From Psilocybe cubensis (lineage: Eukaryota): a DNA stretch of 64,000 bases. The notes below the pieces were generated by a model, which ran no database searches, had not been told where the DNA came from, and worked only from the letters and a program-made list of their open reading frames with translations. Made by a program: the position numbers and the translations under genes. Positions 1 through 64,000 of the stretch are shown here, in pieces. Numbering within the stretch: position 1 is the stretch's first letter; each line of letters opens with the position of its first letter. The stretch covers positions 1,116,001 through 1,180,000 of the forward strand of contig CM039009.1 of assembly GCA_017499595.2 (NCBI GenBank). The letters are read 5' to 3'.

Positions 1-1260
1 TGGGAGTGGAGGAGATCCATGTTGTGATGGGGGTTGGGACCAAGTTGGGACAGGGCGGAAGAAACGCGACGTGGCGACGTGTTCGATAAATAGGCACAGC
101 CACTGATCCCCACTACAACTACACCTTGTACTCATACAACCAACGTCCTTCCATCACCGGTCCACATAATGCCCTTGTGGTACCATCCCTACGGGCCCAC
201 TAGGATAAATTTGCCACCACCTATACAAGGAGTGCCCTGCCTCATTGTTTGATCTCTGACTCATGTGGGGGACATCTGTTTCAGGGATGTAGCAACTTCA
301 AAATCTGAAGAGGCCAAAAACTTCGACGACCAGCCTTTTGCTTTATTTTTTCTCTATAGTTAGAGTCGATTGTCAACGTATAGGCTTTCATCTTCTTTTT
401 TGTTGTTGTGTTATGTTGATTTCTTTGGCCAATCTGACTTTAGGCGCCGCGAAGTCTCACGATGCAGTCGCAGCCTGATCTCTTGCGTTGGCTCTTGCGT
501 TCCGGCTTTCCAGTAGCATGGATCAGCACATGCACCGAAGAAAAACAATGCTGCGGCACGACATTACTCGTAGGCAACTTAATTGGGATTTTTTATAGTA
601 CGGATGACAGAGCTTTCACACATGCGAGTCCGATGGAAATTGTCAGTCTTCATGACACAGACAGTGGATATCATGACGAAATGTGCCACAAATTCGGAAA
701 GCTGACTTACATGTTTTATTCTAACCGTCCAACAAGAGATGGTCTATAAATCCATCTGGAAGCAGATGAAGCGAACGCCAATGTTTTCCTTGTATTCAAA
801 ATGATCCCGCGTGGTACCACAGAGATTTTAAACTGCGAGAATTAAATGAAGAAATCGCATCGCTGAATTAGGAATGTGAGTACCAGTGTTTTATTAAAAG
901 CAGTCTTGACTTAGGGCGGTGATGATTGCCCTCCACGCAGCGTAGTACTCGCAGTAAGAATTGTTTCATCTTTAAAAACCCTGTTAATAGCATGATCCCT
1001 ACGGGAATACGACGTTCATCAAAGATGTGGCCGTCCATCGCTTCTTACTTGGGAATTCTTTGGGCTGCTGGTATCGCGAAGCCTCCCGACCCGTGCGCCC
1101 AGCGTAGATGCATGACGTTTTGTCAAATCTTCATCCACGCTGTCAAAACAGTCATTCACATAAGCCAGAGTTTAGGAAACTATATGAATGAAGTCTATTC
1201 CCTCACAAGATGCGATATTGTCCACAGGTGTCCCGCTATAGCGAATTCTTCAAATAGCTG

Positions 1261-3052
1261 CTACCATACTCTATCTGTCTCCATTGCACGCAAAGGGATA
1301 TCCTCGTTGACATGATTTGGACCACGATTATCACCGAGAACGATGGCTCGTCTGAGTTGCTTCGAGACAACTCGAAGTTGCTTACTTTCTGAAGGGGTTG
1401 CATGTTCTCGCAATTGAATAATACTTCAATAAATCATGAAGATCAAGATCAACGCACAAGTGATAAATGAGAATACTTACAATCTGCAGGCCTTTAGACG
1501 TATGATAGGGTTAAAACATTGGCAAGGTTTTGAACTCAGCACGACGGTACTGGTACACACCGTCAAAGGAGAAACTAGCTTACCAGGATGTTTGGAAGCA
1601 TCACTAAAATTGCGTAGGACATTGAAGCAGTTTCATATATTGGCCTGAGTTTGTGCAAAAAGGTGAGAAATCTACGACGGTTCTGCAGAACCCGCAGAAA
1701 AAGTTCTGAAATGTAGCAAACCACTTACTTGAGAATTGCTACCAGCGCGAGACCGTACACTAGAAGCAGCAGACTGTAGAATCCCAGACCTGATAGTAAA
1801 AATATTAATAAAAAGTGGAAATGGAACTCTTTACTGTTCACGACACACATTGATAAAGAAAAAGTTGTCCAAGTTTTCCGTAAATGCTTCGTGTCCGACA
1901 ACAGTGCTGTGGAAGCGGACGATAACAGAAGGTTGTACAAAGTATCAGGTCTTGTCTTTGTAGAAAAAGAGATCAATACCTTACCGCGACAATAACAAAT
2001 AACGCGATTGCATCAAGGATCATCCCAGAAACCTGTACAGTAAACAAAAGAAAGGATATAAGATGAAGCGCGAAGCAAGAGGCCCAGGATCAGAGTGTTT
2101 TCAAAACCTACTACGTTTACCTGCGGAACATGATCGTGAAGCAATATATCAAGGTCAAGTTCAAATACCACAAAATGAGTAACTGACGATGAATGTTGAA
2201 AGCTGTCCGCCCGCGTTGCGTGAGCGATTCTCATAGCACCCAGATCCCGGAACCCCTGTGTAGAAGCGAAGATTCTGTATATTGACGACACAAGACCAGA
2301 TCTTAGCACCTAGACAACAAATGAGGCACAGCAGTAGAAAAGTCAAAGTCGATCTGGTTCGTCCACTAAACGTCCAGGCTCGAAGAACGAGTACGCAATG
2401 GGGAGAAAATTGCTAGAATCGTGTTAAGAATGCGCAGCGAGAGTAGAAAATTCCTCGCACCAGGACGAACGAGAAAATTTGTTGATAAATTGAGAGAGAC
2501 ATGCAGGCGTCTGGGTTAAACCAGAACAAGAAACTCCAGATTGATCTTGGCCAGGCAATCATTGGGCAGAATCGACAAATAAGGTAGAGAACCTTGAGGA
2601 TGCTCCACCTTGAGTTATAAATCTAATGATTTTTCCGGTGAGGTATGCTTCAAGATTAAGCCATATGTTTGAGCTGACATGACGATATTCTCTATCCATT
2701 CTGAAAGAGAATAGTCTAGCTATTAGAATATAGATCTAGAGCAAACAATTGGAGTAACGAACTCACAGTAGGAGGTAATCATACACCGCCAAAAAGTCTA
2801 CACAGCAGATTGTTATTATCACTGGGATTAAAGGATGCAGATCAAGATATACAAGTGCCTATGGTAGTAAAAGTGACATCAACATTAGCGGGGAAGCATC
2901 AAAGAGGAATATTCCAGCTATTAACCTGTTACTGCATAGCGAAAACTACAGAATTAGTTCATGTGTTGTGGCTGAGTCCAAACGACAATAGTATCCCACC
3001 CCTGGTTAAGCTCTATGATAGTCTTGTAGTCCGGTTTCAAATCAGTAGACAT
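1261..3052 (-). CDS. Multi-exon DUF6533-type multi-pass membrane protein (Agaricomycete 7TM-like family)
   Basis: Manual splicing on the minus strand gives LAVYDYLLLMDREYRHIYNSRWSILKVLYLICRFCP...VLVLRAWTFSGRTRSTLTFLLLCL...ACRFIIQLREHATPSE...DRVW*, matching the family's YD..L.hD.E...W..K.LY..RY, LR.WA and RL.LNLR-type motifs. Stop TAG at 1261-1263. The start (MSTDLKPDY, 3052) and some internal exons are approximate. Confidence 0.7.
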
Positions 3053-5639
3053 CCCATGGGTATCTTAAGAGTCGAGAAAGGTAAGGAGAATAGGTATGAG
3101 AAAGACGAACCATTGCTATCATTATTATATGCGTGTACTAAATGAATTGTAGCGGTAAGTCGTTGCCAGCATAACGAGAGCAAAACGGAAGGCTCACGGC
3201 AATTGCATTAACTCTTTGAATTGAATGTGGTCGCTTCGCAGATTTTAGTCGCTCCTATCAATCGCGGTCATCCAGTTGGCAGCGGAGGTATGTTATTACG
3301 AAAATGTTACTATGTTACTAGCCGTGCCGGTCCTGACAGCTCTGAGCTAGTACCAATGATTATTTTAATGGAACATGGTCCAATTGTGTCGTCAATAGTT
3401 CCCCATGCTACAAGTAAGTACTCGATCACAAGAACCTAGGAGATTTGGCTGTTGACTCCTAAGCTGGGGTGAATGGGGGATGGAGTGGCACAGATGAACT
3501 GGTGTTGTACACTTACCTGTACTTGAGTACGAATTATATTGCTTGCTCTCAAAGCTGGATAAAATTGTAGAAGCTAAAGAGGTTTTGAAGAGTGAGCATA
3601 GAGAAACTGAGAAGGGACTGTCCTTGACTGACCACGGATATGCTGACGCCGTACTCAGATATCCCAACAAGAGCTAAATGCAGGTTAGGTCCGTAAGTCG
3701 CCATCAAAGTCCAAGTCGTTCAGAGATTGGCTTTGAACATCAATATCCGATCCAAAACGTAAAGATTAAGACTTTGCTCATAGGGGAGGAGAGAATCAGA
3801 TTTCCATGATATTCGCGATTAGGCAGACAGGGCATGGTCGGACAAGAATAAGACGGAGTCCACGACGACTGTCCTTGAAATTCAATCAACATAAAATCGG
3901 CGACTTGGAACTTTCGCCACACGTCATTTTATGTACGTAATTTGTGACCTTGCCAAGATTTTGTCTTGGTCTTTTTGTTGGACTCTGGAATAAGCTGTCT
4001 AGGTGCGAAAAATTTAGCTGATAATAACTTGAATAAAAAGCATGAGGGGATACTTGCGTTCGACCGTGTCCGGTAGTCCTCCATTCCACCTGCTCACACA
4101 GAGAATATAATATGGTTTTCAACTTGAAGGATTTCTTAAACATATTTGGCTTAAGTTCTAGTAGTGCAGTAAGTGATATCGATATCCTTTGCTATACTTG
4201 CATGAAGGGCCTGCGACGTCAACCTTGCGCATATCCTTGCTAAATTGCTGTGATATGAGACTGAGTCGTTTTGTCGCTGTTAAGGTATTGCATTCTCGAA
4301 GCTGAATAATCCTGCAAATTTATTGGTACGCGATTCATTTAATTTCAAGGCGTAACCTTGCCTCTCCGTAGTCTAAGCTGTACGGGCCGATATATAAATA
4401 CAATTGAGTTCTGTCAATTTGTGTGCTTATGATGATGGATAAGGACCCTTACCGCAAAAGTAATGAAGCATGACGACGCCGACATAGGTGACATAGGTTA
4501 TTCCTACGAATTCGCTGACGCTACATAAAACTGGCTCAAGTGGAATAAAGCAATTAACTGTAACATAGATACTAAAGAAATCTCACTATTGAACCTTAAC
4601 TCACCTATGAAAACGAGCGCAACTGCATAAACGGTCGAAACGAAGCACCAGGTATTAAAAGATTCTCAAAATGACTTGCCCCGAGAGCTGTAAATCTATA
4701 TACCAATCAGTGTATTGATCGAGCAAGGTGGATTGGGCACTTACATGTCTATTGTTTGTCCTTTTTCTGTGATTTTAGTGGATTTGAAAATATCTGGAAT
4801 CAATTAATGGCACTGGGGTTCCAGTTATAGGTTGTAGATAGATCCAGTTGACATGGCCATAAGCAGTTAATTTGTCAGCGAGCAAATAAAAATCTTCCGT
4901 ATACAAGCAATTTAATTAAGTCAACGCACTGTCATGGGCTCTGAGCCCTCGTATAAGCACCACTAACCCTGGAATAGCCATGCATTCAGGCCTCAAAAAG
5001 ACGGCCTTGTTCCAATTCTCTGTGAAAATGAAGCGTTTTGGGGGCCTGCATCACAGAACGTCACTAAGTAAAATCCAGAAAACAGTAATGATACTTCAAT
5101 CGAATTAAAAAATATATCAAGCTTGTGACGGACCTCTCGAGTTTTCTTCGGACCATTCTGGAATTGGATTGTCATTGGTCAGCCAGCACCAGGACAATGG
5201 TTCGTCTCAAAAAGCCTACCTGAGCCAGGGCATTTATGTAGACGTCAGGTTCGCCAGGATGGTTTAGCGAAAAGACGTGATATCAAATTTGAGCATGACG
5301 GAATATTGTAACGAGTGAAACGTGAAAAACGGTGGTTTGAAACGAATTTGAAGTTTAAAATGGAGACGGAGCCGAAGAAGGACCCATATGCTTAAACAGT
5401 CGTGGCTCGCCCTTGCGATGAGCTGACAGTCAACAACAGCGTTCAATATTCCATATAGAAGTAGAGATTTCCAGATCGTTTGGCTCCGAAATCAACAGAT
5501 ATTTGAGTTGTTAGCGAACATACTATAATACATGTTCTGCGTGATGGGGTATTAACACAGACAATTATACAATCATGTATGACCCACTCACAAATAATTT
5601 AATACCCATACTGCACCCAATAATTTCAATACATCCATC

Positions 5640-7808
5640 TCAATAATCATCAAAATCCTGCGGCTGTCCAACATACAAATCCTTCGTCTGCGCAAACAGA
5701 GCCATGCGCCTCCTTGCTTCCCAGGCGTCTGCCTTCAAAACATACCTATCGTAGTCTCTCAACTCATCTTTCTTTTTCCCCTTATGCATATCCTCCGCCT
5801 CACCGTCCTCTTGCCCCGAGTTCTCCAGCCAGTCATAATCATGCCCAAACTCATTCCACACATACGCTGCCTCACCCACCCGGACGTGCGACTCAGTATC
5901 GAGGTAGACAGCGTGCAGCGGAACACAAGCACCGCCTGCCCCCCGTGTGAGCGCTAGCAGCCGCTTGCGCGCGGCACTGTGCTTCGACCTCCATTTCTTC
6001 CGTTTTTGCTTCTTCAAGTAGGATTGATACTGCTCCCCACAGGACGCACGAGCGGCATCTTCAAATCCAAACCCGCGCAGCACCTGCACATCCCGGATCG
6101 CCTGTGCATATCGCCCATCGACGGCTGTCAAAGACAAAGTGAGCATGTTCGGGAAGAGTGTCCTCCTTCTCGCTACTCGCTCTCCGTCGTTGGCGTTGGA
6201 GCCAGCGACTGGATTGGCGGGGTTGTGAGTTGTAGCGCCAGTATCGCTATCACTGTCGATGTCATGTGCACTATCGGCGTTGAGTTTCGAGTCCCCGTTT
6301 GCAGCGTGCCGTACATGAGCATCGTTCGCCCCCTCGTCGTCGCTATCCCTGTCACATTCATTATCCCATTCTGCAAATTCCTCAGATGATCCCCCACCAC
6401 CATCAACCTCCAGCCCATCTTCCAAATCAGCCGCGCCCAGGCCGCCCGCAAAAAGCATCTTGAACGGGGACAGGTAAATATTCGCGAGAATCAAATGCTC
6501 GACGAACGGGAAGCACGCAGATGCGAGGGTTAGCGCATCGACAGCTTCAGGGTGTGCAGGAGCAAGTGTGAGCGTCCTCAGGTTTGGAAATTTGAGCTTC
6601 GAACGGACGTCGCTGGGTAATACGATTGCGTCCGGGGTAGCATTCTGGTCGTTCGCATCCCAACCAGGCTGCACGACGTTCATCAACAGGTTGAGATCGC
6701 TCGGCACAATCGGGGCGATCACAACTTCCTTCAAGTTCGGTGCGTCAAGGAATAACAGAAGCTCTGACACTGAGAGCATGTTTCCAAGTATCATCACTAC
6801 TTCTAACGAGGGTACGGGGCATGAGAAGAATGAAGAATATCCTGGAAATGAGCGCAGGACCTCGTCATACACCGCCAGGGTATGTAAAGCCGGACAGGAA
6901 GAGAGAACAGCAGATAGTGAGGAAAAGGCGGTGAAATCGTACGAGGAAGAGGATGATGATCGGGACAGGTGAAGGGATGTGAGTGATTGTGCATTGGAAG
7001 GAAGTGAGAAGCGGCTGATCCCAACCCCGACCATCCGCAACTGCTTTAGACGTGGCGCAGAACGGAAGAGGCTTAAAGGTGAAGACATAAGGTCGTCGTA
7101 GTGCGACAGATCCGCTTCAAAGATAAATGTTTCCAGGAGCGGCATATCTGTGTCAAGAAACTTCGAAATAAAGCTAAAAGAGATAGAAGAAGTGGGTTTT
7201 GCAAATACGCCGCGCAGCTGCAATGAGCGACATCGTGATAGATGCGGCCCCAGCAACTCAAAAAGAGGCTTGTATTCTTTCCATTTGGGAGTTTCATGCG
7301 CTTCCTGATCCATTTTCTGGCTGCTTGTGCTGCTATCATTGCTCCTGCGATTTCTCTTGTTGTATGCAGAGCATGTTGTATAGTCCGCGTGTCCAAAGAT
7401 TCTGAGATCCAGCGGCACCTGGGAACTCCGCTCGATTTGAACTTTCACCCTCTGGAGACCCTTCTGCAGATTCCGATTCCACATAGGGGGAACGAGCGAT
7501 ATTGTGTCGTGCCAGAGGGGGTTTCCAAGGACCACAGCGCGCCAGAGCGCACACACTGATGAAAGAGAAGCGGTGAGCCGCGCAGCAAGGAAGACGCTAT
7601 CGTCATCGGGCCCACAAGCGAAAGCATCTGACGAGTACGCTGATGTGAGAGTGAAGTCGAGAATAAGAGTGAGCAGCTCTGCAGAGAGGAGAGATATGGG
7701 GCTCGACTCTGATACGACAGGCGTCAGGGGTGGGCTAGATGGTCTTGAGGTCGCGCTTATCATCGAGATTGTGGTCATGACCAAGTTGGTATCACAAACA
7801 GAAGGCAT
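5640..7808 (-). CDS. F-box-like / degenerate LRR protein, single exon, with an acidic low-complexity insert and a basic patch
   Basis: 722-aa ORF; PISLLSAELLTLIL...LSSVCALWRAVVLGNPLW is a basidiomycete F-box-like motif, followed by LxxLxL repeats (PHLSRCRSLQL, PRLKQLRM, PNLRTLTL); KKQKRKKWRSK is NLS-like. Confidence 0.8.
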   Translation of the reverse strand: MPSVCDTNLVMTTISMISATSRPSSPPLTPVVSESSPISLLSAELLTLILDFTLTSAYSSDAFACGPDDDSVFLAARLTASLSSVCALWRAVVLGNPLWHDTISLVPPMWNRNLQKGLQRVKVQIERSSQVPLDLRIFGHADYTTCSAYNKRNRRSNDSSTSSQKMDQEAHETPKWKEYKPLFELLGPHLSRCRSLQLRGVFAKPTSSISFSFISKFLDTDMPLLETFIFEADLSHYDDLMSSPLSLFRSAPRLKQLRMVGVGISRFSLPSNAQSLTSLHLSRSSSSSSYDFTAFSSLSAVLSSCPALHTLAVYDEVLRSFPGYSSFFSCPVPSLEVVMILGNMLSVSELLLFLDAPNLKEVVIAPIVPSDLNLLMNVVQPGWDANDQNATPDAIVLPSDVRSKLKFPNLRTLTLAPAHPEAVDALTLASACFPFVEHLILANIYLSPFKMLFAGGLGAADLEDGLEVDGGGGSSEEFAEWDNECDRDSDDEGANDAHVRHAANGDSKLNADSAHDIDSDSDTGATTHNPANPVAGSNANDGERVARRRTLFPNMLTLSLTAVDGRYAQAIRDVQVLRGFGFEDAARASCGEQYQSYLKKQKRKKWRSKHSAARKRLLALTRGAGGACVPLHAVYLDTESHVRVGEAAYVWNEFGHDYDWLENSGQEDGEAEDMHKGKKKDELRDYDRYVLKADAWEARRRMALFAQTKDLYVGQPQDFDDY

Positions 7809-8190
7809 CGTGAAAGTAACATCATTAACGCGACAAAGACGTGATTACCGTTGCTCTCTTATCTAGAAAAGGCAGGTACCTCGTGATGTGTTGTTGATCG
7901 GCGGAGTGCGAAAAAAGAAAGAGAGATTGAGCGGAGCTCGAAATACTGGTACATAGTTAACGCCATTGCCTTGAGCTTCTTGCCACGCCGAGTCACCGCT
8001 GGTTCAAGACGTTGTCTTCGACTGTGTAGTAAAGTTCTCTGTTTACAGTGAGTTACACCGCTACTCTCCCTCGATTAGATATATTAATCGTAAAATCTTG
8101 CTGTTACTAGATCAACGAAGTTGGATTAAAAATTAACCAAAGCTCAAACTGTTAATCCCATCTCACCGAGTTCATCGATCGGAGGACTAC

Positions 8191-9967
8191 ATGTCAACTA
8201 GTGCAGGAAATTTCAACAGGCGTGCAACGATCCAATTACTGGATTATGACATTCTCTGGACCATTTTTTGGACAAATTCCGAAAGTCAATGGACAAAAGA
8301 CTCATCCGATCCTGGAGGACAGCGGATATCCCATTCTTACACAAACCCTCTCCAAACATTGCGATACTCCTCACAGATTTGTCAACAATGGCGACAGATT
8401 ATACTTGGGTCACCCACCTTGTGGGGCATGGTAATCGACTTCAATTCGTTGATGTTCGGTAATCTTACCTGGGCCCAGAAAGTCATGGAGCGGGCGGCAC
8501 AGGCGAAACTTTACATTTTCGGACATGCTAGAATTTCTACGTTTATTAACAAGATCCCCGCTTGGATTTACGAGTTTTTTTATTTTGCTGCTCCGTGATA
8601 ATTGGCACAGAATTCGTAGGCTTAACATTGGCATGATATTCCCTGACTCTTTGGTCCACGAGGCGTATAATGTTTTGCTCAAGCCAGCGACGGAACTCGA
8701 ATTTATTCGGATCAGCGTAATAGTGCCAGACACCGCCTTCTGGAATAAAATGTGGTCAAATAAAAATCTTTCCATCTTTGCTGGCACTACCATGCCCCAT
8801 TTGAGAGTGTTATCTCTAAAGGGCACGCCATTCAAAACATTCTCCCTTGATGCACCATGGTTGGGCCAATTACGTCGTCTTACTTTGTCAGATCTGCATG
8901 GATTTGATGCAACGGAAGTGCCCTATGCACTTGCTCGCCTTCCTCTCCTGGAGCATCTAGTGCTAGAACTCGCACTCCCGAGGGATGCATGGGAGCTGGT
9001 GGAACCAATTCTGCCCCGCCTTCGCAGCTTGTACATCACGGACTCCTTCTCCGCAGCGGCTTATCTTTTGAGGTACATCGCTCCCAGTGATGGTTATTCT
9101 CTTTCCATGGATTTACAGGTATCCAACCTTATAATGCCCAGCCAGGAAACGCGCTATTTTTGCGATGCAATAAAACGCTATATCAACAACTCTTTTAGAT
9201 GCGGTTCGACCTCCGAGTCATTACTTTTTGTACCAGGCCCTCGAAGTTTCATTTTCAAGGGTAAGGACCTCATGAACTACCGTTTGCCATCATACCGTTT
9301 CTCTTTTTCTATTAAGTGTAACCGAAAACACACGCCAGATTTTCCAATACCAACAATTCAAGACTTTATGGCTTCGCTCAGTGCACACAGTTTCCCTCAT
9401 ACCACAAGTTTCGAATTTCGGCCTTCCGGATTTCTTGAGTCAAAAGTTATGAGAAACTCTCTTATATCTTTTTTCTCATGCCTCCACGCGGTAGAAAATT
9501 TGATGGTCTGTGATTATGATCTTGGTCTACTTCACGATCTACATAGTTGGGCAGATAACACATTCTTCCCAAAATTAACGACTCTATATATGATACCAAG
9601 AACGTGGCATCCAGGCTCTAAAGCTCAAATAACTTTCCCTGTATCCAAATTCTTGGAAGATAGGAACAGGATTGGAAACCCAATAACGATGCTCGACATA
9701 ACAGCGTTAAGCAACCATGCCTCGGAAAATCTGGACAGTGGTTTTGATGGTGTTGTACCAGACTGGACACACTTGGACTATGAATTCCCAGGATTGTGGG
9801 TTGGATACAGCATGTCGGGTTATAAATGTGGCACCGGTGCACCAGAGAAGTTGGGCCTTTTGGGTAGGAACTTGAAACCGGAATCAACGCCTGATATTGC
9901 GAGCAGCACCGTACACGGTCCGAGTACAACAAAGATCTTGTTTGAAGATCTTATGTATTACTATTAA
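8191..9967 (+). pseudogene. F-box-like/LRR gene interrupted by a 1-nt frameshift (pseudogene or homopolymer sequencing error)
   Basis: ORF 8191-8598 carries the F-box (LDYDILWTIF...SQICQQWRQIILGSPTLW). ORF 8525-9967 continues with LRR-like repeats. Deleting one T from the T7 run at ~8575-8581 fuses them (YEFFILLLRDNWHRIRRL). Confidence 0.7.
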
Positions 9968-11302
9968 AACAATGTGAATACCATGCTTTATAAATGAGGG
10001 GCGGGAGTAACCACACAGCGAACATTACGAGAGGAGCGGGCCGTTAGCGCTCTGTTGAAACGCTGCACTTGGGCACCTGCTTCATGGAAACGATGGTTTA
10101 CCTTTATAACAGGCTCGTCTGATAGTACTGACCTTATCTGGAGCCATATGAGTTATGTACGTAGCGTCGGTCTATGCTACTTCTCTCCCTCACCTCATGA
10201 GCATTATTGGCTCAGGCTTGATCAACTATAAAGTCAAATTATTGCAGTGTCAAGTTTTATATTTAGCTCAAAACTATAGTACAGTTCCTCAAAAATTTCC
10301 TTAGAGTCTTTACAGTTTCAAGTCCGGTCGTGTTCGTATATCTCAAAAGTAAAACCTCATATTTTGAAGGTACGAACAAGTATGTATGTTGCGTTATTCT
10401 CACGGCCCATGCCACTGGGGTCCCCGGTCAGTTGATCTCATGCAAGCAGCAATCCAATGCCCCTTCCCTAACCCCTTCGTGACTAACCTAGTACGACCAT
10501 TGTTCTATCTGGCATCCTGTTGATCTTACAGATTTCTGTGATTTACATTTTTAAATTGATTATATACCGTTAACGTCTACACTTCACTTCTGTGGAATTC
10601 CGATGGTAATCGATGTCCGGGTGGCAATAACAGGTGCGTCTCCACTTTGCCACAATTGCAAGGAGGCAAAAACTTGACTGTACAACAAAATTTGATAGGC
10701 CCCCCAGAAAGCGGACGAACAACGCTCTGCAAACGACTTGTAGGTTATAATTTTGTATTTTACATCAAGGGCGGGAACACAATAACCTCTTTACTCCTTA
10801 GAAAGACCGTATACATGTTAGAGTAAACGATGGGCAACATTTTTGTCTCAGGGCACATGAGACCAACCTTGAAGACCCCAGCCTTTTGGAGTCAGATGCC
10901 CTGCTACTGATTGTTGATTTGCACAAGGATATGAAGGATGTCAAAAATTTGGTCGCTGATTACGGCGAATTCGTTAAGTCTACCTATTGGGAACAACGTA
11001 AAATGTTTCGAATTATAGGGACTAAACATGATAAACTGGATCCCGAGTCAAAAATCGTCAAATACCCTGGATTTTTCACAACGTGGTTCACAATGTACAC
11101 GTCGTTGTCCTGTCATTTCGTTGGCACTGTAACGCATGATGAAAGTGCCATTGAGGAAATGTGCGTTTCTATAGGTAAGCGTTTACTTCATATACGTGAT
11201 ATCCGACTCATAGAAAAAAGTCAACCAATTTCGACCTACCAAGCCGTCAGTTTCGAGCCAGGTTCATAAAGCGTTTTCACAAATACGGTCATGGGGACTG
11301 GA

Positions 11303-12325
11303 TATGATAGCATCTATATTTTCCCTTCCGATCCCCTCCAACGTGAACCAGGATGTTGGTGGTTCATCGCTATCTAGACAAAATTGAAAATGACTTGTTT
11401 TCTTCCATAGACACCTGATTCTGATGACCTGCCAGTCATTCCGGATGATAATGCCGCATGGGAATTGATCAAGACACCTGAATCCATTGCCTTCAACAAA
11501 CATCAGGCGTCTTTCACTCGCGGGCACAATTGGGCACCGACACACAAAATTGCACCAAGTTTAGTCCTCAAAGAACTGCACCACTTCGAAAGATTCAACA
11601 ATATCTTTGTTCGAGCTCACACGAATATCCCAGTCCCACAACCTCGCTATCTCCACCTGAAGGAATCGCTTGTCACAGATTTCATTCCCGGAAAAATGCT
11701 TTTGGAATGCTGGGACTCGTTCAGCCTTTTCTACCAATTTCGTATTGCATGCACTCTCAGAAAATATGTTTCTCAGCTTCGACGCATCACCAGCGATCGA
11801 CCTGGCAGCATTGGACAAGGACTCGTCAGGGGACAACTATTTTATCCGCATGCATGGAATGGACCTTTCCGCGACGCTGAGCAGTTCTGCAACTGGATGG
11901 CGCACACTGCTTATACAGAACGAGTTTACCAATACATGCATCTCCGTAGTTTCAAAGGTCCAGAAGCTGCTGGTAGCCCTCCATGTCTTTTAAACCTACC
12001 TCCCGAACACGAATGGAATTTAGTCCTCACGCATGGCGACCTTAGTCTCAGCAATGCCATTCTTTCAGATGATGGCGTACTGTGGATTATAGATTGGGCG
12101 GATTCCGGTTTCTATCCTCCCTGGATAGAGTCGCAAGCAATGGAACGTTATACATGGGCGCCTGAATCATGGAGGCGATGGTTTTCATTCATTGTTGACA
12201 CCTCTGTTGACACGACTAAGCTCTGGAGCCATATGGAGTGTGCAGGGGGTATATGCAGCACATGCTTCCCTCGTGAGGATTACTGGCCAAATACTGAAGA
12301 GATACGAAGGATAACGGTGTGGTGA
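11303..12325 (+). CDS. Aminoglycoside-phosphotransferase/choline-kinase-like protein kinase-fold enzyme
   Basis: Motifs FVRAHTNIPVP, LVTDFIPG, LVLTHGDLSLSN (Brenner HGD motif), IIDWADSGFYP. The main exon starts after the acceptor at 11410. The 5' exon and start are approximate. Confidence 0.8.
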
Positions 12326-12715
12326 GATTGTCCGTGAAGCTATCATTGAACTTTGAAGACTGTAAGTAATAGATATGGTTTCAAAAGGGGTAGAACGCCG
12401 GCTTTGCTTTAAAGCTCGACTGAAAAATATTTTCTTTGAAGGGACATCGTTTGTTTGAATCAACGAACTATTTCACAAGTAAAGTTTAAAGTTGACCAAC
12501 AGGCAGAAGAAGTGAAAAAACACTCAAGCATGTGATCCGCGATATTTGAGGGGCCAACAGCATGTTGCAAGAATGATTGGTTCCATTTAGGGAACACGCG
12601 CGCAGCAAAAAGAAATGAGGCAAGGGTGGGCCGATAGTAGCCACAGTTTGGATTAGAATCGAATAATGATATTCATACCTATCGGACACCACCACATGAG
12701 TCTGTTCATTAAGCT

Positions 12716-13561
12716 TCAGTCCTCCTTATCATACAACCCAGATTCGCTTGGGGCAACAGACGGTATACCAGGTTCTTCGACATCACCAATGGGACGCCAA
12801 TAGCCTAGCATGTTTGCACCACGAGCTAAGATATTTGATACCACTCCGCCGACTGTCAGTCCAAATCGGACAAATGGTGCAGTGACAGGTACAAGAAGAG
12901 CAGCAAAATCCTGTGTCACAACTTGAGTGTCGGGAGTAATGTCGGGTAAGAAAGGTTGGACTGAATCTGACCTCAGGATGGTAGAAATCTTCCTGCTGTG
13001 ATATATAATAAAGTCCGTCTTTCTTTCTTAGAGTCAAACGAATGATAAGTCTGTCGTGCAAAGAAAATTAGGACGTGAGCCCCAGTGGCGTAAAGTCTGC
13101 AGTGAAAGGGTACGCACCTCGCAGGAGCCGGTTTGATAGGCAAGAAAAACATCTTAAACCATTGAATCCCCTCCAAGTACAACAAACATTGCTTCGCGTC
13201 AAACACTGTTGCATAATGGACGGCTGGTCAGACAAACGAAGCGTCGCAGTGTGGACGGCCAGGCTTGCCAATGCTCTCGACTTTGATTTCGATATGGGGT
13301 GATAGCACGCGGTACCACCTGTGCCCGACATTTGTAAACATGGTCCAACAACAATGCAAGAATGACGGGAAACAAAGCTTACTGGTATATTCCAAGCACA
13401 TAGTCTCTTGAATTTGGCCCGGGCTTGATGGAACAAACGGGATGTTGAAAGCCAACGTCAGAGGTCATGTATGTCTCGACGGCGGATTTCTGGACATTTG
13501 GGGAGTCCGTGGCGGTTAGCTGGTAAACTACGGATGTTATTTCTTTGATAGGATCCTCCAT
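12716..13561 (-). CDS. Conserved fungal NTF2/SnoaL-like (SigF-like) protein, multi-exon
   Basis: Spliced: MEDPIKEITSVVYQLTATDSPNVQKSAVETYMTSDVGFQHPVC...GIYQ|WYRVLSPHIEIKVESI|VFDAKQ...PAR|LIIRLTLRKKDGLYYISQQEDFYHPE|DFAALLVP...; the F.HP.C, IY.WY...SP and I..QEDFY motifs fit this family. One intron is GC-AG. Confidence 0.7.
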
Positions 13562-13766
13562 TTGTGTGTCGTACAAAGAGATGCAGTCGAAGAGGAACGT
13601 TACGGATGGCGGACAATTGCCAACTCGGCTAATGACGTCGTTATGTTCAGAGGTTCTCTTTAGACTCTGACTTGGACTCATTAGTCTGTTTATTTTTGTT
13701 GTTGTTATTATTATGTAACGAGATTACCAAACAGCCCTCAACACAGCCGCCCACTGCGGCAGAACG

Positions 13767-14493
13767 ACTCGCCTAACGCTGTTAACCGCGGATACACGTC
13801 CTGGGACGAGTTCTTCACCCGCGAAATCCAAGCCGACGCTCGTCCTATCCTCGAGAGCCAATATAAGTCTCTTATTCACAATGCCTGCGAATCCACCGTA
13901 TATCACATCTCGCGCAAAGTCAAGGCACACGATCAATTTTGGTTTAAAGGCCAGTCGTACTCCCTGGGACATGCTTGACATAGGGTCCGACCGCGAACCC
14001 TTCGTTCAAGAATTCGTGGGTGGCACAGTATACCAAGCGTTCCTGGGCCCCCAGGACTATCACCGCTGGCGTAGCCCCGTCAATGGAACAATTGTTAGAA
14101 CAGTAATTGTTCCCGGCACATACTATGCTTCCAGACGCAGGTGCAGAGCCAGGCGACCCCGATCTTGCTGAAGGCGATCCACACGGTTCTCTGCTCCGCT
14201 CGCAGGCATGGCACGCCACACGCGCTATCATCTTCATTCAAGCCGACAACCCTGACATTGGTCTTATGTGCTTCATCGGAGTGGGAATGGTCGAGGTGTC
14301 TACCTGTATTATCAGCGTCGATGAACAACAGAAAGTCCAGACCGGCGACCAGCTTGGGATGTTCCGCTTCGGCGGCTCAACCCATGTCTTGCTATCTGGT
14401 CCTCAGGCCAACATCACTTTCGCCGACCATGTCATTCCTGACACTCACATTTTGGTTAACTCCATCCTCGCTCAAGTATCTCCTGCCAACTGA
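13767..14493 (+). pseudogene. 5'-truncated, frameshifted phosphatidylserine-decarboxylase-family (PsiD/PSD-like) pseudogene
   Basis: Three frames join to GYTSWDEFFTREI..ARPI...HNACES...QFWFKGQSYSL / WDML...FVGGTVYQAFLGPQDYHRWRSPVNG...PGTYYA / ...RAIIFIQADNPDIGLMCFIGVGMVEVSTC...GDQLGMFRFGGSTH (GGST self-cleavage motif). Two frameshifts (~13965, ~14128). The N-terminal half is missing because the neighbouring gene begins ~200 bp upstream. Confidence 0.85.
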
Positions 14494-15301
14494 ATTTTCG
14501 TTATTGTCCGATCCGAACGCGTTGGACGATAAACTACGAGCGTTGCAAAGCCTTTCCCTTAGTTTGTGTAGCCAATGCATAACGCCATTTATTTTGATCG
14601 TGAATGGAGGACTCTTGCATACAATTTTATCATCCAAGAATACCACAACAATATCGTAACCTGAGCACATGTAAATCTTCTGCTTTATGCATTTCCTCCA
14701 ACGTCAAGTATGATTAGCCGCCTACCATCATCTGCACGATTAGTGTCACCACCACAAACACATCTCCGCAGGATCTAATAGTTAACGTTCCCGGCGGCCC
14801 GTTGGAATAAAAGTTCCCAAAAATATTCAGTACCTATCGGCTCATAACTTCTCCAGGTTCGCTGCTTCTTGACTAGCTATTTGTATTCCACGATGGAGAG
14901 CGCAAGGTTTACTCCGGCCCCTCATGATGCTCCCCTGCTTCGACAAGAACCATAGGTCTCGTGGAACATCTACGCTGGCATAGGATCTCATACAAACTCT
15001 GGAGTTGACCATGAGCCGCTCGATGAACTTCTGTACTTTGAGATGATCATGGGATACAAGATCTTCAGGCAGAAATCATGATACTAGGTCATAGCTGGCG
15101 GTTCTGTGTCAAGGAACGCCAGACGTCTGGTTGGCGTTGAGCCTAAACCGACCTGAAGCTCTCATCAGAGCTAGTAGGTCACTTCGGCAGCCTAAAGGCA
15201 CAAGAACCATGTTCTGCCCTTTACCATCTGTTGCTCTCACACACACCGAGCATAAAATCCTCTGCTGAAGCTCAAGAAGCAGATTCCATAACGGAGATTC
15301 C

Positions 15302-16420
15302 ATGCGCCTAATAACCATCTCAATTACTCTTGCTCTGCCCTTGCTCGCGAGCGCCCAGCGTTTCGTCAGGTTCATCTCGACGGACAACAAAGAGTACTAC
15401 GGCGACGCCATTCTTCCTTCCGACACAACCGATGCATCCAAAAGCAAGTCTGCGCGGGTGATCACAGGCGACATTCTTGGAGAGTTCACTATCACAAATC
15501 AAGCCAAAGTGCGTTCATATCTAATTCGTCAAAAATCCAATATTTGTTCGTGGAGGACGTGAATTCATCCGTTGAGATCATATAGACCATCAAAACCCTA
15601 CTCTCGCCTCTCCCAAACGAACGTGTGCGGACCGTCCGTTGTGTAGGCTTTAACTACGTTGCGCACAGCGAAGAGGTACGGCACCCCTGCCCTCTAATCC
15701 CCAAACTCTCCTTTTATCTGTTTTACACTTAGGCAGGGGTCTCAATACCCCAATGGCCAATTTTATTTTACAAGCCCTGGACTGCACTCAACACGCCCTC
15801 CGACCCGATCCCAGTCACCGCAGGCTACCAGACCCAAGGCAACTTCACCTCCGAGATGGACTACGAAACCGAGCTCGTGGTCGTAATCAAGAAAAAGGCT
15901 TTCAACATCTCGGATGATGAGGCGCTCAACCATGTACTGGGGTATTCGGTCGGACACGATGTGTCGCATCGTGGTTGGCAGATCGGTGAGTAGCAGAATT
16001 TGGACCCGCACTCCCATTGATTCAATTGAAATTATATCTTACTGCATACTTGAAGACCGCGGCGGACAACCGCAACCGCAATACTCAATGGGTAAAGGAG
16101 CAGACGGGTGGGCACCCTGGGGACCCGCCATTGTGTCAACCAATATCATTAAGGACCCTCAGACGTTGAACCTGTGGACCAAAGTCAACGGCGTAACGCA
16201 ACAGAACGACACCACTGCAAACATGATCTTCGGCGTGAAACATCTCGTCTCGTTCTTTTCGATGGGTACAACATTGTTGCCCGGGGACGTTATTTTTACG
16301 GGGACGCCAAGTGGTGTGCAGCTGGGTAAGGCGAACCCGAATTGGCTTAAGAATGGGGATGTGGTTGAAGTGGGGTTGGAAAATGTGGGCACTTGCACCA
16401 ATGCCATCAAGTACACATGA
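15302..16420 (+). CDS. Fumarylacetoacetate-hydrolase (FAH) superfamily protein with predicted signal peptide
   Basis: Spliced protein has RFVRF, LLSP, RCVGFNY, ILFYKP, DYETELVVVI, YSVGHDVS.R.WQ, MGKGADGWAPWGP, TLLPGDVIFTGTPSGV; N-terminus MRLITISITLALPLLASA|Q. Confidence 0.85.
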
Positions 16421-16570
16421 AAATCTTGCATCAATATGTCATGTTACGTGGTTGTTACACCTAAATTTTTATCACTTTTCCTTTTTGTTACTGGTAAAGA
16501 AACAAACATGGAAATTTTTAAATTCAAAAAGGATACAAACCAGGAAAGCGCAGGAAAATGAACAAAAAAA

Positions 16571-17770
16571 TCACCGAACTTCAACCTTTCTCCCCAACCA
16601 ATCCTCCCTCAATCTCGCCTCCACAAATTCATGCGTCTCCCTTGCTTTCTGTACCGCAACTTCCACCAGTCTGAGGATGTCGTCCGTACCAAGGGGTACA
16701 CCACCCAACTTTTGGAGAACACAGATTTCTTTTTGTGCGTTGAGTGCGATGGAGACGAGTCCCGCGCTGAGCCTCTGTTCTAGCTGAGATGGATCGAGAA
16801 CGGGCGGTGTAGAAGAAGAAGAAGATTCAGGGAAGAAGGCAAACGTGAAGCAGAAGGGCGTGTGGTGGATCGCGAGTGGGACGGGGGCGCGTTCCGTAGG
16901 TCGGTGCTGTATGTCGATGTGTCATAGATAGAGAAGAAACGGAAATGATTGATTAGCTGGCTGTACTCTTTCTCTCGAAGAACGGGGGTGCGTACAACGG
17001 TAACTTCGTCACCTACGACTTCAACGTCTGGGCGTCGGAAGTGTTTTAGAGCGACAATACCTGCGAGGCAAGCGCAGTCGAGGAGGTTCCCGGAGTCTGC
17101 CAAGAAGTGCAGTGTCAGTCTGATGTGCCAGACCTAAGCAAAGCGCGTTTATGATTGAAAGTAAATGATTTGAATTGAATATGGACGTACCCGTTGGCCG
17201 GCGAGGATACAAAGAGATTCTTTATCTAGGGCATCACTTCGCCTGAGAACTTTGTCGAGCATTCGTGTAATTGTAACTTCTTCATCCGAAGGCCTACATG
17301 GTTTTTGAAATAGAGAGCAGGAAAAAGGGAGTAGGGAGGTACAAAGAGAGATTGGGAAAATGGGATTGGAATCAAACGCGTCTGAAGTGACTCCATAAGA
17401 TCACATACCTACCGGCCTGGTTCATATTCGCTCGATGCCATAGGTGAGATCTCCGAGTGTATCGTCAAGATCCCTTCGAATGGGCGTTCTGGAAGAGGTT
17501 TCACCATTTTTGCATCGATCTGCGCGAGCACCCTACACATCACAGATCCATAACAGATAGACACTTGGTAAGTCATATTTTCATAATACAAAAAAGAAAA
17601 CAGACATACCGTGTTTTACCAAGGGCACACTCGACCCAACCAAGCTCTGAGCCAAACGTCAGGTTCGGAGTGCGCATTTCGAGCGGGAGGCGGCCATCTA
17701 TTCTAAGAGACTCTTTCAGCGCGCTGAAGAGGAACTCTTTTTCAGGTATCGATGGTGATGGAGGCCTCAT
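16571..17770 (-). CDS. RRP45: Exosome complex component Rrp45 (RNase PH family)
   Basis: MRPPSPSIPEKEFLFSALKESLRIDGR...ECALGKTR|VLAQIDAKMVKPLPERPFEG...RSDALDKESLCILAGQR|VW..RL..HFLADSGNLLDCACLAGIVALKHFRRPDV...LNAQKEICVLQKLGGVPL; stop at 16571. Confidence 0.92.
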
Positions 17771-17963
17771 TGTATGTTATTGATGTTGTTGAGGAACAGA
17801 ATTGAGTTGGACTGGTTATCTTCACGGTGGGAGGGAAGAAATTGAAGTCACGATGCAGGCGAAATCAATTTTAGATTTGTATTTGATTTGAATCCACTTT
17901 GGTCAAATCCATCGTCGTCTGTATCGTCCTTTCACACACCCACACCCTCATCCTACCCGCGTT
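17771..17963. promoter_or_regulatory. Compact bidirectional promoter between RRP45 and TRM112
   Basis: Only 193 bp separates the two divergent ATGs. Confidence 0.6.
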
Positions 17964-18502
17964 ATGGTCCGCTTGATCACTCATAACCTTTTAGCCTGCC
18001 ATGCTAAGGACTGCAACACGAACAACTTTCCGTTGGAGTTCAAAGATGTGCAACTGGAGATCAGGGAGGCCGATTTTAACCCAGACTTTTTGAAGGGGTT
18101 CATGCCCAAGATTGAGTGGAAGGCTCTGGTTGATACGGCCAGGCAGGTGCGTGTTAAAATTTTCTACATAGATGGATGGGAAAGATGACGCGATTGTTGC
18201 AGTTGGGTGATACATCACTGCCTCTGGAGCAACCTGAAATGTTAGACGACGAATTTCTGAAAAACCTCCATCATGTCCTTCTTGAAGTACGTCTTTGTTT
18301 CTTTTCGGTCTCAGTTATATGATTTACTTCCATTTTAGATTCACGTCGAAGAAGGATCGATGACATGTCCCAATTGTAAGCACGTATACCCCATTTCCAA
18401 CGGAATCCCGAACATGGTGACTATCTCAGTCATTTGTCATTTTGCGTGCAGAAGTTGATGAATTCTTCTTTTCAGTTGTTGGCCGAACATGAAATAGGCT
18501 AA
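17964..18502 (+). CDS. TRM112: Trm112 methyltransferase activator (4 exons)
   Basis: [17 protein letters not shown]...FPL...EADFNPDFL...KIEWKAL|LGDTSLP...[41 protein letters not shown]. Confidence 0.95.
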
Positions 18503-19341
18503 ATGGAATTGCATCAGAAGGAAAAGAAAGCTTTTCAGGACATCCAAACTCAACATAAGTTGGTCAACAGTCATTTTGTGCATTGTTAAGACCCACACTC
18601 CGGAATACACTTGTATACTTACACTCTCAACACAAACGTAGAATACAAAATACAGTATGTCATTTTCGATCGTCAACATGTTATGATAGCTGATTACACT
18701 CGGATCCAGAGCCCACGCAAAACGGCCCATAATTTTCAAACAGGTTATAAGTACTAACTTCTATCAATATTGGTACCAGCAAATGACCTTTTGGAGTGAT
18801 TGATAAACGATGAAAGGACACCTGTTGGTTTAAGTTATACTTGCACTTCTCCTGATTCGCTCAGCAAATTAGCTCCTTCACTTTCCTTCACTTTCCTGAC
18901 ACTAACAATCGCCCTACTCATCCGGTATGGTCAGCTTGGTTAACTTAACACGGTTACACTGGTACGTTCACATTCTCAGGGGCTTTGATGGTAAATTGAT
19001 CAATGGAATAGATGTAGACATATCGCTATCTATGGTACAACTAAATATGCTAGATGATCAAGTCTTTTCTTATCTTAGGTGCAATTTTATTCTGATTCCA
19101 ACTTCTTGTCATATTCATAAGCATTCCTGAATCTAGGTTGCACCTAAATCTGGTTCTTAACCTAGCTTTCAAGCCATGCATGGAAACCTAGGTTCAGAAA
19201 GGTAGCAAATACACCATGCAACCATAAAATGTAGTATGTCATTTGCAAATACGAGTACAACATTCCGATAACGGTTGAAGCCTATGCTAGGTTCAGAAGT
19301 CCACAAAAATGTTCATGTTCGTCAACTACTCAGTAGTACTA

Positions 19342-21235
19342 TCAGACAGCAATGGTGTTCTTCAAGCCTTTGATGGACGGCGAGAAGAAGTATTCGCCTC
19401 CACGCGCCGTGATGAATGTAGGCATTGGGAGCACAGTCTGTTCTGCCAGAGGGTCGAGTCCGGACATCGCACGAGCTCCTTGGCCGATGAGTGGGTCCAA
19501 ACTATTCAGAAACATAAATCGTCAATCTTTTCATTCGTAGTAAATGATATAATGTATTGTCATGGACATACCCTGGATCTTCTGGTTGGGTCTCAAACGG
19601 CGGGAATTTCGGTGCGTTGGCCCAGGCTGCACATTTTCAAAATCAGATCAAATGGACATTCACTGCATTCGCTCAGCGGAACCTACATTGTTGGAGGAAC
19701 TGGAAGCCATTTGTCAAACTGCTTTGGTAGCATACGAAGAGTAACCCGCGTCCATGCAGCGTCTTGGACAGCTTCTGCTCATCCTGCGATACTTCTGGGC
19801 CAAATTGGATTCCTCGTCGCATGATGCGCCTGCCTTCGATGGGAATAGGTGGACGAGGTGCTGGCGGGACTTCTAGGTCGTTTCGTGGATTCGTCTTTCG
19901 GACGTGAGCAGCGAATGGACAGCGGAGCTGGGAGTTGATCTCTCCTTGGAAGAAGAAATTGTTGTTCCTGGGTTTGCGTCGACCATTAGTCGATGTCCTG
20001 TATCTAGGACATGGACGTTGCTTACCTGGTAGGATCAGCTCCAAGGGCAGGGTCATCTTTGAAAGGAGCAAGGTCAATTGGAGCACCTAAAGGTAGACCC
20101 AGCAATTCGTTTAGTCGTTTATTGCTCGTAATCTCGGTAGCTTGATCAACGTACCGCTCTTCCATCTGCCCACCATCCTCGCTCCCAGCAACTCGCTTCC
20201 TTGTTCTGGCGTTAACGCGTTCCCATTTCCGTCCTTTTTGACGGGATTCTTCTTCAAGAATTGGTTGAACTCGGGTACGCTCTGGAAGAGGTAGCGGAAG
20301 GCAAGGAAGCTACCGTCCGTCGCCCAGTCAGCGCGCGGGTTGGACGCGGGATCGCCTGGGTGTCCTGTGAGGATCACACCGGGCTGAACAACTTTGGGAC
20401 CTGGGTTGATGACCGTGTCGAAGCCGTCCACAACGGGGTTGGATATGCCGTCTTGGAAACCGAAACTGTTGAAAAATGAAATAGATTAATATCGACTTCA
20501 AGATCATCAATGCGACTGTTACTCACTGCTCATGGCCGTCTTCGTCGCCTGGTCGTACGTCGCCTCTGATAGTGGTGATTTCTTCAATGGACGCTGTGCT
20601 GGTACCTACTCTGAACAGCACGTCAATTTCATGCTTCTTCTTGTCGATGGATGTGTGGCTCTCTCCAGAAATTAGGATGAGCCCGTGGAGGTCACGCAAG
20701 AAGTCATCGTCCCAGTCAGGGTTGCCGTCGAGCTTGTTGGGGTCTCCGAGGTTGGTAACGGCATCTTTCTTCTGTCCAAGTGAGAAGGGGTCCGTTGGGC
20801 CGCCTTGGGCAAGAGTGCTGTCATCGACTCCGAGCTGTGCATTCGCCCAACATTAACAATATCTACCATCGTAGAGAGTCGAATCAAGCACTGACCTTGA
20901 CGAACCCTGTATGCGAAAATGAGATGTTTACGCCATCCATGGGCACAAGACCAGGCAACTTTTTCTTCTTGTGGTCGGCTATCGCATCGCGGTCTTTCAG
21001 GACCTGCGCGACTGTCTTGATGAGTGGGATGAACTTCTTCAAGTCAGCTTTGAACTTCGCGACATCAAGAATGGCGAAAAAGATGTAATATTGTGTCTTT
21101 TTAGGGAGGCCACTCCTGTAAATATAGGATACATTAAAAGTGAGCATTTGTCGCAAGGAAATGCAGAAATGGAGCTTACAAAACGTCACCCTGAATGTTG
21201 TTAAGATCTAGTGCAGGAGGTGGTGTGGTAGTCAT
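19342..21235 (-). CDS. DyP-type (dye-decolorizing) heme peroxidase, no signal peptide
   Basis: MTTTPPPALDLNNIQGDVL|SGLPKKTQ...GHEHFGFQDGISNP (GxxDG), DGSFLAFRYLFQSVPEF, GARMVGRWKSG, CPFAAHVRKTNPR (proximal His), IMRRGIQFGPE, RGLLFVCYQS, RGGEYFFSPSI; stop TGA at 19342. Confidence 0.93.
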
Positions 21236-23039
21236 TCTGCTTCTGTGTTGTATGTGCGTCTGTATAAACGATATTGTCCTAATAGCTAATTAGAGCGGTT
21301 TTTATAGCAAACTCGGGCGATCTCAATGACAAGATCTGCATAATCAACAGCGCCTATTCGAACAGGAGCATGGAGTATGTAGTCCGTATATCAAGGACAC
21401 TGACGGCTTATACCACATCCGTTCATTTCAACATATCTATTACATCCTGTGGGTCTGCGGATAAGCATTGGACACTGGTGGTTTTGCATCTATCCGACGC
21501 AGGCGGGTCATTCAGTCATGAATTACTGTTTATGTGTATCGCCGACGACGTTATGTTTATTTTTCTCCTTTCAAGCTGATTGGCGTCTGGGGCTCCCCAA
21601 CTTACCCGAGATTACTTTTTGAGGCACTGCTAAAGCGCCACACAAAACACGCGCCCATATGAGTGACGGACACCCATGGCCACTCTTCGTTCTCGAAGGT
21701 TAAAATTAGACAGTGTGATTATTATCAAGTGCTTGGATGAGATTATAGATCATTTCCCGACTAATGAATAAGACTGCGCAGGCTCTACCAATCCCTCCTC
21801 GGCCATTGATTCAGGACCTTGCATTCTTCTGCCATATCATCTTACATGTACCAAGTAGATGGTCGCCTTCTGAGGGCTTACACCTCCAGACCGCCCATAA
21901 TGACTGTCGTGACAGATTCCTACCTGACTTCTGGGTAATGATTTGCTCATCCAATGAATTTTGCATTCTCAAATTTGCGTCGATAATCATAGCCTTCTAT
22001 CCGCCATGACAGAAGATGACAGGCAAAGGTTTACCCGGATTCGTGTGCTTTCTCAGCGGCTTGTACTAAACCTAATGAGCAATCGTTCATTGTCAGGAAT
22101 TCCATCCTGATTTTTCCAGTCTTGTAATGGCTTCAGCCTTGATGTTATATATGTACAGCTAATAGTATACTGATACCACCGACTCGCACTAGACATTGCC
22201 TACAACGTAGTAGTGCTGATTACAGTCAGTTTAAGCATCACCGTAGTAAGAGCGGTCTATATACATCTTTACCGCTGTATACTGGAATCAGGAGCACTAA
22301 CTCTGAAGGAATTGTTTCCTACTATATACGCATTATGTACAATATAGGGATCTATATGGCTGTTCAAGTCAGCGCCGCATCAATACTTACAGACACCGAT
22401 CGACCAGCTGCGGTGGAAGAACGGACTGAACCGACTAACGAATTCGAGTAGAGGAGTAAATCATTTGGCATATAACTTTGTGTCTCAGAGAAGAGCGCAT
22501 TTTAAGATGCGCAGAATATAAGTGGCATAATTGCGTTACGCATATAACTGCCACTTGTTCATCTGGACGAGTTAACCCTGTCTAAGAATAGACATGCCAA
22601 GACCTTATTAGGCGCTTGCGCTTAATGTTCACCCATTGTCAATAGGTTTCGGCAGCAGGAACGTTCTTGGTGATGCAAGGTCATACTCTGCACTTTCTTC
22701 TTGCTTATTCCGATCCTGTGGTAATAAATTTTATATACATATGTGTACGTCTATCAATTCCTAAACTTCTCTAAATGTTTCCAGACTCAAAACATTCAAG
22801 CCCGAGACAATGCCTTTATTTGATGAAATTGTGTCTTCTTCGTAAGGACACCACGGAGTCCCATAATCCGTTAAGACATTCATGAGATATTATTGTCCTT
22901 GTAGTTGTTGATCTGCGGACTAATCTTTCGCAAAAATACTTCTAAATACTACAGTCTTGGCCCCAAAAACACGATAAAGATATGAGCGGACTCTGATTAG
23001 TCGTTTCATTTTGGTTCCCATCTCTTGTCCACTCAAAAA

Positions 23040-24005
23040 ATGAAGATATCTACGCCTCTAGGCATTTTCTTTCTTGCACAATTTGCCTACGGCCATTGTA
23101 AGGAATTCCCTGGCAGCATCAATGGCCATTTTTTGACATGATCTGACATTGTAACATGCAATCAGATATCTTCGATACAATTTTATGGGACTCCCAAAGT
23201 TCGACTGCAGCCATTCGGAAACCGGCCGAGAATGCACCAGTTAAAAACTACACAGCATCGGAGATCACCTGTAACATCAATACATCGAAAGCTACCCAAA
23301 CCATCGCCATTGCCGCGGGCAGTATGATAACCATGGCGCTAGGAGAGAATAAAACCATTTATCATCCCGGACCGATGTCTATTTACCTGGGCAAGGCACC
23401 TGGAAAAGTTGTTGACTGGGATGGAACAGGAAAGCGATGGTTCAAGGTGCGCGTGACAGGTATTATATTCGCTGTGTTCCGCCTGATTGTTGGTACATTA
23501 GATTGCTGAATGGGGCCCAACTTTGAATCCATTTGGATTTAATAATATACTCGGAAAAAGTAAATTCACTGTAAAGATTCCTAAAGAGGTCCCTTCTGGA
23601 GAGGTAGGTATTTTAAATTTTTCAGAGAACTTCGTCTCAATAATTTCCTCTCAAGTACCTGGTCCGGACTGAGCAGATCGCGCAGCACATTCCGGGTTAT
23701 CCTGAGTTCTTTGTGTCCTGTGCACAGCTCAAGATTACCGGAGGAGGTACAGGGAGTCCATCAAAAGTTTCGATTCCAGGCCATCTCTCTAGAAAAAATG
23801 GTCTGTTCCTGTCTCCTTTGCCCAGTAAACTTAATTCGTTGAACTGGATATATGAATTCAGACCCCGACCTGTTTGTTGATATCTATTGGCCAGTACCCA
23901 AGAAATACAAGGCAAGGAAGAATTTTTACAAATTGGCATTTGATGGACTAACCGCGCATTTGTTAGGTTCCGGGTCCGCCCGTGTACCCAGGATTTTCGA
24001 AGTGA
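23040..24005 (+). CDS. AA9 lytic polysaccharide monooxygenase (catalytic domain only), 6 exons
   Basis: Signal peptide MKISTPLGIFFLAQFAYG, then mature N-terminal H-YIF; ITCN; IYHPGPMSIYLGKAP (second brace His); WDGTGKRWFK|I; IPKEVPSGE|YLVRTEQIAQH...PEFFVSCAQLKITGGG; Y.VPGPPVY; stop 24003-24005. Confidence 0.92.
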
Positions 24006-24494
24006 TACCACCTCTAAGTTGTCAAGTGTAAGTATACGACCCAACTCTAGTAGTAGACACTAGGCTGTAGATGCCAATAGAAACGCTGACGCCCGGCCTT
24101 CCTTTATATGCACCACTGACCAGGCGAAGTTCAGAGCCTGTACGGGGATGGAAGCACGTGCTACTAGCTCTGATGAGGCTGCCTCGCGGCTAACGCATGT
24201 TTTCCATGATGCAAGATTTACCCTGAGAGACATGATAAGAGCACATTAGATTTAGCTGAAACGCTTAGATTGTGGGATAGCTTGAACACGAAAAAACGAG
24301 TGAACTTGAGGTTTGCATGAGGTAGACACTCACCTAGGTGGCTGACTGCTTTTTTTTGTACTTTAACGAGCTCGTGTAAGACAATCACACACTTCCGATT
24401 ACTTGCATCGCCCAACCACCTACCACCAACACGACAGATTTCGTGTGCGGGTTCCACATAGCGATATCTCCCCCTTCTTTATTACGTTTTAATC

Positions 24495-25958
24495 TTGCTG
24501 CTTGCCATGAATACGACGCAGCTGGAACTACCCGCAGGCAGGGTTGGCTTCGTTCAATTCGCACAGTCTGTCTTAGACTCTGACGTCGGACGGTCGCGTT
24601 CCCACTCAGCTGGACTGTTATATCTCCTTCCGACTTGTTTAATGTTGATTGTAGTCGACGCTATTGCGAAACATTCAAATCGCCAAGCGGAAATAGCCAG
24701 TAAACATCAATCCGCCAAGGATAAGGAAGAAATCCAAAGGCTGACAACCCGGTTCCACGAATCTTTGCTCAAAATCGAGGAGCTCGACAGGACTTTTCAG
24801 TCTGAGCAGGTCTACTCTCAGCATCTTTCCCGCTCCCTCCAGAAGCGGAAGAATTTTGCCCGTCATCGCGTACGCATGCAGGTGTACGCGGCTCAGCATG
24901 ACACAGAATCAGACTCGCCGCCCCGCTACACCGCCGAAACGAGACCACCCACTGAAGCTCCCGCGCGCGCAGTCAGTGCTCCCTTTACCGACTTCTGCGA
25001 AAAATTGCTGTACCAGAATAAGATATGGAAGCAGCAGCGGGAAATCAAGAATCTTCAGATCGCTCTTTGCGAGATCAAGGCATCCAACGCTGATAACGCC
25101 TTCAAGGCGTTTTGCGATAGGCTACTCCTGTCAAATAAAATCTGGAAGCAGCAGAAGGAGATTAATAGCCTGATGGCGGAGGCGGAATCGCTGAAGAAAT
25201 CGCGGGCAGCAGCCGTTGCCCATGCAGCACAACAAATGGCGGACGAAGTGACGAAGGAGAGGTTGACGGAGGAGTACGTGAAGGATCTTATCGCGGAAGT
25301 AGGAGAGTGCAAACAGGCTATTTGCACGCTTCGTGTTGAACACGAAGAAGAGATGAGGGAGCTGGCCAACCTCTATCGCAAGGATTATCTCAGAATGGCT
25401 AAAGAAATCGAACGGTTGAAGTTGAGCCTGGAATCCCGTATAGTGGAACAGGAGCTTTCAAATCGTGTGGAGGACGAACTCGTTGAACGCCTCGCTCACC
25501 TGGAAGAACACGACATTACACTCGTCGGAGAATCAGGTCTTGAATCCCCAAACTCCTATGCCGATTACTACACGGACGACACACTTTCCGAGTCCGAGCT
25601 GGAGAACATGTCGAACATGTCGACGTCTACCTGCGTTGGTTCAGGAGGCGAACGTTCACGAAAATCTTCGTTCGAGCAAGGACCAGAAGCTAAGCCTGCA
25701 CCCCAGACCCCAGTGAGGGTAAGGTTGTCATCTCTCAACCTGAAGTTGGTCTTGCGCGAACCTCCTTCGTCGTCGACAAGCACGCCGTTGTCGAAATCGC
25801 CTACCCCAAGGATGGATGAGAGCTCCTATGTTGGATTTTCATTCAACCCATTGTTTTTCGGAGGCGATGCGCAAAGTGATTCGCGAAAACACGTAGGCCC
25901 TATTTCAAAGGCGGATTTCGTTGCACAACAAACAAAGCGTGCTCAATGGAGGATGTGA
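24495..25958 (+). CDS. Uncharacterised coiled-coil protein with an internally repeated FC(E/D)xLLxxNKIWKQQxEI motif
   Basis: Long ORF with heptad-rich E/K/L/R composition and a Ser/Pro-rich tail. The true 5' end is uncertain (probable short upstream exons). Confidence 0.7.
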   Translation: MLLAMNTTQLELPAGRVGFVQFAQSVLDSDVGRSRSHSAGLLYLLPTCLMLIVVDAIAKHSNRQAEIASKHQSAKDKEEIQRLTTRFHESLLKIEELDRTFQSEQVYSQHLSRSLQKRKNFARHRVRMQVYAAQHDTESDSPPRYTAETRPPTEAPARAVSAPFTDFCEKLLYQNKIWKQQREIKNLQIALCEIKASNADNAFKAFCDRLLLSNKIWKQQKEINSLMAEAESLKKSRAAAVAHAAQQMADEVTKERLTEEYVKDLIAEVGECKQAICTLRVEHEEEMRELANLYRKDYLRMAKEIERLKLSLESRIVEQELSNRVEDELVERLAHLEEHDITLVGESGLESPNSYADYYTDDTLSESELENMSNMSTSTCVGSGGERSRKSSFEQGPEAKPAPQTPVRVRLSSLNLKLVLREPPSSSTSTPLSKSPTPRMDESSYVGFSFNPLFFGGDAQSDSRKHVGPISKADFVAQQTKRAQWRM

Positions 25959-26681
25959 GGCCATCACTGCATCAACCTCGACCACCCTGTACCACAACCA
26001 CAGCAATCTTTGGCCTTGCGCCAACAGCAACCTCATTTTTGGGCCTTCTACAAACTATATGCCATTTATCTATGATGACGGTTTACCCTATTTTTTCTAT
26101 GACCTAGGAACACACATACCTGTACAATATCATAGTTTTGTAATTTATCCATGTATCAAGAGCGCATCCTCCTATGTCAGAGATGCTTCCTTCTGGGATG
26201 CCGGTAGGTCAGATAAAATTCGAGGACACGCGCCCAATGAGGTTGAACACAAGTTGAAGCGTTGAACGAACGTTTACTTTGAACATCGATCGTAAGGTTG
26301 GAAAGAAACTGTAACGTTCACCACGTGATTATACAATGTGCGTCGCGCCGTAATTTAAAGTCGCGTCGATTTGAAAATAGACCAACGATTAAGAGGCATA
26401 TCGAAATCAGTGTGTCGAAATTGTCAGGGACTGTGAATTTGGTAGGTTATGCTCTTAAGATGTAGTCGAGCTCCCAAAGACTGTTGTCGGCGTTTCCACA
26501 TAAATGCTCTGGACAGCGCAACACGTGCCAAGGGGGCGCGAACTGCCGCAGGGACAAAGACCGGAAAGTCCGAAAGTTAAGCCATTTTCGTTGCTTTGTT
26601 CGGTACCACGACAACCTCGAGACTTCAATATACATCTTATCGGTGCAGGCGCCTCCATTGAAGTGGCATTATATTTTGAGT

Positions 26682-27979
26682 ATGACCTGCCAGTGTCCCA
26701 TCTGCTTTGAAGAGATCTCCGACGGTGCCCATTCTCTGCCCTGCGGTGAGTTTTGCTACTTTCTCAATCTCTGATGAAGCTGATTCAGCCAATTGATTAT
26801 CAGGCCACATTTTTTGTACTGGCTGCGTTGAAAGCCTTGCAGGTAGCGCAAGAACAAGAAGCGGCCAGGTCAGCTGTCCATCATGCCGCCGTCTATACGT
26901 TCCTAGTAAGTGTGAAAGCCATCCTATCGAAAGCCTCTACGCTTGGTTTTGGATCTCATCGATCAAAACAGGAATGTCTGCGGAGGTGGTTCGAAGGGTC
27001 TTCTTGAATAGCAACAACCCGTCCGATTCTTCTAACACCGTACATTCTGATACCTCATCGACGTCTAGACCGATTGTTGCTAATGACGCAGAGGTTACCC
27101 TACTTCGTGAGCAATTAAACACTGCACAGAGGCAGAGGGCGGAAGCGGCTGCCGAAACCAACAGATTAAATGACGTCCTTGCAACAACCAGAAGGGAATC
27201 AATGTCAAAGTCGAACGAAATCAACAGTTTGAAACAGCAACTGCGAGATAATGCTTATGCTTTAGAACAATCCCTGAACAGTCACACTTCCTACAGAGCA
27301 TCTGCACAAGGAATCTTTGAGAGTTTTCAAAACGAAAATAACAGACTGAAAAACGAAATAATGGAATTAAAAGCCGAGCTTCGTGTCGCAAACTCCCAGT
27401 ATGTGTTGTCATTAATATCCAGCTTAGCATTAGTTGATCATCTATCTTTGTCTTCAGTATCCAGGCTAGTCGGGGAAGGTCAGTGCAATTTCTTTACATG
27501 GGTCTCTTATATACTGGCACTAATTTTGGAGGAACTTCCCGTGCGTCTCAAGGGATCCAGCAGCGTCTACCGCTGCACAATCTACCCTTGGTTCTTCGTC
27601 ATCCAGTATACCTGATGAGCCTCCTTCGGCTCGTGTCCAATCTCAGCAAACTGCCAGAATACCGAGTGCCCTCAATGGACGCGTCATTAGAACCGGCAAC
27701 ATATCCAACACTAATACCTCCTTGTTAGCGCCAGCTGTTTCCCCAGTTTCTACAGTGCCCCATCCCGCTCCTGCACAAGCACAAGCTCCAAGGCCACGCG
27801 CGCTGAAGCGTGGGGCAGATATATTGTGCAGAGGCTACAGACGTCCACAACAGACAGCCGTACCAGAATGTACTTCAGCAGACGGATATCACAATTTTAG
27901 TGGCAAAGGAAGCAATCAGTACGCAGCAAAGTATACCTGCACGGAATGCCATTTTAGATGCTCCGAAAGCAGGCGGTGA
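26682..27979 (+). CDS. RING-A: RING-HC (C3HC4) + coiled coil + C-terminal C-x6-H-x15-C-x2-C module; putative E3 ligase
   Basis: Spliced MTCQCPICFEEISDGAHSLPCG|HIFCTGCVESLAGSARTRSGQVSCPSCRRLYVP|..VRRVFL, coiled coil, Ser/Pro linker, ECTSADGYHNFSGKGSNQYAAKYTCTECHFRCSESRR*. Confidence 0.85.
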
Positions 27980-28661
27980 CAAATGTCTGTTCAAACCCTA
28001 TGTTGCAGAGCGTCCATCAACAATTTTGATAATTGGCTTTTGTAGTCATTTACACCCATATGTATTTTTTATTAGTCTGTAACTATATCCCTTGTTATGT
28101 ACGGTGTATGTTTCAACTTTTCATTACGACGCTCAAGGTCGATGACATATACGCTGAATTTTGACGTAACCATTCAGATACACAATAGTAACTTTTTTAT
28201 TGTTCAAAGCAGTGGATAATCAAGATTTTGATCAAAGAAAAGCCTACATTGCCTGAGCTTGTAGGCACCTCAGACAGGACCTGAGCACTCGATTTAAAAC
28301 TCGGACTACGGGTCGCGTCTGGTCGCGTCTTGATTTAAAGTCGCGTCGCTAACTGGTCTAATTAAAGTGACTCCATAAAAATAGATAACGCGGTAGGAGC
28401 TCGAACTGTGCATGAACTGTGCTAAGCCATTATGTGCCGTAGGGTTGGGATGTCGGGGAGAATCTTTCTCTTAATGCCTAGTACTTGCTTCGGAGATGTT
28501 TATGACTCGGCGGCGACTCAGAGTGGTCAGGAAACCAACACGTGCCTTGTCATTAGGACAAAGGCGGAGTCCACAGCGGCTGCTTCCATCCTTTTTCTTT
28601 CAGACCACCACCAGCTATTAATCCAACCCAGCAGTTACATATCCTGATAAAGCCTCAAGAG

Positions 28662-30103
28662 ATGACTCAGGGTATATTGTGCTCTGTCTGCTCGGAAAGC
28701 AATGTACATTCCACCCTGCCGTGCGGTAAGCGCTTTCTGGTGGTCTGATTAATAGTTTATTATTCCGATAAACTGATCAAGCTCTTTCACAATTAGGACA
28801 TAGTTTGTGTACTAACGGACACTTATCCTGTGCCTGGTGTCAACAACGGTGTACACCCAGTAAGTCGGAATGCACTTCATTCGATTCGGTGACTCTATCA
28901 CTAGTACCCCGGATCTTATCAATTTCTACAGAAAACACTGTGGATACGGATAAGAAGATCGCTTTGAGCAGTAAAGATAGTAGCACATCCCTTGTCTCTA
29001 AAGCTTTCGCTCTTAGGCCGGTTGCTACACAATATGCGGAAATTGCCCTTCTTCGTCAGCACTTGAAAATTTTACAGCAACAAAGAGACGAGGCTATTCA
29101 AGAGGCCAATATACTAAAAGATGTCCAACGCTCCTACCTGCGGTCTGTTGAAGCAGCGAGAGGGGAATCCATCCTAAAATCTCAAGAAAATGAACTCTTG
29201 ATCGAGAAATTGCGCAAGATGACAAGTGCTTTACAGCAAACACACGAAGAACTGGATGCGCACATCTCTTACCGGACATCTGCACAAGAAATGATTAAGA
29301 ACATTAGTAAAGATAACGCGAAATTGAAGCACGAAGTAACCGATTTGAAAGCTCAACTTCATGTATTGTCGACTCAGAATAGCAAGGGCGACCAGCTGCC
29401 TTCAGTCAAGACGGTGCTCCAGGATACTTCCAAAGCTATTTTCCGGTATAGTGCATGTTCTATTTCTTTAATATCAATCTCGCTAATCATTTTCGTAGAT
29501 TTGAGACTCAAGTTCAGGGTAATAATATTGCACATAAAGTATGGTTGTAACTGGAATGCATTCATTTCGCACACTCTGATATGTATACCTTGATTGTAGA
29601 CCAATTTTCCTTTGTTCGGAAAGAGTTCCACCACATCCTCGTGCAATGATACCACCCCGAGTCCTTCTGCGTCCAATATAAAAGAAGAACCGGCATCAGT
29701 TTATTTGCAATCTCGGCAGGTAGCCAGACTACCAGCCACCCGCCTTGACCGCGTCCGTAAATTGGTCAACACGGAGACAAGTAAACCAATTGTCCCGCAG
29801 CAGGACGGAGCTGCTTCTCCTCCAGCTCCTGCAGCTGCTGATGTTACTTCTTCGACCGCAATTAATCCTGCTCCCACTTTGTCTCGTGCCCCGATGAAAA
29901 AGAAACCCACTCTCAAAACTGGCAACGATATATTATGGCGAGGATACGGGTGTCCAAAGAATACTCCTGTTCCAGAATGCACGTCAGCGGATGGATATCA
30001 TATATTCAATGGCAAGGGTACTAATCGGTATGCGACCAAATACAACTGCGCGGTATGCCACTTCAGCTGCTCAGAGAGCAGACCCCGCTATTACCTAGAC
30101 TGA
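28662..30103 (+). CDS. RING-B: tandem paralog of RING-A with a shortened RING, coiled coil and the same C-terminal module
   Basis: MTQGILCSVCSESNVHSTLPCG|HSLCTNGHLSCAWCQQRCTP|...HISYRTSAQEMI (cf. RING-A HTSYRASAQGIF)...ECTSADGYHIFNGKGTNRYATKYNCAVCHFSCSESRP. Splicing at 29446-29599 is uncertain. Confidence 0.75.
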
Positions 30104-30666
30104 TTATGGGTACTAGTAGCCCAATGCATTGTAAGTAGCTCCAAATCTTGTATACCATGTACTATTAGGAGTTTTCTTCTCTCTTTACTTGTATATTATG
30201 ACTCTACAATACTATGTGACCTGCGCTTATGAACATATGCATCTCAAATCAGTGCTTACTTACAAGTGTTGCCCCTGTTCTAAAAATAGAGTAACATTTA
30301 CTCTTTGTCACATCATGTCACCATCACGCTTTCAAGCCGTTTTCCAGTTTTCAAACTTATTACACTCCTTGACCAGGACGATCCCCACCATTTTCCAAGC
30401 TCTCTGCCCACAAATTGTCACTTACGATGTGGTCAGATTATTAGCCTATGCTTTTGACGACTCAGACCAGCATCGATTCAAATATGTTCCCGCCTTTGGA
30501 AGTCATTGGCTGATCCAACTTACAGCGCAGCAACAGCGGCAAGACGTGGTCGTGGTAAACTTACTGTCAGGAATGACTGTTGAACACAGGTATATGGACG
30601 TTGCCCATTTAAATTCCTCGCCAGATTGTTGCTATCTAGGAAACGTTTCTTGTTCTCTGTTGTCGG

Positions 30667-32444
30667 ATGGAACGAGATACTGGGACCACCGTGCCTGCTG
30701 TGACGGGGAACGACATTCCTGACGAAGTATGGCGAATCATTGCGCAGTTGGTGTCCTCCTCCACCAGCTCAATGACACGATATATGGCTATAAACCGTAC
30801 CTTTTTCAACTATGCACTGAGCCAACGTTACCGTGAAGTACAATGGGTTGTTTTGGACCAGGCCCTAGTGAAGCAGCTTGACCGTTTGCAGTGAGTCTCA
30901 GCCTAATCACTTGTTGCAGGCAAAGCATACTGTCTCAGCGTCTCATGATATCCAATTTCCCAGGTCTCCGCTCATCGCACAGCATGTCCGCACCCTTCAC
31001 ATCCGTGCTTGGTTCATTGAATACCTTCTTCGACGCGCAGTCTTGTACAACCCATCATCCTCTTTTCGCAAAGCGAAAACTGCGCTCAAAAAATTCCTTT
31101 TACCCATTTCTTCCAAGTTCGGTGCTGTACATTTCCTCCATATTCGTCCTTCCAGGCCGCCGTGGATACTTCAACACGAACAAGAACGAGCTAAAGATGG
31201 CATGCTTTCCTTTGAAGTAGTAATTAGGTCAATGATTCAGGCCATCGCGGGGATGACGAACGTAGTAGAATTCAACTTCGAGTGGCGGGATCTTCCTGTC
31301 AACAGGGACACGCTGATGTTTTTGATATTGACGAGGACGGCCTTTGATAGAAGCTTGCGTAAGCTCAACCTGCGCGCGCCGATAGCGAAATTCAAGGAGC
31401 TTCTGCCTAATGCTAACTTTGACAACATTGAGGATCTCACTCTCCACTTTGACTACAGGACAAGTGATCAGCCTTCTAAAACGTTGGCAGATCTCGATGC
31501 GCAACAACTGCTGGACACCGTCGTTCCATTTATTGCCCAGCGCCGCTCTTCACTGCAATCTCTTACCATCTCTTCCTCAGCTTTAACTGACCTTTCATCC
31601 TTCTTCTCTGCTTTTCCCACTGATTTTATCTCTTTGAGGGAGTTCAGCTTTGATATTTCATTCCACAGCGATTTGCTTTCGGATTTGAATGGAATCATCA
31701 AATTCCTGGAATCCTGTCGGTTTTCTCTAAGACATGTTTCACTGGCGGCTAATTGGGAGCATCAACACGTAGGATTGCTTTCATATGCACAGGCTTTTGA
31801 CGACACGAATGGAAACCTTGTGGATAATGGCAGTCATAGTGGTGATGTGGACACTAGGAACCACAACCCATGGATCCGGATGAATAACCTTCTGCTCGTC
31901 CATTCTACCTGCCTTTCCAATCTCCACAATCTCGCAATCCCCTTCATATCCCTCTCCAACACCTTACCTCTTGTCCGCAGGTCGTGTGACACGTTGACAC
32001 ACCTATGTTTGACCGGGCGGTTTCTCACTCTGGATGAGGTTGAAGGAGTTGCTGGATTGTTCAGCCACCGTTCGCTGGAAATTACACGCCTGCAGATCAT
32101 GGTAGGATGTTTCGACAGGAGGGTGCTGGCAACGCTGGCGAAGGGCATGCCAGACTTAGGGGCCCTTGTGATGGCATTTGAGAATATGGGTGACGTGAGT
32201 TTTTTTGGCTTCATGTAGCTTCCGTCTTTGATCCTTTATTGACTCCATCATTTATTATTTCTTTTTCTTCCTTATCATGAAGTTGACTTACGAGACTCGT
32301 GAGGCCGCCCTTGATGAGTGGAGGTTATCCTTCATCAAGGTATATGATCGACATCTCAGACGAGTATACAGCGAGACTATTAGGAAGCGAGGCGCAGGAA
32401 CTTCACTGCTCCATCGTCTGCAAAGGGAAATGATTTACTATTAA
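30667..32444 (+). CDS. F-box-like + LRR-like protein (3 exons)
   Basis: IPDEVWRIIAQ...MAINRTFFNYALSQRYREV (F-box-like) spliced to SPLIAQHVRTLHIR...LRKLNLR...LQSLTI...LTHLCLTGRFLT; last exon LTYETRE...IYY*. Confidence 0.8.
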
Positions 32445-32933
32445 TCCGGCCTTGGATGTTCTGGAAAGTGGAGTAGCGCGATAGAACATTTTTTTTGTTC
32501 AGCTTGGACAAAGCTTGGATCCCTTTCTGCTTCGCTTCGGGTACAAAGGGCAACATAATTAAACGTGTGCAGTTTACACTTTAAATTCAGAAAAGCCCTG
32601 TCCGTCAAGCAACGCTCTTTGTGACTTCCTGAAGGGTAACCCCACACAATAGCGACACTTACGAGAATACGCGTATTCAATCAATTTCGATGACATTTTT
32701 TGCAATTGTTCGTGTGATCTCGGATTCTTTTGTAGCTTCCGCCTCGAGGACGACTACAGGTTACAATGCTTACTGCCAAGGAGTTAGAACAAAGGCAAAA
32801 GCATAAAGGTTGGGATTTAACGAACCTCGTCATTCAATATTTCCATCATTGCACTCCCTGTGCCATCCTCGCCGAAGTAGTTTGCCACTGTAAACCTCTA
32901 GTCCGATCTCTTCAACCCACCTTCATTGTCGCG

Positions 32934-33663
32934 ATGACTAGTAATCCCATCTGCGAGGTATGCATTGAGAATCTCGGCAGCTCACCGTACAGTCTGGAAT
33001 GTGGTGAGCATCGATGTTAATCTAATATCTGGTAGACATCTGTTAACCATTTGGCTATTATACAGGCCATCTTTTATGCACTGCTTGCGTTGATAGGGTC
33101 TTACCAGACCAGCAGACTATCTTCCTAAAGGTCCCTTGCCCAAATGCAACTTGTATTGAGAACGTTCTCTTCAGTTTGTACCCATCGTCAATTTAAAAAA
33201 AAAGCTAGACTGATTGCATTTTCAACATTTAGAAAGGTCGTCGGCGCATATTAGGACAATATACATGACCCTAGACGAGCCAACTACCGAAACTCCATCG
33301 AGAGGACGATCAGGCAGAACGTCGTCCGGGGCCCGGTCAACCTCCCGCCCTCCCATGATTACTCGATCCAAACAAAGGGAAATCAACCAACAGAAATTAG
33401 TCGCAGACACCCTTGCAGCGGCAAACCTCCAGGTAGAGGAAGCGACGGGCAAGATGGAGGATCTGCAACATAAATTGCAGATCACACAGGAACGTCTGGA
33501 GTCGGCTGCTAGAAAGACACATGAATTGGAGAAAAAAGTTGTGTTGGAAAGCGCGGAGGCAAGTCGAAAGACGGTGCAGTATGTATTTTGCGCCATTGCA
33601 TTCACAGCTCTTATTGCATTAATGTTTTACTATTACTTTGGTATACTTGGTTCACAGAATTGA
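32934..33663 (+). CDS. RING-C: RING-HC + coiled coil + C-terminal transmembrane anchor
   Basis: MTSNPICEVCIENLGSSPYSLECG|HLLCTACVDRVLP...VPCPNATC...|..AHIRTIYM, coiled coil, then YVFCAIAFTALIALMFYYYFGILGSQN*. Confidence 0.8.
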
Positions 33664-34803
33664 TTGGGATTTCAGATACTTTATTACTTGGCCGCCTATT
33701 ATTTAGATATGTATTAATACTCAGCACTGCATGGAATAATGTGTACATATTCTTGTTGACATCATCAAACTCTCCGATGTGGGGTGCGACGGTAACTAAG
33801 CTAGTAAACCAATCTTTTCTTTTTGTGCGCACTTGGTATCTACAAGACGCTCATCAGTCTTGTAGATATGGCGATGCCAGTAGTAAGTGAATATACATAG
33901 ACTGTGGAGCCGCCATCGGGGCCACACCGGGAAAAGGGAGTTTCAGTGAGGACGTTCGATATTCAAGCTTTATTGTAATGCGGATTTCTGCGCTGCAACC
34001 CTGCACGTCCGACTTGTACTTTTTGAAACTCGGAACCGAACAAAACAAACATATCAAGCTAACGGAGCTAAATGACCGCCAATTCTGATGTGCAGAACAA
34101 AAATTGAAAGACAGTTTTATTGAGTCCTAAGTTACATGTACTACAATTACGGTCTACATGGCGATTAGAATTTGCAGAGTTTTTGTTAGATAGACTCTGT
34201 TATACACTAAGTAGCCGCGGACAATTAATTGCCAAGAAAATGAGAGGAAAAGCGGGCGTTTATAGGTCGAGATAGAAAAATTGGATTCTTGCAGAACATT
34301 CCCCTCTATCAGGACCTTCACACTTAACCTCCGAGTCCCATCTGCACTACTACAGTCGCCGTCATCATCAACGTATACTAACTATAATGTCGTGCACGGT
34401 TGGACGGTCAACAAGACTTGCTTACACTATGGTCTCCGGTCCGCCAAAGTGCGCGATTTGCTTTTATAAACTCGGCGAAACGGCTTCCAGCTTAGAGTTA
34501 AGGCTCCAATCGTTTAGTTTGTTTATCGTTTACAAACTGTTTATTCCATTTACCGTTTAGTTTATTTTGTACTTCATGCCAAACAGTATACAAACCGTTT
34601 ACAAACAGTTTACACGGTCCCTATTCCAGGATTGATCTGAGCAACTCAATTGTCCAATAAGCATTAGTAAAACACAATTTCCAATGTTGCGGGACAGCGG
34701 TTACTGTAAGAACCGGAGAAAATTCACTGAAATGTGATTTCTGAGAGTTGGCAACGTTGCAGGCTGCAAGAGTAAGCCAGAAAATTCTACCACATACATT
34801 GAC

Positions 34804-37800
34804 ATGTCAGCACTTCCGCCTGGCAATCGTGTTACGCATTTGCACATTCAGAAAGTTGTCAAATCCTTGACTCTTCTCTCGTCGTCGCTTCCGGACAATA
34901 TACCAGTGGCTACACGGCACGATAAAATCTATACTGCAATACCTACTGCTCCTATCGAAAGTCAGGGTTCAGCCATCTTTGAGACATTTAATCGTGTCAC
35001 GGACATTCTATTTAAAGAAGATGCAGACTGTCGAGATGAGCACGGTCACTTTCGTTATATCCGTCGTGGAAAGCTTGGAATGGAAAATTTCTGTGTGTAT
35101 ATAGGCAAAATAAACTGGGAAGTCTCCGACATTCCCCTTGACCTTGTTGGGATGAAGCTGGAACGGATACTTGATGAGCTCAAATATCTTACGTGCGTAA
35201 CTAATATCTACATTTATATTCAATCTAATATGTACTTACTATTGGTTAGAAAACTTCCTCCTAAGAAAACAGGAGTCTATAACAATGCAAAGACAAAGCC
35301 GGTACCAAAAACCAAAAAGAAGGCAAAAAAAATGAGTGGAATAACTCAGGATCTAATCAATGGTGCTGTACGTGACCTTCAGAGCCTTCCTAGCAAAGGT
35401 AATGTCACATTAAACTCACGTCTAGCCCTGAATAAAAGATCTAAATACCTTGTATTAGATGGAGAGTGTACCGACATCAATTCTGAGGATGACGCTACAT
35501 TTAAACCACGCCGAAATATGGAGCGTGAGTCATCCGAAGATTCAATTTTGTCATATACCCTCGATAAGGACGGGCTTGAAGTTGATGATAGCAAGAATGA
35601 CCCAAAAAAGCGCCAGCAAGTAGTATCTGATACAGAAAGTGAAGGAGAACAGGTTAACAAGGTAAGACATTGAAATATAAGAAGTATAAGTTAACTTACT
35701 ATTGAATATTTACTGTAATAGGGCCCGTCGTACAAAAAAGCAAAGAAATCAGCAAGCGCAGCCAAATCTGCAAAGATTAAGGTCATTGATGTTGACGACG
35801 TACCTGAGGCATCAGAAACAGAAGTCAAATACAACAAAAAGGGCCCTGCAAACCACAGTCGAGCCCATTTTAGAAATCCGGTACCCGTTGTAGTACAAGG
35901 AGTTCATCGATGGGAGTTTTCGTGTAGGCACTGCAAAAAGTAAGTGACTTAATCAATCATAAAATTAGTTGCGTTACTCAGCTCTGCATAAAAATTAGGT
36001 CAGTAACGGTTCCACGGACTGTGGATAAAGAAAAGAGTTTCGACGATGAGCATCCAAAGCCAGCACTCGGAAATTTAGCAACTCACCTTAAAAAACATTC
36101 TAACCTTGACCTAACTGTACCACCTGTCGCTCCTAATGGTTCCGGCGAGCTTCGGGGAATTTCCGCAGCCTCAGCAAAAGTTATGGAGGACTATCTCAAG
36201 GACGGCGAGATTAATCCGGCTCTGGCACGAACACAGAAAGGTTTTTTTAGCGTGTTCGCAGCATGGATTCTAGAGGACGACTTACCCTTTACAACTGGTG
36301 AAACATCTGGCATTGGTCGCCTTTTCAAATACATGGAGAGCCGATACATGCTACCATCAGACACAACTGTTCGCAACTATCTTGCAAAGATTTTTTGTGA
36401 GATGAATAGAGTTGTGAAAGGCGAGTTAGAGGTACGTACATTATACTCAATACCCAATATGTGGACTAACATATTGTATTCTGTAGAGCGTCAAATCAAA
36501 AATTGCAGTCTCGACGGATGCCTGGACTACAAAATCAATGATTTTTACATTTGCGGGAACCATTGCCACCTGGGTATCGGATGACTGGGAGCTGGTAGAA
36601 CGGGTAATCGACTTTTATACAATTGTTGACAAGGAGCATGAAGGTGAGTATGCTGCCAAAGGGATGGCAAAAGCTTTGTCGGACATGGGTGTTTTAGAAA
36701 AGATGAGCCAGTTTTCATTGTGCGATGCTTACTAGATCACGATTACTTACCTAATTTAATACCTCTTAGCAGTAACCTGCGATAATGCGGCAACCAACGA
36801 TGTTCTTCTGCAAACACTATCTCGTCTTCTAATCAACAAGTTTGACATACAATTTATTCCTGAAAATGCGCAGATTCGCTGCCTTGCACACGTCATCAAT
36901 CTTGTAGTGCAAAAAATTCTTGCCACTCTTGGTGAGGCCGAACATCCTGAAAATAATGACTATTACGAAACAATGAAAGATCTGCCGGTACACTACGATG
37001 CCGACAACGATACAGCTGTTCAGGAAATGGAGCGCGAAGCTGGTGAAGGGGAAAATGGAGATGAATGCACCGCCTTTATGGTGTCTGCTGAAGACAAGGA
37101 AGATCATATACTTTTGGCCGGCTCTATGCCAGCCCTCAGCCCTCTTTTGAAGGTAGATTCTTGCATGCTGGCTGGAGCTTTCTACTTAATTGATTCAATT
37201 TTATTTTAGCTTCGCACAACCGTATCAAAGATTTTATCATCTCCTCAACGGCGTGCACAGTTTCATAAAATTGCATCAACAATGTATAGGGACGAGGTAA
37301 AACCATCTTCTAAAATTGATACCCCTTCATCAACTACAGCAGAACCGGCACCCAAAGTATTGATTGCCCATTTGCTACCTATCCGGGATGTTCGAACACG
37401 GTGGAACTATACACACGCAATGATAAAGCGGGCTCTAATGCTTAGAAATGTTTGATTTTCTTCACGTTTTGCATCTGATAAGATTGTACTGACTTTGAAT
37501 TTACTATAGGCAATTAACGGATGGGCATCGCTACATGGGTTTAGTAGCCTTGTGCTTGACCGAGAAAGCTGGTCTTATCTCGAGAAGCTTGAAACTATTC
37601 TGGAACCCTTTGCTCAGATTACACTCCAGATGTCGCATTCCAACACTCCAACATTACCCTGGGTCCTTCCAATGTATGATTTCATGGATAAACATCTCTC
37701 AAAAGCTGCGAGCGACATGAACTTGCTTCCATCACTTCAAGAAGCAGCGGCCGCAGGACTTCAAAAGCTGTACAAGTATCATGGGAAAGCTCAAAACTGT

Positions 37801-38481
37801 CATTACAACATTATTGCCACGAGTACGTTCTTAAACTATTTTGCTATTGCCACAAATGTGTCTAATCATAACTAGTGCTACATCCATTCCTTGGAATCAG
37901 ATTTTTTCGTCTAGTTGATGCTTCTGGTGACCGAGCTGCTAAAGCTCAGACCATTTTCAAGCATGCATTTGATCGTTACAAGGCTACATTTGAAAATTCT
38001 CCGAAGTCAGCAGTGCCACTTACTCGACAAAGCTCAGCCTCCTCAAGTTTTCTTGATGAAATTGCCTTCTTCGAAGACAATGCAGTAAATGAAGAGGCAA
38101 TTTCTCCCACCACAGACGAACGCGAGCATTTTCTTCAAGCTCGACAAATATTTGGTTGTGGAGAACCAAACAAACCTTTATTATGGTGGAAAGTAAGCAA
38201 TTTCGTCACTTATTAATTGTTTGGAATACTTTACTAACCATTGAGAATTGATAATTCTACAGAACTACGGGCACAACTTCCCGGTCATTAGTAGAATGGC
38301 CAAAGACTTTCTGGCTATTCCAGGAACAAGTGTCTCGGTGGAGAGACTTTTTTCAAAGTCACGTCATCTGTGTGCTGACCTCCGGTCCTCTTTGAAAGCT
38401 CAAACTATCACTGAGTCTTTGCTCTCAAAGATGTGGATTAGAGCCGGTATTTTTGACCGTGTCTTGCGACAACTTGCGTAG
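34804..38481 (+). CDS. hAT transposase (BED zinc finger, DDE core, C-terminal dimerisation domain), multi-exon
   Basis: FSCRHCKK...GNLATHLKKH (BED); STDAWTT; VTCDNAATND; IRCLAHVINL (CxxH); RDVRTRWNYT; PLLWWK...LAIPGTSVSVERLFS. No stops after manual splicing. Confidence 0.92.
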
Positions 38482-38490
38482 TCTACTGTC

Positions 38491-38828
38491 CTTTATTTGC
38501 TATAAAAATATACTCTCAATACCAATTCAGATGCCGCGTGACTGGCTGTGACATCCTGTACCGTTTACAAACATTTGTAAACGGTTTGTAAACAGTTTCC
38601 TACCCTTTCCGTTTATTTTATAATATTTTTTAAACGGAAACTAAATGGTTGGAGCCTTACTTTATTTGCTATAAAAATATACTCTCAATACCAATTCAGA
38701 TGCCGCGTGACTGGCTGTGACATCCTGTACCGTTTACAAACATTTGTAAACGGTTTGTAAACAGTTTCCTACCCTTTCCGTTTATTTTATAATATTTTTT
38801 AAACGGAAACTAAATGGTTGGAGCCTTA
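38491..38828 (+). repeat. Perfect 169-bp tandem duplication of the hAT right terminus (two right TIRs)
   Basis: 38491-38659 and 38660-38828 read identically from CTTTATTTGCTATAAAAAT to TGGTTGGAGCCTTA. Confidence 0.93.
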
Positions 38829-40301
38829 CTTAGAGTGTGGTCAGTCCCGAGTCTAGCATCGTCTACTCACAAATATATACATAGACAGTGATGCATTATG
38901 TATTATATATTATAACCCATGTGCAGAACCACTGATTGCTTTATACTCAGGCCATATCTTTTGCACACCGTGCACAAACAAATTAATGGCAGCGACGTCG
39001 AGCGCTTTGATGAGCTGCCCAACATGTAGGAAGCGCGTCGAAAAAGGTGCGCACCCATAGCAGCTTAGCTTTTCTAAGATGCTGGGCAGCTAATGATTAA
39101 AAAAATTGACAGAGAATACCAGGAAGGTATACATCCCTCACGGCCCATCGAATAACATCCCTCGGACTCGAAGCGCCGCGCCGCCTCTGGCGCCTGCAAC
39201 CACGATGGAGAACCTGCTCAACGATACAATCAAAGAAGCAAGTGAGCAGGTCGAGAACCTGCGCACCGAAAACACGCGGCTGGAAAGCGCGCTCAAAGGC
39301 GCCTTTGCGCAGAACAATGCACTGCAAGACGCCGTGCAGATCGCTACAACGAAGCTGCGCGACGGCGCACGACGGCTGGATACGGAGACACGCGCGTCAC
39401 TCGAGGCGCGCGGGAAGGAAGGGGAGGCCAGGGCGCACGCGCGGAGGCTGGGGATGTGGGTGCATAGGCTGGTGGTCATGTTGTGCGTGCTGTTACTGCT
39501 TCTCCTTTTCTTCGGGGCGGTGATGGCCCGGTTCGCAAAGGTCACTTCGAAAGTGACCGGCGCGACTGTTTGGCAGTCCCATAAGCGCGCGATTTGGGAG
39601 ACTTTGAAGAGCTTGTTCCGGCTTTGAAAACTTGAAATTTTGAATTTGGATTTCAAGGATTTGACCGCTGATTTTACTTTTGTTTGGACTTTGTGTGCGA
39701 CCTCGTTCCCTTGATCATTCTACTGTTGGGAATTCCTAAAGACGATTGTCATGTTTAATTTAAAAATTCCCGATGGTTAACATTAAGACCTTAGGCCTTA
39801 GTAGGCCTTCATGCTCTACTTCTGCCTTACAACGCCATTCGCCACTCTCACTACTCACTCCGCACCAGGGTAATAACCCTGTGTTTTGTGAGCCTCGAGA
39901 AGCGTGTTTAAAGGGGTGTATCAGTGTTTGTGATATCCCATCTCGTATGATGTTATTTACAAAGACGCATTTTATTCTGTAAGGGCAGTTAGTTGAATGA
40001 AATCCTTTCAACAACTTGAAAAAAATGGTTAGAAAAAAACGGATTCAAGCCCTCTCAGGCAGCTAGTCTATGAAAATATGCTTAGTTCTGATCCTACCCG
40101 ATGGTATAGAACTGTTTGTTGTATACCAACCTCTTGAACTAACTGACAATCAAGTCTAATGAAGAAAGGTGATTCAATTGCGCATCATGATGTATATGCC
40201 ACAGAATAAGGGTCTAAAATCTATTACTTCTATCGCTCTTAATACCTCAGCTCTTGCATTTCCTCCCAAAATCACTCTTCCTCTTCTTCTACGCACTTAC
40301 G

Positions 40302-41260
40302 ATGGAGTGCATGGTCTGCTTTGAATTCTTCGGCGAGACCGCTTTCAGTTTAGAATGTGGTAAGCTCGAACTTGCCTCCGTCCCCATCCCACTTCCATCC
40401 TTATCAAATTTGTATAACCGTGAAACTGACTGCGCATTTTCACACTCTTCTTTGTGGTCGATGCCACAAAGGCCACATCCTATGTGCGCAATGCACAGAC
40501 AGACTCCGAGTCACAGCTGCTAGAGGCCCAACCAACATCGTCCTGCCGTGTCCCAGCTGCCGAGAATTAGTCTCAACAGGCAAGTCTAAGTCATTGGTCA
40601 TTGTCGTGACACAGCCGTATACGTCTTATTTACTTCAATACACTGCTTGCAGAGAAATCGCCTGCGCACATCCGCAAAGTGTACATGTCCTACATGGACC
40701 CGTACAACTTGAATACAGGCCCGACGCATACTACCCCTAGTAGTACTAGCAGTAGCACGGGGAACCGGGGCGCTTTCCGCGCGTCTGAATCCGCCAGCAC
40801 CAGTCTAAGAACCGGCGGCCCAACGAATATCCTCGCCTTCCTCGAGTCCGTCTCAGCATACTGCGCGCGCAACACCGACTTCCTCGAGTCCGTCTCAGCA
40901 TACTGCGCCCGCAACGCCGACTTCCTCCACCGGATCCACCGCATCTTCGACGCCTTCGACGCCGCCCATGCCCGCGCAGAGCGCACCGAGGCGCGCAACG
41001 CGCAGCTCGAGCACCAGCTGCTCACCGCGCAGAACACGATCGTGTTCCTGCGCCAGAACGACTTTGAGCAGCAGGGCAGGATCCAGGAGCTCGAGCGCGC
41101 GCTTGCGGAAAGGCGACGCGAGCAACGGACGGCGTGGATAGAGGACGCGGTCAGGATTGTGGGTTGGGTGTTGCTCGGGATTTATGCGCTGGCGTTTTGG
41201 ATTGACAAGGGCGCGGTGGAGGCGATTGGACATGTTTACAAGTACTTGTTTTGCCTATAA
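40302..41260 (+). CDS. RING-E: RING-HC + coiled coil + C-terminal transmembrane segment
   Basis: MECMVCFEFFGETAFSLECG|HILCAQCTDRLRV...LPCPSCRELVST|EKSPAHIRKVYM..., coiled coil, IVGWVLLGIYALAFWI (TM). Second intron is GC-AG (40580-40652). Confidence 0.85.
40837..40927 (+). repeat. 42-bp in-frame tandem duplication in RING-E
   Basis: FLESVSAYCARNTD/FLESVSAYCARNAD; period 42 nt starting at 40837 and 40879. Confidence 0.9.
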
Positions 41261-41610
41261 CAAAGTGCGGGTATGTTACTGCGCGGAATTATGATCATGA
41301 TATTCCTCCTAGTTTTGTACCAGTATAATTTGCAGTGCGAATCAGAATCTGACTGCGTTTCTCTGTTGCTAAACATAAATCGCGTAAATTGATGCACATG
41401 ATCGCGGCGACACCTGGGCCAAGTGCTCGCCCATGCTCCAATTTGTCATTTTTCTCAACGCAATAATCTCCACATCTCCAAAATCTTCTTCAGGCTCCAG
41501 CTACGCATCAACACACCCCTTGAATAGACGGATTTGTTTTGTTTTATGTTATCACCTCCAATGAAAGGATGACCCATTCCTTTGTGTGGCACTATTAAAC
41601 TACATAAAGG

Positions 41611-41950
41611 CACCCTGAGCCCGTGGTATCTCTAACCCTCTTTATGCAGTCTCTGTGCCTCTGCTGCTCATCCTTGTCTAACTGCTCCGCCTCCCCACAC
41701 CCCCACATCCACAGACAAATCACATTCATGGCGTGTTCTATAAATAAACCGCGTAGAACTTCAACACGTGATCGTGAACTAAACCGTCCCTGGTGAGCTC
41801 GATCTGTTTCTCCCTTACCAAACATCTCCTGAAGCTTTTTACCTGCCTCTCATCCTCCTTATACAGTTCCTGAGCTCTCTCCTGCACATCCTTAGCCAAT
41901 TGCCCGTCTCTCAACACAATGTTATCCATCTCTCCCAAATCATCTTCGAG
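41611..41950 (-). pseudogene. Two decayed copies of the 3' end of the adjacent DUF4449-like gene
   Basis: GQLAKDVQERAQELYKEDERQVKSFRR (~41761-41910) and a more degenerate EQLDKDEQQR/AQRLHKEG (~41611-41693), versus the parent GQLAKDVQERAQGLYKEGERQVKGFRR (~42160-42250). Confidence 0.8.
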
Positions 41951-42093
41951 CCATGCTTCATCACACACCCTCAATAGACAAGTACCATGATATCCGTAAG
42001 AGAAACCCGTAACATGTTATTAATCATTTCATACAAATACACAAAAACTCGAAAGCTACAAAACGCAAGAAACTAAAGCAATTTTTCTGTTCC

Positions 42094-44833
42094 TCAAACA
42101 TCAAAGCTGCTACTCTGCCAACCCTGCCTGTTGAGTTCGACCTGCTTCTTCCTCTCGACACTCCTCCTGAAACCTTTGACCTGCCTCTCACCCTCCTTAT
42201 ACAGCCCCTGCGCCCTCTCCTGCACATCCTTGGCCAACTGGCCCGCCTGCCTCTTCACACCCCGCACATCAACCTCTGGAACATCAACATCCATCTCCTC
42301 CGCCCTCCTCTCCAACTTGTCCACAATCCTCTCCGACCCACTCCCTACAGGCCCGCGCTTTGCCCCGTCCAAAATCTGTGGCTCAGCACCCATGGCCAAC
42401 ATTGACCTGCGCACCTCCTGGCCCTCGCCAAACTCATCTCCTGTGCCCTCCACACGCACGCTCTGCTCGACAACCAGACCCGTTCCCGTGGCATGCCACC
42501 CCATCTCCACCGGCCCCTCCCTGCTCTCGCGCTCCAGCCGCCCAATCTCGCTCCATACGGCAGCCATAAGCGACCCGCCGCCTCCAAGCCCTGTATCCTC
42601 AAACACCTCCCTGCGCCTGCCCACATCGAACGCTACACCGTCCGCCCAATCCACAATAGCCCGAATCTGCTCCGTCAGCGTCTTCTCCAGCGCCTGCCGC
42701 ATCTTCGCGACCATCATCGGTTTGAAGACCGTCACGAGCACCGAGTGGTTGGAATCCCTGATATCGATCCCTACGTCTTCAGCGATCGACACCGACGCGC
42801 TCTCAATGACGTTAAAGTGCTTGCGCGCCGCGCGCGAGTGCGAGCCTGTCGCGTTCGCAGGGATAAGCCGGATCTTGAGGTCCACATCGATCCCTTTCTC
42901 CGGCAGCTTCAGGCCTAGAAGACCGGTAAACTCGGAGGGGCCGATGGCGGACGCCGTTTTGTCTTTGTACCAGAACGAGACGTCTTTGAGCGAGAGTTGC
43001 AGTGCTTGGATGCGTACGTGCGTTAGCGCGCCGACGTTGGTGTGAGAAGGAGTGGATGGTTTCGCAGACGTTTGGATGTCGATGTCGGTGATGTTGCGAA
43101 TGTATACATGCGACGGCAAGATGTTGAATGTTGAGATATCGAGGTTCTCGAGCACAAACTCGATCTCATCGTCCTTGTATTCCGTTCTATATCAAAGTAA
43201 GCACCTTTCAAATTCAGCATGGTAAACCACTAACCTTGGGATAGGAACGTCCTTCATCTTTGACAAGAACTTTGGAATATAATACTTGAACAGGTCCTGC
43301 CAGAACCACGTCGCCTGCTCAATCGCAGCCTGCACACCCGTCTTCGCCTCCTCGCTCGCATCAACGAGTCCCCTCTCAATATCCGCGCCCAGCTTAGCAT
43401 GCGCCTCCTTGAGCCTATTCAGGTCCTCGTCGTTCTCCATGCCACTTTGCACGTTGTTCAACTCCTTCTTCAAATCATCGACGACCATCTTCCATTTACC
43501 CGACGAGTCCTTGTCCAGAAGTGCCTTCCACCTCGAGCGCAGTTCCTGGCGTTTCGCCTCGGCCTCATCAGAACGCGCGTACCCCGGATCCGCAAGATTC
43601 TTCCGCGACACAGAGAGAAAGTCGTCGAACCACGCCTTGAGCTCGGGGTCTTGCAAGATTGTATATGCAGCCGTGCGGAATTTCTGGATCAGCGGCTCAA
43701 GCGAGGTGTTTGCCAGGCGCTCGACGAGCGTGCGGAGCAGGTTGAGAGCCTTGGGAATGTGCTGCTCGGGTGTCGGGTCAGAGACGAAGCTGGAGAGTGT
43801 GGTGTTGGGATCGGATGCCGCGTCAATGGTGCTGTTGAGCCGCTTCTGCACGATGTCGAAGAGCGTGTCGAGGGATTGGCGGTACTCGGGATCGTTCTTT
43901 GCACGGTCGCTGACCTACAGAGCGCCACATTAACAAACCAATTTACATGCCCCAAAAAGATTGAAAGAAATTACCTTGTAGAATGTCTCACGAAGCCTCG
44001 AACCAGTCTTCTCCTTCTTCTCCTCAATCGCCTGGGTAGTACTTTGCACCGTACCAATGACAGTGGACCCTGTATCCTTAACGACATCCATCCCATGCTC
44101 CCACCGGACCTTGGCGCCTCCCTCCCGCTCCTCCTCCATCCTTTTCTTCTCCCGCCCCAGCGCATCCCGCTTGCCCTCGCGCACCTCCTCTTCCACACTG
44201 CGGATCGCGGCCTTTGCGGACCCAGCCTGCCCCTCGACGAGCTCCGCGGCGTCTGCGAGCGAGAGCCGGATGAGCGAGAGGATGTCCTCGCCCAGCGACG
44301 TGCCCTCGGAGGAGAGAGAGGACCAGAGCGTGGTGAGCAGTGTGCGGAGAGCACGGCGGATGGCAGAGATGTCGTTTAGCGCGTCGTCTTTGGTTTGTTG
44401 CGCCTCGGGTGTGGATGTGAGATCGCCCTGCGTGAGGTGGTGAAGGGCTTGTTGGAGGACGTTGTCCCCTGAATTGACATCGTCGTCAGTAAATGTTTCG
44501 TTTAGGACGTGGGTAGATATCTGTATACGCACCGTTCTTGTTGATCCCCAGCTGCTTGTACGCATCGAGCACACCGCGTAGCCCGCTCGCGAGTACGCGG
44601 CCCTGTGCGCTCAGTGCATCCGCGTTGATGTTGGTATTAGCATTGACGTCGACGTTCTGCGACGCCGCGGCGGCGGAGACAGCTTCGTCGACTTCCTCTG
44701 CAGCTTTGGCGAGATTAGCATCGACCCGCGCGATACCGACGTCGCTCAGCCAGTCGATGAACACGTTAATCTGTTGTGTGGAGGGCAGCTTGCCGGCTTC
44801 GAGAGCGGCGAGGACGGAGGATGCTTTGTCCAT
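42094..44833 (-). CDS. DUF4449/DUF5923 (HAM1-like, BPI/TULIP-like) conserved fungal protein, 4 exons
   Basis: MDKASSVLAALEAGKLPSTQQI...KN|GDNVLQ...IPIPR-like VPIPR|IEYKDDEIEFVLENLDI...NILPSHVYIRN...SLKDVSFWYKDK; family assignment from motif memory. Confidence 0.75.
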
Positions 44834-47800
44834 TACTGATTACGATTATTACTTTTACTTTAACGAGCTTGTTTTAGGTGGGTTTGGGTGATTGATTATT
44901 TAAAAAAAATGGATGCGTGGAGATGTTGATTGGTTTCGTGAAAGGTTGTGAATGGGTGGGTTGGGGGTGTGGATTCAAGAAATTCGAGTTTGGAGAGGGA
45001 TGAGACATGTCTACGGGCCCACTCTTTATAGCCCCCCCTCCACCTATGAACACACATGAATATTGCCCAGAGCCCAACTGGTACGCCAAAGGTCCTAGTC
45101 AAGTCACCAATGACGCGAACGAGTTATACATGTGACGTCATTGGATTCAGAGCCGTTTTAGGTATAGGGTGTGTCCCTGAAATAGATTCATCGAGGAATG
45201 GATGTGGAATCTAATCGACGGGCTACGCAGTGCAGTGGAGTAATTGGAGTGCGTCATATCATATTTGTTTTTGCTACTGGAAGGTGGGTGCGAGAATTGA
45301 GAATGTTCTCGTTGTTTCTGTTTGTAACCTTCTAAAATACGTCGATGTCCTTACTATTCGATACCTTGGAACTACAGTACTATGAACCCTGAAGCGACCG
45401 ATGAATCGATGGTGCGGTGTCTGGAGCTTGTAGAGCGCCTGTCTGCGAAAGTGTACAGTGAGACGGTTAATTGTAAAGGCTCACTTGACTCGCAAAGGCA
45501 GCGCTGAACTGGAAAAGCTCGACGTCCTCTTGAGTTAGCACTGGCAGAACAGTACCTCGCCAAATAACATAACGAAAACGTGGAACAAGAACAAGGTCAT
45601 GGCGTTGCGTGTTCTCCGTGAATTGAAGATCTTCCGCAAAACAACTCGCCGCCTCTTGCTTCTGATTTCGTATACCCTGCACTGAGCCGATGAGTTGATC
45701 TTACCGTCCTACAGCCCCCTTCCTATACACTGCATATTTGAACAAAAGGTTCAACGTGGCCGCAGCTGCGGCGCAATCGCACCCGATCTAGACATGACTC
45801 TCAGAAGCAACAGGACTCACAGACAACAATTGTTACAAATGAAGAGAGCTTAGATTCCGCACCAGCGGCGCACCGGGATACTCACATCAAGCATAAGACG
45901 ATAAGACGGAGGCGACAGACAGGATAATCAAACGGAGGCGGAGATGGAGCTTGCCCTCGATATACTGTTCTTGTTGAGCGCGGTGCAGAGGGTAAGAAAT
46001 GGTTAAATATGGAGCCTTTGATGAAGAAACAAGACGACGAACGAGCTGTGCGCGTCAACCTGTTCATTCCTCCGCCCTGTACGTGTCGTTGACCTCTTTT
46101 ATATGCCAAAAGTACCATAAACCCAGTGTTTCTGAGGAAAATTGCCGCGGGGGAGCTTCTGGGGCCATCCAAGGAACGAGGCAGAAGTTGGACAAATGCT
46201 GCTGGCTGCCTCTGGATGGTTGGTATAAGTCGACGGGCATCAGGACATTGTGATGAAAGGACACTCCTTCCAGCACGAATGCAAAACCTGTAAGTACTTG
46301 CCATACATGCAAGGAATAGCAGCTCCTCTTCGCACACGATAAACCCATGGCACGCAGACAAAGCCCGGAATGAACACAAGCGCCTGTATAACACAGCGCC
46401 ATCCGGATCAGCTTGAAGCATCTGCAGCACAGTCCAATTCGTGAGTGAGTTAGGGTTTTATTCGGAGGGACAAAAAATCGGGACGAGCACAAGAAGGAAA
46501 GCAAGAAGGCGAGGTCGAGCTGCAAACAATCCGGGAAACACCTGAAAGTTTAGTTCACGATCACGTGTGTAAACACTACGCGGTTTATTTTTAGCATGCT
46601 CCATGAATGTGATTTATGACGTCTCGGAAAGAGCGCAGATACTTGGTGTATGTCCGTAAAATAGAAAAAGTGAGAGAAAATTCCTCACGTTGATGTGAGG
46701 ATGTAATTAATGTTTGCAATGGTCGCAGAATGAGCACCAATGCTTTCGGGATATGCCGGTCGCACATCGGCAGTGACGGGTATGATTCAACTGCACCAAA
46801 AGATATATTCATTTAGATTTTGCGTAGCTAACACTCTGGATGCTGTAAGTTATATGCTTTCATTTTGAGCATGTCAAGCAAGGTTGGAGCCGTTATGTAT
46901 GTAATTTTTATCACAATATCAATAAGCAATGCGCTCGGATAAAAATTGCCCGAATTATGCACAGTGCACAAAGACTCGACTGAGTTATCAAGCAGATAAA
47001 ATATCACGATTATATCCAGAGAATCGGAGACTATGAAGTAAATCCTACCCTCGCATGCATATAGCGCATTGTACATCGCGTTGAGGATAATGATGATACG
47101 TGTATCACAATAAATTCTTCTCAAGCAACTGTAGTCATAGTCATCCATCCATATGGCCTCGGGGAATCAATGTAAGCAAGAAATCTAGCTACAATCACAT
47201 CTCATATCAATATATAGAGCCTTGTAAGCGACACAAAACATCATCATCGCCGTGATCATCGCCGCGCGCTTGTGTTAAAAATAGCCGCTCGCTGTTTATC
47301 CTACCCGTTTCGGTAATATACCGCAGACTCCAGAGTCCAGCAAAGAGAGAATGGCTAACTATGAGCCGAGGACTAATTTTCGGTTACTCACCTATCCTTG
47401 CCCGGTGCGCGCGTATCTAGTCACTGGCGCGCATTCGGGAGTGTGAATGTGATGTGCCCCGTACCCCAGCCTTAGGATCTGGAGTCCAAGCGAATCACCC
47501 ACACGCGCACTCAGTGAATGACGATTATATCATTGTTATATTTACCTCCCAGAAACACCATCAAAAAAGTGATGGCGCTTAAATATCCTCGGCGTCATTT
47601 GGTGTAACTCGTTCCAGGTTGTTTGAAATATTATCTAGCTCTTCTATCTCTTTTAACCTAGCTCAGCTGACCCATATTCACATCGCGCGAGGGTTAACTG
47701 CTTCAGGCTCTGTCCGGTTTCATGCTTTTAAAATACACAATGTGGGACTGCAGGCCGTACAAATGTAGTTTTCCCCTAACATTCAAAAATGGAAAACGCC

Positions 47801-50800
47801 ACAGAGGTTCTTCCTGACAATATCAAATTACCATCATCGGCTATAAGCTATTTGCGAGTTACTCTAATTAGTAACCGAACTTGACTGCAAACGCCAGCAT
47901 TAACATATACCAACGACTGATAACAAGACTTCAAACAGGATCAGTTATCACTTTCGTGATGACTTGATTCTTTCGAAGCGTTAAGAAAAAGACCTTTTCG
48001 TAAGAATTGAATTCTACGGAGGATGCGTAATTCCCTTGGTCCCATGATGCTGCGCTCCATCGATCTTTCTGGGTCGTTGAGGTCTCGATCTCTGAAAGAT
48101 GCGCAGTTCAAGGCGGGAAAACCTTCGACAACCTTGGGCATCTAACGGACCTTAACGTCAGTAAATATGCGGTAGCGGCCACGGTAAATATGAGTCGCCT
48201 CGTATGCGAAATGAATGAATTAAACCTTAATATCCAAAACAGTCAAACCTTGTGTCTTTTACTAGCTTTTAGCATTAGCACTGAGTAGGTATGTCGGTGA
48301 AGATCTATATTTGGTCTCTGCTAACAGAATTCTCTGATTTTGGATGAAAGTCTTTTTGACATGAATACAGACAGCAAGTCACGACCCCATCTCACAGAGG
48401 AAATCAATCAATTGGATTGGTTCACATTATATACTAAGCGTTGATGTTTATAGGCCCAAAAGAGATCCACTTGGGCAGGAGGTATGATAACTTAGATTAC
48501 TTGGACTTGATATTATAAACTAAATCCAGATATTTTCAAGCCGCCTTTTGTTTAAAGTTCCACCCTTAACCTTCAGGAGCTATAGAACTATCCAAATCCA
48601 AATCGATACGAGATAGTGGATATAGATAGTGGCGGACTTGGCGCGACTGAGAAAAAAGAGCAGAGTTCATCCCCGCGCAATCCCCTTCCGCCTGTCGAAG
48701 CCCTGAAGAAAGAATAGAAGGAGTGGAGTAATAGGATTGCATCAGTCGAAGGTTCGAACCGCGCTGATGTTCCCCGGGATAGCGACGATCAGCGTGAGCA
48801 ATGGAGGGCTTTGTGCGTGCAGCTGCAACAGCAGTTTTGCACCGGAAGGTTATCACCCGTCGCACGCAAATCATCGCTGCTGCAGAGCCCGTGTTGCTGG
48901 TATAGTATTGGATCTAGGATCAGCACAGAACATATGATTTGATTAGCCTTGGCCTCAGTGCGGTTATTAGCGCAATTGAGGATACCCGCATTAACTCTCA
49001 CTTGATGTCATGTGTGGCTATCTAATTCAGAAAGTCCAAGTTCGAATTGAAGGGTGAACCCGACTGCTGGGGTTCACGTTCGGGGCTTGGGCTCCTGCTT
49101 CCTTGATTTAATCAGGATTTGAATAGTACACACGCGCATGGGAGCACGGATTTCGAGCTGTCTGTCGAACTTGAGAACACTGCACTCAAGCGCGTGATAT
49201 GTAGTCATTAGGGGCTTGACGCCGGATGGGGACCCAGGAGCTTCCTTACCGAGGAGGGGGCGCTTTAACTTGGCTTGGAAATTCACTCATTGGAATGAAC
49301 GTCTTTCGCAGGTCTTTATAGTCTTTTTGTTCTAAGCTTTTTTGATCAGATTAATCAAGAATGAAGGTACTGATATGATAGTGCATCAAAATTGATCCCG
49401 TTTTCTCTCAAGGTTCGGAGGTTTTCATGATATTACTTATAATTATCGACAGGCAAGACCCAGATTCTATTGAATTATGCGTCTGTATTGGTCGGCGAGA
49501 TATTCCGAGCTGCAGCTCCCGCGTTCATTAATTGACAATTAAGAAGCTCTCATCAGCTATTCAAGCGGTGAAACTTACCACATCCTTGATGTGAACGCTT
49601 CCTAAAGGGAGCGAGTGCGCGATTTACTCATTCAATTGTCGGTTTCCCACAGTCAAGTTTCTGATTATTTCAACGAAGTTTGACGAAGTCTTAGAAATTC
49701 TGCTTGTCCGACGGTACCCGTCGCCTTTTCTCAGTGGGGCTAATGATACGCGAACTTGAACGGCCAATGACACGGAAAAAAAAAGATAAAACAGGTTCTT
49801 GGCTTACCGAGCCAGTAGTAAATCAAAGTAAAACATATCTTTTGCTAATCGAACTCGTCTCGTGTTTACAGAACGTTCGAGGACGAAGACAGCACCCTCA
49901 CCGCTAAGGATATTCATCATTATTTGTTGACGTGCCGCCAGTTTTCACGTCCAATAAAATTAAAGTTCGGAGAAAGCTGATGTCTCGGAGACCGGAGAAG
50001 ATGATTTCGACGGCGATGGATCCTTGGTAGACCGCAAAATGCTTAAACCTGCAAGGCTGTTTATTTAGCGAAGAGCATTCCTCTTCAATCTTTTTATTAT
50101 TTAGTGTCCGCGAACGTTGTCAGTGTCAAAAGTGGTTTTTGTAAGAGGCCGGAAGGAAGAAACAAAGCCAAGTCCCGGGCTTCGATGTCGGTGGAGGGAA
50201 AGGGTCGACTCATATGACCACAAATGCCGACCTGCATGTTGAACGCGTACTAATTTAGATGCTCACTAAGTCACGGATCGAAGACGAACAGAGATCGTGG
50301 CATTGTGAGAATGTGTATGTTTTGTGTTCAGCCAACCAATCATTGGGGTGCCTGTCAGAAAGAAGCTGATAACACATGGCGAAACGAGGCAGAGACGGGG
50401 GTTCACGTTCAGCAGCTGTTACAGATAGAAGGCGCGCGAATTTTGGGATGGGTCTCCGTGCTCCAACCTGGTGGAATGGTGCACGGAGTAGAACGCGTTA
50501 AGGTGAGGTCATGGACTTACAGAATCACAGTACGAGAGCATTGATGAAACTTGTGCCTTTGAAGAGTATACATAGGAAGGATCAATTGATCAATTCTCAG
50601 GGCGCCTTCGAATGATTGATTAGAAGGTCATACTGGTGAGGGGTATCGATTTTTGAAGTCCAGGCCTTTCTGTGAGGTGAAAGGGGTGGTAGATTGTTGT
50701 CTTTTTGGTCGACTAGGACGCTGTAGTGGCTATCTTGGAACCAGGAAGTGGTGAGGCACACTGTATGAATAGACACCTTCCTTTTCCGACGATAGAAATG

Positions 50801-62761: not shown

Positions 62762-64000
62762 TCACAAATTATTCAACAATGTGGAGATAGCCTGTCTTGC
62801 AATGCGCTCCGAAGTGAAGTTCCGGCGATAGACTGGATCCATAGTTCGAAATCGCCCATCGTGAACCTCAATCGAAGACAAATTCCAATGGACAAGAGAG
62901 TTATCAGGCTCAGGATGTGTTAACTTTTCCAGAGAGTTGGGTTAGGCTTCTCAGATTTCAGTGGATATAAGCTCACATCATCATGGCGCTTCTCGTAAAT
63001 TAGAACGAGAGAACGCAGATCAGGAAGTCCCTTCGCCAAAACCACCAATAGCGCAATATCCAACATGGTGACAGCAATTTCAAGGTACTGAATTTCGAGT
63101 GACCGATGGCTGAACAGCGCTATAACCTGAGCTATTTCATTTGTAGTGAGGTACCGACCTTTCAGACAAAGCCGTATCAATGTGTCACATGAACGCTGGA
63201 TGATAGGTAGAGTGTTGCTCAACGAAATGAAGGGGATTTCGAGAGACCTGAGGGATGAAAGACACCTGGGATGAGCCAGTAGCAGATTATTCATGCGAAC
63301 CCAAGGTTTATTATCACTCTGGGGATTGATGTTGTTTGTATCTGTCCTTGCGTAGCGATCAACACTTTGAACAGACTGGGACTTGACAGGGTCTAGATGG
63401 TTATGCTCCCAATTGGCAGATAGAATGACTTGTCGAAGGCTGACCGCACAAGACTCCAGGATTTGGCAGAGGCCACTTGCATCCGAGAGAAAATCTTTGT
63501 GAAAAGAGATGTTAACTCCAAAGCCTCGAAGAGAGGGGAAGTAGGAGGGAAGAGCATGAAAAAATTCCGACAAATTGGTGGCAGACGATGACGACACACG
63601 TAAAGACTGGAGACGGTCTCGACGCTTTGCAATAAATGGGACTACAGTCTCCAATAATATTTTCACGTAGGGGTCCGGAGTTTCGGACACAGTACCCCCT
63701 GGACGATAGTCAAAGTGGAAGTCCAACTCCTCGATGTTATTAAAATTGGTATTTGCAAGAAGATCTTTGAATTTGGAGATCGGCGCTCGTAAAACGAGCT
63801 TGCGTAGACTGTTATCGAACGATGTTCTTGCTGATGTCAAAAATATCAACGTGTTCTTGTTCATAGGGAGATCCCGCCATTCGAAATTGAATTCCATAAC
63901 ATTTGACATTCCTGCCACGGCGTTGACCATGGGATTGATAGTTGATTCGAACGAAAGAGCGCCGTCCTTGGATCGTTCATGCCTGTGCTGAAGAACCCAC
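62762..64000 (-). CDS. F-box-like/LRR protein, paralog of 30667-32444; 5' end lies beyond the window
   Basis: AGMSNVMEFNFEWRDLPMNKNTL...SLRKLVLRAPISKFK...ANWEH...WVRMNNLLL aligns with AGMTNVVEFNFEWRDLPVNRDTL...SLRKLNLRAPIAKFK; same last-intron position. Confidence 0.85.

Follow-up and report, generated by a model that had tools for sequence, protein, structure and literature searches.

A natural AA9 LPMO of Psilocybe cubensis with Glu and Phe predicted at the second-sphere Gln and axial Tyr positions of its copper site

Gene model and family assignment

The window analysed, a stretch of 64,000 nucleotides of Psilocybe cubensis contig CM039009.1, contains on its forward strand an AA9 LPMO gene whose features are as follows.

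23040-24005, + strand: AA9 LPMO gene of six exons, with a CDS of 675 nt, 224 aa and a single terminal stop
23040-23097, + strand: exon 1, with the start codon, signal peptide, His1 codon and first base of the split Tyr20 codon
23040-23093, + strand: signal peptide of 18 residues; ortholog P0002 has a signal peptide followed by HYIFDT at the equivalent place
23094-96, + strand: codon CAT of His1 (= His19), directly after the signal peptide
23098..23165, + strand: intron 1, 68 nt, GT...AG
23166..23446, + strand: exon 2, residues 20-113, with a Pfam AA9 match and 100% identical to P0001
23270-72, + strand: codon TGT of Cys55, in exon 2
23363-65, + strand: codon CAT of His86, the second brace histidine, in HPGP, exon 2
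23447..23501, + strand: intron 2, 55 nt, GT...AG
23502..23603, + strand: exon 3, residues 114-147, continuous with orthologs in alignments
23604..23655, + strand: intron 3, 52 nt, GT...AG
23656..23800, + strand: exon 4, residues 148-196, carrying the variant motif and a Pfam AA9 match
23686-88, + strand: codon CAC of the second-sphere His158, in exon 4
23704-06, + strand: codon GAG of Glu164, in exon 4, followed by Phe165
23710-12, + strand: codon TTT of Phe166, in exon 4
23719-21, + strand: codon TGT of Cys169, in exon 4
23801..23861, + strand: intron 4, 61 nt, GT...AG
23862..23911, + strand: exon 5, gap-free relative to orthologs
23912..23966, + strand: intron 5, 55 nt, with GC donor GCAAGG, CTAAC branch site and AG acceptor
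23967..24005, + strand: exon 6 including the stop TGA, which ends the 224-aa frame

The publicly annotated protein, P0001, comes from a gene model that is wrong at both ends, lacking exon 1 and reading through intron 5 with its rare GC donor. Both ends of the six-exon model are supported by orthologs, and the ...Y-x-VPGPPVY segment runs gap-free over the intron 5 junction in their alignments. The model shares 66.2% identity with the Hebeloma protein P0004 over 216 of 216 columns, and 64.9% with the Agrocybe pediades protein P0002 over 222 columns. The spliced frame contains no internal stop and matches the orthologs end to end, in line with the intact gene of the original prediction. The two brace histidines, which had also been described as intact, are indeed found at His19 and at His86, the assignment of His1 resting on exon 1 of the six-exon model, which is absent from the public P0001. 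Because the public gene model drops this catalytic histidine, the database sequence, if expressed, would yield a dead protein.

Two pieces of the protein match the Pfam AA9 family (PF03443; cut-off 27.8 bits), namely those encoded by exon 2 (E=4.5e-15, 56.5 bits) and exon 4 (E=1e-10, 42.3 bits); the 34 aa of exon 3 gave no Pfam match when searched alone, and the Pfam search of the gene gave no AA10 match. The histidine brace that characterizes AA9s, with His as mature residue 1 and a second His some 65-85 residues on, is present, as are Cys55, Cys169 and the second-sphere His158. Neither cysteine varies in the family alignment, and the two presumably form a disulfide, by analogy with AA9 structures. 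On the contrary, the Q-x-Y that typically precedes Cys-Ala-Gln in AA9s, without defining them, is replaced here by E-F-F. Considering that (i) CAZy and Pfam membership rests on sequence, and (ii) the Gln/Tyr pair is likewise missing from 62 of the 150 nearest representatives (10 of them only through a gap there), E-F-F is treated here as a variant state of AA9 that does not exclude the protein from the family.

Other assignments fit less well. From the Arg-Glu-Phe (REF) type of AA10 the protein shows the Glu of position 2 and the Phe of position 3, on the same strand (Glu164 and Phe166), but neither the family fold and sequence nor the Arg at position 1 and the Ala before the second His. Its intact brace also separates it from LPMO-like proteins without a full brace (Arg-AA9, X325), Arg-AA9 being taken here as a label for LPMO-like proteins of that kind. 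By its sequence, the gene is assigned to the AA9 LPMOs, with copper binding and polysaccharide cleavage as its predicted activities.

Glu164 and Phe166 in the predicted copper site

Translated in a single frame, 23656-23730 (+), at the beginning of exon 4, gives YLVRTEQIAQHIPGYPEFFVSCAQL, and the codons GAG and TTT are read in it as Glu and Phe, just as originally described. When exon 4 was searched with phmmer against PDB sequences, 24 distinct sequences were retrieved at E<=1, and E-F-F aligned on Q-F-Y in all five alignments displayed (5ufv, 3eii, 4b5q, 7exk and 4d7u), with no gap between the motif and the conserved Cys-Ala-Gln. The E-F-F of ortholog P0002 likewise falls on Q-F-Y in three of three alignments (8b7p, 4qi8 and 3eii); in addition, its His19 pairs with residue 1 of mature 8b7p, and its HPGP with the HPGP of 8b7p, 4qi8 and 3eii. 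From these alignments with solved AA9s, Glu164 is predicted to occupy the second-sphere Gln position and Phe166 that of the axial Tyr, which agrees with the equivalence first proposed. The Tyr of G-Y-P, which had been named as a possible occupant of the axial site, was rejected on the alignment and the strand assignment, as well as for being present in only 3 of the 20 members of the phylogenetic group described below, which argues against it being a standing axial substitute.

AlphaFold2 modelling and Foldseek comparison were run on ortholog P0002 in place of the spliced P. cubensis protein. The P0002 model (pLDDT 90.3, pTM 0.85) displays the immunoglobulin-like beta-sandwich fold of AA9s, with E163-F-F165 opening strand 163-174. 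Ranks 1-40 of its Foldseek list are all AA9s, including 8b7p (target-normalised TM 0.89, rmsd 1.5) and 4qi8 and 3eii (0.88 each), while AA11 reaches ~0.5 and AA10 chains 0.41-0.48 on the same scale.

The closest known systems are the compact AA9s with the His-Gln-Tyr (HQY) triad, namely AnLPMOC (8b7p), NcLPMO9F (4qi8), TtGH61E (3eii) and PcGH61D (4b5q), which belong to the same Pfam family and share the same fold (target-normalised TM 0.84-0.89 and 37-43% identity for the P0002 model). They have in common with the P. cubensis protein the N-terminal His after the signal peptide, HPGP, the second-sphere His, the Cys pair and the C-terminal PGP. They differ from it in that it carries Glu for Gln and Phe for the axial Tyr, and in that the loop from the second-sphere His to the motif is 3-4 residues shorter in P. 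cubensis and P0002. A 2016 review describes Tyr in every structurally characterised AA9 (PMC5094447).

ScAA10C (4oy7), a cellulose-active REF AA10, carries Glu and Phe two residues apart on one strand, as the P. cubensis protein does, and both are reported at the backbone location of the AA9 Gln and Tyr (PMC10472438, PMC11137697); Glu at that backbone position is described for ScAA10C and not for the chitin-active SmAA10A (PMC10472438). Nonetheless, ScAA10C belongs to another family and is a distant fold match to P0002 (target-normalised TM 0.41, 13% identity). Moreover, REF AA10s are reported to have Arg at position 1 (PMC11137697), where the P. cubensis protein keeps the AA9 His158, and AA10s Ala before the second His (PMC5094447), where it has Tyr85. 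The predicted copper site is a His-Glu-Phe (HEF) hybrid, AA10-like at only two positions, so that the AA10-like site of the original prediction holds for Glu and Phe and fails for the other two residues. The pair, originally called typical of chitin-active AA10s, is not specific to them, being found in the cellulose-active ScAA10C too (PMC10472438). The chitin-active AA11s (Glu-Tyr) also bear Glu at the equivalent backbone position, but, unlike the P. cubensis protein, they keep Tyr, and their fold match to P0002 is only ~0.5 TM; AfAA11B further differs in having Asn instead of the second-sphere His.

The same changes at the same positions have been engineered in MaAA10B HEF (Q219E/Y221F), NcAA9C Q164E and MtPMO9E Y168F (9bjr), the MaAA10B double mutant being the exact His-Glu-Phe triad of the P. 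cubensis protein. These are laboratory mutants of HQY-tuned enzymes, most of them losing stability or activity, whereas the P. cubensis site is natural and retained from species to species, so that compensation by the remainder of the protein is possible.

Conservation and frequency of the Glu/Phe pair

The Agrocybe pediades ortholog P0002 (~65% identical) carries the identical PEFFVSCAQ, and 16 further proteins among the 120 matches listed have Glu/Phe at the same columns. A FastTree phylogeny of 222 rows places the P. cubensis gene inside a set of 20 Agaricales rows (support 97), composed of 17 Glu/Phe and 3 Glu/Tyr rows and including the ectomycorrhizal Laccaria bicolor and Hebeloma cylindrosporum. 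Within this set His1 is kept in 18/20 rows, His2 in 20/20, the second-sphere His in 19/20, the Cys pair in 20/20, Glu in 20/20 and Phe in 17/20, with Arg replacing His1 in P0121 and Gln replacing the second-sphere His in P0011. Only columns 164, 166 and 167 separate the group from 165 Gln/Tyr rows. Upon removal of the motif columns, a free quick search with IQ-TREE split the 20 rows into 10 + 10, with unsupported joining branches, and the tree constrained to keep the 20 together scored 29.6 log-likelihood units above that search and was not rejected (p-AU 0.708). Retention of the pair in orthologs supports its reading as a natural AA9 variant, and the private degeneration that the original prediction had considered as an alternative is not borne out. 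Glu/Phe is present in unrelated fungi too. P. cubensis itself also has a canonical paralogue, P0025.

Among the 150 nearest representatives at 50% identity, 88 are Gln/Tyr, 25 Glu/Tyr, 11 Glu/Phe and 6 Gln/Phe, counts that do not amount to a family census because the sample was drawn around a query that is itself Glu/Phe. Even with this reservation, the claim that fungal AA9s almost always have Gln plus Tyr was too strong, and the textbook line equating AA9 with Tyr plus Gln conceals sizeable Glu/Tyr and Glu/Phe minorities. Raw counts couple the two residues, with Phe in 24 of 47 Glu rows versus 6 of 174 Gln rows (Fisher p=6e-14); when the tree is considered, the coupling comes down to 5 independent pairs only on supported branches (sign-test median p 0.5). 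A search for longer proteins with exon 4 alone gave 14 candidates and 7 matches, P0001 and six Ceratobasidium proteins, all six reading Q-W-Y, and is of no use as a census of E-F-F. In the literature searches, no natural Glu/Phe AA9 was found described, and nothing relevant turned up for Psilocybe cubensis together with AA9.

Possible function and alternative readings

The reading favoured here, to which a probability of about 0.55 is given, is that of a functional, secreted, single-domain AA9 from an Agaricales lineage in which His-Gln-Tyr changed to His-Glu-Phe, probably acting as a low-oxidase, H2O2-driven enzyme. In such an enzyme copper would still be bound by the histidine brace; with Phe, the hydroxyl that Tyr places below the copper would be lost, together with the hydrogen bond it makes to the residue two positions before, and Glu would bring a carboxylate to the site at which the Gln amide usually orients H2O2 and the oxygen intermediates. 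If the engineered variants are a guide, the pair would result in low O2 reduction, that is, low oxidase activity and little self-made H2O2, while H2O2-driven (peroxygenase) cleavage would be kept, outside H2O2 being needed.

Mutant studies suggest such a weak reactivity with O2 and the retention of H2O2-driven activity. Lower oxidase activity is reported for the MaAA10B HEF double mutant, and about five times more for the His-Glu-Tyr (HEY) mutant (PMC11137697); MtPMO9E Y168F is described as making less H2O2 and being less active with O2, but equal to wild type with H2O2 (PMC11725913), and Glu-Phe combinations are said to go with low oxidase activity (PMC10472438). The residues of the second sphere are tightly linked to one another according to the authors of the MaAA10B study (PMC11137697). 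Effects observed in mutants of other scaffolds may not carry over to the P. cubensis enzyme. As for the substrate, cellulose or another beta-1,4-glucan is guessed by default, because three of the closest solved relatives (4qi8, 3eii and 4b5q, next to 8b7p) are C1-oxidising, cellulose-active enzymes.

It is rather unlikely that Glu/Phe marks instead a change of substrate or role, the group acting, instead of on plant cellulose, on the fungus' own wall (chitin, beta-glucan) or some other polymer than cellulose, e.g. during development or in symbiosis. Beyond the three columns named above, none separates the group from its canonical neighbours, no change suggestive of a new substrate was noted at the surface, and the nearest structures are cellulose-active AA9s. 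In its favour are the two ectomycorrhizal species within the group and the prevalence of Glu in chitin-active AA11s and of Glu/Phe in many AA10s, according to PMC11137697, PMC10472438 and PMC5094447; furthermore, AA9 sets are said to be contracted in mycorrhizal species (PMC10282164), and some Agaricomycete AA9 genes are described as developmentally regulated, with fungal wall remodelling proposed for them. Passages of the Laccaria literature offer general statements only, on AA9 genes induced in symbiosis, and a literature search for CC1G_02693 found nothing. The AA9 CnCel1, reported as required for Cryptococcus wall integrity and inactive on usual substrates, retains Tyr (PMC10166503) and is therefore no precedent for Glu/Phe.

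The pair could also merely weaken an AA9, because Tyr-to-Phe impaired activity in TtAA9E (PMC5094447), as HEF also lowered it in MaAA10B (PMC11137697). The product would then be a copper-binding or repurposed LPMO-like protein, non-enzymes of this sort being reported (X325/Bim1; PMC10166503), or a paralogue drifting to loss of function, with the substitutions in P0121 and P0011 pointing that way. This is considered quite improbable: the reading frame is intact, the brace and Glu/Phe are kept among species just 50-66% identical, drift would not preserve His1, His2, Glu and Phe at the frequencies found in the 20-row set, and Glu/Phe is described as a working pair in active AA10 LPMOs (PMC10472438, PMC11137697).

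Assembly base errors, or a pseudogene taken for a gene, are hardly credible: although each codon is a single base from the canonical one (GAG vs CAG, TTT vs TAT), and although the public model is wrong at both ends and intron 5 requires a GC donor, independent errors would be needed in two different codons, P0001 and orthologs in other genera show the same residues, the further Glu/Phe proteins number 16 among the 120 matches listed, and the spliced frame is free of internal stops and matched end to end. The Glu/Phe feature is thus confirmed as real, beyond chance or error.

The natural HEF site bears on a current subject of LPMO research, which has for several years mutated these positions for the balance between O2 and H2O2 and for self-inactivation (NcAA9C Q164E, MtPMO9E Y168F, and MaAA10B taken stepwise from HQY toward REF). 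Such mutants are mostly crippled, which leaves unsettled whether the effects are intrinsic or reflect a broken tuning. A natural HEF AA9 lineage with few other changes relative to its HQY neighbours provides a clean, evolution-tested comparison.

In the genomic neighbourhood, no other carbohydrate-active enzyme and no H2O2-producing oxidase was found near the AA9 gene; a DyP peroxidase gene does lie near it. In a more speculative extension, unlikely as a whole, the HEF AA9s of Agaricales might form a separate LPMO subclass of near-obligate peroxygenases, taking H2O2 from the environment or from partner enzymes and kept even by ectomycorrhizal species for a role other than on bulk cellulose, such as remodelling of fungal or host walls. 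In P. cubensis, the gene and that of the H2O2-using DyP peroxidase would then possibly have a divergent promoter region of 1.8 kb in common, as part of a local peroxide economy.

Gene structure and copper site of the AA9 LPMO

Six exons on the forward strand, assembled by coordinates, give an AA9 coding sequence of 675 nt, that is, 224 codons followed by a single terminal stop.

Features of the AA9 gene
23040-23097, +, exon 1, from coordinate assembly
23166-23446, +, exon 2, Pfam AA9 match (E=4.5e-15)
23502-23603, +, exon 3, 34 residues
23656-23800, +, exon 4, Pfam AA9 match (E=1e-10)
23862-23911, +, exon 5, from coordinate assembly
23912-23966, +, intron 5, GC donor (GCAAGG), CTAAC branch site and AG acceptor, placed by ortholog homology alone
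23967-24005, +, exon 6, from coordinate assembly

Exons 2 and 4 each exceed the 27.8-bit cut-off for Pfam AA9, exon 3 searched by itself against Pfam gave no match, and four of the introns have GT-AG borders. The start of exon 4 (23656-23730) translates as YLVRTEQIAQHIPGYPEFFVSCAQL, with the Glu codon GAG at 23704-06 and the Phe codon TTT at 23710-12. The predicted protein opens with a signal peptide of 18 residues, after which come His19 (mature His1), His86 within HPGP and preceded by Tyr85, His158, Glu164, Phe165, Phe166, and cysteines 55 and 169. It is shown to be a secreted AA9 whose copper brace is intact and whose Glu/Phe pair is conserved.

The public P. cubensis protein for the same gene (P0001, 235 aa, annotated as 'putative endo-beta-1,4-glucanase D') matches exon 2 with 100% identity, and its gene model is mis-built at both ends. 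Its start Met codon falls within intron 1, so that the signal peptide and His1 are missing, and intron 5 is read through, producing an unrelated C-terminal tail. The Agrocybe pediades ortholog P0002 begins with a signal peptide and HYIFDT and ends in ...PVPTSYTVPGPPVY, both in agreement with the six-exon model, to which it is 64.9% identical over 222 columns. Identities to the Hebeloma (P0004) and Pholiota (P0005) orthologs are, respectively, 66.2% (216/216 columns aligned) and 60.5% (223 columns).

Residue equivalence was evaluated at the levels of sequence and fold. In a phmmer search of exon 4 against PDB sequences, the hits at E<=1 numbered 24 distinct sequences, including an unrelated adhesin that has no significant stretch. 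E-F-F falls onto Q-F-Y in each of the five alignments displayed (5ufv, 3eii, 4b5q, 7exk and 4d7u), which are gap-free from the motif to Cys-Ala-Gln and have a 3-4 residue deletion immediately upstream of the motif. The Glu/Phe substitution noticed in the original prediction is real. Full-length alignments of P0002 with 8b7p, 4qi8 and 3eii give the identical equivalence, its HPGP matching that of all three structures and its His19 corresponding to mature-chain residue 1 in 8b7p. In the AlphaFold2 model of P0002 (input alignment of 64 rows, mean pLDDT 90.3, pTM 0.85), residues 163-174 (E-F-F-V-S-C-A-Q...) form a single strand. Foldseek comparison of this model with the PDB ranks AA9 structures at the top, with target-normalised TM values of 0.89 for 8b7p (rmsd 1.5) and 0.88 for both 4qi8 and 3eii, while AA11 and AA10 chains reach ~0.5 and 0.41-0.48, respectively. 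The nearest structures are compact AA9s; three of them, 4qi8, 3eii and 4b5q, are C1-oxidising cellulose enzymes. The G-Y-P Tyr, considered in the original prediction as a possible occupant of the axial site, is an unlikely substitute: it precedes the strand and is present in 3 of the 20 members of the group to which the gene belongs, the remaining ones showing Pro, Ser, Val, Met, Lys, Leu or Gln in that column.

Distribution and origins of the Glu/Phe pair

The search with P0002 took in 525 candidates, of which 234 were relatives; the 120 best of these 234 were aligned with the six-exon model. The resulting 121 rows comprise 100 Gln/Tyr, 18 Glu/Phe, two Glu/Tyr and one Gln/Phe, the 18 counting one gene twice (P0001 and the six-exon model). 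Carriers of Glu/Phe include Agrocybe pediades, Hebeloma cylindrosporum, Pholiota conissans, Coprinopsis cinerea (CC1G_02693), Coprinopsis marcescibilis, Leucocoprinus leucothites, Hypholoma sublateritium, Collybia nuda, Hypsizygus marmoreus, Lyophyllum atratum and Laccaria bicolor. A P. cubensis paralogue (P0025), 53% identical to the window gene, has the canonical Gln/Tyr.

Among 1.84 billion cluster representatives, searched exhaustively with HMMER, 2631 relatives reached E<=0.001, and the best 150 of these were tallied.

Residue pairs at the two positions among the best 150 of 2631 representatives
Gln/Tyr, 88/150
Glu/Tyr, 25/150
Glu/Phe, 11/150
Gln/Phe, 6/150
Other pairs, 10/150
Gapped at the two positions, 10/150

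Because the query was itself Glu/Phe, the sample is centred on that state and its counts are not family-wide frequencies, and some odd rows are fragments whose alignment is doubtful. Nonetheless, with 88 Gln/Tyr rows among these best 150 of 2631, the statement that fungal AA9s almost always have Gln plus Tyr proves too strong.

The first tree (FastTree) retained 222 of 269 rows, the 47 dropped being the duplicate P0001 and 46 partial sequences. It places the window gene in a four-row Glu/Phe set (support 99) within a 20-row set (support 97) of 17 Glu/Phe and three Glu/Tyr rows. Seven more Glu/Phe rows lie outside, from Mycena floridula, Sphaerobolus stellatus, Cyathus striatus, Penicillium expansum, Aspergillus avenaceus, an Apiospora species and Orbilia oligospora, and supported branches force at least seven changes of the Glu/Phe state, which has therefore more than one origin. 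Since the motif alone could draw the group together, a second tree was built with the four motif columns removed from 97 of the 222 rows (the 20-row set, 45 near and 32 far). Its free quick search keeps the four-row set (support 96) and a 10-row set of eight Glu/Phe and two Glu/Tyr rows (support 96), placing the other ten of the 20 apart across unsupported branches. With all 20 constrained to stay together, the log-likelihood rose by 29.6 units over that of the free tree, and this topology was not rejected (p-AU 0.708), so that a single Agaricales-wide lineage is the better, though not proven, reading.

At the thresholds set for the comparison, just three columns distinguish the group from 165 Gln/Tyr rows: 164 (Glu, 20/20), 166 (Phe, 17/20) and 167 (Val, 15/20). 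His2 and both cysteines are found in 20/20, the second-sphere His in 19/20 and His1 in 18/20, the exceptions being one gap and one Arg. The latter belongs to P0121 (Crepidotus variabilis, 448 aa), and could come from a faulty gene model or from an AA9 that lacks the N-terminal His. Across the 222 rows, Phe accompanies Glu in 24/47 cases and Gln in 6/174 (Fisher p=6e-14, inflated by relatedness). Of the five independent pairs on supported branches, Phe changed in the same direction in a mean of 2.2 and in the opposite one in 0.1 (sign-test median p 0.5), and coupling between Glu and Phe is suggestive and no more than that.

The three Glu/Tyr members of the group come from Cyclocybe aegerita (P0011), Termitomyces (P0117) and Crepidotus (P0121). 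This pair is also common in AA9 relatives P0121-P0268 (25 of the 150 nearest representatives), and hence may be an intermediate state.

Comparison with known LPMOs and putative function

Gln or Glu is reported as conserved in >96% of AA9, AA10 and AA11 sequences, with AA9 described as His-Gln-Tyr (PMC10472438). PMC5094447 describes Tyr in every structurally characterised AA9, where it is hydrogen-bonded to Gln, as well as Ala before the second His in AA10; PMC4144037 words AA9 as 'primarily tyrosine' with 'relatively few exceptions', and it is still presented as a Tyr family in 2026 (PMC13726380, PMC13353379). Cellulose-active AA10s are given as HQY or REF (PMC11137697). Glu/Tyr, described as typical of AA11, is frequent among AA9 relatives too. 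The window protein carries a Glu-x-Phe strand as in REF-type AA10s, on an AA9 scaffold with the AA9 histidine and with Tyr85 ahead of His86, and is thus a His-Glu-Phe hybrid. The AA10-like copper site proposed in the original prediction therefore holds for that strand and not for the rest; its interpretation was right in outline, and overstated on rarity and AA10-likeness. No natural Glu/Phe AA9 was described or characterised in the literature searched, which covered papers readable without subscription. The His-Glu-Phe AA9 is a natural variant, new within an established kind of enzyme, and is conserved among gilled mushrooms.

Regarding function, without the Tyr hydroxyl the site would lose its weak axial ligand as well as a redox-active relay residue, and a carboxylate would stand in for the H2O2-positioning amide. 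Together, both changes would lower O2 reduction and keep H2O2-driven cleavage, resulting in a peroxygenase-leaning enzyme reliant on external H2O2. MtPMO9E Y168F is reported to show lower activity with O2, less H2O2 production and wild-type level with H2O2, its structure being otherwise unaltered (PMC11725913). Oxidase activity is described as raised with Glu-Tyr and low with Glu-Phe (PMC10472438), and as ~5x higher in the HEY mutant of MaAA10B (PMC11137697). Tyr-to-Phe replacement is stated to impair TtAA9E (PMC5094447).

A change of substrate, to the fungal wall or to something else, is lent some colour by the ectomycorrhizal species among group members, the existence of developmentally regulated AA9s (PMC10282164) and the CnCel1 precedent (PMC10166503), but nothing ties it to the His-Glu-Phe group. 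A weakened or non-catalytic protein is a further rival; however, brace and Glu/Phe pair are retained between species 50-66% identical overall, a pattern indicative of selection on a working site rather than decay. An assembly artefact is essentially excluded, and private degeneration, also contemplated in the original prediction, is contradicted by orthologs in other genera sharing Glu/Phe.

Genomic surroundings

Pfam scans covered long ORFs of the whole window and all ORFs of >=65 residues at 16-31 kb, and among these no second carbohydrate-active enzyme or oxidase was seen.

Neighbours of the AA9 gene
19676-21207 (~19.6-21.2 kb), -, DyP-type haem peroxidase gene, from Pfam matches of ORF pieces
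20887-21207, -, DyP_N match (E=1.4e-21)
20526-20852, -, DyP_N match (E=1.6e-16)
19676-20086, -, Dyp_perox_C match (E=1.2e-5)
24462-25958, +, open frame of 498 aa downstream of the AA9 gene, no Pfam match
26797-27615, +, open frame whose matches to ATG16 and Fib_alpha, of coiled-coil type, are weak and below the cut-off

Other genes in the window (42094-43914 (-), 55753-56532 (+), 60000-60560 (+) and 15887-17133), encoding a HAM1-like protein, a fungal-specific transcription factor domain, DUF455, a fumarylacetoacetate hydrolase-family protein and an RNase PH-type exosome subunit, have no evident AA9 link. The DyP gene is the nearest upstream neighbour, divergent and with ~1.8 kb between starts; the adjacency of this H2O2-consuming enzyme to the LPMO may be a coincidence.

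Follow-up and report, generated by a model that had tools for sequence, protein, structure and literature searches.

The window analysed here, 64,000 nt of Psilocybe cubensis DNA (GenBank GCA_017499595.2, contig CM039009.1, positions 1,116,001 to 1,180,000), contains an array of five real genes, g1 to g5, which encode predicted RING E3 ubiquitin-ligase-like proteins of 200-385 amino acids (Table 1). With a probability of about 0.7, we consider it a tandem array of five old RING-HC E3-family paralogues, lineage-specific and partly decayed, which belongs to the RING/F-box expansion of Agaricomycetes. An earlier, sequence-only reading of the locus had described a RING-gene array correctly and erred in its F-box statements; from its interpretation, a RING-coil family undergoing gene decay was upheld, and the logic of TRIM proteins, a variable sensor and a role in defence were not.

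Table 1 Features of the array and its surroundings (positions in the window; aa, amino acids)
Feature	Position	Strand	Remarks
g1, RING-coiled coil-C-H-CC gene	26682..27979	+	353 aa; gene model, aligned with full-length relatives
g1 exons	26682-26745, 26804-26905, 26972-27398, 27458-27478, 27532-27979	+	last two splice sites uncertain
g1 RING, intact canonical C3HC4	26694-26886	+	ligand spacing
g1 Cys-His-Cys-Cys putative zinc module	27797..27976	+	extreme C-terminus; conserved C, H, C, C
g2, paralogue of g1	28662..30103	+	~385 aa; gene model, blastp
g2 exons	28662-28725, 28797-28859, 28932-29445, ~29506-29518, 29600-30103	+	fourth is an uncertain micro-exon
g2 C-H-CC module	29903-30100	+
Interleaved gene, unrelated to the array	30667..32444	+	leucine-rich body; approximate ends
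F-box-like N-terminal motif of interleaved gene	30715-30753	+
g3, RING-coil-anchor gene	32934..33663	+	202 aa; exons 32934-33003, 33066-33173, 33233-33663
g3 putative anchor	33583-33639	+	7 aa from end; hydropathy
g4, RING-coil-anchor gene	34429..39627	+	227 aa if read across the insertion
g4 exons	34429-34498 then 38837-38839, 38951-39046, 39113-39627	+	exon 1 split
hAT transposon in g4 exon 1	34499..38828	+	terminal inverted repeats (TIRs), target-site duplication, Dimer_Tnp_hAT
hAT TIRs	34499-34520, 38807-38828		second 3' TIR at 38638-38659
8-bp target-site duplication CTTAGAGT	34491-34498 and 38829-38836
Perfect 169-bp tandem duplication of hAT 3' end	38491-38828
g4 putative anchor	39469-39525	+	33 residues after; hydropathy
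g5, RING-coil-anchor gene	40302..41260	+	257 aa; exons 40302-40359, 40472-40579, 40653-41260
g5 RING, intact canonical	40308-40560	+
g5 putative anchor	41147-41203	+	18 residues after; hydropathy
Tandem duplication in g5	40837..40927	+	42 bp x 2.2, 95% matches, 14 aa duplicated

The gene models bear out five co-oriented genes between 26682 and 41260. All five coding sequences are open, with no internal stop, and their introns measure 53-112 nt. As had been proposed, a first phase-1 intron lies within C-G/H in every gene, and a second one directly downstream of the last Cys pair; the latter is GT-AG in four genes, and in g5 phase 1 requires a GC donor at 40580, the GT options giving phase 0. 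The N-termini of the array proteins also match, one residue after another, those of full-length proteins that were annotated independently in other genera. A tblastn search detected no further copy in the window outside the array at E<0.1, and all four matches of an exon-2 regular expression over the window fall in g1, g3, g4 and g5. Scanning the window for Rfam families and tRNAs yielded no matches. According to a domain scan of long ORFs, the array is flanked by housekeeping genes.

The RING exons are missing from all four public P. cubensis models. P0001 (JR316_0012353), corresponding to g1, begins downstream of the RING and has a mis-spliced module; P0005 skips the RING of g2 and joins this gene to the next one; P0038 (UniProt A0A8H7XQY5) is the RING-less 3' part of g4, its intron 39047-39112 agreeing with our model; and P0002 (JR316_0012356) is chimeric, combining the coil of g4 with exon 3 of g5. 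These models appear to be pipeline predictions, and the FunAnnotate account in the available part of PMC8220353 does not mention the use of RNA-seq. A complete RING was found in only 8 of the 34 database relatives. Short split RING exons seem to be missed systematically by gene callers in these fungi and, in view of both counts, the numbers of RING ligases given for mushrooms are probably too low. Literature searches with the P. cubensis locus-tag prefix and with PF27241 found nothing relevant and nothing, respectively.

The spacing of RING-HC fingers is C-x2-C-x(9-39)-C-x(1-3)-H-x(2-3)-C-x2-C-x(4-48)-C-x2-C, and RING E3 ligases have a hydrophobic residue after C1, a proline after C7 and a basic 'linchpin' after C8. 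This C3HC4 spacing was found, together with the three expected residues (I/V, P and R, respectively), in g1, g5 and, when read across the transposon, g4. The g2 and g3 proteins deviate from the spacing and have no basic residue at the linchpin position. The shortened RING noticed previously is that of g2: its exon 2 has 63 nt vs 96-108 nt in the other copies, and the degenerate finger has neither ligand C6 nor the central loop, only a 2-residue loop being left. In g3, the last Cys pair is C-x4-C, with no basic residue after it. Judged by the ligands, g1 and g5 alone have kept an intact canonical RING. The other three copies have RING defects, and a large part of the array may lack ligase function. 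The Pfam scores for the window genes come from single exons and the full-RING scores from relatives only. The exon-2 halves gave sub-threshold alignments to the latter half of Pfam RING models, with E values from 1.5e-4 to 6e-2 (g1 exon 2 scored 19.0 bits against zf-C3HC4, the cut-off being 21). Several relatives exceed the gathering cut-offs of Pfam RING models (e.g. P0003 with zf-RING_UBOX, 33.4 vs 25.2), and zf-RING_2 was matched at E<=1e-3 by 8 of the 33 scanned alignment rows.

The RING is followed by a segment with the consensus phi-R-(K/R/T)-(V/I)-(F/Y) and then by a coiled coil. The segment reads RRVF in g1, RTIY in g3 and RKVY in both g4 and g5, i.e. in four copies, as had been claimed, and is replaced by KKIA in g2. 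It also occurs in five further relatives without a complete RING (P0011, P0023, P0028, P0033 and P0036). For every gene of the array, only 0-3 of 200 shuffled sequences equalled the heptad contrast, a home-made measure, and the Pfam matches of the coil region were to coiled-coil families only. The five genes encode RING-HC plus coiled-coil proteins of one family, as the earlier reading had stated. The proteins end in two different ways, again as noticed before: g1 and g2 in the C-H-CC module and g3, g4 and g5 in a single hydrophobic segment.

The putative zinc module is 55-60 aa long. Across 33 alignment rows, its C, H, C and C positions show either no variation or conservation of at least 90%. 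An exhaustive profile search with the module yielded 34 cluster representatives at E<=1e-3, of which 24 also passed <=1e-10; in 29 of these 34 relatives the module lies 6-40 aa from the protein end. Between g1 and g2, pN is 0.18 in the module vs 0.36-0.41 in the coil and linker, and the module, with a pS of 0.86, is under constraint. Its identity to other genera reaches 60-72% vs ~30% overall. By these comparisons, the module is the most conserved part of the protein, unlike a fast-evolving sensor. Galerina, Gymnopilus and Flammula share the RING-coil-zinc-module architecture, and Pholiota likewise has the zinc module. This compact element marks a putative E3 family known to date from Psilocybe and its relatives. 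No family in the Pfam release searched matched the module, and sequence searches of solved structures (PDB) with module profiles found no genuine relative; the matches obtained, a de novo TIM barrel and an antibody-like framework, were rejected as not real. The module of a Galerina relative had no feature matches in the Atlas, and its structure neighbours there reached TM scores of only 0.45-0.54. These neighbours include Zn_ribbon_InsA clusters, which is a weak lead to a possible zinc-ribbon kinship. The NDUFS6-type zf-CHCC finger, considered for its likeness in ligand order, was absent from the Pfam scans of exons, relatives and alignment rows.

The hydropathy values (KD19) of the putative anchors are 2.05 in g3, 3.18 in g4 and 1.96 in g5 vs 0.66-0.97 in g1 and g2. 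Each of the three proteins has a single hydrophobic segment of at least ~19 residues near the C-terminus and no signal peptide, as tail-anchored proteins do, although the tails of g4 and g5 after the anchor exceed the strict tail-anchor length. No anchor-type relative outside P. cubensis was found by word-index searches or by a profile search that yielded 9 proteins, which is weak evidence of absence; the word-index searches, for which exon 5 of g1 and exon 3 of g5 were used, returned P. cubensis self-matches only. Retention of intron 3 was considered as a source of a hydrophobic tail in g1 and g2 and rejected: the values with the intron retained (1.59 and 1.99, respectively) were equalled in 14% and 7% of random ORFs, and T-rich intron sequence is the simplest explanation.

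Paralogy of the copies goes far beyond chance, with blastp E values of 2e-68 to 7e-17 for the stronger pairs; those of g2 with g3, g4 and g5 are weaker (1e-2 to 3e-4). The tree shows g1 as the sister of g2 (99/99) and places the copies from Galerina, Flammula and Gymnopilus in a clade of their own (95/97). The duplications are lineage-specific, with the three Galerina copies falling within this other clade. The g2 branch is long (1.27 vs 0.47). The g3, g4 and g5 genes cluster together (SH-aLRT 91), which suggests one swap of the C-terminus followed by duplication rather than the interchangeable modules postulated before. Beyond the RING and the motif, the anchor and module types could be aligned only weakly (hhalign, 21 columns, probability 59.5%). 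Between the copies, pS is 0.65-1.1 and saturated, so that dN/dS of the paralogues cannot be estimated, and no DNA repeat of >=25 nt common to the copies was found. On this evidence, the array copies are old.

Gene decay, also proposed in the sequence-only reading, is evident from the RING deletion in g2, the altered last Cys pair in g3 and the transposon in g4. The copy said to be disrupted by a transposon is g4, which carries a 4.3-kb hAT element with 22-nt TIRs (91%; all three matches of the TIR pattern lie at element ends), an 8-bp target-site duplication and a Dimer_Tnp_hAT domain (E 6.1e-13). The insertion looks recent, as the two copies of the target site are identical and g4 is otherwise intact. 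The copy with the reported internal duplication is g5, with its 42-bp repeat. The intact, RING-deleted and transposon-split copies, with module or anchor, constitute a natural series which could be used for testing the exchange of targeting elements on one ligase scaffold.

We infer the following mode of action. The N-terminal cross-brace RING would recruit E2~ubiquitin, the phi-R-(K/R)-(V/I)-(F/Y) segment and the ~100-aa coiled coil would mediate self-association, and a Ser/Thr/Pro-rich linker would connect these parts with a targeting element at the C-terminus. The g1 and g2 proteins would use the C-H-CC module for this purpose, presumably binding zinc and a conserved partner; those of g3, g4 and g5 would be held at an organelle membrane by a single hydrophobic anchor, their RING lying on the cytosolic side. 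The array may have originated by a single change of the C-terminus and subsequent local duplications, with partial decay since then.

The closest analogues of g3, g4 and g5 are tail-anchored RING ligases. The RNF183 family, RMA1/RNF5 and Rines/RNF180 are described as small proteins that carry a C3HC4 RING at the N-terminus and a single membrane segment at the C-terminus (PMC7313026, PMC4021871), and Rines also has a coiled coil. These are, however, animal proteins with no sequence relation seen beyond the RING, and the g4 and g5 proteins have tails of 33 and 18 residues. The array proteins resemble TRIM/RBCC proteins in their N-terminal RING-HC, the coiled coil that follows (found in the array genes by the heptad measure) and the C-terminal element setting location or target. 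Two TRIM proteins, TRIM13 and TRIM59, have a hydrophobic stretch at the C-terminal end (PMC4021871), and TRIM31 was the best PDB match to the RING of a relative (E 1e-3). TRIM/RBCC proteins are nevertheless defined by one or two B-boxes directly after the RING (PMC3503706), and the array proteins have none: no B-box was matched by Pfam in window exons or relatives, and no Cys/His cluster lies between the RING and the coil. In place of PRY-SPRY or a similar domain, they have a small conserved zinc module. The TRIM logic invoked earlier, with a variable sensor at the C-terminus, was thus not confirmed.

The same observations make it improbable that the locus is a TRIM-like, fast-evolving ubiquitin-based surveillance or defence system directed against viruses, transposons or non-self, with arms in the cytosol and at membranes. 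The TRIM-like layout with variable ends, the lineage-specific duplications and gene decay, the low identity between genera (~30%) and the limitation of relatives, so far, to a few related genera are what one would expect of it. Nothing in the analysis ties the array to a function in defence as proposed earlier. The B-box is absent, the best conserved part is the C-terminal module and not a diversifying sensor, the paralogues are old with saturated pS, and housekeeping genes lie on either side. A scan of 77 long ORFs in the window found no NLR, HET or other immune-type domain, and none of the 10 papers listed by a literature search on mycoviruses and RING E3 ligases had the E3 term. A role in defence, if true, would raise the importance of the locus. 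Its boldest form, a B-box-less TRIM-like system of Psilocybe and its kin in which zinc-module (cytosolic) and anchored (organelle) arms would recognise and ubiquitinate a common non-self or damage signal (e.g. viral or transposon products) and RING-dead copies such as g2 would regulate by coil pairing, is a long shot. Hardly any more credible is a diverged and multiplied offshoot of HEI10/Zip3/RNF212, despite zf-RING_5 being the top Pfam match of g4 exon 3 and being also listed for Galerina relatives. Meiotic HEI10-type genes are typically present in single or few copies and not in membrane-anchored arrays, in contrast to these clustered multi-copy genes ending in a zinc module or membrane anchor. 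The eight PDB matches of P0010 at E<=0.01 were TRIM31, RNF213, TRIM56, Pex10, RNF13, TRIM32, a herpesvirus RING and Arkadia. The likeness to HEI10 proteins concerns only the layout, compared by description: N-terminal RING, conserved helix, coiled coil and variable tail in SUMO/ubiquitin ligases acting on chromosomes (PMC3405992).

Two other explanations deserve more attention, although neither reaches even odds. The array may consist mostly of relics, pseudogenes or RING-dead proteins except perhaps g1 and g5, with g2 possibly being a non-catalytic partner of g1 through the coil. The missing C6 and loop and the long branch of g2, the C-x4-C pair of g3, the splitting of g4 by hAT, and the public g2 and g4 models which begin downstream of the RING or skip it all point in this direction. 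We regard this as a minority view because all five coding sequences are still open, the module of g2 is clearly constrained and the hAT insertion looks recent. Slightly better placed, if still tentative, is the idea that these are developmental E3 ligases of the Agaricomycete RING expansion which adjust protein turnover while fruiting bodies form. Both expansion and developmental regulation have been described for the F-box, RING and BTB genes of Agaricomycetes, with recent tandem duplication as the main origin of the F-box copies (Krizsan et al., bioRxiv 10.1101/349894), and RING-type genes were reported to be expanded in mushroom-forming fungi, many of them under developmental regulation (Nagy et al., PMC10282164). 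The array resembles this expansion in being composed of lineage-specific, clustered, fast-diverging E3 specificity genes. In the available parts of both papers, RING is treated as a domain class and no description of the array architecture or of the module was found, and nothing in this evidence is specific to the five array genes. The developmental explanation is compatible with our preferred reading of an old, partly decayed E3-family array, to which it adds a biological role.

The gene interleaved between g2 and g3 had been labelled F-box/LRR. It had no Pfam match to F-box or LRR families at E<=1 and no PDB relative, and only the F-box-like motif remains of this label. Instead of the four F-box-like genes claimed for the window, one weak case was found at 5643-7844(-), with matches to LRR_At5g56370 (E 5.5e-5) and F-box-like (E 0.083). 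A paralogue of the interleaved gene is located at 62923-63999(-).

The five co-oriented genes proposed from the sequence, g1 to g5, were confirmed. Spliced models assembled by coordinates from the sequence gave an open CDS on the + strand in all five cases, with introns of 53-112 nt and a G+C content of 0.30-0.46 in introns versus 0.44-0.61 in exons. Intron 1 is in phase 1 and lies within C-G|H in every gene, as had been claimed. The second phase-1 intron, said to lie just after the last Cys pair in all copies, was found there with GT-AG borders in g1 to g4, whereas in g5 phase 1 is obtained only with a GC-AG intron, the available GT donors leading to phase 0. The post-RING motif R(R/K/T)(V/I)(F/Y) does occur in four copies (RRVF in g1, RTIY in g3 and RKVY in both g4 and g5), and g2 carries KKIA in its place. 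The N-termini of the models align column for column with annotated full-length proteins of other genera, and one g4 intron is identical in UniProt A0A8H7XQY5; these two observations lend independent support to the models. The exon translations are 99-100% identical to JR316_0012353 and JR316_0012356. A regular expression for the second RING half, run in six frames of the window, matched only g1, g3, g4 and g5 (4/4), and tblastn of the five models produced no match with E<0.1 outside 26682-41260 in the 64-kb window. The genes fall into two composition classes, with GC3 values of 0.70 and 0.73 in g4 and g5 versus 0.45-0.49 in g1, g2 and g3.

Features of the array and related sequences (window positions)
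Feature	Position	Strand	Description
g1	26682 (start)	+	spliced model
g2	28662 (start)	+	spliced model
g3	32934 (start)	+	spliced model
g4	34429 (start)	+	spliced model
g5	40302 (start)	+	spliced model
g1 read-through from intron 3	27399-27615		read-through gives hydrophobic tail
g2 read-through from intron 3	29446-29590		read-through gives hydrophobic tail
g4 intron	39047-39112		identical in A0A8H7XQY5
g5 intron 2	40580-40652 (donor at 40580)		GC-AG
hAT element	34499-38828		4,330 bp, in g4 exon 1; 22-nt inverted ends, 8-bp duplication, hAT dimerisation domain
169-bp tandem duplication	38491-38828		perfect; 3' end of hAT element
3' inverted repeats of hAT element	38638-38659 and 38807-38828		identical
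g4 tail	39538-39624		motif after anchor
g5 tail	41204-41257		motif after anchor
Interleaved gene	about 30667-32444	+	between g2 and g3
F-box-like motif	30715-30753		in interleaved gene
Paralogue of interleaved gene	62923-63999	-	56% identity over 355 aa; runs off window end
Weak LRR and F-box-like matches	5643-7844	-	sole such case elsewhere in window

The RING exons are absent from all four public P. cubensis models over the array, and every model is flawed in some way. P0001 (JR316_0012353, over g1) begins downstream of the RING and mis-splices the C-terminus, splicing through the g1 zinc module. P0005 skips the g2 RING and merges g2 with the gene that follows it, P0002 (JR316_0012356) is a chimera in which the g4 coil is joined to g5, and P0038 (A0A8H7XQY5) begins within the g4 RING. 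The accessible part of the assembly paper describes annotation by FunAnnotate and does not mention RNA-seq guidance, so the existence of these models does not show that the genes are transcribed. Among the relatives in other species, several (P0011, P0023, P0028, P0033, P0036 and others) start at the post-RING motif or shortly before it, or contain only half of a RING, which suggests that their 5' RING exons were likewise lost in annotation and that gene callers overlook short RING exons far outside P. cubensis as well.

Pfam was run on exon halves, the RING being split by an intron. Matches to the second half of the Pfam RING models remained below threshold (E 1.5e-4 to 6e-2), and the middle exons matched coiled-coil families only. 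With a home-made heptad measure, the observed value was reached in 0-3 of 200 shuffles for each of the five proteins. The canonical C3HC4 pattern was detected by regular expression in g1, in g5 and in g4 read across its insertion, and in these three RINGs C1 is followed by I/V, C7 by Pro and C8 by Arg. The last Cys pair of g3 is C-x4-C. The sequence-only reading had listed one shortened RING, one internal duplication and one transposon disruption, and each was found: the g2 RING lacks C6 and the central loop (exon 2 of 63 nt versus 96-108 nt), g5 holds a 42-bp tandem duplication, and g4 is interrupted by a hAT element. The element is flanked by the 8-bp duplication CTTAGAGT and contains the dimerisation domain with E 6e-13 (Pfam); after its removal, the g4 reading frame continues straight into C-G|GT. 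This leaves g1 and g5 as the only intact genes with a canonical RING. The tandem duplication at the 3' end of the element provides it with two 3' inverted repeats.

At the sequence level, the paralogy of the five genes is clear, and the copies are indeed as divergent as had been proposed. The stronger blastp matches have 26-43% identity (g1-g2, 36% over the full length, E 2e-68; g1-g4, 31% over 151 aa, E 2e-17; g3-g5, 43% over 72 aa, E 7e-17; g4-g5, 39% over 74 aa; g3-g4, 26% over 176 aa), and g2 matches g3, g4 and g5 only with E 1e-2 to 3e-4. In a tree inferred by maximum likelihood from 25 proteins with the zinc module, which contains at least five deep clades, g1 and g2 are sisters (ultrafast bootstrap 99, SH-aLRT 99), the g2 branch being long (1.27 versus 0.47); three Galerina genes cluster with Flammula and Gymnopilus in another clade (95/97). 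The poorly resolved tree of the RING region places g3, g4 and g5 together (SH-aLRT 91), in agreement with their physical order, which suggests a single change of the C-terminus followed by duplication. When the downstream exons of the anchor type and the module type were compared profile to profile, the post-RING motif alone aligned (21 columns, probability 59.5%, E 8.9e-5). The pS values between paralogues (0.65-1.1) are saturated, which indicates old copies and precludes an estimate of dN/dS between them. No DNA repeats of at least 25 nt linking the array copies were found. The pN value is lowest in the zinc module (0.18 versus 0.36-0.41 in the coil and linker), and identity across genera is 60-72% in the module and about 30% in whole proteins.

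The zinc module, a Cys-His-Cys-Cys (C-H-CC) segment of 55-60 aa, forms the ends of g1 and g2, where the two copies share 67% identity. When a profile of the module was searched exhaustively, 34 cluster representatives had E<=1e-3 (24 of these <=1e-10); the named relatives belong to Galerina marginata, Gymnopilus dilepis, Flammula alnicola and Pholiota conissans. Relatives with complete models share one layout, in which the RING at residue 3-4 is followed by the (I/V)R(K/R)(V/I)F motif and a coil, and a linker rich in Ser, Thr and Pro leads to the module at the very end of the protein. Among the 34 database proteins examined, the C-H-CC pattern ends 6-40 residues before the C-terminus in 29, the motif is present in 13 and a full canonical RING in 8. 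Pfam RING models exceed the gathering cut-offs in full-length relatives, and zf-RING_2 matches 8 of the 33 alignment rows; in all of these 33 rows the module remained without a Pfam family. In the alignment, conservation of the Cys, His, Cys and Cys positions of the module is complete or at least 90%, unlike that of the His and Cys further on. A PDB sequence search found no solved structure related to the module. The Flammula alnicola protein P0004 carries a precomputed match to PF27241.1, a family outside the Pfam version searched, and the literature search found no mention of PF27241. Three Galerina marginata relatives (P0010, P0020 and P0003) are on the same 3.63-Mb contig, two of them with identifiers two apart (235190 and 235192), which hints at a similar cluster in this species.

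The proposed division into two copies with a C-H-CC end and three with a hydrophobic anchor also held. One strongly hydrophobic C-terminal segment is present in each of g3, g4 and g5 (hydropathy measure KD19 2.05, 3.18 and 1.96), followed by 7, 33 and 18 residues, respectively, and hydropathy analysis revealed no such segment in g1 and g2. Word-index and profile searches found no anchor-type relatives outside P. cubensis, a weak negative since such genes are often mis-annotated and the word index is limited. After the anchor, g4 and g5 have a common tail motif (A-I, then the end K-x-L-F-x-L) that is absent in g3. If intron 3 of g1 or g2 is read through, a hydrophobic tail results (KD19 1.59 and 1.99, respectively) where g3 to g5 have the anchor. 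The T-rich sequence of the intron probably accounts for this tail, but an anchored retained-intron isoform of g1 or g2 is conceivable.

The array most likely represents a lineage-specific gene family whose products would be RING-HC ubiquitin ligases of the single-subunit kind, with putative ligase activity. The coiled coil would mediate self-association of the ligase, and the C-terminal element would direct it, either as a conserved, presumably zinc-binding module with a conserved binding partner or as a predicted membrane anchor. The array fits the expansion of RING, F-box and BTB genes in mushroom-forming fungi, where F-box copies arose mainly by tandem duplication according to the accessible text of two studies (10.1101/349894; PMC10282164). 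The sequence-only reading had instead invoked the logic of TRIM proteins with a variable sensor. The B-box is the defining feature of the TRIM family, as the accessible part of PMC3503706 describes it, and no Pfam match to it was obtained in the window exons, relatives or alignment rows; because it is absent, the array proteins are not TRIM family members, and the C-terminal module is conserved rather than variable. B-box-less RBCC proteins are among the three groups which the array proteins would most resemble in their working. The anchored copies are most like TRIM13 and TRIM59, RMA1/RNF5, Rines or the RNF183 family, as far as the accessible descriptions of these proteins go, and a likeness in layout to HEI10/Zip3 appears when published descriptions, accessible in part, are compared. 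The further proposal of a fast-evolving surveillance or defence locus is drawn only by analogy; both the conservation of the module and the old age of the copies speak against a sensor undergoing rapid diversification, and no immune-type domain was found among the 77 long ORFs scanned in the window.

The gene interleaved between g2 and g3 had been read as an F-box/LRR gene. It has an F-box-like motif, a pattern which averages 0.1 hits in shuffles, and is leucine-rich in appearance by eye, but no F-box or LRR profile matched it at E<=1 and the PDB search gave no relative, so this assignment was not sustained. Similarly, of the four F-box-like genes claimed for the window, one weak case was recovered (see the table) and the interleaved gene was not supported by a profile. 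The array is surrounded by ordinary genes, namely those for phosphatidylserine decarboxylase, FAA hydrolase, RNase PH, DyP peroxidase and AA9, together with a HAM1-like gene, a fungal transcription factor and DUF455.
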